NCBI RefSeq assembly: GCF_001194135.2
Contig: NC_068984.1
Coordinates: 123,101,818 to 123,165,817 of the forward strand
Reading direction: 5' to 3'
Origin: Octopus bimaculoides
Lineage: Eukaryota
Length of the DNA: 64,000 nucleotides
Every line of letters begins with the position of its first letter. Position 1 is the stretch's first letter. The notes under the pieces were generated by a model. It saw only the letters and a program-made list of their open reading frames with translations. It was not told where the DNA came from and did not search any database. A program made the position numbers and the translations under genes. Below are positions 1 through 64,000 of this stretch, one piece after another.

Positions 1-74
1 TATGTTAGTTTTTACTTTAAGAGTTCCTCATAGCATGAGGCATCTATGTATAGTAATGCCCTTAATATAAATAA

Positions 75-122
<48 letters not shown>

Positions 123-761
123 GCTTTTTGGTTTAAAGCATTTGGGTCAGAAGCACATGTCCAAGCTTGATTCCACTTTGCTGCACCCTTGCTACATGAC
201 TTTAGGTGGACTTAGCCATTTGATAAATAGTAATCTGTACAGTATCGATGTACTGGAGAGTGAATTATTCAACTAAAATCCCCAAAGTCCATTTGCAAGG
301 TAAATATTTGAACTTATGATTTGCTAATCCAGTATCTCTCAGCCATTTTGCCTTCATCTGTCTCTACATGAGTATGGCCATGTGGTTAAGAAGTTCATTT
401 CACAACTATGAGGTTCTAGGCTCAGTCCTACTGTGCAACATGTGGAGACAGTATCTTCTGCTGCATTCTTTCTAGTTGACCAATACTTTACAAATAGAAT
501 TTCAGTAAACAAAAATTGTATATATGCATGTTTGTGTGTGTGTGTGTGTGTACCAAAGTATTATATTCCTTTATAAGAAGCTAACTTAACTGTTTGACAA
601 ATAGAGATCAATAAAATAAATGCCAGACTGATATCAGTACACTGGGAATCGATGTGATCAACTAAAACTCTTGAAAGTGGTGCTCCAGAATGGCAGCAGT
701 CCAGTGACTGAAATTAGTAATAGAATAAATGAATGTATTTTATGTGTGTGTGTATGTATAA

Positions 762-810
<49 letters not shown>

Positions 811-932
811 ATATGTAATCAACTATTGCACTTTGCTTATTGACCAATGGTCATGAGGTGACGATGGAAGGGAGTTCAGAAACTTGTGGTAGACCAGTCT
901 GTACTTGAACCAAGGACTGTTTTGTCTTTCAG

Positions 933-989
933 AACACACAGATTTGCCACAACAGATGTCCACTGAAGAATCACAGAGCAAGACAGAAG
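933..989 (+). CDS. Internal 57-nt exon (phase 1/1) of the unidentified + strand gene; (E)HTDLPQQMSTEESQSKTE
   Basis: Acceptor ttttgtctttcag ends at 932; donor GAAG|gtgatt at 990; open frame; phase matches the next exon at 1711. Confidence 0.6.
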
Positions 990-1235
990 GTGATTTGAAC
1001 TAGTCAATTTAATTTTATTGATATTTGTTGTTTTTTTTTCTTAGTTTTATTTTAGTTTGTTCTTTAGGGAGGTGTTTCTTTTTTTTATTCTGTTTTTGTT
1101 TGTTTTTTTAGGTGGGGTGTTTTTGTTTTTTGTTTGTTTGTTTGTTTTTGTTTTTGTTACCATATCAGTTCTATACATATATACACTTTGAAACATATAC
1201 ACACACAAACACACACACTTCAAAATTGTATGTGT

Positions 1236-1490
1236 GTCATGCTTGAGAAGACCCATCAAGTTGAGCCAAATCACAGTCATGGCAGATACTGGTGTCATGC
1301 AAATGGCACCTGTGCCAGTGGCACATAATACCACTTGTTACACTCTCAGAGTGGTTGGCATTAGGAAGGGATTCTAGCTGTGGAAAACCATGCCAAATCA
1401 GACTGGAGTCTGCTGCAGCCTTGCAGCTTACCAGCCCTGGTCAAACTGTCCAACCCATGCCAGCATGGACAACGGACATTAAATGATGAT
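1236..1490 (+). mobile_element. RTE-LINE 3' tail / SINE-like repeat ending in (gat)n
   Basis: gagtggttggcattaggaaggg...ccatgccagcatgga...ttaaatgatgat, shared with the RTE 3' end near 40170-40330. Confidence 0.8.
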
Positions 1491-1710
1491 AACCTATGAA
1501 ATGTTAATTGAAATATACAAGCGGCAAAACACACACACACACATATATATGATGGATATACATATACACATGCATGCAGACATACTTTCATTTATATACA
1601 ACATAAATACCCTTCATCATTTCAACGAAATATAAAAAGCATCAACATATTTTTTCTGAAAATATACATACATATATATATATATATAATGTATACCAAC
1701 ATAATTCCAG

Positions 1711-2169
1711 AAATTCACAGTTTTGCGGAGTCTCTCTCCAAGTCGCTTGATGATGGTGATTACGATGTCGGCGCTGCTAGTTATGATGGTGGTGCTGGTA
1801 TAGACTATGGTGGCGATGGTGCTACTTATGATGGTGGTGATGCTACTGATGATGTTGGCGATGCTACTGATGATATTGGCGATGCTACTGATGATGTTGG
1901 CGATGCTACTGATGATGTTGGTGATGCTACTGATGATGTTGGTGATGCTACTTACTATAGTGGCGATGCTAATTATGACGTTAGCAGTGCTACATATGAT
2001 AGTGGCTTAGCTAATTATGATATCGGTTATGCTACTTATGATGGCAGTGATGCTACTTATGATGGCGGTTATGCTAATGATGAGGATGGAGCTGTTGAAT
2101 ACTATGATACCACCCAAGACTTTGATGGTATTCCTCAGTCAGAGGCTGGTGTTGATGAAAATCTGAAAG
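1711..2169 (+). CDS. Internal 459-nt exon (phase 1/1), Asp/Gly/Tyr-rich, with 7-aa repeats
   Basis: Lies in ORF 1689-2240; acceptor ataattccag ends at 1710; donor AAAG|gtttgc at 2170; both boundaries are phase 1 in the ORF frame. Confidence 0.65.
1818..2090 (+). repeat. Coding 21-nt tandem repeat, 13 units; five central units are near-identical (DATDDVG)
   Basis: Units gatgctactgatgatgttggc start at 1839, 1860, 1881, 1902, 1923; diverged xA(T/N)(Y/D)DxG units flank them. Confidence 0.9.
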
Positions 2170-5100
2170 GTTTGCTAAGTTGCTACAATCCATATTTTTG
2201 CCAGGCATCAATCCACTTTTGCTGCTGGCTTGCCTGTTAAGTTGAATTTGGACAATCTAGAAGATACAATTGCCATTGGGAACCTAGTTATCAGTTTTGG
2301 ACAGATTTTTTTTTTTTTTTTTAAGTGCTTAACTAAGTGATGTAATAGCCAATAGTTCAAAACTTACTTTCTGCAATCATTGTTTTGTGCCCATGGTGGG
2401 AAAAAACTAATTTAATTTGTTCCAGTGTGTTTGAGTGAACAAGAGGGAAAGAGAAAAAGAAAGAAACCTCAAGCTACAAGACAGATGAGTAGTTCATGGT
2501 AGAAAAGAATAGCTGGATCTCAGTTGTGAAAACAGTTGTTAATCCCATCCATGGAAGCAGGATGGAATGAACATGAAACAATATTAAAAATGTTGTTATT
2601 GATACATAAAGAGGGAAGGGGCTTTAAGTACCATGCTTTATTGAATGCTTAGCTTAGCTCAAACATGTTCTTATTTAGCTTTGCTAATCATGCATAATGT
2701 TTTTTTTGTGATAAATCTGTAGACACACTCACATGCAAACATATGCACAAAACATACATATGCAAACATATACAGAATACATAGACACTGTGTGCTCTTA
2801 ACATGCACAAGCTCCTACTCCTGCAGCCAGAGTATATCATAGATTTCATCTACAAACTTTTCAAAAAATATAGTCAATGGAATTCTTATTTGACTTAGTG
2901 ATACTTATTTTTACCTCCTGATCATCATCCCCAACAATAAAAAAAAAAATTCAGTCAACCTAAACAAAGCAATCTGGCCAAATTCTAAAAGACATAGACT
3001 ACAATCTTTCTAGCTTCAGGCCTGCAAAGGCCATAAATATACTAACTTCTCCTGACTAAAATATTTAAAAATCATATAACTTCATGATATAACAATGTTA
3101 TATCACACAATGATGTTGTAATGGCTATAAACATGAAGTTCATATTGGATATTATCAAGGCCAATTTGTTGAGTTGTATATACAGCTTCTGATTTTGTAA
3201 TACACCAATGCTCTAATTTTAACTCCTAGTCAGTGTTTTCTTATATGCTTCTGGAGTAAGTCCCAAGCTTCTCAAATCAATTCATAAATATAAAACTCTT
3301 TTAAAATCTAGTTGTTTAGGATAATTTCCTATGCACCACAATCTTGTCTACGTAGGGTTACATAAATGCTTAGCACTGAGAAAATATAATTCTTTCAATG
3401 ACTGTACAGATTGTTATTTACTGAACCCTTCAGAATTTAAACCAACTTTATCCGACCCAAATATCTTACCTGTTTTATATTCAATGCTGCCAGATCAGGC
3501 TTCTCGCACATACCCTATTATGTCGTTCTAAAAATAAACAATCACATCATTGAAATCTCAAAGCTATGAGATAATACATGATTAAGTCAAAACAATGAAA
3601 TAAATAAGCTTTACATTTGACAGAGTAATCTGAATGCCTAAATGGTTAAGGAAAAAATTTTCTGATCTTTTTCTGAATCAAAAGAATCGATATAATCAGG
3701 TGCTTATTTCTAGTTTCCAAAATGTTAAGAGACTGGCCAGTCTCACCCAGAGAGGACATTTGTTTTTCACATGTAGCATTTCCTCAAAGAAACTGAACAC
3801 TTCAGCCGTACAAGCTAACAAATTGTTTCAGAACTAAATTCTTTGCTTAAGAACAGATCCAGTGCTTGTAACACGATATGAACCTCTGATTTTTCATCTG
3901 AGATCATTTTTATCTGGTGTATTTTGGCAATTCTGTATGTATATAGATTGTTGAAGTTGATGAAAATGCAGGACCAAATGAGGTGATATGACTAAATGGT
4001 CAAAGTATTGGGCAACTGTTTCATAGGTCAAAGAATTCTGCAAATGTTTGGTTGCATTTTCTTGTCCAAGCAATACGTCTTGTTATAGACAGTCTTGGAA
4101 GTATTCGTAACCACCAACATTTAGTCTATCTTAATGCTGGATAACCTTTCGTAAGTGTTCTCTACTTAAATGTTTTTTCACATCTATGTTTTCAATCACA
4201 CAATAAAAATATCCACTAGAAAGTACGACAAATGTGAAAACAAAACAAAAAAAAAAGACAACAGAATCAACCAATCAGAACAGCTGTAACATTGATAGTC
4301 CTTCCAGTTAGTTGTATAGCTTCCTTCAGTTGCTTTCACAAGTTAGACAAAGATTATTCTGCCATTGACAAAGCCTACAAATTTCAATTTTATACATTTA
4401 TATTTCTTTATTTAATACATACGTATTTTTTAAATGTTATTTTACTTTACTTATCTCTGTATTATAATTCTTTTTTTTTTTATTAAATATTTTTGTTTGT
4501 AGGACTTTTGTTGTATGTTTCAAAAACAGCTTTTAGCTATGCTTGTGTTAGAAACAAAAGATAAAAATATATATTTAAAAACTATATTAAAATTAATGAT
4601 AAAGACGATTATTATTATCATCCTAATCCATGCAATGTAATAGAAATTATCTTGCAAATAGCTTGCTTAAAATATTTTAATATTGTTGCTTCTTATCTAT
4701 CCAATGCTATATATATATATATATATATATGTGTGCATATGAATGTATGTATGTATGTACAAGTTGACATATATTGTTATATATTGTATGGTACTAATGT
4801 AATATTTGTTTTATACATCTTTATTATTGAGAAACGATAAACTGTTTACTTTATTTTCTGCTTTAGTCTTAACAAAGAAGTGCTTTTAATATCTGGTTAG
4901 AGGTGGAGAAGAGATGTGTCATAAATATAGTGGATCTTTATTTAGCTTTTCACTCATTAGAAATGGTGTCTCCTGGTTTATTGAGCTTTTTTAAAGAAAT
5001 ACATATGTGAGGGTGTGGAGGGAGAGGGAAGGAGACAAATAAAAATAGCTACATTACAAATATATACACACATATTTTGTCAAATGTATTATAATATTTG

Positions 5101-5360
5101 TGTGTGTGTGTTTGTATATATATATATATATNNNNNNNNNNNNNNNNNTATATATATACAGTAATGCCTTGAAGTATGAGTTTATATATGTATATATATA
5201 TACAAGCACATATATATACAGTAATGCCTTGAAATATGAGTTAGTTTGTTCACAGAGAAGACTTGTAAAGCAAAAACTGGTAAACAGGAAATAAAACTTG
5301 TTAAAACTTGTAAACCCGAGGTCTCGTAAAGTGAGGTATTACTGTATGTGTGTGTGAGTT

Positions 5361-5398
<38 letters not shown>

Positions 5399-6051
5399 CA
5401 GGCATGGCTCACATGGTTCTGGGTTCAGTCCTAATGTGTGACATGTTGAGCAAGTGTCTCCTACTATAGCCCTAGGCCAATCAAAATCTCGTCTGCTGAT
5501 TTGGTAGATAGATACTCTTTGAACCATTTTCTGAGGTTACATCATTCAGATAACTCACTCTTCAGTTGTTCTCAGACTATAACTACCTAAAAGTTGTATT
5601 ATATTATACTAAAACATATGTATGTATACGTACATGCATACATATGTGTCTGTATTAAATGTGTGTGTATGCATGCAATGAGCTTCTTTCTGAAGTTTCA
5701 GTCTTGGTCAATCAATTGCCAGTCACAAAGTATTTGTCAACCTGTAGCTGTAGATGAAAACCTTGCCCAAGTTACTGTGCAATGGGAAAATGTATGTATC
5801 ATATAAAGAGGGTGGCATTAGGAAGGGTATCCAGCCATAGAAACCATGCCAAAGCTGATACAAGAGATCAGTATAGACCTGAAGCTCGTTGGATCCTGTC
5901 AAATTGTCTAATCCATACCGTCATAGAAAAAAGGATGCTAAATGATGTTGATATGTAAATTATACTCACTCCCACAAATGGAATCAGTATTCTGTTGCTT
6001 AACCTTTCCTAAAAAAATAGGTTAACCAGTGGATTATGTTAGTCTTTAAAG

Positions 6052-6102
6052 ACTTCAGACAAATGTTCTCTCCAAAGCAAGATGTGAGCCCAGCATCAAC
6101 AG
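6052..6102 (+). CDS. Possible 51-nt cassette exon (phase 1/1), (D)FRQMFSPKQDVSPAST
   Basis: Weak acceptor tctttaaag, good donor ACAG|gtaatt, open in the required phase. Confidence 0.25.
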
Positions 6103-6597
6103 GTAATTGAACTGTATTTTTGCACTAAGCTGCACTTCCTCCATATTTAACAGGTAGTTGTCTTCGACAAAAAGATCTTGCATCTCATGTGCATGTGTGT
6201 GTGTTTGTGTATACAGATGGCCAACATGGAGTTGGTGCTAGTGACTTTGCCAAACTGGACAACATACAACCACCGTTCTCAAGAGTGTTCAACATGCAAC
6301 TATCTTTGCTTAGAATATTCACCAGAGTAACTTAAGTACTGAAAGACACATGCTTTTTTTTGGCCTCTTGCACATCTGTTCTCCACCTCAAAGCACCAGC
6401 AATAAAATTTCTCAGACTAACAACTGTCTCCTACCTCTATTTCTTGCCTCATCTCTTTTTCTCTCTAATAATCTCTGATGGCTGACACCTTATAATTATG
6501 TTCATGCTGCATTCATGTCTAATGTGCTCCATATATCATTTCTGTTTTTGTTCTTTTTCCCCCCCCAATCGCCTTTTATCTGCTTCCGTTTCTCAAG

Positions 6598-6658
6598 ACC
6601 GACGAGATTCCGATGTGGCGCCTGATGCCGAAACTGAGGACAGTGCCCAAGCTACCAG
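6598..6658 (+). CDS. Internal 61-nt exon (phase 1/2), (D)RRDSDVAPDAETEDSAQAT
   Basis: Long pyrimidine tract ending tttctcaag at 6597; donor CCAG|gtaaca; GC-richer than flanks; phase links the 2169 donor to the 8971 acceptor. Confidence 0.7.
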
Positions 6659-8970
6659 GTAACAGCGTTGATTGACCACACTTAGATTAGTACTTTGATG
6701 GTGGAGTTGAAGTGGGGTAGGCATCGGGCAGGGTTTGTCATCTTTGATTGTTGCTGCTGTTTCTGTGTCATATTGCTATTGCAGATATGTTTTGTTGCAA
6801 CTTTGATAGTCAGGCAAATTACTATTACTACTACTAGTACTGATGCAACACAATATTATCACTACAGCAGTATTTAGCAACACATAATACTTTACTACCA
6901 CATCAGAAGTACTATTATTACACCTTACTACTATTACAGAATTACTCAGTGTTACTCAATATCATGACACCAACACACACACACAGATAATAAATATTTT
7001 AATAAAAATGATGTCAGATATTACAAGTACTAATTTGAGATCTGTGAGACACTTTTACTTCACTTTTAATTCCAATTTTATTTTATTTTGGAAGAAGAGC
7101 TCTGTTGTAGTTTACCTTGAGAATTATAATACAGAAGTAAAATACGAAACCCACGACTGCTCTGACAAAGCAGGGTCACGGTTCTTACTGCAATCAACAT
7201 GGCAGGATCTACATAAACCTACATTTCTAAGCCATTCACTTCTAATGAAGTGCCTTTGTGTTTGAAATGTATAGAGGTTACTTAACTTTATCTTTTCACA
7301 TTTTTAGAAGTCCTGTCTTCATGTTTCTTATTCTTTTATTTTATTGATTGGTGTGATCTAGAGGAAATGATCACACCTATGAGTTTTGCAGTCCACCCCA
7401 CCCTAATGTCTTAGATCAACACAACATTCCTCTTGGACAATGGCTACAGACAGAGAAGTTCAGAGAGCTATTCTGGGAAGGAAGGGTGGGGATCTAGTGA
7501 TTAGTAAAGGGCCTGGTGGGGTAATGGAGACAATATTAGTGATAAGAGAGGAGAGATGAGTGAATCAGAAATGCCTGTGCAGAGATTGGCATGAGAGCAG
7601 CCACCTTTGAGAAGCAGAGGCCAGTATAGTGACAGTACATAGATGCACTCACACATAATCATTACTGTCAATTGCAAGTGAGTATGACTTGACAGTGTGT
7701 ATCATGCTTTTGTTAATTGTTTTAGATGCCTATGTATTCATGAGTGGACATAGACACCCTTTCTGGCCCTTTCGCCTTCAATCCAGTGGAATATCAAAAA
7801 TGTGACAGCTGGAAGGAGAGAAGGTTGCTCCAGCATAAGGCTGCTACTCATTTGCAGTTGAGTAGACTGGAGTAATGTGAAATGCAGTACCTTACTCAAG
7901 GACACAATCCACTGCCCAGTCCAGGAATTGAACTTACTACTATCTTATGATCATAAGCCCAAATCCCCCTAATCACTAGGCCACATTCCTTCACATATTT
8001 AGAGACAGTACACACACAAGTGTAGACACATTTTTAATGGAAATGAGATGAGAAGTCCCTCTCAGTTTGGACTCCTCTAGATAGGTAGAGAGACACATTT
8101 TGTTTTTGCCAGTTAATTCTTCCATATATATATACACACACACATTTAAATGTCTAATTTTGGATGCAAATGTAAACAGTTCCAGAATGGTGGCCATTAC
8201 ATCAACATTGGTGTCAAACAAGACATGGTTAATTTTAGTGTTTATTTCAGATCAATAGACAGTTGACAAAATCACTTTGATTAGAGTTAACATTGTTCTG
8301 TGGATACGTTCCTCTCCCAACTAATCTAAGAAGGGACAACCTTCCTATTTCTCAAGTCTCAAGAATTCAGCAGAAAGAATTAAAGTTGTTAAATTCTTTC
8401 AACTTGAAGACCTATTTTATTATATATTTTTTTTAATATTTACATTTCTTTTTTTTATTAAAACAAAAACATTCGTCAATTTTAGAATTGCTCCTTTTCT
8501 TTTTAACATAATTCTTTACCTGTTAATCCAGTTGCTTTGTTTCTTGTAAAATTATGCCTTTATCTTTGACAGCTGAATTATTTCTATTATCATTTGCAAG
8601 ACAAAAGTTTTGCTGTCTGCATGTCTGCAAAGCCAGTTGCTCCTTTAAATAATCATACGACAATATGGCTCTGAAATTTAGCATGGAAGTTACTAACCAG
8701 CATAATTTTTAATTTTTTTTGTTCTTTAAATGGTTTAATATTTTTATAAAATCTCTATCAGCTTAAGTTATTTGGATATTTGGTTAAACCGAAAGAAACT
8801 TACATGAGGAAAATAGCATTTAGCCAATGTTGAACTGGAAATTCCTAGACAGGCAATTTATTTATTCAACTGAAATTAACCATACATGCAATTTCGTCAC
8901 ATCTTTTACTTCTTGCTATCCTCTGCTTCGTTTGGGTTTTAAATTATGTTCTTCTTTCTCCTGCTACTAG

Positions 8971-9172
8971 CCTAATGATGAAGAAAGAAATTCACAAAAA
9001 GACATACATGCGAGACGGACGAGAAGAAACATTTATTCAAGAAGAGTCTCGTGTGGAACAACAGAATGAAACACCAGAAGAATTGCGTGAAAGCATGCAG
9101 CAAATTATTGACCAGTTTATGCAAACTCCAAGTGAATTTGACCAACGACAGTGTCTGGAAGACGATGTCTAG
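8971..9172 (+). CDS. Terminal coding exon, (S)LMMKKEIHKKTYMRDGREETFIQEESRVEQQNETPEELRESMQQIIDQFMQTPSEFDQRQCLEDDV*
   Basis: Acceptor cttctttctcctgctactag ends at 8970; phase-2 entry gives exactly the frame of ORF 8975-9172; TAG stop. Product not identified. Confidence 0.7.
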
Positions 9173-9513
9173 CTTCCAGTACTGTTGTCTTCTAGCAATT
9201 TACTCCATCCTTAAAAATAAAAACATCTTCCCCTACCCTCCTCTCTCATATCAATGAAGACATCTCTGGATCTCCTTAATACCCACCCCATCTCCATCTA
9301 TCTATCTCTGCTGCTTTGACTGCAAAAATCTTTGCAAACTTCCAACATGCTTTGTGCATCATTCCAAGTTAAGTGCAAATCCTCTTTTCTCTCTCTCCCT
9401 CCCAATTTTTCTCTACATTATTCTTATTTTCATTTTAACAATTGTTTGTTTTGTTTGATATCATCTGAAATCCTTCTTCCTTAAACCCCCACAAAACTGT
9501 CTCATTTTAGTTA

Positions 9514-9557
<44 letters not shown>

Positions 9558-11917
9558 TAATTTTTGTTTTGATGATTGTTTTTGCTCTCGCAGAAACATC
9601 TATATATATTAGAGCAATGATTTTTTTTTTTAACCTATCTGATAATTTGAAATTTTAAAGAATTGTGTAAGTTTTGCTAACCATTTTGTTCTTCTTTTGT
9701 CTGAAAACTCTTGACAATATTTATTTATATCTGAATTCTTTCTTGCCTTAGTTTACCCAAGTGTATTGGGGATTTCTTTAAAAGGAACTCGAATCTCAAA
9801 GCTTCCCACTCTCTAGTTCTCTTAACTCACTTGGAAGGAAAACTCTGAATATTTAAAACTTAATGTCCATTGATAATTAATGACTTTCTTCTAAGATGTC
9901 TAAGATATGCTTGGAATTAAAGAGACTTTCTGTCCATCACTAAAGGACCTTAACAGTCCTTACTAGGAAAATAAGTGACCTTTACTTAATTCAAATGACC
10001 TGAACTAGTGTGTTTTTTTGTTTTTACTTTTTAAATTCCTAAACAGCTGGTTTAATCCATTACAAATACAAAATAACTTTGTTGTTAATGTAATTTTCGA
10101 AAGATATTTTAATTTTTTTTCTTAATGGAAAACAAAAAACAACAAAACCTCTTATAGTTCTCTTCATATTTGCAATAATTAATATGATGTTTGACGAGGA
10201 ATATAGGTGTAAATTATATAAATTTTGTAAAACCTTAAAACTGATAACTTTTCTACTTGAAACAATAGCAGCCTATTTTAAACCCTGCTGCAATGTGACC
10301 TTATCTGTGACCTTACTCTCATTCCAAGATTTCCCTTGACAAAAACAAAAAAAATAATTATAATACAAACCCTATTTAAATCTGAAAATTTTTCGTGTAA
10401 CCCTGACATACAAGAAAACTCCTGATACAAAGACAATATTTCCTAAGAAGTTTAAACAACAAAATTTTACAAACAATAGACAAAAGAAAATGACAGAACT
10501 GTTTCAGCGACCTAATCTAAAAGCCAACACTACTGTAAAAGTTCATGAAAGTCAAGAAAGTGGCCAGAAGGAACTGAAGAAGACAGGTACAGTGAGAAGC
10601 CCCTTAGCTGTATAAAACATCTTCTAATTTCCTTACTGGAACATTCTCTTGCAGCATTATATATATTAATGTTGTTTAAGTAAAATATTAATATGCTACA
10701 CACTTCTCTATTTCCTCCATCACTGGCTTTTCAACATTTTCTGATATCAGCCATTATCCAGAACACGGCTTGCTCTTCTACTCAGGCCAATCTCTTTGAT
10801 AATATAGATAAGAGAAGTATTTCAAGATATATGAATACAAAAACTGAAAAAGAATATCTAATATCTAATACTACTAATAATACTAAATACTTTTACAGTT
10901 AGTTGCTCTATTTGTATGGATGTATGTATGCATGTGTGTGTGTCTGCAAATGTATGTTAAACAGTTCTGAATTTTGAACAAGAAAATAACTACAACAGCA
11001 AACACAACAATCACAACAATGAATCCACGCTCTGTATGCTAACTAAACTATGCTACCTTGAGTCAATATTTTGATGCACTCATTATTTAGTGTTTCGCTT
11101 TAACAGCTGCTTAACAGTTTTCTATTTAATATTATATCTGTTTCACTACAGTACCAAACTGTTCAAAGAAACAATAATATATATCTAAAGAAACAGAATA
11201 ATTAATATATCAACAATTCCTAAATGCAATCAAATTTTCAAAATAAGGCCCTAATTTGCTTACAATATAAGCTATATCTTTTTTCAGCTAAGCTATTTTC
11301 CCTGCCCATTTCTCTTTGTTTACTTCAGACCTGCCTAATGTCACTTATGCTTATTGTAATAATCTCAAGCTATCTTTATAGACATACTCCTCTTTCTCTT
11401 CTCCCCCTTTCTCTCTCTCTCTCTCTCTCTGGGACTGCAAACTTTCTAATGCACTCTGGGAATAAAGGCTCTGTATTTTCTCACTCTTAATTACTAGGTT
11501 TGTAATGTTTGTGGAGATGTGAATTTTTTCTTGTCAAAAAGAAATAATATTAATAATGATAAAAAAATATTAATAAAAATAAAAACAGCTTCCATAAGTC
11601 TCACCATGTTGTTGTTGTTGTTTATCTTTTTTAAAAGAATCATTATTAGAATTGTTGCAATTTTGGGCTTGTGCCCTACTACTAATTCACAGACATGAAC
11701 ATATGGAAACAGTTTGCTCAGTAATTGTGTGGTTTCATGTTCTCTCTAACTGTAGTACCTTAGACAAGTGTCAACTTGGCCTTGGGTAGAACTGTGCTTT
11801 GTGAGTGGAATATTTATGTTTGTCTGACGTTGTGCATATGTATCTACATAATTCCTGTTGTTCCACGTCTTCATATGTCACTGCCTGAGCCAAAAAACAG
11901 TTATATTCCTTACAGAC

Positions 11918-12083
11918 TGTTGTGTCGACGCCCCCCAGGCGAAGAAGTAGGATCTCCCAAGACATATAAAAAGAGGTAGTCTGGCCGTGGTAGGTGTGTT
12001 GAGTAGCAGTCGAGTAGCAGTTGTGTAGCGGTTGAGCAGAGATCATCCGAAGGTGCTAGATAGCAGTAGCTTGAGACATAACA
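11918..12083. mobile_element. Solo LTR (166 bp), BEL/Pao- or Gypsy-like
   Basis: Termini TGTTGTGTC...GACATAACA; 5-bp direct repeat CAGAC at 11913-11917 and 12084-12088; internal TATA-like catataaaa near 11963. Confidence 0.7.
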
Positions 12084-13164
12084 CAGACAATACCTCCAGT
12101 CTCTCTGCACATTTGAATACCGGTTGAATTTTTTAAAAAATACTATACTTGTAAAACAGACAAGGGTTGGCAGTAAGAAGGACATCCAGCCACAAATTTT
12201 TGCTGCAAAAAATGTTTCTGCTCAACTCATACTAGCTTTGAAAAACAAAATAAATGAACACACATCATCATATTTCAATACCCATTTTTCCATGCTTACA
12301 CTGATCAGAAAAATTTCATGAAGGCAAATACTTCTCACTTGCAATTTGAATTCATTTCAGAAGTGACACAAGTATATGACACTGATGAGCAGAAATTACT
12401 GCAAAATATCCATGTCATTCTCGTTCACTTCCAGAGCAGTTTTCATTTTGCCTAGCTTTGACATAAACAGTGTTCTTAACATTCTCTTAGATGAAATACC
12501 TTAACTACAACTGTTTAACACACATAAATATGTGATGCTGGTAGTGTTTTTATTAAGCTGAAGATTATACAGCTAGATGCCCTTCCTGTCACCAAACCTT
12601 GTTCGTTTCCAAGCAACTTACATTTTCCAATAGTCTTTTAAGCACAACATAATTACTGGGCATATCTTCATGGAAAATTGCAAATGAATTGCACCACTTG
12701 TATGACAGTGATATCTGTTCACAACTAGCATATTATGTCAAGACAAGTAGACACACACATGCATGTTTATATATCATCATCAATTAACATCCACTCTCCA
12801 TACTGGCATGAGTTGGACGGTTTGACATTGAGCTATCCAAACTCCATCTATCTGTTGTGGCATTGTTTCACTTAGCAGTGTGCTTTTTACATACCGACTC
12901 AATACAAATGTAGAGTATTCTTTAGTACATTATAACTGAAAGGCTCTGACTTTCAATATTCAGATTTTCTGGTTTCCGGTCATCAAGCATTACCTTCAGA
13001 CTTCCATTAATTATTTCATAAAATATTTAGACAGTGGCTATTAAGAAAACAATAATTACAGTAAAATCAGTATTCTATGTTTGAAGAGAAGTAGAAATGA
13101 CTTATCAGAAAAAAAACAGTGCAGAAAGAACAGAGCTCAAAGAAGTCATGTTATGTTGCCTATG

Positions 13165-16100
13165 TTAGTGCCTGCTGCCTCGAAGATGCAAGGTGGAGAG
13201 GAGGTTCCGCTAAGTTCCTGACAGGCAAAGAACACAGGTACAAGATTTTCTAGGCAAGGAACACAGACAGGGTTGGGGGCATTGATATACTTCTTGCGGA
13301 GAAATGGGTGGATAAGGTAATCGAAGTAGTCAAAGTATGCAATAGAATACTTAAGATTAGATTAGTGCTTCATCATGGGTTAGCAACCATTATCTTGGCC
13401 TATGCCCCTCAGCTGGGGCTACCCAATGGACAGAAAAACCGATTTTATGACACCCTCTAGCAGACTACCTTATTGACAGGGACCTTCTCTTTGTGGCTGG
13501 TGACTTCAATGGACATGTTGGACAACATACAGGGGGCTTCCATGGCGTACATGGAGGCTATGGTTTTGGTTCCTGCAATGAGGAGGGAACCAGTCTGCTG
13601 GAGTTCTGCAATGCAAATGATCTTATGGTTTGCAATACTACCTTCCGGAAACCTGCCAGACACTCTAGCCAAATTGACTACATCCTCGCCAGAAAAAGGG
13701 AAAGATGGCTGCTTATAAATGCCAAAACCTTCCCAGGCGAAGAATGTACCCCACAACATAGAGTGGTAGTTAGTGACTTCAGGATCAGGGCTAAGTGGAC
13801 GACCAGCATGGAGGAAAAAGGTCTGGAAGCTTAAAGATCCTGCGAATAGACAGATATTTAGAGACATACTAGCAGAAATACCCGGGTTAAAGAGAATAAT
13901 GAAATCTAAAAACGCTGTCTAGACTACGCAACCCTCAACTGTTAGTAGCTACGATACCATATTTCTACATTAATAACTCTCCAATCCATGCCAGCATGAA
14001 ACATAGACATTAAGTGGAATGCCAGTCTCTCATCTAGAAAGGCCTTGAAATCAATGTTACCAACTGGGGACTATGTGTGTTGCAGTGATAATAAAAAGAC
14101 TCAAAGGAGGTCTGCAGCGAAATAATTTTACTCAACACTTTGCAAGTGAATCAGTGGAGGCAAAGATGCGTCTCATTTACTTGACAATTTATGCACCACA
14201 TTGCAGAAATCACAATGTAAGTATATCTGAAAGGGTAGTNNNNNNNNNNNNNNNNNNNNNNNNNNNNNNNNNNNNNNNNNNNNNNNNNNNNNNNNNNNNN
14301 NNNNNNNNNNNNNNNNNNNNNNNNNNNNNNNNNNNNNNNNNNNNNNNNNNNNNNNNNNNNNNNNNNNNNNNNNNNNNNNNNNNNNNNNNNNNNNNNNNNN
14401 NNNNNNNNNNNNNNNNNNNNNNNNNNNNNNNNNNNNNNNNNNNNNNNNNNNNNNNNNNNNNNNNNNNNNNNNNNNNNNNNNNNNNNNNNNNNNNNNNNNN
14501 NNNNNNNNNNNNNNNNNNNNNNNNNNNNNNNNNNNNNNNNNNNNNNNNNNNNNNNNNNNNNNNNNNNNNNNNNNNNNNNNNNNNNNNNNNNNNNNNNNNN
14601 NNNNNNNNNNNNTGTCATTGTTTCAGTTAGTGGAATAACGTGTACATCTATATGTATACATATACATCTCTCTCTCTCTCTCTGAAAGTATCTGTCATTA
14701 CAGTATCGAAATGTGATTGTTTCAGTTAGTAGAATAGTTTCAATTTTAAAGTGAAAGTATTTGACACGAGTGTTTTTGTTTCACTTTTGACACATAATAC
14801 TTAAATAGTGGAGGAGATATTATGTTGCCGTGGGCTCGAACTCTGCAAGAAGTTAAAATATTTTTTTGACTAAAACACAAATGGAACCCTAAGTAAGGCA
14901 TCTGTAAAATTTGAATGAAATTGGCTGCGTAGTTCTCGAGTTTTAGGGATTCACACACACATTCTCATTTTTATATATATAGATTACTCGAAGCCTTTGA
15001 CGAAATAGGAGATATAGCTTCACACGATGTAGGAGACAGCTGGGGGTTTCTACGGGACAAGCTGCTGAGGGCCACTGACCAGATCTGTGGATGGCACAAA
15101 GTCCCCTCTCAACCCAAAATAACATGGTTGGGGAACAATGTGGTTGACAGGGCTATGAGAGAAAAGAAACAGATTTGGAAGGACTGGAAGAACGGCGGTA
15201 GAAGGGAATTGTATCAGACTGCCAGAAAGGAAGCTAGGAGACAGGTTTATTTAGCCAGAAGGGAAGCAGATAAGAAAAAATTTGTCAATGTTCTGCGCTG
15301 TGAGGTGTTTCATGTTGCAAGACTGTGAGAGAGAATCATGATGTAGTAGGAAAGAAATGTGTCCGCATGGTTGATCGTTCACTAAACGAGGCTGCAAAGA
15401 GAAGGGTTTGGAGATGCCACTATGAAAGGTTGCTCAATAAAGAAAATGAATGGGAGAAAGAGTCTGCCGAATGTCGACCCAACAGAGGGACCAGCTATCA
15501 GAGTTGACATTACCTTAGTAGATAAAGCAATCAAGAGGTATGAAGACAGGGAAAGCCCCCGGCCCATCAAGAATCACTGCAGAGATGCTCAAAATATCTG
15601 GCAGTGTCAGCTATAGCCTAGTTACCCGTATAGTTAACCAGGTGATACACGAAGGAGTCATACCCAATGACTAGTAGAGCAGCACCATAGTCAGCTGCTA
15701 CAAAGGTGAAGGTGACACTTTAGATACAAATAATTACAGAGGTATCAAGTTGTTGGATCAGGTAATGAAGGTCACAGCCCAACTAATTAGGGAGAGAGTC
15801 AGTTTAGATGCGGTGCAGTTTGGGTTTGTGCCAGGGAAAAACACCACTGATGATATATTTCTGGTAAGACAGATGCAGGAGAAATACCTAGCCAAAAATA
15901 AACCTGTTTACCTGGCTTTCATTGACATGGAGAAAGCCTTGACAGGGTCCCCAATCCCTTGAGGAAACTAGGGATAGATGAATGGTTAGTGAGAACTGTG
16001 CAAGCCATGTACAGGGACACTGTCAGTTAAGTGAGGGTTCGCAACAAGTACAGTGAAGAATTCCGGGTAGAGGTAGGGGGTCCACCAAGGTTCAGTCCTC

Positions 16101-16441
16101 AGCCCCCACCTATTTATCAATAGTCCTGCAGGCAATAACAGGAGTTCAAGACAGGATACTCCTGGGAGCTCCTCTATGCTGATGACCTTGCTCTAATTGC
16201 TAAGTCACTATCAGAACTAGAGAAGTTTCAGGTGTGGAAGCAAGGATTAGAATCAAAGGGTCTTAGAGTTAACCTAGCTAAAACCAAAGTCCTCAGTAGG
16301 AAGGTAGACAAACCACAAACCCCCTTCAGATAGATGGCCCTGCTCGATCTGTAGAAAAGTCATAGGTAGAAACTCTATAAGATGTACCCAGTGTAAGCTA
16401 TGGACACATAAGAGGTGCAGCAACATCAAAGGAAGGCTAAC
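13165..16441 (+). mobile_element. Degenerate RTE-clade LINE (AP endonuclease + RT), interrupted by a Helitron
   Basis: Endonuclease motifs AGDFNGHVG and SQIDYIL (13493-13834); RT motifs QFGFVPG and FIDMEKA (15750-15962), then GVHQGSVLSP-like and LLYADDL coding near 16080-16190; stops and frameshifts. Confidence 0.9.
13869..14983 (-). mobile_element. Non-autonomous Helitron (Lep1-like termini), contains an N-gap
   Basis: On the - strand it starts TCTATATATATAAAAATG and ends cccgggtatttctgCTAG; inserted between A and T with no TSD. Confidence 0.8.
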
Positions 16442-17025
16442 TAAACTCTGCTTGCGAAAACCTGTTAAGGCAAGTGAAATCGAAATCAAACCAAATTCGA
16501 CGACTGGTACCTGTGCCAGTGGAGCGCTAGGAGGACCATCCAAGCATGATCATTGCCAGAGGAGCTGTCTGGCTTCCGTGCTGGTGGCACATAAAGAGCA
16601 CCATTTGAGTATGTGGGACTTTCTATACTTTGACAATTTTCATATCTTAGCATCCTAAGAAGCAATAGTTTCCCCAAAAGAACTAGCTATTGCAACCAAA
16701 ATTAAATATTGAAGAAAACACATTTGGCCAAATTTGGACATACAATAATCTAACATAATGAGATTAATTAATATATATATACACACACACCTCTAGGCAC
16801 AATGCCCAAAATTTTGGGGAGGGGGCATCGATTAGATCGACTCCATACACAACTGGTACTTAAGGATGAAATACCACTCAGTATTTCGCCCGGCCTGCTA
16901 ACGTTTCTGCCAGCACACTGCCTCGATATATGTACATACATATTACAAGTGCACATATCTTTGTATTTCCTTGCCTTGACATTGCAGGATAGTTGTAAAC
17001 AAATGTCACCATCATACAAGGAGTG

Positions 17026-17480
17026 TCATTTGTTTCCAAACATTACCTTGCATAGAAACAAATGAAAATTGGCAACTGGAAAGGTATCAAGGCATTGAAG
17101 ATCTGCCTTTACAAATTTCATTTGAACCATGAAAGAGCAAACATTAAAATAATCTAAAAATGCATCTTCCAGTATCAGATCATCACATTTAACTGCTTCA
17201 CCTAACATGCAAATAAAGCAAATGATTTTTTCCCCCAGGAAAATAGGTTTTCCAACTTTATATTCACATATTGCTGGAATAGTCTGCTTTTGGGGTTTTT
17301 CACTGAATGCTGTCCCCACACCATACTGATACAGAGTTATGCACCTTAGCACTCGTCCAATTAGCTTAATCTCTGTTAGATGTTCTTCCTAACACAAGGG
17401 TACTGGGTGCATTCTGAACGGCACTAGCATTAGTGTCTAACCAGTAAGATTTCCCATGTCCCGTTGAATACAATGCACAT
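17026..17480 (-). mobile_element. Very old RTE-like remnant
   Basis: Weak resemblance to the RTE cysteine-rich and FCYLG region (CTQ, ICMLGEAV). Confidence 0.25.
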
Positions 17481-18003
17481 CCCCACTCCTCGAGGATTTC
17501 TACAATCCTTGACTTAAGTTACAATTTCCACCTTTGAACTACTACCAATAATTGCTGACTAGTCAAATGTTAGTTCTGGTGTGTTTCAGAATGAAGTTTT
17601 AACCCTTTTTATACCAAGCTGCCCACATATCTACAATACAAACTTCCTATTTGAAAGTGAACTAAAAATCCTCCATAAAAATTATTATCAACATAAGCTA
17701 AGTCAACAAATAAAGTGAGGTCTTACAGTAGTTTAAGTATTTGGCTACTGCCTTTAATGTGCTACTAACTTACCGCACACATCTATTCATAACTAGATCA
17801 AAATTCTGTTAAGTGTCACTACAACAGTAGTAATATCTTCAACACCACACTTGCTAATAATCTCTTGTACTTTTTCAAAATGAATTAGATTAGACTCAAA
17901 CTTCCAATTTTAACCGTGCCCTACGCTGGAGTTGGCTCCAAGCTTATCTAAACACAATACAGACAAAAACTCAAAACTACAACACCAGTTTAAATATACA
18001 TAG

Positions 18004-18009
18004 TTTATT
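18004..18009 (-). promoter_or_regulatory. RPS27A polyadenylation signal AATAAA
   Basis: tttatt on +, 15 nt past the RPS27A stop codon. Confidence 0.75.
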
Positions 18010-18024
18010 CCCACTGTTTACAAT

Positions 18025-18177
18025 TTACTGCCTCTCCTCTGGCTTATTGAAGACATATGTTAGATAGCATTTGCCGCAATAATGCCTATCAAAGTGTGAG
18101 GCCATAAACACACCAGCTCCACATTCCTCATTGGGACACTCACGACGCAGACGAGTGATTTTACCATTTTCATCAAC
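18025..18177 (-). CDS. RPS27A: RPS27A last exon: [50 protein letters not shown]
   Basis: Hand-translated S27a zinc-finger half; acceptor tttgttgcag; TAA at 18025-18027. Absent from the ORF track. Confidence 0.97.
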
Positions 18178-18597
18178 CTGCAACAAACAAAAACAATCCA
18201 TCATTTGAACATTGTAGTGAAACTGGTGAAAAATACAAAAAGAAAAAAAAAAAAATTAGAACTATTTAGTACAAATCAGAGGCATTCAATTATGACAAAT
18301 CTCTTGAACAATTTCAACAATTATTCCAGAATATGCCGTTATACAGCATGTAGGGTCTACACTCACAGAAAAAAGACAAATGTGAATTCTTGCAGTTGGT
18401 CATCAATTTACATCAACTTTCCATTCCAGACAGGCTGTAGAATAAGTTGATTCTCAGAGTTCTATGACTGCATGCCCTTTCTGACACCAATCATTTTGCA
18501 GCAAATACCAAGTCTCCATTTTATTGTCACCAGCACTAGCATACACAAAAGGCCTAATTAATTTCACTGAAAAGTCAACTCCAAATGTAAGTAGATG

Positions 18598-18642
<45 letters not shown>

Positions 18643-18678
18643 ACAATTGCTTGCAAGTTTCAATAAATACAGCTAAAT

Positions 18679-18753
18679 TGTCTGTGGATCAGAAACCATA
18701 AGTTTTAATCATTAATCAGGTGAAACACGGAAGAACATCATTTCCAACAGACA
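18679..18753 (-). ncRNA. C/D box snoRNA, SNORD126-like, copy 1
   Basis: Terminal stem tgtctgt/acagaca; box C AUGAUGU, D' CUGA, C' AUGAUUA, D CUGA; D' guide UCCGUGUUUCA complementary to conserved 28S UGAAACACGGA. Confidence 0.88.
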
Positions 18754-18869
18754 CTTGGTATCATGAATAGTTTAATACATTAACAGCCTTGGCCTGCTAC
18801 TGGAACTCACCAGCAACACCACTTACTTTCAGTCACACTGCATACTGTTTAATTAAAAGGAAATGTAAA

Positions 18870-19623
18870 CTTTTTTGAATTTTTACAATATTTCACAAGT
18901 AAACTTTTCCCTGTATAACAACTAAATCCACTGCAGCACCCAACTTCAAATTTTCCAAACTTTGATCCATTTTGTGGGCTTTCCTGGCATATACTGTTTG
19001 TTTACATTCTGCGGAAGTTTGCTTCCACAGTGATCGCTTCAAACAAGCATACTGAAAAAAAAAAATAATAAAATCTAACGGTTTCGCATCCTAAGAAAGA
19101 CTATGGATAGACCCCCACCTCCTCAGAAAAATTGCTAATAAAAACCTTTTAAAGTTTTTACTTCATTCCGATGTAATATCGTCTTTGCTGTTGCTATCGC
19201 CACTTTCAGTTTCTTCAGAATCACTGCTTTCGGTTTGAAATACAGAAATATCCTATTCATTCTCATACACCACATGCTTTTGTACCGCACTCATTCTTTT
19301 TCTCGATATCTCCATATTTTCCGTTGAAAAACCTTTAAATTCGGAATCACTGCCTGATAGCATGAAACTCCTATCCATTTTCAAAGTTGGAAAAAAAAAA
19401 AAAAAAAAAAAAAATCACCTAAAATCCACCGAATTCAGATATCACGTCAAGCAATGTCGGATACTTATAACTCAACTAGTTACAAAGTGAAATCACGTAT
19501 TTTCACAAATATACAAACAAGATTTGTGCTTAAATTCACATTTAAATAACAATGGGTACTCTCGGCTGGCTTGGTCTTATGAACAAAAAAATTTTCCTGC
19601 CAGGTTAGTATCGAAAGGGTTAA
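18870..19623 (-). mobile_element. Internally deleted piggyBac transposon fossil in the RPS27A last intron
   Basis: TTAA-CCCTTTCG terminus at 19623; acidic N-terminal SDSEFKGF (19325-19363); KQYMPGKPTKW-IKVW at 18955-18999. Second TIR not found, so the lower boundary is approximate. Confidence 0.75.
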
Positions 19624-19643
19624 AATATCAGTTATTCAAATAT

Positions 19644-19719
19644 GTCTGTGGATCAGAAACCATAAATATTAATCATTATTCAGGTGAAACACGGAAAAGA
19701 AACATCATTTCCAACAGAC
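19644..19719 (-). ncRNA. C/D box snoRNA, SNORD126-like, copy 2
   Basis: Same boxes, stem gtctgt/acagac and both guides conserved with copy 1, while the linkers differ. Confidence 0.88.
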
Positions 19720-20149
19720 TTCATAGCTACAATTTTCCATCCAGGCCAACATTAGCCTATTGATCAGATGGTTAACCCTATAATAGATGTATCCAGCTTC
19801 TAACAATCATCAGAATTAGCCACACACAAAAAACAAAAAAACCTGCACATGGTGATTGTGGAAGCAACCATTCAAATGAGAAAAAGTTTACACTATTGAG
19901 AATAAGTTTTCTAAAAAAATTACCAAACAAAAAGGGAAGCTGTTACTTAGGTTATATAACCTACCATGAAAAATCAATTGAGATATTTAAGATGAAAAAA
20001 ATTCTAACTACAGTTGCTCTAACTGATCTGATCAAATAGTGGTACTGTAGGTCTGAGCATCATTGTAGCCAGTTAAAATATTTTCAATTAACAGCCATTT
20101 ATCTATAAGTTTTGTTTACTTTTTAAAATAAATGAAGCAAGTTGTGTAT

Positions 20150-20206
20150 GTATTAGAAACCATTAATCAAGTGAAACACTGGAAACATCTAACAGCATCC
20201 TGGGAT
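20150..20206 (-). pseudogene. Decayed third copy of the SNORD126-like snoRNA
   Basis: ttagaaaccattaatcaagtgaaacactggaaacatctaacag: D (CUAA) and D' (UUGA) mutated, guide disrupted, spacer deleted. Confidence 0.7.
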
Positions 20207-21305
20207 TATTGGCAACTACATTTGCCCAAATTAACCTCCTGCCTATTGCAAACTTCAAATATAAACAGCCAAAGTCTTAAGATCTGAAGTATTGAATATT
20301 TACTTCCCATAAGCACTTGGTTCTTAGCTTCTAATTTTGGATTTTACCTTGTGAATAAAACATAAGAACTATAACCAGTGAATCAATGTTTAATTACACT
20401 AGACCTGCATATTCTATAGCAAAATTGGAACTCTTCAAACTCTGCATACCACAAATTGCTAATTGTAAAAGGTTCAATAAATCTAGATTGCAACTAAACG
20501 TGAAAGGTACAAAGAACATGGCTGGGAGATAGATTACAAGGAGACATCTTTCAGTGGGGCAGCCTGTCAATTGATGTGGTAACCACTATTTATTAGATAT
20601 AATACATTGAGTACTTTCATTATCACGAGAGAAACTTTTTTAAATTCACCATGAAAATTAGCTGGCACCAGTCATGAAGAATATAACATTTCCTTAGAAA
20701 ATACAGAGGTTTAATAAAGGATTTGATGCAAAGAATTAAATGTAGCATAATTATTCACTTTGGCAAACCCAGAACAGCCACAGCCAGATGGGAAAGTTAA
20801 AATGACAATTGTAAAATGCTTTCTGATTGGGCTATACAAGAAACGTTCAAGGCAAATATTTAATAAATGTTATTACAACATCAATAGCCCCCAAAAGACA
20901 GCTCACGGGGATAATAAAATGCAATTATTTGCAAAAATTTTAATCAATATTCTGGTGAAGCACCTATCGTCTTAAAGGTTAAGGGATACTAATACAAAAC
21001 ATACCCAGAAGAAGACTTAGGTACAACCCACCTTTGGTTCCATTTAACTAAATTCTAGACTGTTCTGAATGCCTGCTTTCCATGCTGGCATGGGTTGGAC
21101 AGTTTGACATGGAGCTGTCCAGACACCACCTGCCTGATGTAGCATCGTTTCTACAAGTGGACACCCTTTCAAACACCTCTAATTTGGAGGTTTTTCTAGC
21201 AAAGATCACTACTGCAACCATTCAGATAGGACTTGTTTTTCGCCAGAAACATATTTGAAGAGATAACATTCAAGTTAGTCAAAGTTATATATGAACAATT
21301 TGCTA

Positions 21306-21644
<339 letters not shown>

Positions 21645-21659
21645 TCATTAAATACTTAC

Positions 21660-21714
21660 CCTCCTTATCTTGAATTTTTGCCTTGACATTTTCGATAGTA
21701 TCACTGGGTTCGAC
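21660..21714 (-). CDS. RPS27A: RPS27A exon (55 nt): VEPSDTIENVKAKIQDKEG
   Basis: Ubiquitin residues 17-35; acceptor ttatag, donor G|gtaagt. Confidence 0.98.
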
Positions 21715-22472
21715 CTATAATGAAAAACATTTTTTAACAATGATTACCATAGCAATAATTTCTTACTTTATCAGATTAACAATTTCCTTTTATTGTTTGA
21801 CATTTAACACTGTCAATCTGAACGTAGATGTAACTTAGAATAAGCATAAAATTTTTGTTAGTTCAACAGACCACCACACTTCTGAATGTACCATAACCAT
21901 GTCTAAAATGACTTTTCAGCTATACAAATTTGTACCAATAGATAATCTATTATGTATTTTTTTAAAAATTGAAACTGAATTACTGAGAATTGTAATGAAG
22001 CAAGCTGAAATAACAGTGAGGCATGTAAAACAGAAATTTGAAATTTTTGTATCTAATTTGTACACTTGAAACTTAAAATAATTAGTAAATGTGTATATTT
22101 AGATATTGTAACTGTTATAAACAGCACACCAAGGTTGACCAGCTTTAGTTACAAAACTTGAGGTTAGTTATACACATCTAGTTCAATTTTGACATTTAAA
22201 AACTATCTTAGACAAAATTTATGCTGAAAGCTGAGAGCATTGTGCAAACAGGGACATTACACATTTGATTTCTTTATAAGACCTAGATTTGCGTAACAAA
22301 TTATGTAAGGTGACAAAATTACACACAAATATTTTGGATTTCTGTACTTTGAACATCGGCTACTAAGCTGATGACAAGAGAAATAGACTCCTCCACTTGC
22401 TACAAGTCCAAGTACCACATTAACCAAACAACTATGCAAACCTTTATTGCTGTTTAAATTTTGATAACTTAC

Positions 22473-22520
22473 CTCAAGTGTGATGGTCTTGCCAGTAAGG
22501 GTTTTTACGAAGATCTGCAT
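22473..22520 (-). CDS. RPS27A: RPS27A first coding exon (48 coding nt): MQIFVKTLTGKTITLE; exon begins at 22532
   Basis: Ubiquitin N-terminus; acceptor ttttgcag, donor GAG|gtaagt. Spliced CDS 48+55+218+153 = 474 nt, 157 aa. Confidence 0.98.
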
Positions 22521-22689
22521 GTTTAGCAGCCACTGCAAAATAAAAACGTTTTAAAATGTAAGTGAGCTAAACCTACAAGTGCAATAAACAACAGCAACAA
22601 CCTAAAATGGGTATGTGAACAAAAAGTGCAACAGGTTAGCAAAACCATGTGGTGTGTACATTGCTTTTAAACCACCACAGAAAAAGATT

Positions 22690-22889
22690 TTAACCCCCTT
22701 TGGCATTTAAACCATTTATATTCATCCCAAATATTTTGCCTGTTTTATGATCAAACCAATCAGATCTGGCTTCTTACACCTACCTTACAATCACTCAATT
22801 TAAATCTCAAAGCTACAAGATAATGCAAGATTAATTCAAAACAATGTAAATAAGCATTACATTTGGCAACCTGAATGCAAAAGGGTTAT
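22690..22889. mobile_element. TTAA-flanked MITE (piggyBac-type ends), degenerate
   Basis: ttaaccccctttggcatttaaac...aaagggtta; same family as 34792-35018. Confidence 0.65.
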
Positions 22890-23154
22890 ATATATATATA
22901 AAATCCTGTAGTATTTCTGATGCAAGGAAGTCCAGTTTAAAGGATTTTATTACTAAATTTTAGGTATTCAACATTACTTAACTCTTCTCTACAGATTTGC
23001 TTTTGCTGGTCCTACAATGCAATGTCCCCATATATATGGAACACCATTTTATCAAGACATTTACACAGACTAAGATTGAAAACTAGTAAATATCAACTGC
23101 TACAAAAATTGATAGCTAAAACCTAACAATGTAATAAATAAAAGTAGGAAAATC

Positions 23155-23224
23155 ATTGCTCAGAACATTTAACTTAATACAAATCACAGATTTCAGAAGT
23201 GTCCCAAGTGGTCATCACAGCAAT
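23155..23224 (-). ncRNA. C/D box snoRNA, U58/SNORD58-like, in RPS27A intron 1
   Basis: attgc/gcaat stem; C GUGAUGA, D' CUGA, C' GUGAUU, D CUGA; D' guide CUUGGGACACUU pairs over 12 nt (two G-U) with conserved 28S AGGUGUCCUAAG. Confidence 0.88.
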
Positions 23225-25338
23225 AATTTCCTACATTTATTTTTTTTTATACACAAATATTACCTGTACTGCAGATAGTCCTAAATACTTATTTCTATGT
23301 TCAAAGCTAAATGAACTGGGCTACTGCTGGTATTGTGCCACCACCACAAACATTTCTATTCAATTTCTCCTGCTCTTCATAAGAATTGGTAAGAGAACAA
23401 ATACAGCACTTCCACTAAACTCAGGTTCTTTTGAAATCAAAATGTGTGTATACATTCTCACCCATCCGTTTCATGGTCTTCCATTTGTCACCTTTAAAGA
23501 GGAACCTAATCTACACTTAAACTATTAAAATGTTAAATCGATTGTTCAATAGCTCGAGTTCACTTAAGGGTCGCATATTTCTAGGAAGAATGAGATGGAG
23601 GAACTTCTTGCAGTATATCCAGGAAATATTGCACTCCATTTTCCAGCACTAAGCATCAACGATGGCTATTAATTACCAGAAAAGTTAAAGCTAAAATAAC
23701 CAAATGGCTGCATCAGTGTAACATGATAGAAAATCAGTGATCCGAATATATAACTTAATTAAAATCAAATTTCAAGTCCTCCCCCCCAGTTGGGACACAT
23801 GAAATTCCTATACATTTTAATGGTAGAGATGGACTATATGTAATCTGAACCTTTCCACCCCCTTATTTATTAATTTTTTTTACGGAATCCCACGTTTTAG
23901 GCTATGGAGATTCCGATTCTGAAGAAAAAAATCTCAAAAACTAAAACTAAACCTACGACACCTTTATATCTAAGTGGTGCCCACCAAAGTACGTAAAGAA
24001 AAAAAAAAAAAAAAAAAAAAACAACTCCGTATTAAACTAGACTACCCAGTTGTCTCTAATATTAATAGAAGAGTCTGGCTAATTTGAAACCACTTACAAT
24101 ACTAGTGGCATAAGCGTTTGGGGATAATTCTTTTAGTACTATTTGTACGCAAGATATTTATCACTATTCGACAGAAAATTCTTGCAGAGAGGCGCCACAT
24201 CCCGCTTTATCACACTTCCCCGTAAAAAAATTTCAGATTTCCTATTGCAATTTTCGGAGAAAAAACTCGAATTTTTGATTTTCTCCCAACCCCCTTATGT
24301 TTTAAATTTACCATTTTCGAAATTTATTTTGGTGGCACCACAGTTGAAACTATGGAAATTATGATTCTAAAAATAATCAAAATTTCAAAAACTATAACTT
24401 TCCACTTGCAATTTGTGAGAGGAAAAAGACAAAGAATGTCAGAAAGTTTCTCATATTACTAAGAAATTTTAGTGGCAACATGCAACGGCCAAGTAACAAT
24501 TTACGTAATTTCGGAAACGTTGTTTAAACTCGTACTCATTATATGGCATGGTCTATATTCTATTTAAATCGTGAAAAAGACAAACTTATAACTTACGAAA
24601 GTTTCGTTATATTGTTCCTTATACAGTCCCGTAAACTAACACAAGTATGATGTGTAAAAATATAACGTGAATAGAAAAATTAAATAAATGTGCAGCTGGA
24701 AGTGAGATTTTAATAGCACATGGTATGAGATGATTTCTCAGCTGCGACAGCAATAACACATATGAAGCATGATATTACGACTGATATAATCCAACTTAAA
24801 GACGCTCCAACCAAGACAATCTTGTCTCGAGGAAAATTTGACCTGTTTCTTCCATTAAGATTTTTTTTAATGTTCAATCTGGGGCAACTTCGCCTTTATT
24901 CATACAAAATATTTCTAGGACTTAAATTACCCAATGCGTCCTTACTTCTCAGATGGGACATGATAGAAATTTGGGCAGTAGTCTAATTAATGATAAACTT
25001 CTTATACAGTAATGTATAATCATTTCGTAACTAAGTCATAATCCTAGAATCAAAAATATAAAATAACCTACATGCTTTCTATTTACAATTAAAATATATA
25101 AATTTAAAATGACTAACCGAATCTCACGCACATAGACTCCATGCTTGAGAAGAAATTACTCCACGTGAAGAAAGTCAATCATCTAACGGACTGGCTGGCG
25201 AATGATATGGGGTATTATTTACATTATAAGATACATAACTAAGTCGACAACAGAATAAATCAACAAACAGATATAAAATTAACATTATATACAATATTAA
25301 ACAAGCATTTAGAACAATTTTAGTCGGAGAAAGCTTAC

Positions 25339-25378
25339 CTGCAATGTAGTGCAATGGCGGATTCCGACTGAAAGGAAG
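25339..25378 (-). promoter_or_regulatory. RPS27A: RPS27A non-coding first exon with a 5' TOP/TCT start
   Basis: - strand CTTCCTTTCAGTCGGAATCCGCCATTGCACTACATTGCAG|gtaagc: pyrimidine tract typical of ribosomal-protein mRNAs plus a strong donor. Confidence 0.75.
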
Positions 25379-27816
25379 AATGCCTCGTTTTAACTAAGAA
25401 CAACCACGTGATCAAGATAGAACTCTTACTCTCGAAACAAAACGTTTCATTTTTTTTATGTATTTGCCACTCATTTATTATCATTAAAGTTTTTTTTAAT
25501 AGGGTATTTTTATATTGTAAATATTTTGAAATAATATCGTAAACACATACGCTTTCATTTTGTTGATTCGTTACATATACAAAAAAATTATTCTCCCTTA
25601 TTAATGCAACGTGTGTGCGTGTGCGCGTTAATGCTATCCGAAAAGTCCTCCGAACAGTTAAGAAGAGACTATTTTCGTCATGATAATTTTCATGGCGGTT
25701 GTACAAAATTAAATCACTCAGGCTTTTAACTTGAAATGATATGAACACTGCTTGATGTCGGCAACTCGACAAACTGGAGCCCAGCATCGAACAGCTCTAA
25801 AAAAAAGACCACACGAAAAGGGTTCTCGTAACAGGTTTAGTGAGAGCTGCATTTTCTGGGAAAAATACCCCATAAATATATATCTCCAACACAACATTGA
25901 CTTTGAAGTGAGGAAGTCTGTTATCTAATCTAAGTTGCCTGAGGCACTAATTTCCATTAGTTACTGGCTAGTGTCACTTCGTATTTCCCTTAGCAGACCC
26001 TCTATTTCACGTTACTGAATAATTATGCACCAAGTCGGCTATCGGATAGTCAGGATAAAGACTTCTATCAAACATTAGATAGAACACTGAATAGAAGAGC
26101 CAAACAAGATTAAGTTATCCTCATGGTTGATTAATGTGCAAATAAAGGAATTTAAATAAAAAAAAAACATGTTTATACTACAGGTGTATGGTGTTTGTAA
26201 ACGTGAGCACGACCTCACCTTTCCCAGCACCATCTTTCAGTATAATGTACATAAATATTTCATAAATAGATCTAAGATTGAAACACTGACATCGTTGTCT
26301 GGTAGATAGGACTGAAAGATGTTTTGCTCACATCTTTATCTTTTATCTTTTACTTGCTTCAATCATAAGACTGGCCATGCTGGTGCACTGCCTTGAAGAA
26401 GTTTTAGTTGAATGAATCAACTCCAGTAATTATTCTTTTTTTTTTAAGCCTGGTACTTATTTTTATCTGTCTCTTTTACCAAACTGCTAATTAACAGGGA
26501 TGTAAACATACCAAAACTGGTTGACAAGCAGTGGTGGCAGACAGACACAAAGACATACACATATATATAAGATGGACTTCTTTCTGTTTCTGTCTCCCAA
26601 ATCCACTCACAAGTCTATTTTAGGAGCCTGAAGCTATAGTACAAGATAGTTGCCTAAGGTGTGGAGAAATATACACTTATAGAGCGAAACAAAAGCCCTT
26701 ACAAATATGTGGTTGAAAAGCAAACGTTTTACCACACAGCCACACCTGCATCTACATGTGTATTGAAAGGAACTGGAGATCAGATAGACCATTCCATAAT
26801 GCTAACATTTGTACTCCTTACAGCATTTAAGAGGATCAACAGCTGCAAGCTATTCAGTCCTGATATTTGTAAGAGCTTTTGTTATTCTTCAGCTCTAAGT
26901 TAAAAGCTTCAGGCTTCAGAGACAGCTTTCACCTCAGAGGTTACATATGACAAATGGCCTTCCTTAAGCTCCATACTTATGATTCTTTTGCCAAAACTAG
27001 ATGATTCAAGACAGAATCTAAAAAAACGAAAGTCAAAAATAGTTTGACGAGAACACCTGCAGCACAACTGGTAACCCCTGAATGAAATATGCAAGTTCAA
27101 CAGAGCAACTCTGAACAATCCCTCATTGCACACACACACAAAAAGCAGTGGCAAACTCTACAAGGTGAGACTCAATCCTTACATTTGCTGAAAAATGAAG
27201 GGTGAATTGCAAAAGCTTAAGAAATCAGATACCTGCCAACCTGTATGACTTGCAATTTCTGTGATGCAATAGAAACTTTATGGCTTTACACCATCAGTCA
27301 AATCATCTGAAAGCAAGTTTATTTTGATTGACCAGTCCTCAATAGTGGATCACTGGAGAAAACATTTCAACCAACCCCTAAGCCAGATATCAGGCAGTCA
27401 TGGAGGAATTCATGAAAGCACTATTATTTCATAATGATGGCTTGCCTTGGAGAGCTCCCAATTATACTGAAGTTCATGTTGCCAGAACATCAAAAAGCTA
27501 GAAATCTTCTTGGCTGTATAACATTCTAATAGAGATCTTGAAAGAGGGTGGTTACTTCTGTACAAGAGAGCTTCATTGCTGTATTTGGAAACATAGAGTA
27601 TGTGCATCAACATTAGAAGGATGCTAACATTGTCACCGTCTGTAAAACAAAGAAGACAAACCTGTTTAATATAACAAAAGGGTTATAGCAATCCTGTCCA
27701 TTGCTTGGAAGATCCTTACCAAAGTCAACTTCAAAAGGCTACTTAAATCAGTGTCCAAAAGACATTACACCAGGATCACAATCCAGTTTTTGCAGGGTTC
27801 AAGAATTACTTGATAT

Positions 27817-28032
27817 TGTGGCAGATACTGGTGTCGCACAACTGGCACCTGTGCCAGTGGCATGCAAAAGTACCCATTACACTCTTGGAGTGGCTGGCAT
27901 TAGGAAGGGCATCCAGCTGTAGAAAACATACCAAATCAGACTTGAGCCTGGTGCAGCCCCTCAACTTACCAGCCATGGTCAAACTGTCCAGTCCATGTCA
28001 TCATGAACAATGGATGTTAAATGATGATGATC
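27817..28032 (+). mobile_element. RTE 3' tail / SINE-like repeat
   Basis: ggagtggctggcattaggaagggcatccagctgtagaaa...ttaaatgatgatgat. Confidence 0.8.
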
Positions 28033-28075
28033 TTCACTACATAGGAGCTCCAAAGAGTAATATCAGGATCTGATC

Positions 28076-28400
28076 TTTCCATTTGTGAATATGTCAAAGG
28101 CATTTGATAATGTAAATAGAGAGCTTGTGTGATGTTCTCAGAAAGTTTGGTTGCTGTCCAAATTTGTGAAACTCTTCTGCTAGTTCCACACTAGGACGAT
28201 GATTTATATCGCTATTGGACAGCAAAAATCCGTGTCCCTCAGTATAAAAACCAGTGTTAGACATAAGTACTGACTACTGTACCATTAAATATTTTCTTTA
28301 TCTGTATGACTTCTCTGTTATGCATAAGGCTGAAAACAGATAGGAGTCACTATTAACTACTAATTCAACATAAACATTTTTGACATCCAAAGCTGCTGGC
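28076..28400 (+). mobile_element. Degenerate non-LTR RT fragment (CR1/L2-like)
   Basis: FVNMSKAFDNVNRE motif near 28085-28125. Confidence 0.5.
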
Positions 28401-31109
28401 CCCTGCTAAGCTCAGCTCCAATCAAGTCCTTGAATTACAGTTATGCTGGTGGTTGTTTTCTAGTAGCTCATGCTCTAGAGATGCTATGGACCATCATCGC
28501 AGTGGCTGTTCACAGCATGAATGACAGTTATTGTCCAGAAATCTTAAGTCATCTGTCAATGGCACACTGCAACCAGTGCTGTCTTAAACCATGGATATAC
28601 TGGGNNNNNNNNNNTCACAGAGCTACAGACCCAATTCTTATCTATGAATACTGTAGTTTGCTACCAGTAAATAACTACCTATAATGTTGCTAAGGTGACC
28701 TTGACTGCAACACACTTTCCCTCATCTTTCTCTGCACAACAGCAATAACTAGCTACACCTATCCAATCCAGATACTTATGCTTCATCAATCATTTTCAAT
28801 ACACACTGAACAAGAAGGTTTTAAACTGCTTCAGACTGGCCTCTGCATAGCAGAATAGTGTTTCTTCTCTCCCGTATTGGTGTATGACACAGACCTCATA
28901 CATCCAACACATTAAGACTTTGGTGACCTTTAACATCTAGTAGCTCCAGAAGATCCTTTCAACCACTCAGTGAAATTATATTATTCACAGAAAACCTCTG
29001 TTGAATTCTCACTATACGCATTATCTTGCACTATCTTGAACTGGAATGAGATGATTTGGCACATTCATCCTGTTTTAAAAACAGTACTTTTTGGTACTAG
29101 AGATGAAATGTTGCTAAGCATTTTGTCCCGCATGCTAACAATTCTGCTAGCTCACTGCCTAAAGTTCAGAGAAATATTACCTTTGTTAATAACAGAGGTA
29201 CTCTCTTTTTGAGTGAAAGCAAATTGTATGATACTAATATATGAACTGTGGTGCTGCATGGTAGTGAGACACAACCCTTGCTCTGGCACTCCATCACTGT
29301 CCTCTTTTATCTCCTTTCCAACTATTCCCATCCAACCCTATATAATGTGGGGTAGCCATGACACCTGTGGTTGTCCTCTTACCATACTTTAGCTCTTCAA
29401 ACACCCGGCATAAAGCCACCTTCTCCTCTTAAAAACTTCCTGTCACTTAGTAGCAGGAGCTTTTTCATTTTCCTTTTTCCCTGTTCTTTTTCTGTCTTGC
29501 AAGTTACTTAACAACCTCACTAGTGCTGGTGACATGTAAAAGCATTCAGTATACACTGTAATGTGGTTGGCATTAGGAATGATATCCAGCTGTAGAAATT
29601 GTAGCATGTGGTTATGACAAAGGCTTGGTGTCAGTTTATATATATTAATTCTATGTTTTATAAGGCTTTATGAGTATACAGAGTCAATTTTATATTAAGA
29701 TTGTATTTTACATGTATTGAAGGTCTTCAACAGATAACTGATAATTTAGCTGGTCTTTTATGTCTCTGCAAAAATATATGGCCGTGTTGATTTTTTATCA
29801 TCTCTGATTTGGTTTAGAGCTGTGAAAATAGCTATTAGGAAAATTGTGCTGGTTTGTCTGGAGGTAAAACTTCATGAATGAGATGATGACTGCAACAAGT
29901 GGTAAGATGCTGTGTTGAAGAAGACTCATCCAATCCATGCAGAAGTACAAAAATGGATGTAAAGTGATGATGATGATGATGCTATTTCAGCTATAAATTA
30001 TTGTCTGATTAAAAGATCAGTCAGTCTATCAATAATTACCTTTTACTTGTTTCATTCATTAGACTGTGACCATTCTGGGGCACTGACTTGAAGAATTTTA
30101 GTTGAGTGAAACGACCCCTGTACTTATTTTCTTTTAAGCCTGGCACTTATTCTATAAGTCTCTTTTGCTAAACCACTAAGTTACGGAGATGTACACATAC
30201 CAACACTGGTTGTCAAGCAATGGAGGGGGACCACCAAAGACACACATACACACATGCATGCATGCATACATACAAATATATGTATATATATATAATAGGC
30301 TTTCAGTTTCTGTCAGCAAAATCCACCCACAAGGTTTTGGCCAGCCTAAAGGTATCACACAATTTTGGGGGAGGGGCCAGTTGATTAGATCAACCCAGTA
30401 CGCAACTGGTACTTAATTTATCGACCCCAGTAGGATGAAAGGCAAAGTTGACCGCGTGTCCTGTGTATAATGACAGCATAATGAAATTATACAAGATGAT
30501 TAAGATGATACTGTCTGCTTCGAAATTTTCCTCAACTTAACCAAAACTGAAGAGAAAAGTTGTTTTGAAATGCTTTCAAAAGATTAAAATTAGTTAATTT
30601 GCATTGATTAATGTATCAAATTTTTAAATAAGTCAAAAGTATTAAATCACAAAATATGATAGGCAAATTAAACTAGTTCAGTCAAAGCCAAGAGGGAGCT
30701 TCTACATGATCAATCACCTCACTAGAAATAGCAGCAAAATCTTACGTAAGTTACACCCGACTAACTTATAAAACTGAATAACCCAATGGATGATGTAGAT
30801 CAGTTCTTCTCTGTCTCTTTATTAATAGGAAAACACTACGATTATGCATCCATATAATTCTTCGTCCTTCGGTATGGGGTTGGACACGTTTAAAATCATA
30901 CGCCTTAATTAAGCAGAAATTTGACCGTCCTCTTTTCAATCAATCCCACAGGTCACTTTAACGTTAGACGACATTCGAGGGCTCGGCAATTTCTTGTTGA
31001 AAAATCACATCGATAATTTGTTTATAGCAATCAAATGCTCGTGTTCATTTAAGGTCACTCCCTCCATCAAATCGACATTACCTGTACAGGTGCACCATGT
31101 GCCACATGT

Positions 31110-31244
31110 CAGATGACGAAATGATCGTAGAACAACATGAAATAATGTGCTTTACTCAAGAAGACAACACAACGCCCGGTCTCTGAATCGAAATCACGAT
31201 CTCGCAATCGTGAGTGCAACACCCAAACCACTAAGCCATGCGCT
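31110..31244 (-). mobile_element. tRNA-headed SINE
   Basis: - strand gcgcatggcttagtggtttggg...gatttcgattc (A and B boxes); similar heads at 33808 and 34066 on +. Confidence 0.7.
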
Positions 31245-31261
31245 TTCACCCGCACGCGCGC

Positions 31262-31303
<42 letters not shown>

Positions 31304-31933
31304 GAAAAAAACAGGACGATCACGAGTGAAATGTTTTGATCATAGGTCAGTTGGATCAGAGCCGATGTGGAGCTACGAAGCCACACCTACAAAATCAATC
31401 ATTTTAAATTTATATTTTTCAAATTAGATGGTTATGGGCTCGTTCTTCTATTTAGGATACAATCCAGACCTCTGAACACACACAGCAATTTATATTTATT
31501 CGAGAGTATAAAGTTCTAATTGTTTAGATAAGGTCGAATACGTAGGTATACACACATGACAGTCAGATAGTATCACTTGTCATTAATGATTATCGTATTT
31601 TTCAGACATCGCATTATTATGAAATATAATAGATTAATGCAAGATTTACTGCTTATATATGGAAAAGTAATCACTTCTTTTATCTAGCAGTTTTATATAT
31701 CTTTATAGTGGGAGGTAATTCTGCTCGAAATCAAGGTTCGCTTATATTAATTATTATTAAATGTGCATGTATAATGATGAATGAATATAGAAATTAATAT
31801 TTTTTGTGAAGGAAATATAAATTATACTAAAAGAAATATATATCAGTGAAATTCATTTCATAAACACAAAAAATAAAACAAATCTATTGAAATTAATGTA
31901 ACTAGCAGACGACTTTGTACAGTTTCCTGTGTA

Positions 31934-32054
31934 ATGGCGGCGAAAGTGAAGCCATCCCGGCTGGAGGCTGAAATTGAGAAATGTAGGGCCGAATGCAGCT
32001 GGCAAAGGGCTTTAGAATTTGTCAGACAACTTGTTCACAAGTCTCCAGGTTTTG
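31934..32054 (+). CDS. TTC7: TTC7 exon 1 (121 nt): MAAKVKPSRLEAEIEKCRAECSWQRALEFVRQLVHKSPGF
   Basis: Matches the TTC7B N-terminus (SRLETEIERCRSECQWERIPELVKQL); donor G|gtaagt. Confidence 0.93.
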
Positions 32055-32740
32055 GTAAGTCAAGTCTTTTCAATCCAGATTTTTTCTTTGCTGTTTTTTT
32101 CCGTTTTCACTTCCTTTGACTTTTATTGCAGTAGTGGCTTTTAACGCAAATGCCACATCAAGGAAGTTTCCTTCTCACATCTGTTGGATTTTCCTTCTTG
32201 TAATATATGAAACACCTATTCAACAGACATCGTAGCAGTAGAGATATTATGGATTCATGCCAAGTTTATTGTAACCATTGATATTCATGCTGTAAACTTA
32301 AAAGCTTTAGTGTACATACGAGGGGGCGAGCGTTGTTGAGCGATAGGTAACAGCACGGTCGGAACAAATCCGCGATACTGTTTCGATACCTGATCGAAGA
32401 CTATTTCATTGCCTTCTGATTACACTTCTAATATTCCTGTCAAAGGCACGAATGCCATAACTTTCAACTGTACTTCTTTGATGCCTAAGATCTATGTAGC
32501 TGATAATAAAAGAATACCCCAATATATGTTTACATGAGTGTCAAGTGCTGTAAAGTAGGATGTAAACTCTCGGTGAGTGGGTGTCCACGTTACTGTTTCG
32601 ATGTCAAGTCGATGCTATTTTCTTTCCGTTGACGCTGGTAAGTGCTTTTCGGACAGATCCAAATGCCACAAGAATCCTATTTCCTCATCTCCATAAATAG
32701 TTAGACTATCTGCTAATACAAGAAATCAATAAATTTCAGC

Positions 32741-32744
<4 letters not shown>

Positions 32745-32820
<76 letters not shown>

Positions 32821-32822
32821 TA
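32745..32822. repeat. (TA)n microsatellite, representative of many (TA)n, (CA)n, (GA)n and (CAT)n tracts (e.g. 46782-46876, 48826-48920, 61420-61520, 62105-62184)
   Basis: Directly visible. Confidence 0.95.
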
Positions 32823-33411
32823 CATTGCATAGTGGTTGGTCGGCTTATATTATGCATTTATATGGTCATTGTAAACTTTTTCGATCGCAAATTGTTTCTG
32901 GACACACATGCATGCTGGCATCCATCCATCTACACACACAGATGTATACACATGTAACGTGTGTGTGTGTGCTGTCTTAATGTATCGCCATGAATCAGTG
33001 ATATATAAATGTAACAATTAGATCCATAACAAGAAGTTATATAATCATTTCTCTTCTCGCTCCCTGACCGCTGTTGTCCATTAACCTAGTTCTTTAAACG
33101 AGGTTAATGATCACAATCCCTTCCACACCCAAGTCATTGAGGTTTGTAGAAACGAACCCCTTGCGATTGGGAAGATAAATCGCAAACGAAGATCTATGAT
33201 AAACTGTACAGTTCCTGTTGTTATTTAACATTTCAGTGCAGGGAGATCAAATATGATTTTTCATTCTGTTGATGTATACAATTATACAGTCGACCAAATT
33301 GTAGTATGTATGATTATGCAGTACTGTTTACCTTACATATAAATAAACATACATCAGATGTTACATGTTACGTTTTGTACCACAAAATAAACAAATCTCT
33401 TTCTCTCCTTC

Positions 33412-33442
<31 letters not shown>

Positions 33443-34791
33443 NNNNNNNNNNNNNNNNNNNNNNNNNNNNNNNNNNNNNNNNNNNNNNNNNNNNNNNNNN
33501 NNNNNNNNNNNNNNNNNNNNNNNNNNNNNNNNNNNNNNNNNNNNNNNNNNNNNNNNNNNNNNNNNNNNNNNNNNNNNNNNNNNNNNNNNNNNNNNNNNNN
33601 NNNNNNNNNNNNNNNNNNNNNNNNNNNNNNNNNNNNNNNNNNNNNNNNNNNNNNNNNNNNNNNNNNNNNNATATATAATACCTTTTCACACACACACACA
33701 TTTGTGTTATATATTTACTATGGATTGCTTGAAGCTAACTTTCTTCCTACACCTCGATCCTTAGATCTTATATATATATATAAAGATCTTATATATATAT
33801 AAAGTGTGGAGGCACATGGCTTAATGGTTAGTGTGTTGCACCCCTGATTACAAGATTTCTGGACCAGGTAATGCTTTGTGTTCTTGAGCAATATGTTTTA
33901 TTTCATGTTGCTCAAGTTCACTTATTTACTAAAAATGTGTAACCTTGTAAAGGACTGGTGTCCCATTCATTGGGGTAATATATATGTTACAGAATCTGAT
34001 AAACTGGCCTTATGAACCTATCGCTTGGGAGGGATCATTGATCCTTTTCAAATATATATATTCACAAGAGCACGAGGCCTACTGGTTAGGGTGTTACAGT
34101 CACAGTCATGAGATTATAGTTTCAATAACTAGATGTTCTGCAATCACTTTGACATCTAACAGCTGGTACATTATGTATCTGTAAAGGCAGTGTCAGTTTG
34201 ATGGAGAGAGTAAGCTAATGTGTAGCACAAACATTTGATCTCTATGAACAAATTGTCTGAAGAATTTGTTCAGCAAGGTGCTGAACCCTCATCTCTTGTC
34301 TACCCCACTCCCCCATATATAGTCAGTACTTGGGCTTGAGGTTAATAAGTTTGAACATAGATCTGTATTTTTTTGTATTTAGAGAGCATTTTTATGTAAA
34401 TAGCTTAGAGGAGGGGCCTTTTAGGGCATCAATATCTGTGGGAGGAAGTTTTTTTCAGATTAGAGATCTGGCCTAAATACTTGCGAAAAAGTGGACTCTG
34501 TTATAGGAATTCAGTGGCTGATGGATTGTCTACCACCAAATTTTACACCCCTTTGTTCAACTTGTTATCACAAATAGGTACTGTATCATTCTAGACTTTA
34601 TGCCATAAAAGCTGGACCTAAACACTGGTCCTTAAGAGTTCTTTGCAGCTTAGGAAGTATTTAGAATGATAAATTCAAAGTTTTATCAAAACCCACTCTA
34701 TATCTGATTGTGTTAATAGTAGCCTCCCAGTCATACAACAGCTTGGGTGTTTGTCAATAAATTTATCACCTCTTTGACATGTTTTTCTCCT

Positions 34792-35018
34792 TTAACCCTT
34801 TAGTATTTAAACTGGCCATATCTGGCACAAATATTCTACTTGTTTTATGTTCAAACTGGCCAGATGTGACCTCTCACACATACACTACAATATCATTCTA
34901 GAATTTAACAGTTACCTCATCAAAATCTCAAAGCTGCAAGATATTGCATAATTGATTAAAGACATATGAATAAATAAGCATTACTTTTGACAGAATAATG
35001 TGAACACTAAAGGGTTAG
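34792..35018. mobile_element. TTAA MITE
   Basis: ttaacccttttagtattt...taaagggttag. Confidence 0.75.
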
Positions 35019-35479
35019 TGTGCTTCATCAACCATAATTAAGTGGATAAAGTATTTTGCTTTGTATCTAAAATTTTAAATGCTTCTAGTTTGCCATTAGT
35101 TCTTGTTATTGCTCAATGTAAGGTATTGATTTCATGGCTCATGTATGGTGATGGATATCCATTGTTTGACAATGTTGATTCTAAATTAACATAAAAGTGG
35201 CTGAGCATTTCACAGACACCCATAATGTAATTCTGAGATAGAATCAGTATGACACATTGTGTGAAAAGGGTTTATCTTTTGGGTCACAGGTCAATCCACC
35301 CATGACTTAATTTCTGTCACAAAGTATGGATTAACCCTGAAACCATAGAAATGATATTTGTTCAAGATGTTATGTTGAGCATTCAAACCTGAGATTTTGT
35401 GGATGCAAAATAAATTTCTTAAAGGTTTGACTATACTCATCATCATCCATCATTTTGAATCTGGATTTTGTCCCCGTTA

Positions 35480-35800
35480 ACGGTGGGTGGGGGTGGGATG
35501 GTGGTGGCCAGATCTACCTCAATGCCATAGCAACTTCCCTCACACCATCTTGCCATCTTGCCAGGTTCTCAAACCAACCCTCCCCATCTTCTCCTCCACC
35601 TGTCTCTTCCACATTTTCCTCGGTCTGCCTTGCTTTTGCTGTCCCTTCACCTCAAACTCTAGCACCCTCCTCAGAATATGCTCCTCATCCCTCCTCAACA
35701 CACACCCATACCACCATGCTCCATGTGCTCTTGCCAGCCATTCCACTGATTCCTCCAGCCCCAGCATCCCCATCAACAGAAAATCCAGCTACAAAAAAGT
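35480..35800 (-). mobile_element. RTE LINE 3' fragment
   Basis: WYGCVLRRDEEHILRRVLEFEVKGQQKQGRPRKMW in ORF 35540-35776. Confidence 0.8.
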
Positions 35801-36275
35801 CTCATGAAAGGATATACTATGCCTGTATATTGAAAAAAGTACTTGTAGATTTGTTAGGCAAAAATTGAAAGAAGTCCATTGCATATAAATATATATCTAT
35901 CCTTTCCATGCTGGCATTGAAAGCAGACATTAAATGATGATGATGATCTATTTCTATCTATCTGTCTATATATATATATATGATTTCTACAATAATCTTA
36001 TAAACTGACAAGGCAGGTTGAGTTTAACCCAAGATGCTAGGTGAGAGTCACTGAAGAGCATTAATATAAATGCGAAATCACTGTGATCTGGCTATTCCTA
36101 GGCACTGAGAGAGTTTGCATTACTTGTCAGTCATTAAGATAAGGTGCTCTTTGTGGCTATGAGTTGTTTTAACTCTTATTTCTAGCAATACTGGTGCTGA
36201 CTAGTGCTCTCAGTCACTTTAGTGACGTATATGTTTCTGCCTTTCAGTTGTAAAATTGCAAACAAGCCACCCTTA

Positions 36276-36333
<58 letters not shown>

Positions 36334-39014
36334 ATACATATTTGTACACATATACAAACATGCAAGTGTGTATGTGTGTGTGTGTGTATTCATGGTTTTT
36401 TTTACAGTTGTGATCCTCTTACAATTGCTGAGCTAAAACAGTAATGTTGTCATTTACCTTGTCAACAAACTGGCTCATGGCTTTGCATCTTTAATGACAT
36501 TGGAATAAGGAATCACTTGAAAATGAAGTGACGTTGGTGAAAGGAAGGGCATCTGATGGTAAAGCTGTCATAATATGTCTCAAATTTTCTGATGCGTGCT
36601 AGCATAGGAAAAATAAACGATTTTATTTTATATATATATTTTATATTTTATTTTATATATATTTATATATGCATATACATATATATATATGATCATCCTT
36701 ATCATTTTAACACCTGTCCAATCCATGTTGGAAAACAGATGTTAAATGATGATGATGATGACGACCCATTTTTCCATGCTTACAAGGTCATACAGAGTTT
36801 ATTGAGGCAGATTTTCTCTCATCGGATGCCCTTCCTGTTGTAAATCCTCACCTGTTTCCTCATGGCCAGACATGTTCATGCAGAATAATGGATATAGATG
36901 ACAGCGACAATCATTTTATGACTATCATGCAATATCATGACAAAGAGGCACAAATATACACACACTCACATGTACATCATACATCACACCCACACACACA
37001 CACACATATTTATATACATATAAAGTGCAGGATTCTTATAACTTCTGTCTGCCAAATCTACTCACAAAACTTTAGCTGGCTTGGGTTATAATAGAAAATA
37101 CTTGCCCAAGGTGCCACGCAGTGTGACTGAACCTGGAACCATGTGGTTGGGAAGCAAGCTTCTTGCCATGCAGCTAAACCTGTGCTTATAATGTATGTGT
37201 ATATACATATATATATGCATAAATACAGATAGATTTGGGGTGGAAGGAAACTGAAAGAGGCCTCTCATGTACACACGCACACACGTGCATGCATGTGTGT
37301 GTGTGTTTGTGTCTGTTTGTCCCCTACCACTGCTTGACAACTGGTGTTGGTATGTTTATGTTTCCATAACTTGGCAGTTCAGCAAAAGCGACCAATAGAA
37401 TAAGTGCTTGGCTTAAAATAAGGAAAATAAGTACTGGGGTCAATTGATTAAACTTAAAATTCAAGGTAGTGCCCCAGCATGGCCACAGTCTAATCACTGA
37501 AAAAGGAAAAGATGTATCACCACCACCACCACCACCACCACCACGTGACACATTGGGACTAAACCCAAGACCACATAGTTAGAAAGTTAGCTTTTTAACC
37601 ATTCAGTTACATCTGCACCTTTGTGTGTGTAGTGTGTGTGTGTATAATTGTAAAATATATTGGTTTCAATTTTTGGCACAAGGCCATCAATTCCGGTAGA
37701 GTTGATAACATCGACTTATTTTATCGACCCCAAAAGATGACAGGCAAAGTTGACCTTGGCAGAATTTGAACACAAAGTTGACCTTGGTGGAATTTGAACT
37801 CAAAATCTTAAGACAGGATGAAATGCTGCTAAGCATTTTGCTTGGCATGTTAATGAGTGCCAGTTCACTGCCTTTAATAATTGTAAAATTTATTGAAATG
37901 TATTTCACATAGTGCAACATTTAATATAGAAACTCAATATGTTGGGAATAGTGGAGTGATATGTTTGTTATAGCAAGAGTTGACTGTCTACTCTGAGCGT
38001 AGTAGTGTGCTTGGCTGTTCACACTTATGAATAGTTTGGAGTAAGACTCAAAATAGAGACTGTGAGCTTGGTAAATACACACACACATACATGCCTGTGT
38101 GTGCTCTCCCTACCTCCCTCTCTCTCTTGCGCATGCACATACACACACAGCGGTTTGGTAGATCAAATGGGAGAAATACAATTTGATAAATGACTATATA
38201 CATTTTTTATTACGTTTTAATTTTTATTATTTTTAATCACAAAAGATACAAATAGATTAAGAACTGTTAAATGTGTGTGTGTGTGTATATGTTTCTTTAT
38301 TTATATTTATCTATTTATAAACTTTTCAGAAAGGTTGGTAGCAACTTGAAAGTTGTACCTTGCTTACCTTTGTCAGTCTGATGAAGACATGTAAACCAAA
38401 ATTTCAAAGTCATTATTAACTGCTTCATTGTAAATGTTGATAAATATATATTCTACTATAAAGTATTGAGTAACACTTCAGTTTAATGTATTAAAGAATA
38501 CTCAACACTTCGCAGATGTGGTTGTTTGGTTAAGAAGTTTGCTTCTCAGTCATGTGGTAGATTTGGTAGACTGAAACTGAAAGAAGTCTGTTTTGTGAGT
38601 GTGTGTGTGTGTTTGTGCTGATTTTTGTTGATCTCCATGCTATAGTTTTAAAGGAGCTTCACAGTCACACAAGCTGTGTCATTCCTTTTCTGTGAAACGT
38701 CTAAAAATTGGAAAATATTATATTGCATAGAAACTGGCAAAGATTGGTGCCTCGAAGGGCATGAAGTCAAAGCCATAAAGAATCTGCTTCAATTAATTCT
38801 ATCTGATCCATGCAAACATGAGAAAGTAGATGCTAAATCTCTAATGTATATATTTATATATCATCATCATCTCTGTATTGTTTCAATTTTAGAACATGTA
38901 TTGCTGAAGCTTGTACATATTTTGTATATGTTCATTAATGCATGAAAGCAAAAATACAAAACATACAAATTATAGATTTACACACATGTCTTAAAATAAT
39001 CTGGGCTTCAGTAT

Positions 39015-40330
39015 AACATAAAGGGACTGAAGAAGTTCCAGGTATAGAAGCAAGGTCTAGAATTGAAAGGCCTTAGAGTTAACCTAGCAAAAACCAAAGT
39101 ATTAGTAAGTAGGAAGGCAGAAAAATCACAAATCCCTTCAGGTAGATGGCCCTGCTCGATCTGTAGAAAAGGTGTAGGTAGAAACTCCATAAGATATACC
39201 CAGTGTAAGCTATGGACACATAAGAGGTGCAGCAATATCAGAGGAAAGTTAACAGGGAAAATAGCTTTTGTGTGTGGAAGATGCACAGGTACAATAAACA
39301 CCGAAAATATACAGAAAATGGATTTCATCAATTGCCAGTGGGTTAAGCTAGAGATAGTAGATAGCCTCCGTTATCTAGGTGACCAAGTTAGTAGCAGAAG
39401 CGGATGCTCCGAGAGTGTAGCTGTGAGAATAAGAATAGGTTGGGCAAATTGAGAAAACTCCTACCTCTGCTGGCAACAAAGAACCTCTCCCTCAGAGTGA
39501 AAGGCAGATTGTATGATGCTTGTGTGCAAACAGCAAAGCTACATGGCAGTGAAACATGGGCTGTGACAGCCAAAGCCATGTGTAGGCTTGAAAGAAATGA
39601 AGCCAGTATGCTTCGCTGGATGTGCTATGTAAGTGTGCATGTTCGACAGAGTGTAAGCATCATGAGAGAAAAGTTGGGCATAAGAGGCATCAGATGTGGT
39701 GTGCAAGAGAGACGACTGCACTGGTATAATCATGTAATGCATATGTATGAGGACAGCTGTGTAAAGAAGTGCCGATCTCTAACTGTAGTGGAAACTTGTG
39801 GTAGAGGTAGACCCAGGAAGACATGGGATGAGATAGTGAAGCATGATCTTTGAACTTTGGGCCTCACAGAGACTAGTGACTGAGATCTCTGGGGATATGC
39901 TGTGCTTGAGAAGACCCATCAAGCCAAGTGAAATTGCAGTCATGGCTGATGCAGGTGTCATATAACTGGTACCCATGCCAGTGGCACAGAAAAAGTACCT
40001 TTTGAGTCTTGGGCCTCACAGAAGCAAAGTGGTCGATGCCGGTGGCATTTGAAAAGCTCCTTTCGAGTGTTGGGCCTCACAGAGGCAATGACCGAGACCT
40101 TTGGCATTATGTCATGCTTGAGAAGAAGACCATTCAAGCCAAGTAAAATCGCAGTTGTGGCAGATATCGATGTCACGTAAAAGCACCCATTACACTCTCT
40201 AAGTGGTTGGCGTTAGGAAGGGCATCCAGCCGTTGAAACCATGCCAAATCAGACTGAGGTCTGGTGCAGCCTTTCAGCTTACCAGCCCCGGTCAAACCGT
40301 CCAACCCATTCCAGCATAAATAACGACAAT
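39015..40330 (+). mobile_element. 5'-truncated RTE LINE with 3' UTR
   Basis: KGLRVNLAKTK, cysteine-rich CSICRKGVG, RYLGDQV, LHGSETWAV, GRGRPRKTW (ORFs 39063-39452, 39404-39853); homologous to 16215-16441. Confidence 0.92.
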
Positions 40331-40965
40331 GATAACAGTAAATCATTGTAAATATTTGAATGATTCAAGGGACGTAACTCTATTTTAATGTTGAAAGAGT
40401 GACGTACCTTGGTGCTAAACGAAAATCTACCGCAGTGTTTCTCAACCGTGTTTTACCAATAGTCCCCTTTGATTCCTATTTCACTCTACTGGNNNNNNNN
40501 NNNNNNNNNNNNNNNNNNNNNNNNNNNNNNNNNNNNNNNNNNNNNNNNNNNNNNNNNNNNNNNNNNNNNNNNNNNNNNNNNNNNNNNNNNNNNNNNNNNN
40601 NNNNNNNNNNNNNNNNNNNNNNNNNNNNNNNNNNNNNNNNNNNNNNNNNNNNNNNNNNNNNNNNNNNNNNNNNNNNNNNNNNNNNNNNNNNNNNNNNNNN
40701 NNNNNNNNNNNNNNNNNNNNNNNNNNNNNNNNNNNNNNNNNNNNNNNNNNNNNNNNNNNNNNNNNNNNNNNNNNNNNNNNNNNNNNNNNNNNNNNNNNNN
40801 NNNNNNNNNNNNNNNNNNNNNNNNNNNNNNNNNNNNNNNNNNNNNNNNNNNNNNNNNNNNNNNNNNNNNNNNNNNNNNNNNNNNNNNNNNNNNNNNNNNN
40901 NNNNNNNNNNNNNNNNNNNNNNNNNNNNNNNNNNNNNNNNNNNNNNNNNNATACTCAAGGCATAA

Positions 40966-41396
40966 AAGAAGAATGGAAAATTATACATTTTCAAAAATTA
41001 TTCATCACAATATTATTCTTGTTAAATTCCAGTCTGACATATTTTAGCTGAACAAGTGTCCTAGTGTCCTTTGATGTAGCATTTATGTGCATTTAGTTGA
41101 TTCATTTGCAGTATATATTCATCCAAGGTAGACATTCCTAAGCAGCTTTGTTCAAAGTTTTACCCATACAGATGGCTGCAGCAAATTCACCTTTACGGGT
41201 AAAACCTTGAACAAAGCTGCAAAGGAATGTCTACCTTGGATGGATATATTCTGCAAATGAATCAACTAAATGCACATAAATGCTACATCAAAGGACACTA
41301 GGATACTTATTCAGCTAAAATATGTCAGACTGGAATTTAACAAGAATAATATTGTGATGAATAATTTTTGAAGATGTATAATTTTCCATTCTTCTT
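40966..41396. repeat. Long inverted repeat: 200-bp arms (40966-41165, 41197-41396), 31-nt loop
   Basis: Hand alignment of the arms gives about 8 mismatches in 200 nt. Confidence 0.95.
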
Positions 41397-42428
41397 CATG
41401 ATGTCTTGATTAATTATTCTGTATGCTGTGTGAAATCTTGTGAAGCAAGCTCAGGATTTATTTATTGAGTGAAGTAACATTTAATTGTTTATCTTAAGCA
41501 GTTCTATTGTGTTCCCTATCATTTGATGTGGTTATCCTGATCTGGGTCATATTTGAGTACTGATAAGGTACCTGGCCGGATTCCAAATCCCTATTCCTTT
41601 ATGTAATATATATATATTCTTTTATTTGTTTCAACCACATGGCTGTGCTCATGCTGGAGCATGCACACACACACACACACACATGTGCGCTCATTGAGGA
41701 TATTCAAGTTCTTTGATCATAGTTTTCTTCAGATCAAACCTGTAACTAAACAACATTTTCCAATCCATCTTTTTCTGATTTACATAATCTGTAAACTTTA
41801 AAAAAATATTTGGAAGCAAAACAGCCACATTTATTAGTCATTCTGGTGTGTTGGTATCTTTTAGTTCACAATGCTTTGCTGAAGAGATCTAATTTAGATT
41901 TGTCACTACATCCACTAAAAATCCAACTCCTTTTCCTTTTGACACATTTAAAATTTTTGGACAGTCGAAATTCTAAGAGTTCTCTCTTCCTTGCTTGTTA
42001 TTTTTTTGTAAATTTTCATCACTATTAATGTTTTTTTTCTCATTATGGTTATAATTTCAATTGAATAAAACTTATTATTGATTCAACACATTAAGTATGG
42101 TAACCTGTACTTCACTAAATGTCATATAAGTTAAGGGGAGATCTATAGAATGTCACATGTGAAAAATACTCAACCTATTGAAATTTCCCTCTTAGATGGA
42201 GAGCCAAACGAAAATCTAACGATAATTTGTTTGTGACTAAGAAAAAAAGAAATAATTTCAAGAATTAATAGGTATGCTTAGGGGAAATCTGATCTTGTAG
42301 AGAAATGGTTAACCATGGACATATTTTGTTATTATTGGGTCTTATCAGTATAGTATAGTCACTTAAAGAAAAAGTGTTATGAAAAGTTTTGGCTAATCTT
42401 TTATCTTTTACTACTGACTGGCCTTCAT

Positions 42429-42619
42429 GCGGTGACACGTAAAAGCACCCACTACACTCTCTGAGTGGTTGGCGTTAGGAAGGGCATCCTGCTGTAGAAA
42501 CTCTGCCAAATCAGATTGGAGCCTGGTGTAGCCATCTGGTTTCACCAGTCCTCAGTCAAATCGTCCAACCCATGCTAGCATGGAAAGCGGACGTTAAACG
42601 ATGATGATGATGATGATGA
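42429..42619 (+). mobile_element. RTE-tail SINE-like repeat, well preserved
   Basis: cgtaaaagcacccactacactctctgagtggttggcgttagg...gcggacgttaaacgatgatgat. Confidence 0.85.
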
Positions 42620-44147
42620 GTTTCTATCATTGAACTGTGGCCATGCTAGGACATCGCCTTAGAGGGATTTATTTAGACAACTCGAACTCAGTACTTATTA
42701 TTTTTTATGTTTGTTACTTATTCTCTCAGCCGCTTTTGTTGAATTGCTAGGTTATGGTGACATAAGTAAAGTAACAGCGGTAGGAATGACAAACAGAAAG
42801 GCACACACACGCACTCAAACATAAATATAATGGGCTTCCACACAGTTTTTGTCTACCAGATTCATTCACAAAGTGTTCGTTAGTTCAAGGCTATAGTAGA
42901 AGACCTTTGTCGAAGGTACCACACAGTGGGACTGAACCCCAAACCATGTAGGTGCAAAGCAAGCTTCTTAAATCACAGCTTTGCTTAATTAAAAAAAAAA
43001 AAGAACAAAAAAAAATAAAAGAATTAGTTAAGGGAAATAACTCACATAAATCAATCATTTACTTATGATGAAAGAACAGAAAATCTAGCAGTAATTGTGA
43101 GCAACTCCCAAAGAGAAAGAGAAATAATTTCAAGGAATTAATGATTATTTTCTCTTGATTAATTCACATGGTTATAGTAAACTCTTGTAGATGTTATGTG
43201 TGTGTGTGTGTGTGTGTGAAAATGTAAAATCATTAAGATCTGAATAAAAAGCCTTTGATTTGTTCTATTATGTTTAGCATTGTTATTACTACCATTAGCA
43301 CAGTTGCATTGCCAGAGATTAGGTATATGGATTTGTGTGTGTCACATTACTGACAATAACATTTGTTAATTTCTTCCCACCCTGTCGTCTTTTACAGAGT
43401 AAAAGAGCCACAAAAATGTAAAATCTACATTTTTCATAAAAAAACACATTGCAAGTTCAGATGTCCACCATATTCCCAGCAGCAAGCACACTTTATTCCT
43501 GGCCTATTTGATACATGTATGTGTGTGAATGTTTACAAACCTATACTGAGCTATTACTATAGATAGTGAAAGTTGTGATGTCACTGTATGTAGTTGGGCT
43601 GCAACTGGTATTTAATTTATAAGCAGATTCAATCAATCTCTCAATTTCTAGAGCTATTTCCTCAAACCTAATTCAAGGAAAAGAAAATTTTGCACATCTG
43701 TGGCAACAATCTGGTAGCATTCTTTCACTGTGGGTTAAGTTTTTGATATTTGTTCTTCATGTTTTCTTATGTATAAATAATTTTGGAATACATCAGCCTT
43801 TGATGGGGTCATTACTGTAGGAAATTCTGCAGGAAATCCAAATGCTGAATTACGGTTTTTACTTCTAGTTGCCATTATATAATTCTATATACTTAAATTA
43901 TTACAGTTTAAACTTATGTAGGTATTTTTGTAAAATTACAATACAATTTAGCTCTAAAATAATCTGATAAACAAGGAAAATGCATTTTCTAAAAAAAAAA
44001 AAATTCATTTAACACATTGAAAAGTTGTAATTTTACCATGTTGGACAGATATAACCCTAATTTTCATATATTTTATTTAAAATACTATTTGAAACTCTGT
44101 GCATACTGTGGAATTAAGGTTGCTTAAAAATGGTTGTGTTTTGCCCC

Positions 44148-44537
44148 TGTCTGGCTTCCGTGATGGTGGACCGTAAATGGCACCATTTGAGCGTAATTGT
44201 TACCATTGTCGCCTTCTAGCACTTGTGCTGGTGGCATGTTAGAAAATCATTCGAGCGAGGTCGTTGCCAGTGTCGCTGGACTGGCTCCTGTGTAGGTGAC
44301 ATGTAAAAAAACACCTTTTGAGCGAGGCCAGTACCATGTGACTGGCCCTCGTGCCGGTGGCACGTAAAAGCACCCACTACACTCTTGGAGTGGTTGGCGT
44401 TAGGAAGGGCATCCAGCTGTAGAAACTCTGCCAGATCAGATTGGAGCCTGGTGCAGCCTTCTGGCTTGCCAGTCCTCAGTCAAATCGTCCAACCCATACT
44501 AGCATGGAAAGCGGACATTAAACGATGATGATGATGA
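44148..44537 (+). mobile_element. RTE-tail SINE-like repeat with a longer 5' part
   Basis: Same 3' end as 42429; 5' part shared with 16565-16610. Further - strand copies near 53123-53290 and 62470-62630. Confidence 0.85.
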
Positions 44538-44751
44538 TATGTATATGTATATATATGTTTGTGTGTGTGTGTAGTCACCTATATTTCATCCAGCTACCTA
44601 TTTATACTTTTATCCATCCATCAATCTCACTTTGTAAATTATTTGGAACATTAGTTTTGCCTCAAAAATACATCACAGATCATATTAATAACATGAAGCA
44701 GTTGATATCAACTTAGAGGATAATGGCATTAAGTTAGCTGTTTTAGATGAT

Positions 44752-44944
44752 TTAACCCTTTTACCTGTTTTCTGTTTGAGTCAGCTTGATCCAGCCTCTA
44801 ATGCTTATCCTACAATGTTATTCTAAAAATATGTAATCACATTATCAAAATCTCTAAGTTATGGGGAAATGCATGATTAATTAAAAGCAGTGTGATTAAA
44901 TATGCATTACATTTGATAAAGTAATCTGAATACTAAAGGGTTAA
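44752..44944. mobile_element. TTAA MITE
   Basis: ttaaccctttt...taaagggttaa. Confidence 0.75.
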
Positions 44945-45521
44945 GCATTCTGGCGTATGATTTTTATAAATATAATGTATCAAGTGTTTCATTGGTGCAT
45001 AGCATTTGTTTTAGTTCGTAATCATTAATCTAAGCCTGTAGGGTTTTCTGTTAGTAATGACATTTTAACCAGGTTGTAAAAAAACTTACTAATCCAGATT
45101 ATACCCTTACTTTGATAAAGCTGGATTACTAGGGTTTCATCCAGTGTGTGCATGTATTTATGTTTGTGTTTCTGTATGTATGAGTGTGGACATTATGTAA
45201 AGTGTATGAATGTGTGTGTATATATATATAAATATATATGTGTGTGTGCATGCGTGCAGGTGTGAGTGTGCATCTATAGTGAGGGTGTGGCAGTGTGGTA
45301 AGAAGTTTGCTTCTTGACCACATTGTTCCCGTTTCAGTCCTATTGCATGGCATCTCGGTCTATAGTCTTCTACTACAGCCCTGGGGTAGTGAGTGCATTT
45401 GGTAGGCATAGATGGAAACTGAAATATATATGTCAATCCATCCGTAGTACATATACACATACATACGTACGTACATACATACATACGTACATACATACAT
45501 ACATATATACATACATGCATA

Positions 45522-46160
45522 CATAGGGTTAGCAAGGAAGTAATTTCGTTTTTTGCAAATAGTTGTGATTTTTTGGAATGACTTTTGTCAATGTTATGAT
45601 TTTTTCTTTTTGACATTTGATAGCCATTACTTTTAGCTTAATTTAGAAGCAAATTGCACATAATTTTGTTTACAGCTGGTAGTTCAGTATCAATTTTAAC
45701 ATGGAGTGCAAAAACGAACATTTTCGCCATATTTTGCTTTTTTATTTCCCTAAAGGCAAGAAAGCTGCTGAGGCTCACAAAGAGATATGTGAAGTTTATG
45801 GTGTTGATTGCTTAACAGAACGCATATGTCAGAAATGGTTTTAATAATTCTATCCTGGAGATTTTTCACTCAAAGATGACCAACTTTCTGGTTGACCTAC
45901 TGAAGTTGATGATGACTGAATCAAACCCATAATTGAATCTGATTATCATATAACTGTGCAAAAGATTATAGAAAAGTTAAATGTAACACACACAGCAATT
46001 GACAATCACTTAAAATGTTTTGGACTCATTACGAAGCTTGATATTTGGGTTCCACATAAATTGAAAGACATTCACTCAACGCTAGACCACATGTCTTTAT
46101 TAACTCGAGAAAAATTATTGGAGATTGGTTGAGAATTGATGTCACATCCACCACATAACC
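45522..46160 (+). mobile_element. Mariner transposon fossil
   Basis: MECKNEHFRHILLF...KGKKAAEAHKEICEVYG...CQKWF from about 45701; disrupted. Confidence 0.85.
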
Positions 46161-46779
46161 CTGACCTTGCACCATGGTTTTGAAAATATTTTAAAATATT
46201 TGTCATGGTTTTGAAAATATTTGAAAGTTTTGCTCAAGGAAGGGAAAAAGACACTGTCTTATTAGTTGCTATTAACTGCAATCCACCTAAGTAGTCTATT
46301 TGGAAGCCAATGGCCCTAGATGAGCTTCTGGAAATCATCTGCTTACTGGAAAGGAGTACTAATCATAAACTGAAGTGAGGACATTAGGCTATGTGATTGC
46401 GCACCAGCAAATAGAATATCATTTCAAGGTGTATATTATTGTACTATCTAATATTGTATCTGTGCTGGAAAATTACTTAGTAGTCAGTTACACTACCTGA
46501 AGTAATATATCAAGAAACTGTTATTCTTAAACCAAGGCTCCAATCCAAATGTTTGCATGAAAAAGAAAAGAACTGTGTTCTATAGTTGTGCCAAATTTAA
46601 TGAGGCTGTCTTTACAAGATTGATAATTCCCTCTGCCCTTTGTCAGTTAGTTCTACTTCAAGGCTTTGTTTTCTTTTTAATAACTTAACCACAGAAGGAG
46701 TGACAGTGTTCATGAGTCTACTAAGGCAGGTTTTCTGTAATGTAGATGGCATATTTGTTGAACACTAAGGATAAGTATA

Positions 46780-46824
<45 letters not shown>

Positions 46825-46834
46825 NNNNNNNNNN

Positions 46835-46879
<45 letters not shown>

Positions 46880-47737
46880 AAAGAGACCAGCTTATTTGAA
46901 TAGAAATTGTATAGAGACGGAAAAAGTACATTTATCAATGAAGAGTGAGTGAGCCAGAAAGAAAGAGATCCTATCTAGGTGAAGTTAAGTTTAAATTGAG
47001 GTTGCTGGGTTACAATCAAAGCCGAATTTGAGTAAACTAAGGAGTGATCATTGGAGGAGGTGACAACTGGTATATGCAAGCCTTTTAGGGAGTTAAGTAT
47101 TTGATAGAAATCTATTTACTCTTGCTATACACAGAAATAGATTTGGTTTGAATCTTTATGAGGTAGTACTAATATATAGTTGGGTGTGGTTAAACATGAG
47201 ATAGTATGGGTTTATAAGTTGCATTCAAAGTATATGTAGATTTATTTTTATGTTGATTGTGTGTGTGTGTGTGTGTGTGTGTTGTTTCTAACATAGGTAC
47301 AAGAACTGAAATTTGCGAGGGAGGGGCTTGTCGATTGTTTTAACCCTGTACGTGACAGGTACCTTATTTTATTGATTCTGGAGGGATGAAAGACAAAGTT
47401 CCTCTCAGCAGGATTTGAACTCAGAATTTAAATAGCTACAATAAATACTGCAAAGCATTTTTTCTGAAGCTCCAATGATTTTGCCAATCCACTATCCTTA
47501 TATGTGTGTGTGTGTGTAATCACCATCATCTAATGTTCACTTTTCCACACTTGCATGACTCAGATGGAACTTGTTGAGGCAAGCTTCTTGCTGTTTCTGT
47601 CTACGAAATCCACTGACAAGGCTTTGATCATGCTCAGGGCTATAGTAAAAGACTCTTGCCAAAGGTGCCACACAATAGGAGTGAACTCAAGGCCACATGG
47701 TTAGGAGGAAGCAAGCTTCTTAACCACGTCATCATAC

Positions 47738-47776
<39 letters not shown>

Positions 47777-48845
47777 CATACAAATAAATTATTTATACAT
47801 CCATAATTTCTCCATTTTATTACTTTCATCATTATTAACAATATGTATTACTATAATAATCCCTAATGAGGACCTGACATCCTCAAATTGACTATATATA
47901 TATATATATATATATATTATAGGTACAGGAATGGCTGTGTGGTAAGACATTTGATCTTGAACCACATGATTTTGGATTCAGTCCCAGTGCATAGTTTCTT
48001 GGGCAAGTGTCTCCTACTATAGTCCTAGGCTAACCGAAGCTTTGTGAATGGATTTGGTAGGCAGAAACTGAAAGAAACCTGTCGTGTGTTACTATCTTCT
48101 TGTTTACAACTACCATGTGATAGTTGTAAACGAGTGTCACCGTCATGTAAGCAGTGTCCATTTCCAATCTTCTGTGGGAAAACATGTCTGGTCACAAGAA
48201 AATATTACTTTACTTGGAAACAGGTGAGGGCTGGCGACAAGAAGGGCGTTCAGCCATAGGAAATCCACCTTAACAAATTTCATCTCACCCATGCAAGCAT
48301 GGAAATGTAGACATTAATATGATGATGATGATATATATTATTGTTATTAATTGAATAGAATGTACAATTCCTCACAGTGAACAACCAGTTTCATTCAAGT
48401 TGAGGATTATTTAGATGTGAGAATCAGAAAAATGGGAAGTTTATTTATAATTAGTTCAGGTTATTGTGTTTGGTGTGCTAATATATTTGCGTGGGTGCGA
48501 AATTTGTTTTATTTGTGGGAAAAAAGAAGTGTGATTCAATAACTGTAGTTAGTAGGTTGTTTTGAAATAATTACTTTAAAAATAGTTTAAAAATTGGGGT
48601 CAAGCATAAATAGACACATGCATAAAAACAGTATTGGACAGTTGGACAGAAGCAGTTGGTATGAGAATGGAGATAAAAATACATGAATTAATGAGAATAG
48701 AAATAAAAATAGCAACAGAATTAACTTTAATAAAAGAGTGTAATTTAGTGAGAGAATTGACCATTTTAGGTAAAGTTTTTACGGGTGGTGTTACAGAGAG
48801 GGAGAGATTGTGGTGGGCTGATGCACACACACACACACACGCATG

Positions 48846-48920
<75 letters not shown>

Positions 48921-48922
<2 letters not shown>

Positions 48923-50027
48923 GGTTGGGCAAAAAGTTTGTTCACTTTTTTTCCTTTGTGCATACATACTTGTTAGATATCTGACACCATTCACTTTTTA
49001 CCTTTCTGATGAAACAGGTTGTATTTTGTATGTTTGAGATCAGCCTGAAAATGGAAAATCAAATTGAACATTATTGATATATCATGGTTTTTTTTATTGT
49101 AAAAATGGCAAGAAAGCAGCAGAAACCAGCAAGAAGATATGTATTGTATATGAAGAGGATGCTGTTATGTAACATGTGTGCCAGAAGTGGTTTTCAAGAT
49201 TTTGATAGGGAAATTTTTCTATTCAAGTTGCTCCTTGCTATGGCTAGCCAAATGGTGTTAACATTGACAATGTGAAGAAGTTAGTCAAGACTAACTCCTG
49301 TTTTATAATTGCAGATATTCTCCAATTATCCAAATTGGGTGTTGAAAATCATCTGCGTCAGCTTTATTATGTCAGCAGGCTCAGTATTTGGATCCCACAT
49401 CAATTGAATAAAGAGAAGAACATGGCCCAATAAATGATGCATGAGGAAAATGGTCCTTTTTTTTAATAGAATAGAGACAGGAGAAAAAAAAAAGCAGATT
49501 GCCTATAACAGTGTGAGATGCAAAAGGTCATGGGGGAAGCAATGCAAACCACCATAAACAACCTTCAAAAAAGGACTTCTCCTTAAGAAAGTTATGCTTT
49601 CAATTTGGTGGGATTGGAAGGGTGTTGTCTTCTATGAGTTTTTTTCTATGAAAAGGACCATCAGTTCAGATGTGTACTATGACCATCTGGACAAATTAAA
49701 TGCAACAGTCTACCAGAAGTGTCCAGAACTTACTGATCTTAAGGGGATTGTCTTTCAGCACAACAATGCCAGATGTTACACACCTTTGCAAATGTGGCAG
49801 ACATTATTGGGGTTGAGGTGAGAGGTTTTGCCTCATCCTCTGTATTTGCCTGACCTTGTGTCTTCAGATTTCCACCTGTTTTGGTCTTCAAAATTCATTG
49901 AATAGAGAGACCTTTACCTCTGAAGAGGATGTAAAAATTCACCTGGAAGAGTTCTTTGCCAGTAAAGACAGGAAATTCTTTGAGCATGGAATAAGGGATC
50001 AGCCCAAAAGATGGTAGAAGATACTAT
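48921..50027 (+). mobile_element. Mariner transposon fossil, near full length
   Basis: MENQIEH start near 49051; MLSIWWDWKGVVFYE and FQH(D/N)NAR (49594-49821); PHPxYxPDL-like near 49830-49860. Confidence 0.9.
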
Positions 50028-50098
50028 GTATGTGTGTGTGTGTGTGTAGACACTTATACATACACATATGCACATGCACGCACACATACACACTATAT

Positions 50099-50135
<37 letters not shown>

Positions 50136-50149
50136 TATATATATGTAGT

Positions 50150-50670
50150 TGTTGACAGTTACTCTGAGGTCCCTAGTGATGTTGGATGTCACAAGCTTTT
50201 CATCCCATGGAAGAGTGTCTTGTAGCTTAAGTGCAACCTCCTTACTGAAGTAGATTAATTCAAATTTATTCTTGTTTAGCTGCATATTGTGTTTTTCTGC
50301 CCATTGGATAACAGTGAGCGGATCCGATTGGAGATTAGTCCAGTCTCCTGCCCTGTCGATGACCTTCAGAAGCTTAATCATCCACAGAAATTCTAATGCT
50401 GCTGTGTTTCATGATATCAATGATGTCATTGATGTATGTAAATAATGAAAAGGAATGGACCCAATACAGTGCCTTGTGGGACTCTACTGATGACTCTTGC
50501 AGAGCTTGGCTGAACACCATCTATCACCACATGCTGGCTTCTGTTCAACAGAAAACACTTAGTCTACTTTCATAGTTTCCCTTGGACTCCAATGTTCAAT
50601 ATTTTCTTTAATAGGATGCTGTGGTCAGCTTTGTTGAATGATTTGCAGAAGTCCAGATAGATGACATCTG
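50150..50670 (-). mobile_element. CR1/L2-type RT remnant
   Basis: - strand GVPQGTVLGP at about 50458-50487; WAEKHNMQLNKNKFE in ORF 49914-50381. Confidence 0.75.
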
Positions 50671-50739
50671 CAATGGAAATTGTAACAATAATATAAAGAA
50701 TGTAAATGTTACATATCATTTAAATGCTGAAAGGTTTCT

Positions 50740-52200
50740 GAACCACCTGGTTGCTTCTAAAAAACAAGGGTCTTGACAATGGCTCTTCTAAAACACTTAA
50801 ATATTGCCTCATGGAACTTGCTCCTATACTCTCTAAACTCTTAAATCTCTCACTCTCTACTGGCATTTGGAAATATATTGTATGCCCCATTCCAAAGAAA
50901 AGCAGCCCCTTTGGCCCTGATAACTATTGTCCCACTGTTTTCACTTCTAATACCTCAAAAGTAATGGAGACAGTCATTAACAATGACATTCTCCTACACT
51001 TTGAACCTCTCTCCTCAGTGATTATTGGTATGGCTTCTTCTGAGCCAAATCCACTGGAGACCTCCTCTCTTATGTCACTCACCAGTGGGCATTTGCTTTA
51101 GAGAAGTTTGGCAAAAGCAATATTGCTCTAGACATCAACAAAGCCTTTGAGTGTGTCTGGCATATAAATCTCCTGTTATAACTTCCTGCTTACAGACTAT
51201 ACTGATCTCACATTTCTTGTATCAGTAGCTTCCTATAAGATCACACTATTGTGGCACCCTATCAGATCACACTATTGTGGAAATGATCCTACTCTTATGC
51301 AGATGAGATAATCCTTCATTCTTTCTTATTTTGTCTTGGTCTGGCATCATCTACACACAATCTACACACCACATGCCAAACCTGTTTTGATTCCATAAAC
51401 AAAGACCTTAAGAGCCATGACAATCTTGCCTCTTTTAGCAACAAAAACTCGAACCCTAATCACTCAGCTAGAGTCCCCACAATTGCTTCAAATGTTGGGC
51501 TTAATTATTACTGAGGTGGCAAGCTGATAGAATCATTAGTGCATTAAACAAAATGCTTAGTGGAATTTCTTCTGGCTCTTTATGCTTTGTGTTTGAAACA
51601 TGCTGAAGTCAACTTTACCTTTCATCCTTTTGGGGCTGATAAAATAAGTACCAGTTGAATACTAGGGTCAATGTTATTGACTACCCCACTTCCGACTAAA
51701 ATTGCTGGTCTTGTGCCAAAAGAATTATTACTGAGGATCTCTAATGGCAAAAGCATGTCCTTAGCTAGGACTACATCGAAAGGCTACCCCTTGTCTTCAG
51801 AGCTCGAAGATATTTCAGCCCCTAATTACTGTGTACTGTACTCACATCTAAGATGGTGCTGCTATTGCTACACTCACAGATGTCCTGGACTTCCACAAAA
51901 AAAGTGCCATGTGACTAATAGGCGTTCATTCAGTAACAGACACTTCAGCCTGATTCACAAATATCTGGTCTTTGTTGTTTCCACTGCTACTCTAATGGCT
52001 TCTTCTCTTTGGGCATATCTTCACCTCTCTGACACACCCAGCCCTCTTGTTCTATACCTTTCATCACCCTTGTTGCATCCAGCCTCTGGTCCATGTTAAT
52101 GATTATATCCAGTTCTCTCTCTCCAGTACATCAGCCCTTTGGAATCTTCTCCCTGCTCATGTCTTTTCTACAGGTGTTGACCTGCAACAGTTTAAACAGA
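50740..52200 (+). mobile_element. L2/jockey-type RT remnant interrupted by a SINE (about 51510-51730)
   Basis: LAPILSKLLNLSLSTG...PIPKK...NYCP...SKVME; LDINKAFE-like near 51126-51150. Confidence 0.7.
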
Positions 52201-52374
52201 ACATTAGGAGTATTGCTGGTCTCAAAAGGACTGCAAGAGACAAGGACACAGCTCCTTCCCTGGAAATGAAGGGCACTGCTTGAATGATAGTGACATTCAT
52301 TTTATAATTGTCACACATACGTATAAATGACACCTTTGTTCTCCAACTACTTTAACTTATTATTTTCCTTTCAG

Positions 52375-52523
52375 AATACATGGTTGACTTTGTGATGGGA
52401 GAATGCAAACTTGAAGAGTACCTAGAGAAATTCCCCCCATGTGAGAAGAATATCAACAAAGCTATAAGTGAACTTACTGAAGCTGAGGCCCTTTTAAACC
52501 GAGTGATTCAAGGGGACAATAGG
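52375..52523 (+). CDS. TTC7: TTC7 exon 2 (149 nt): (E)YMVDFVMGECKLEEYLEKFPP...NRVIQGDNR
   Basis: LLGESKLEQYL-like motif; acceptor tttcctttcag, donor AGG|gtaagt; phase 1/0. Confidence 0.92.
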
Positions 52524-53385
52524 GTAAGTGTGATGATTGAAACCATTTATTTTCTCTTTGTATGTTTTTAGTTAGCTCTTTTTAACTGATATTAATTTCT
52601 AAGATTACTTTAACAGTTGACATTCATCATCATCATCAGCAGCAGCAGCAGCTAGATCATCATTTAATGTTAATTTTCCATGCTGGCATGAGGTGGTTGG
52701 TTTGAAAGGACTTGATGAACCAGAGGACTGCACTGAACTCCAGTGTCTGCTTTAGCATGGTTTCTACGGCTGAATGCCATTTCTTATGCCAACCACTTTA
52801 CAAAGTGAACAGAGTGCCTTTTCCGTGGCACTGACTCTTAGTGAGGTCACCAAGTAACTTGTAAGGCAAATCCATCTCAACTGATTAATTCTGATTGGAC
52901 TTGATTTGCTTTTTGATGACCAAATATACCACTGACCGTTCTTTTGAAGCACAGAAATAAGATTCCAGAGCTGTATTGTGTTGGAGGAGCTTGTATAAGA
53001 TATACATTTCTCAAATTAAGGAGTATCTAGCCGGATGCAATGTTAGATTAGTGAAGCTGCTAACCTTGCAATAAGAGAGGGACCATTGGTGAAAGTGGAT
53101 TAGCCAGGGCTCATCATAATCATCATCGTTTAATGTCCACTTTGCATGCTGGCATGGGTTGGACAGTTTGACATAGAGCTGGCTAACAGGAGCTGTCCAG
53201 GCTCCAGCTGTCTGTTGAGGCATGGTTCCTATGGTTGGATGCCCTTCCTAATGCCAACCACTTAACAGAATGTGCTGAGTGCTTTTTACATGCCTCCTTA
53301 TGGAATGGGAAGAAGGGGTCAAAGAAAAAGATCACTACTAAATATGGGCATATCATAGGGACATGATGCTGATAGAATTGTACCC

Positions 53386-53611
53386 TTAACTCTTTAGCAT
53401 TCAGATTAGTCTGTCAAATGTAATGCTAATTTATTCATGTTGTTCTGAATTATTATACTGTTTCAGACCTATACAATTTCAATGATGTGATTGTTTAGTT
53501 TTAGTATGACATTGTAGAGTAAGGTCAGTGATGCCAGATCTGGTTGCTTTGAGCATCAAACAAGTAGAATGTTTTGGCTGGATATGACCAGTTTAAATGC
53601 TAAAGGGTTAA
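53386..53611. mobile_element. TTAA MITE
   Basis: ttaactctttagcatt...aatgctaaagggttaa. Confidence 0.8.
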
Positions 53612-54814
53612 ATCAAGGTATGTTTTACTTTGACACTTGTTATCATATTCTGCAAGGGTTATTGAATAATGATGAAATACTGTCTAGTTGTCAAAGAATT
53701 AACTTAAATTCTCTGTACTATTTGGTTTGGAGGAACACAATCTTAAATTTACATTCCTTGAGGTTGATTTAAATTTCCTTTGAACTAATTGTTGATGAAA
53801 TTAGGTTCTGTACCTGGTAGCATGTACCATGCTTTCACAAATTGTTTTAGGTGGCTATGTAGTGATGAGTATAAATAGACTGCCTCTTAGCTTCACCTCA
53901 TATGTAACAATGAAAAACAGAAAAAAACAACTATGGTGAATATATAATGAAATTATCTTTGTGACTGAATCTGTTTCATGCTCATATATACAGGTAATCA
54001 AAATGATTAAATTATGTTACGAATGAACTAAGATGAAAGAAATGTAAAGTTTATAAAATGAAAATTATATCTATCTATTTAAGCGATTTTGCTCTCTTCA
54101 ATTTCTGTATACTATTTCAGTATTAAAGAAAAGAATACAAGAAATAATTCAATATAGTTACAGTAAATGCTTTGAATACTTTCACTGTTGAGTATTTTAG
54201 ATTGGTTATATTCACCTTGAGACTCTTCAATTCAAGCTTCATATCTCTTGTTTCAAACCCCATAACTTCTGAATTGAATCTATAATGAGAATCAAGATGT
54301 TAGAAAATAGAAGGTCCAATAACTGCAACTTAGAAATGTTTTTTAAGTATTTTCTTGTAACTGTCTCAATAGCAATATGGCAACTCTGGTTCCTTACCCA
54401 GAACTAAATAGACATTGCAGAATCACCTGTTGCTTATAATAACTCCACTATGACATTTTCGACTGTTCATTATTTAATCCATTAAACCTCTGTAATTAAA
54501 CTATTAAAGTATTAATTAGTATAATCTTATTAGATTTATAGTATCAGCTTTAAAAATTTGTTGTCGATTAAAAAGTGCTATGAAACTTATTTTATTAAAA
54601 AGTTCTGATAAACATTAATTTGTGAACATTTCAATTTATTGTATGTGAAAATTTTAAAATGTACTGAAAAAAATGCTAACTTTAACCGTTCATTGTTAAA
54701 AATATCTCAGAAAATTGTAAAAGGAACAGCTTTTTATATTATTATTATTATTGCATTGAGGTAGATTCATTAAAAGATACATGCACTGTTTTATTCACTT
54801 TTACATTATTATTC

Positions 54815-55025
54815 GAGCTGGCAGAATTGTTAGCATACCTGGCAAAATGCATAGTGGCATTTCATCTGTCTTCATGTTCTGAGTTCAAATTCCACCGAGG
54901 TTGACTTTGCTTTTTAACATTTTGGTGGTCAATAAAATAAGTAGCAGTTGAACATTATGGGTCAATGTAATCAACTTAGCCGCTCCACCAAAATTACTGG
55001 GCTTTTGGCAAGATTTGAAACCATT
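54815..55025 (+). mobile_element. Abundant SINE family (gagctggcagaat...gagttcaaattcc...cctttcatcc); other copies near 55416, 56075, 63127 and on - near 37660-37880
   Basis: Recurrent body with B-box-like gagttcaaattcc. Confidence 0.75.
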
Positions 55026-55066
55026 ATTATTATTCAGTTCTATATTTAAGAGATGAGGAATTATTT

Positions 55067-55387
55067 ACATTATTTACATTTGATGGATATTTGTCCTCAT
55101 CTTGTTTTATAGATTTATAAGCCCTAAAATTCACTCCATAATTGCCCACGGACATATGGCGTAGTGGTTAAGAGCACAGGCTACTAACCCCAAGATTCCG
55201 AGTTCGATTCCAGGCAGTGACCTGAATAATAAATAATAATGATAACATTGAAAAATACCTTAGGAATGAGAACCCAGGTTCGAAATTTCCCCAAGACACC
55301 TGATGAAGGCTGGAGGGTGTATCAGCCAAAACATTATGTTAACAACAAACAAGATGAGGACAAATATCCATCAAATGTAAATAATGT
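55067..55387 (+). mobile_element. Composite element: tRNA-like head + degenerate hammerhead, bracketed by perfect 41-bp inverted repeats
   Basis: IR 55067-55107 / 55347-55387; A box 55157-55167, B box 55200-55211; hammerhead-like 55295-55340. Confidence 0.7.
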
Positions 55388-56031
55388 ACATTATTATTAT
55401 TATTATTACTTTGTAATAAGGTGGTGAACTGGTAGTATTGTTAGCACTGACAAAATTTTTATTGGCATTTCTTCTAACACATTACGTTCTGAGTTCAAAT
55501 TCCATCAAAGTCAATTTTTGCCTTTCATCCTTTCGGGGTTGATAAAAAAAAAGTACCAGCTGAGCACTAGGGTCGATATAACTGACTAACCCCCTTCTCC
55601 CAGAATTTCAGGCTTGGTGCCTATAGTAGAAAAAAATTATTATTATTTTGTAATAATATGGTATATTATTAGGTATCAAAATATTTTATTGTACATTCAT
55701 TAAAAGATAAAGTGACAGTTACCAGGTTGTAGATGTAAGATAGAGGCTTTGACACTTAATATATGATATTATTAAACATTCATAATTAAGTAACAGTATA
55801 TGTGTGTCTTTTACAATGGCTGCAATGACTCCACCATGATGCAATAAACAATTTTATGTCACTTGCCAAACTAGTGCAACTCAAGAATATATTATATATT
55901 TTTCAATTATTTCACATTAATTCTCTTGGAACACAGTTAATTGTTTTCATAGTTGGATAGACTTTCTGCCATTCACTACTCAACTGTGAAATAGAATCAG
56001 GAGTTGTTTGTCTGTCAAGCAAGTAATTTGG

Positions 56032-56069
<38 letters not shown>

Positions 56070-56336
56070 TATTAAGGCGGTGAGCTGGCAGAATTGTTAG
56101 CATGCTGGATGGACTGCTTAGCAGTATTTTGTCTGTCTATATGTTCTGAGTTCAAATTCAGCCGAGGTTGACTTTGCTTTTCATCCTTTTGGAGTTGATA
56201 CTTTAAGTACCANNNNNNNNNNNNNNNNNNNNNNNNNNNNNNNNNNNNNNNNNNNNNNNNNNNNNNNNNNNNNNNNNNNNNNNNNNNNNNNNNNNNNNNN
56301 NNNNNNNNNNNNNNNNNNNNNNNNNNNNNNNNNNNN

Positions 56337-56745
56337 TATTATTATTATTATTATTATTATCATCATTGCCTTTGCACAGCTTCTAATGCTGGAGATGTAC
56401 TATGGTGTCAGCTGTTCCCTACCAGTGAACTAAAGTAACACCTCTTATTTTTCGAGCACCTTCCAGAGTATTCGAGCAGTTCCAAGCAGTGCTGTTTTCT
56501 GCAAGTGCTCCACCCTTATTGCAGCCCCTATTTGTTCCACGTACTTCTTGAGATTTTTGCTCACTGTTCCCAGCTCTGACAATTATTGGTACTACTGCTA
56601 CTTTTTTCATCAACCACAACTGCTTAACTTCCCAAGCTAACCTGTCATACATATCTCTTGACTTTTCTTTCTTCCTTATCACATACTTTGTTGTCAGCGT
56701 TTTCTTTCTCAGGGCGTGCTATATCTATGATCCAGCATAGTTTGT
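56337..56745 (-). mobile_element. 3' end of an R4/Dong-type (RLE endonuclease) non-LTR retrotransposon in (TAA)n
   Basis: VAVVPIIV-GALG-like and LQKTALLGTARILWKVLEK* on the - strand; (TAT)n at both ends. Confidence 0.75.
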
Positions 56746-57985
56746 TTTATTATTATTATTTGTCATTGATGCTTCTGTAACTTTCTTTTTTCTAGGTAGT
56801 AGTGTTGGCCCTATACAAATCCATTTTTACCTTTGGGAAGAGGTGGTTCATATTAATCTGGCCTCTATTCTTTAACCTGTCCAACATGGGAGGCCCTACT
56901 AGGAGCTTGTACTTTTTTGGCACAGCTCTCAAGGTCATTGAGGTACACAAGCACCCCACTACAACAATGATTGGACCTAGGGGTGAATTCCTATAAACTA
57001 GTCCGACAATATTTGGGAAAGAGAAACACCATCAAGGACAGTGGTGACAGTATTGAAGGAGACTTAAGTTCATAGTCACTTTTGTGTCACAATATGAATG
57101 GGTGTTCAGTACTGACATAACTTTTGGTGATATGCAGGCAGGTGGTATGATTGTGGACATACAGTTCCTCATGTTCCTGCAAGGTGGCAAAGCAATACTG
57201 GTATTATGTCTTCTACAGAGTATTGAGAAGGTGGCCTTAAAACTTGGTAACCAGGGTAGAAACCCAGCTGCTACAGATATGTTAGTGAAAGCCATTTACA
57301 ACCTTTCTGTGTAGACAGCTTAAAAGGATAAAAACAATAGTAACAAAGCATGGAGGTTGCTGATCCTAAGCGGTTACTAAGGTCATGAGAAAAAAAAATC
57401 ACCCTGTCTTCATTGTCAGGAGCTAACCAAGAGACCTAAGACCTAAGAAATTTTCTCAGTCACAACTGGCAGCGAATAAACAAGGGGAAATAAATCAAGA
57501 AATTGTGATCGTTGCTAAACATTTGCTGTCAATGAAAATTACTAGTTGGTAACATATTTTGTTGTCTGAAGATTTCTTAGCAAAAAGCTTCTATCCTGTG
57601 TGTGTGTGGATCTTGGTTTCAGGTATGTATATGTGTGCTGTAAATGGAAAATACTAGTCATCATACAATGACCTTTTCTATACTGCAGTCACAGCATGGT
57701 TCTGAGTTTTAATATACTATAACCTGTTGCCTGTGATGTAAATTATCGATAACTTTAGATTCATCAGTTGTAATGATACCGAGAACTTTCTATTGAGTTG
57801 AGCAGTGTTGGTTGAGCATGTTATTCAAAGTGTTCAGACATATTTTGTTACATCTCGAACTAGTACTTTGTAGTTGGTGGTTCTTCTTTCTGTATCCAAC
57901 TTCTTTGTAATTACATACAGTATTCCCAGCCTCTGTGAAACTCTTTCACTGATGTTTGCTTATGCAGTTAACTTAAAAAAGCTCC

Positions 57986-58214
57986 TTAACCCTTTCATTA
58001 CTGTATTTATTTTGAGATGCTCTGTGTTTCTTTCAATTATTTTAAATATAACAAAGAATTTAGTAAAACGACTTAGTTATCATTAAGCTAGTGTTAAGAA
58101 CATAAATTGTGACTAAGGTTTGGTGGAAGATTTTAATTTAAAACTTATGAAAACAAAACATTTGTACTACAGAGCCAGAGCTGGTTTCAGCCGGGTTGGT
58201 AACGAAAGGGTTAA
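57986..58214. mobile_element. TTAA MITE, second family
   Basis: ttaaccctttcattac...gtaacgaaagggttaa; a degenerate copy starts near 17599. Confidence 0.8.
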
Positions 58215-58391
58215 ACAAGTATTTGCACTCACACGAACTTGCTGTTGATGATAATATCTTGAATTTGAAATTCCTTTTTCATAACCTGCTTATAATTCTC
58301 AAAGTGCAATTTGAGGTTTGACAAACTTTATAATACCTTTGTAAAACTATTTTCTGAATATAAAATTTAAGACTGCTTGTCTTCATTTCAG

Positions 58392-58554
58392 TTCAAATTC
58401 GATGCTCAACTTTTATTAGTCAAAATCCACTACTGTCGTGGCAATTATACTGGTGCTTATGCTTTATTGGAAAAAGCTGATATTGATAACATCACTATTA
58501 AGTCTCCCTCAATCCGGTTTCTACGGATTTTAGCCGAAGGCTATGCTATTAAAG
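58392..58554 (+). CDS. TTC7: TTC7 exon 3 (163 nt): FKFDAQLLLVKIHYCRGNY...RILAEGYAIK
   Basis: Aligns by eye to TTC7B AKLNYVEGDY...RVIAEAYATKG; canonical sites; phase 0/1. Confidence 0.93.
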
Positions 58555-59889
58555 GTAAGTAACATATTTTATTTGTTGGTTGAGCTGATTGCCTTATCTC
58601 ACTTTCAATGTCTTCTGTTTTTCCACCGTAAGCCATTGTTTAAATATTGTTACACGAAGGATAGAAGGAAATCAACTTATGAATTGAAAGATCCAGTCTT
58701 CAGTAACACAATAGGGCAGAATTCATTATGCAGAAATATGTATCCAAAGTCTTTAGCAAAATAATGAACCACTTGTTAATTTTCCCATTTTACTAATGCA
58801 CGGATTACTGAAGGTGTTCCTACCCTGTGGTACTAATTTACATTTAGGTGGATGAACCTGTTTGATAGTCATCTCCTGGTTACAGACATAACATAGTGTC
58901 AATGAAAGATATGAATTATCAGCCTATCACTCAGTTACTTGCACTTGGTTGCATTTTAAGTTTTGATGTTTGTAATAACTTAGCTTATTGAAGCAGCACT
59001 GAAGATTTTGTCTTCATGTGTACCATGTCTGTTCTGGAGAGGCTACCTCTCTCCCAAGTTATACTCACAGTAAGATTGGAACTCAGTACTACAAAGCTAA
59101 TGAAACACCTTATCAACTGAATTATATTCCTATTGTTCACAACTGCCAGGTGTACCTTTCCATGGTACCAATTTACAACTCAGCAGACAACAGTTATATC
59201 AAGGTAACCAATACTAACGTTAGGATATGAATTGTTGACTCTTTGGCTAATGGTCTCTATTTTCTGGCCTTGAAGAGGAAGACTAGTCTGTGGGATGCAG
59301 TTTTAGATCTGTTTGGCGTAATGAGTCTCTGGAAAGGATTTTTGAGGATAACGAAGGCCAGAAATTGTAGTGTTTATTTGTGTGATATTTCAATATTAAC
59401 TTGACTGTGTTCAACTCTCGAAGTTTAGATGTTGCCAAGATTAATAAAAATGATTATTTCATATTCAACTCTGTGTGAATTGTATGATAACATAATCTGG
59501 CTGTTCGATTTTCATTACCAGTTTAAGAAATATTGTAATTTGATATAAATGTTAAAGATTTCACATCTGAAGGATTTATTTGTAATGCTTAGCTAATTTT
59601 CTGAATCTCAAGGTTTGAAGGAAATTTGCTGTTATTTCCAGTAAGTTGTGTGACCACATAAATGCTCCTTTGTTGACTTATGAGTGAGTTGTAAGATGAA
59701 GTGTATATTAATGCAATATTTAGATATTGGGTTGATTACTTTTATCTTTTTTATGATTTTTGTTTCAAACTAAAATAGAATCAATATTTCTCCTAGAAAT
59801 TAATTCAATCTTCCATGCTTAGGACTGTAATGTTCTCTGTAACATTCTCCTGTAATTGATATATTTTTTATACCTTTTAGTCAAGAGGA

Positions 59890-60276
59890 GAGGCGCAATG
59901 GCCCAGTGGTTAGGGCAGCGGACTCGCGGTCATAGGATCGCGGTTTCGATTCCCAGACCGGGTGTTGTGAGTGGTTATTAAGCGAAAACACCTAAAGCTC
60001 CATGAGGCTCCGGCAGGGGATGGTGGCGAACCCTGCTGTACTCTTTCACCACAACTTTCTCTCACTCTTACTTCCTGTTTCTGTTGTGCCTGTAATTCAA
60101 AGGATCAGCCTTGTCACACTGTGTCACGCTGAATATCCCCGAGAACTACGTTAAGGGTACACGTGTCTGTGGAGTGCTCAGCCACTTGCACGTTAATTTC
60201 ACGAGCAGGCTGTTCCGTTGATCGGATCAACTGGAACCCTCGACGTCGTAAGCGACGGAGTGCCAACAACAACAAC
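59890..60276 (+). mobile_element. Full-length young tRNA-derived SINE with an 11-bp TSD
   Basis: A box tggcccagtgg, B box ggtttcgattcc, (aac)n tail; TSD agtcaagagga at 59879-59889 and 60277-60287. Confidence 0.92.
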
Positions 60277-60868
60277 AGTCAAGAGGAAAGGCAGCACCCA
60301 TGACACTGAGACTAGTGGGAGGGAGGGGAGGAAGGTATTCTCACGCTGGAGACCTTACCCAAATGCTTGTAACAGAATGGATTCTGCTAAGAAGGACACC
60401 TGAGGCAACAGGTAGTGGTGGTGAACTGGGCAATGATGAGGTAAAAGAATAAAAAGAATATATAAATTTATAACAGGAAAAGTGGACACAATATCTTGGA
60501 ATTCCATCAGTCAGTAACATGTCATAGAAATTGTATAAGAAATGGTATGATAATCTAAGTAGACAGTAAGTATTCTCTCTAACAGAATCAATACTAACAG
60601 GAACCAATAACCAAGTATGGATTTTGAGTCAAAGAAAACCAACAGCTTGAAGAATACACTTGATGGCTATTGGAAAAGCCTTTCTAATATGAAGAAAAGG
60701 TGTTTATGAGTTACTTAACTGTAAAATTAAGTAAAAATAAAGTTAGTGGTTGATATTTTTGTTGCTCAGAACCATCACATGTACCCCTTTCTCTTAGTAT
60801 CATTTTCATTTCATTATAATCAAACATATGAACTTTTAATTGTGTATATAAATAATTTCTCATTATAG

Positions 60869-61121
60869 GTCTTTGCTTGGAACGGATGCCCCCAGCAACC
60901 ACTAGCAAATTTAAAGCTGCTGAGAAAGAGGAGAAGATAATTCATTATTTTGAAAAAGCTGGTGATCTGGCGTTGTTACATTTACAAGAACAGGAGAGGA
61001 GTCAGACCAGTGGGCAGCTAGGTGTTGGGCAGGTATCACTAGCCCCTGTTAACGTGAACGATGTGGGACTTATTCTGGAAACTGCAATACAACAGGCTCC
61101 CATTTTACACATTAAAAATGG
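60869..61121 (+). CDS. TTC7: TTC7 exon 4 (253 nt): (G)LCLERMPP...FEKAGDLALLHLQEQER...LILETAIQQAPILHIKNG; gene continues beyond the window
   Basis: Matches TTC7B GLCLEK, YEKAGDIALLYLQE, FLETGLQRAHVLYFKNG; acceptor cattatag, donor GG|gtcagt; phase 1/2. Confidence 0.93.
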
Positions 61122-61458
61122 GTCAGTATTCATAGTCTTTCTTATTTCCCTTGTTAACGATTATCTCCCTTACATTTATGCTGTTCATTTCATCTATTCA
61201 CCAACCATTGATCTTTTTCTGTTGCGGAATTTATCGATTAGAAACCAGATACTCATTGATTTTTGATAAAATCGAAAGGCTTAAAATAGATCTTGCTTAT
61301 TTGTCTGAAGCTAGTTATGATTGCTGTGACCTATTTTAAGAATGGTAGTGATAGCTTGTGTAAAAGAAGTTGGCTGTGCAACTACTGTAATAAATATATT
61401 ATTTATCATTTTACCATAATCATCTTCATTATCATCATCAGCTTCATCATCATCATCG

Positions 61459-61494
<36 letters not shown>

Positions 61495-62098
61495 GCTTTA
61501 TCATCATCATCATCATCATTTTCATTTCATTGTAGTCATTATTACAACTGATAATATAATTTCCCCCCATTTTAACCTCAAATTACAATTCATCTAGAAA
61601 TTTCTGTTTGTTTCAGTTTCATTGGGTGATAGTATAATTCTAACTTCACAGTTCAGTAGTTAGTGTTAAGAAGAACATTCAATCAGTGAAGTAAAATTAT
61701 TTCTTCATCCAAACGTTTACAAATCCATAACCCAAAATTAAAAGCTGTTCATATGCCTCTCCTCCCACAAAAAAAAAATACTACCCCGCCTCCAAAGGAA
61801 CAAAAATATGCACTGTTAAGCGGTGTACATATTTAATTAAAGGGCACTACTATAAAGAGAATGGGAAGAATCCATGTGCGTGTGCATGTGCATGTGTGTA
61901 TGTATATATGTATGTATGTATGATGATGATGGTGATAGTGATGATATATTTAATTGACAGTAGGCAGCTTCACATAAATAGTAAAGGAATATGATGTGAT
62001 TACTCATATACACACACATGTGCATATGCACACACATATGCACACACATGCGCATGCACTCATGCCTACTCTTGCACTTGCATATATATATATGTATG

Positions 62099-62187
<89 letters not shown>

Positions 62188-62839
62188 TTGTTTTAATGTC
62201 CATGTTATCATGCTTGCATAGATTAGACAAAACCTATTAAGGCAGGTATTCTAGAGTTGGATACCCTTCCTGTTGCCAACATTCATTTGTTTCTAAGCAA
62301 ACTACTATTTCTCCCTGGTCAGACATGTTTTTGTAGAATATTGGAAATGAATGACACTGCTTGTATGACAGTGACGCTCATTTACAATGTCACATGATGT
62401 CCAGACAGGAAGGCACAAACATTCACACACACACATCATCATCATCATCATCATCATCATCACCATCATCATCATTTAATGTCTGTTGTCCATGGGCTGG
62501 ATGGTTTGACCAGAGCTGGCAAGCTGGGAAGCTGCACCAGACTCCAGTCTGATTTGGCATGGTTTCTATGGCTGGACACCCTTCCTAATGCCAACCACTT
62601 CACAGAGTGTGCTGGCTGCTTTTATATGGCACTGCACAGGCACTTTTACATGGAACTGGATGGATACTTTTATGTGATACTGCATGGGTGCTTCTACGTG
62701 GCACCACCACATCTGCTTTTCACTACCAAAGGGACTGGTCTTAACACTTCTGCTATCAGATGACTGGTTTTATGTGGCACCACCATGAGTGCTTTTCACT
62801 ACCAGAGGACTGGTCTTAACACTTCTGCTGAGGAGTATA

Positions 62840-63000
62840 GGTCTTCTTGAGTACAGCAAGGTGCCAGGCATTTCAGTCCTTTGTTGTCTCACCTGAAAGG
62901 TTCAGTCTCCTGAGGTTGTTGTATGGTACTTCAAACTATGTCTTCCTAGGTCTCCCATTTCCATGTGTTCCATCTACTTTGAGGGAACGGCACTTCTTTA
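62840..63000 (-). mobile_element. RTE 3' fragment
   Basis: - strand VEGTHGNGRPRKT-like. Confidence 0.6.
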
Positions 63001-63008
63001 TGGAGTTG

Positions 63009-63046
<38 letters not shown>

Positions 63047-63965
63047 NNNNNNNNNNATATATATATATATATATATATATACATAGATACATATATATAT
63101 ATATAATTATTATTGATAATAAATAAAGTGGTGAGCTAGCAGAATCATTCTCACACCAGACAAAACGCTTAGTAGCATTTCTTGTAGCTTTATGTTTTGA
63201 GCTCAAATTCTGCTGAGGTTGACTTTGCCTTTTCATCTTTACATGGTTGATAAACTAAGTACCAGTTAATCACTGGTGTCAATGTAATTGATTATCCCCC
63301 TTCCTTATAATTGCTGGCCTAGTGCCAATAGTAGAAAGAATTATAATTGATAATAATAATCCTTTCTACTATAGGCATAAGGTCTGGAATTTGAGGGGAG
63401 GGAGATAGTCAATCACATTAACCCCAGTACTTTCATATGGGTTTTATGGATGGATACCATTCCAAATGCTAACACTTTACAGAGTGGACTGGATGCTTTT
63501 TACATGGCACCAGCACTGGCAAGGTCACCAAGTAACTTGCAAGTTAAAGATCCTTTGGGAGGGTAGTGATGGTATTGAAGGAGGTAGCTTTGTACCAGGT
63601 GATGAGAGATTAGAGTATGACAGAGAGACAGAAACAGATATGTTGTTGTAGAGGAGATACATGGTTACTCCAGTCAGAGAGAAAGAGAGAGAGAGAATGA
63701 GAGAGAGAACAAAAGTAAGTGATAGCAATAGAGCGTGAGAGAGGGAGTGGCAATGTGCCAGACATTACTCTAAAGGTACAAGGATGTGAATAGAAATGGG
63801 ACGGTAGAGAATTGCCCAGGGTGCATGAATAGGGTGTTCACGTGAATGCAAAAGTGGTGGGGGGAATGTAGTGACTAGTGAAATCTAAGTATATGGGGGC
63901 AGGGGGTGACAGGATAGCAATAATATAGTTGGCAGGGTGGGAAGAACACGATTGGGCTGCAAAAG

Positions 63966-64000
<35 letters not shown>

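What the first reader, a model, noticed from the sequence alone, without database searches (positions are those of the whole stretch)
18679..20206. Three tandem SNORD126-like C/D snoRNA copies in one RPS27A intron (two intact, one decayed)
Seen: two copies conserve the boxes, terminal stem and both guides while linkers and flanks diverge, which suggests selection; a third copy has broken D and D' boxes. The D' guide matches conserved 28S UGAAACACGGA. By the +5 rule it targets the middle A of GAAAC, equivalent to human 28S A1323 (old 1310). From memory, human SNORD126 (hosted in CCNB1IP1) has the same UCCGUGUUUCA-N-CUGA guide. Inference: an invertebrate homologue in a different host gene. Several snoRNAs per intron depart from the vertebrate one-per-intron norm, so an extra processing step is implied.
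Basis: partly seen in the sequence, partly recalled or inferred. Interest (0 to 1): 0.72.

Follow-up and report, generated by a model that had tools for sequence, protein, structure and literature searches.

The report
Octopus rRNA-methylation guide RNAs in RPS27A
The last intron of the Octopus bimaculoides ribosomal-protein gene RPS27A holds two intact copies and one decayed copy of an ordinary box C/D small nucleolar RNA, predicted to guide a 28S rRNA ribose methylation already known in humans and flies; it is a real and apparently undescribed gene, but of a familiar kind.

Summary
The window is Octopus bimaculoides. RPS27A lies on the minus strand, and its last intron (21359..18178) carries two intact box C/D snoRNAs (18679-18753 and 19644-19719) and one decayed copy (about 20142-20206), all sense to the host.

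The D' guide UCCGUGUUUCA-C-CUGA has the same register as the Rfam SNORD126 consensus. By the fifth-nucleotide rule it targets the middle A of 28S GAAAC, which is human Am1323 and Drosophila Am796.

The RNA is conserved in O. sinensis (same intron, three to four box-intact copies plus the same relic) and in Sepia pharaonis (one copy, same host gene, different intron). The terminal stem covaries. The D' guide is invariant, except in one recombinant O. sinensis copy.

The second (D) guide is not conserved between species, so only one guide looks functional. Rfam thresholds are not reached (23 bits against 55). However, metagenomic eukaryote snoRNAs with the same guide score against both the SNORD126 model and an octopus-only model. 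They sit in several different host genes.

Several snoRNAs in one intron, and changes of host gene, are already known in other organisms. Expression and methylation were not testable here.

Verdict: a new member of a known kind, of modest interest.

The parts
18679..18753 (-). Copy 1, an intact box C/D snoRNA of about 75 nt. Its 3' end is 500 nt upstream of the 3' splice site.
   Evidence: Sequence read. MFE fold shows a 7+3 bp terminal stem. Octopus-only model R1 scores 98 bits. Rfam SNORD126 scores 23 bits, E=0.23. It is 73/75 identical to the O. sinensis orthologue, against 85% in the 3' flank.
18735..18741 (-). Copy 1, C box AUGAUGU
   Evidence: Read from the sequence. Invariant in all box-intact cephalopod copies.
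18721..18731 (-). Copy 1, D' antisense element UCCGUGUUUCA. It is complementary to 28S 5'-UGAAACACGGA-3'.
   Evidence: Exact pattern match. Same element and same register as the Rfam SNORD126 consensus.
18716..18719 (-). Copy 1, D' box CUGA. It is separated from the antisense element by one nucleotide (C).
18706..18711 (-). Copy 1, C' box UGAUUA
   Evidence: Read from the sequence. The same variant C' box is found in Sepia, the Rfam SNORD126 consensus and the metagenomic relatives.
18689..18692 (-). Copy 1, D box CUGA. It is preceded by a non-conserved 13-nt region (AAACUUAUGGUUU).
19644..19719 (-). Copy 2, an intact box C/D snoRNA. C box 19702-19708; D' guide 19685-19695; D' box 19680-19683; C' box 19670-19675; D box 19653-19656. 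It lies about 1.46 kb upstream of the 3' splice site.
   Evidence: R1 scores 109 bits.
20142..20206 (-). Copy 3, a decayed copy (snoRNA pseudogene). The C, D' and D boxes and the stem are broken and there is an internal deletion.
   Evidence: Alignments. R1 scores 21.6 bits, E=0.037. The orthologous relic in O. sinensis is also decayed.
18178..21359 (-). Last intron of RPS27A (GT...AG, 3182 nt), which hosts all three copies
   Evidence: Splice sites read. tblastn exon map.
18025..18177 (-). RPS27A last coding exon (VDENGK...EERQ, stop TAA at 18027-18025)
21360..21577 (-). RPS27A coding exon 3 (ubiquitin C-terminal part plus the S27a N-terminal part)
21660..21714 (-). RPS27A coding exon 2
22473..22520 (-). 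RPS27A coding exon 1 (ATG at 22520)

Best explanation
Copies 1 and 2 are functional, intron-encoded box C/D snoRNAs of the cephalopod lineage.

Proposed mechanism:
1. They are co-transcribed with the RPS27A pre-mRNA.
2. The core snoRNP proteins, including fibrillarin, assemble on the C/D and C'/D' motifs.
3. The RNAs are released from the excised intron and trimmed to about 75 nt.
4. The D' antisense element (UCCGUGUUUCA, one spacer nucleotide, then CUGA) forms an 11-bp duplex with 28S 5'-UGAAACACGGA-3'.
5. This directs 2'-O-methylation of the middle A of GAAAC. That is the site equivalent to human 28S-Am1323 (guided by SNORD126) and Drosophila 28S-Am796 (guided by snoRNA:CD43).

The region upstream of the D box is not a conserved guide. 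Copy 3 is a dead duplicate. The array evolves by birth and death inside the intron.

Two snoRNPs sit 0.5 and 1.5 kb from the 3' splice site, about 890 nt apart. Releasing both probably needs splicing-independent assembly, which the long terminal stems would help, and a cut in the spacer.

Shown here: the sequence anatomy, its conservation, the covariation and the guide register. Inferred: expression, processing route and methylation.
For: - Anatomy. Canonical boxes and a 9-10 bp terminal stem in both copies.
- Strand and host. Both copies are sense to RPS27A.
- Paralogues. The snoRNA bodies are 90% identical, while their flanks are at the random level. The neighbouring copy 3 shows what decay looks like.
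- Orthologues. O. sinensis copy 1 is 73/75 identical, against 85% in the flank.
- Sepia pharaonis. One copy in RPS27A has identical C, D', C' and D boxes and an identical D' guide. Its stem sequence is different but still pairs. It was found by a model built from Octopus copies only, at 39 bits and E=6e-6.
- Terminal stem across 14 family members. 97% of cells are paired and 7 of 9 pairs show changes on both sides. None of 500 shuffles reached the observed value on four of the five measures (3 of 500 on pair types). Slid controls paired only 21-49%.
- Guide register. It is identical to the Rfam SNORD126 consensus.
- Target site in other species. SNORD126 is assigned to 28S-Am1323/Am1310. That site was detected by mass spectrometry. 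In Drosophila, Gm789/Am796/Am799/Cm813 have the same spacing as human Gm1316/Am1323/Am1326/Cm1340. Am796 is listed there as conserved in human, Xenopus and Dictyostelium. The human Gm1316 and Cm1340 positions are recalled from memory, not read here.
- Distribution. At least 12 metagenomic eukaryote loci carry complete C/D snoRNAs with the same guide and register.
Against: - No expression, processing or methylation data could be consulted.
That the target segment is conserved in octopus rests on general knowledge of eukaryotic LSU rRNA.
- No Rfam family reaches its gathering score.
- The C box ends in U rather than A.
- Both copies lie far from the roughly 70-80 nt distance to the 3' splice site that I recall (not checked here) as optimal for mammalian intronic C/D snoRNAs.
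- The identity of the two paralogues could be kept partly by gene conversion rather than by separate selection on each.
Confidence: 0.85

Rival explanations
1. The cephalopod RNA does the same job as SNORD126 but is not descended from the same ancestral gene. It could have arisen independently, for example from a U18/SNORD18-type guide by a 3-nt shift of the D' box, or by retargeting of another C/D snoRNA. This rival concerns ancestry only and is compatible with the functional explanation.
For: The Rfam SNORD126 score is only 23 bits for copy 1 and 20.8 for Sepia, against a gathering score of 55. SNORD18 scores about the same, 19.8-21.3 bits. Most of the similarity lies in the boxes and the guide, which function alone would constrain. 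The host genes differ: CCNB1IP1 in human, RPS27A in cephalopods, and others elsewhere. The U18 guide GGUCCGUGUUU-CUGA differs from the octopus guide by a 3-nt register.
Against: The non-canonical C' box UGAUUA is shared by Octopus, Sepia, the mammalian consensus and most metagenomic relatives. Five metagenomic snoRNAs score against both the mammalian SNORD126 model (30-37 bits, E 2.5e-4 to 0.016) and the octopus-only model (26-34 bits, E 1e-4 to 5e-3), which links the two ends. The target site is listed as methylated in human, Xenopus, Drosophila and Dictyostelium, which fits an old guide.
Confidence: 0.3
2. The copies are inert snoRNA-like relics, such as retroposed or duplicated pseudogenes, that are not matured into stable snoRNPs.
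For: There are no expression data. The array clearly produces dead copies: copy 3, and a possible fourth relic at 20928-20963. The position in the intron is far from what I recall as the mammalian optimum.
Against: Boxes, stem and D' guide are intact in both copies, in the O. sinensis orthologues and in Sepia. Over the same time the neighbouring copy 3 and all flanks have decayed. Compensatory changes keep the stem paired.
Confidence: 0.06
3. It is the cephalopod U18/SNORD18 orthologue and directs methylation of the A in CAC (human Am1326, yeast A649), not of the GAAAC A.
For: It has the same rRNA segment and the same UCCGUGUUUC core. There are weak SNORD18 hits of 19.8-21.3 bits. In Drosophila, snoRNA:CD43 is listed for both Am796 and Am799.
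Against: In every cephalopod copy with this guide the only D' box CUGA lies 3 nt further downstream (UUUCAC-CUGA) than in U18 (UUU-CUGA). The fifth nucleotide upstream therefore pairs with the middle A of GAAAC. This register is invariant in Octopus and Sepia and across the 12 metagenomic relatives.
Confidence: 0.03

Closest known systems
Human/mammalian SNORD126 (Rfam RF01168), guide for 28S-Am1323 (old Am1310)
   Same: It is a box C/D snoRNA of about 75-77 nt. It has the same D' antisense element UCCGUGUUUCA, one spacer nucleotide and CUGA, so the same predicted target nucleotide. It has the same variant C' box UGAUUA and no recognised second guide.
   Different: The host gene differs (CCNB1IP1 against RPS27A). 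The spacer between the C box and the guide is shorter in octopus. The C box ends in U, and the stem sequence differs. The score is well below the family threshold (23 against 55 bits). Octopus has two to four tandem copies in one intron.
Drosophila snoRNA:CD43, assigned to 28S-Am796 (and Am799)
   Same: It is an invertebrate C/D guide for the same conserved 28S position. I inferred this from the Gm789/Am796/Am799/Cm813 spacing matching the human sites.
   Different: Its sequence and host gene were not available here, so no direct comparison was made. It is also listed for the neighbouring U18 site, which the octopus guide register does not reach.
SNORD18 / U18 / yeast snR18 (Rfam RF00093)
   Same: It pairs with the same 28S segment and shares the core UCCGUGUUU.
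   Different: Its D' box lies 3 nt closer to the guide, so it targets the A of CAC (human Am1326). In vertebrates it is hosted in RPL4 (from my own knowledge, not checked here).
Intronic snoRNA gene clusters of Drosophila, and polycistronic snoRNA precursors of plants and yeast
   Same: More than one snoRNA is released from one intron or precursor, which requires separation of the units. The Drosophila clusters are known to me here from reference titles seen. The yeast co-hosted snoRNAs processed by RNase III are known from the abstract listed.
   Different: The octopus units are paralogues of a single guide, about 0.9 kb apart in a 3.2-kb intron of a ribosomal-protein gene. No processing signal was identified.

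Membership tests
Box C/D snoRNA (class) | C box (RUGAUGA) near the 5' end and D box (CUGA) near the 3' end | tested here: met
   AUGAUGU and CUGA are present in copies 1 and 2 and in all box-intact O. sinensis and Sepia copies. The last C-box position is U.
Box C/D snoRNA (class) | A terminal stem that brings C and D together and is maintained in evolution | tested here: met
   A 9-10 bp stem in Octopus and about 12-13 bp in Sepia. 97% of cells are paired and 7 of 9 pairs have changes on both sides; none of 500 shuffles reached the observed pairing or covariation. The alignment was fitted to the model, which favours pairing.
Box C/D snoRNA (class) | Internal D' and C' boxes | tested here: met
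   D' is CUGA and C' is UGAUUA, 4 nt apart in Octopus and 9 nt in Sepia.
Box C/D snoRNA (class) | An antisense element of at least 10 nt to rRNA or snRNA that ends next to D or D' | tested here: inconclusive
   There is an 11-nt perfect complement to 5'-UGAAACACGGA-3', the segment targeted by the Rfam SNORD126 and SNORD18 consensus guides. The octopus 28S sequence itself could not be fetched.
Box C/D snoRNA (class) | A stable RNA of about 60-100 nt bound by fibrillarin, NOP56, NOP58 and SNU13 | not testable with these tools
   No RNA-seq or protein-binding data are reachable with these tools.
SNORD126 (Rfam RF01168) | Covariance-model score at or above the curated gathering score (55 bits) | tested here: not met
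   No hit at gathering score. Copy 1 scores 23.0 bits (E=0.23). Copy 2 is not listed for this family. Sepia scores 20.8 bits.
SNORD126 (Rfam RF01168) | D' guide UCCGUGUUUCA-N-CUGA, which places the 28S-Am1323 adenosine at the fifth position | tested here: met
   The element and register are identical in the consensus and in the octopus and Sepia copies. The assignment of SNORD126 to Am1323 comes from PMC9941101.
SNORD126 (Rfam RF01168) | Similarity outside the guide and canonical boxes that would indicate common descent | tested here: inconclusive
   The variant C' box UGAUUA is shared. Five metagenomic snoRNAs are hit by both the SNORD126 model (30-37 bits) and the octopus-only model (26-34 bits). 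No direct significant match between octopus and mammals was found.
SNORD126 (Rfam RF01168) | Host gene CCNB1IP1 (a feature of the mammalian gene, not a strict criterion) | tested here: not met
   The host is RPS27A in Octopus and Sepia. Hosts also differ among the metagenomic relatives.
SNORD18 / U18 (Rfam RF00093) | Gathering score (41 bits), and a D' box directly after UUU so that the CAC adenosine is targeted | tested here: not met
   Scores are 19.8-21.3 bits. The octopus D' box is 3 nt further downstream.

The most novel reading that the evidence does not exclude
The tandem array may be a working example of guide-RNA birth, death and retargeting inside one intron. Unequal crossing-over at the snoRNA bodies changes copy number between Octopus species: two box-intact copies in O. 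bimaculoides and four in O. sinensis. It may also generate new specificities. One O. sinensis copy is a recombinant with about 99% identical flanks whose D' guide was rewritten at 5-6 positions, and the D-side regions differ completely between species. Copy number might then tune a methylation site that is sub-stoichiometric and variable in humans, which would link intron architecture to ribosome heterogeneity in cephalopods.
Probability: 0.1. Interest if true: 0.5.

Novelty: new member of a known kind. Interest (0 to 1): 0.3.

Why it matters
It adds an apparently unannotated cephalopod guide RNA for a 28S ribose methylation that is listed as shared by human, Xenopus, Drosophila and Dictyostelium. 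It shows that RPS27A has been its host gene since before octopuses and cuttlefish diverged.

It is also a clean small case for three points:
- how snoRNA copies are born, kept and lost inside an intron;
- how Rfam gathering thresholds miss real invertebrate snoRNAs;
- how a guide keeps its target while its host gene and host intron change.

It makes a specific, cheap prediction for any rRNA-modification map of a cephalopod. It does not change what is known about how snoRNAs work.

Tried and rejected
- Rfam at gathering score over the whole window gave nothing.
- The first protein search with full-length RPS27A was swamped by polyubiquitins. The search with the S27a part alone returned only truncated proteins and no cephalopod. 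The route that worked was an exact-sequence cluster look-up followed by contig look-ups.
- The look-up of cluster member P0250 returned a compact non-animal genome and was useless.
- The 3-mismatch pattern hit at 15638-15653 lies outside the gene, with no evident box C/D features around it, and was set aside as a likely chance match.
- The snR13-like hit at 20720-20824 (E=0.16) has neither UGAUGA nor CUGA at the box positions and was rejected.
- The mir-297, mir-466 and mir-1277 hits at 18585-18655 are a (TA)n/(TG)n microsatellite.
- A retroposition origin for copy 2 was considered. No A-tail is seen in the 30 nt downstream of either copy, and no target-site duplication was evident on inspection (not searched systematically). 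Old signs would have decayed.
- Literature searches found nothing for the Drosophila names I recalled (Me28S-A982 etc.). Huang et al. 2005 is not held. The Drosophila paper has no held supplements.
- A search for the 28S D3A primer sequence in cephalopod papers did not surface a usable citation.
- I did not find a convincing rRNA target for the D-side regions. This was checked only against rRNA stretches recalled from memory, so it is not evidence.
- The Physella acuta RPS27A locus has no such snoRNA.
Full report
WHAT IS THERE. The window is Octopus bimaculoides: 6.5 kb around the finding is 100% identical to GCA_001194135.2 chromosome CM046604.1. Its coding exons are 22520-22473, 21714-21660, 21577-21360 and 18177-18025. 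The spliced 157-aa product is exactly the protein annotated as ubiquitin-40S ribosomal protein S27a in O. bimaculoides, O. vulgaris and a third accession. The last intron, 21359..18178 (3182 nt, GT...AG), contains all three copies, and all are on the minus strand, sense to the host.

THE COPIES. Read on the minus strand, copy 1 (18753..18679) is:
UGUCUGU-U-GGA A AUGAUGU UCU UCCGUGUUUCA C CUGA UUAA UGAUUA AAACUUAUGGUUU CUGA UCC-ACAGACA.

In order, this is a terminal stem, the C box, the antisense element, one spacer nucleotide, the D' box, the C' box, a 13-nt region, the D box and the other arm of the terminal stem.

Copy 2 (19719..19644) has the same parts. It differs only in:
- a 3-nt indel and one change in the spacer after the C box,
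- one change in the D'-C' linker,
- two changes in the 5' part of the D-side region.

The MFE folds give a 7+3 bp (copy 1) or 6+3 bp (copy 2) terminal stem with a one-nucleotide bulge.

Copy 3 (about 20206..20142) aligns to both, but:
- the C box is reduced to AGAUG,
- the D' box reads UUGA,
- the D box reads CUAA,
- about 12-18 nt are deleted,
- the 3' stem arm is mutated.

MORE THAN CHANCE. The two intact copies match each other at E about 3e-22, and nothing else in the 64 kb comes close. The bodies are 70/78 identical, while 300-nt flanks on either side are 35-38% identical. That is the level of unrelated intron pieces, 32 +/- 7%.

COMPARATIVE EVIDENCE. An exact-sequence look-up of the host protein gave the RPS27A loci of O. 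sinensis (L001), O. bimaculoides (L002) and Sepia pharaonis (L003).

O. sinensis. It has an orthologue of copy 1 in the same intron. This is 73/75 identical, with both changes in the D-side region, against 85% identity in the 3' flank. It also has three copy-2-type units and the orthologue of copy 3, equally decayed. Copy 3 therefore died before the two Octopus species split, and it serves as an internal neutral control.

Sepia pharaonis. It has a single copy in RPS27A, but in the first coding intron (L003 6322-6405), about 105 nt upstream of the 3' splice site. Its C box, D' guide with spacer C, D' box, C' box and D box are identical to those of Octopus. The linkers and the D-side region are different. 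The terminal stem has a different sequence that still pairs.

Model search. A covariance model built from the six Octopus copies alone finds the Sepia copy at 39 bits, E=6e-6. It finds copy 3 at 21.6 bits and nothing in the RPS27A locus of the gastropod Physella acuta.

Stem covariation. On an alignment of 14 family members, the nine stem pairs are 97% paired and seven have changes on both sides. None of 500 shuffles reached the observed pairing, double-change counts or covariation score (3 of 500 for the count of pair types). The slid controls paired only 21-49%. This alignment was fitted to the model, so the pairing percentage is flattered.

THE SECOND GUIDE. The D-side region reads:
- O. 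bimaculoides, both copies: ..UUAUGGUUU
- O. sinensis copy 1: ..UUAGGGUUU
- O. sinensis copy-2 units: ..CGAUCACUUU
- Sepia: ..UUUUAUUUUUC

I conclude that only the D' guide is under long-term constraint. The shared 9-mer in O. bimaculoides may reflect a short conversion tract or simply shared ancestry.

TARGET AND KNOWN RELATIVES. The Rfam SNORD126 consensus is cgucUGCCAUGAUGAAAUGCAUGUUaAGUCCGUGUUUCAGCUGAUcACCCUGAUUAaACACAUGCuCUGAGCAgacg. It has the same antisense element, the same one-nucleotide spacer before CUGA, and the same variant C' box UGAUUA as the cephalopod RNAs.

The SNORD18 consensus (..GGUCCGUGUUUCUGA) uses the same rRNA segment with the D' box 3 nt closer to the guide.

Applying the fifth-nucleotide rule to the octopus guide (positions upstream of D': C, A, C, U, U) puts the methyl group on the middle A of 5'-UGAAACACGGA-3'. 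That is three nucleotides 5' of the U18 site.

The literature assigns SNORD126 to 28S-Am1323 (old Am1310) (PMC9941101). It gives the host as CCNB1IP1 (PMC1636440). It records Am1310 as a site found by mass spectrometry (PMC8393311).

In the Drosophila RiboMeth-seq map, 28S Gm789, Am796, Am799 and Cm813 are spaced +7, +3 and +14. This is exactly the spacing of human Gm1316, Am1323, Am1326 and Cm1340. The human Gm1316 and Cm1340 positions are recalled from memory, so the equivalence is my inference from the spacing. On that reading, Am796, guided by snoRNA:CD43 and marked as conserved in human, Xenopus and Dictyostelium, is the same site (PMC11014333). The modification is therefore old, and an invertebrate guide for it is already on record.

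FAMILY MEMBERSHIP. No Rfam family reaches its gathering score anywhere in the window. With permissive thresholds, SNORD126 is the best C/D family for copy 1 (23 bits, E=0.23). SNORD18 and SNORD111 score about 20-22 bits for the copies. Sepia gives 20.8 bits for SNORD126. By Rfam's criterion the RNA is not a member.

Most of the 120 lack box C/D features and are probably chance matches in unrelated DNA. Twelve have a complete C/D architecture around the guide. Five of these have the stem GACUGC/GCAGUC, the C' box UGAUUA, and neighbouring matches, just below gathering score, to H/ACA snoRNA families. They score 30-37 bits against SNORD126 (E 2.5e-4 to 0.016) and 26-34 bits against the octopus-only model (E 1e-4 to 5e-3). 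They bridge the two ends. This, together with the shared odd C' box, makes common descent more likely than not in my judgement, but it is not proven.

Hosts differ freely. None of the twelve loci is in RPS27A. Neighbouring same-strand exons match an RRM protein that looks like PABP, an RSE1/DDB1/CPSF1 beta-propeller that looks like SF3B3, a CFAP96-like protein and, weakly, L28e.

HOW IT MOST LIKELY WORKS. Shown here:
- the motif set, the covarying stem and the invariant 11-nt guide with its register;
- the sense orientation in a highly expressed ribosomal-protein gene;
- retention of two copies while a third copy and all flanks decayed.

Inferred:
- co-transcription with RPS27A and assembly of the fibrillarin snoRNP;
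- release from the intron;
- methylation of the GAAAC adenosine.

The copies end 500 nt and about 1.46 kb from the 3' splice site. The Sepia copy sits at about 105 nt, and a Sepia SNORD58-like snoRNA at about 73 nt. From my own knowledge of work by Hirose and Steitz, not checked here, mammalian C/D snoRNAs far from the branch point rely on extended terminal stems and splicing-independent assembly. The 9-13 bp stems seen here fit that picture.

With two snoRNPs in one lariat, exonucleases entering from the ends would leave a di-snoRNA with an 890-nt spacer. The arrangement itself is not new. Intronic snoRNA clusters are described in Drosophila (reference titles), and co-hosted snoRNAs processed by RNase III are described in yeast (abstract).

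NOVELTY AND VERDICT. I found no paper in the held library that maps snoRNA guides or rRNA 2'-O-methylation in a cephalopod. The giant-squid genome paper reports only counts of Rfam-homologous loci. Since no Rfam family reaches threshold here, these genes are probably unannotated.

They are nevertheless an ordinary member of a well-understood class, with a target already known in flies and humans. The modestly interesting points are:
- the conserved host (RPS27A) across coleoids, with a change of intron;
- the birth-and-death dynamics of the array;
- the demonstration that this guide family is widespread and hops between host genes.

I rate it as a new member of a known kind, with interest about 0.3. 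I put confidence at about 0.85 that copies 1 and 2 are functional guides for the Am1323-equivalent site.

Noticed in passing
window 23155-23223 (-): A second, unrelated box C/D snoRNA in the same host gene. It is SNORD58-like (36 bits against a gathering score of 42, E=3.2e-5; guide CUUGGGACAC). It lies upstream of the ATG exon, in what must be the 5'UTR intron; the acceptor is at about 22533. A TOP-like first exon may lie near 24412-24440, but that is my guess. Sepia RPS27A has SNORD58-like copies at L003 9306-9373 and 6835-6901, and a weak one at 5680-5745, one per intron. RPS27A is thus a multi-family snoRNA host in coleoids.
   Followed up: partly
L001 10869-10946 (O. sinensis): One copy-2-type unit has an upstream flank nearly identical to that of the unit at 11954 and a downstream flank nearly identical to that of the unit at 9555. 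This is as expected for an unequal crossing-over product. Yet its D' guide is rewritten at 5-6 of 12 positions (CCUAUCGUCCAC) and its D-side region carries a 3-nt deletion, while all boxes stay intact. The cause could be a mutation cluster at the junction, conversion from an unseen paralogue, or a new guide. It is not resolved.
   Followed up: partly
window 20928-20963 (-): A possible fourth, very decayed relic in the same intron. It reads CUUCACCAGAAUAUUGAUUAAAAUU, against UUUCACCUGAAUAAUGAUUAAUAUU in copy 2. BLAST gives 88% over 25 nt (E=0.05) and model R1 gives 14 bits (E=1.7). It is not significant on its own.
   Followed up: no
window 18586-18644, and L003 6421-6476: A (TA)n/(TG)n microsatellite lies about 40 nt downstream of octopus copy 1 and about 15 nt downstream of the Sepia copy. 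In both it is preceded by CUUGCAA. It produces spurious miRNA-family hits (mir-297, mir-466, mir-1277). Whether the shared arrangement is residual flank homology, meaning the unit moved between introns as DNA, or coincidence is open.
   Followed up: no
window about 19140-19416: Between copies 1 and 2 there is a repeat-like insert with a 26-nt A run on the + strand (19391-19416). On the minus strand it has a short acidic ORF-like stretch (MDRSFMLSGSDSEF...). The same piece recurs beside the copy-2 units in O. sinensis. It is probably a transposable-element fragment that inflates the spacing in the array.
   Followed up: no
L068, L084, L085, L087, L114 (metagenome contigs): Unidentified eukaryote contigs carry a SNORD126-type snoRNA. 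L068, L084, L085 and L087 also have matches, all below gathering score, to H/ACA families (snoR639/H1, SNORA57; SNORA70 in L084) and, in L084, to SNORD57. If real, these would be multi-snoRNA host genes. The four contigs translated also share a repeated element containing a CUGAUGAG motif, which may be a hammerhead-bearing repeat (my impression from the translations, not tested).
   Followed up: partly
L018, L020, L024 (metagenome contigs): A subgroup of same-guide snoRNAs also has a conserved D-side element, AGUCUUCUUUCCCUGU-CUGA. It is complementary to a GGGAAAGAAGAC stretch that I recall from 28S rRNA. These would be true double guides, unlike the cephalopod RNA. The neighbouring exon in L020 is CFAP96-like.
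   Followed up: no
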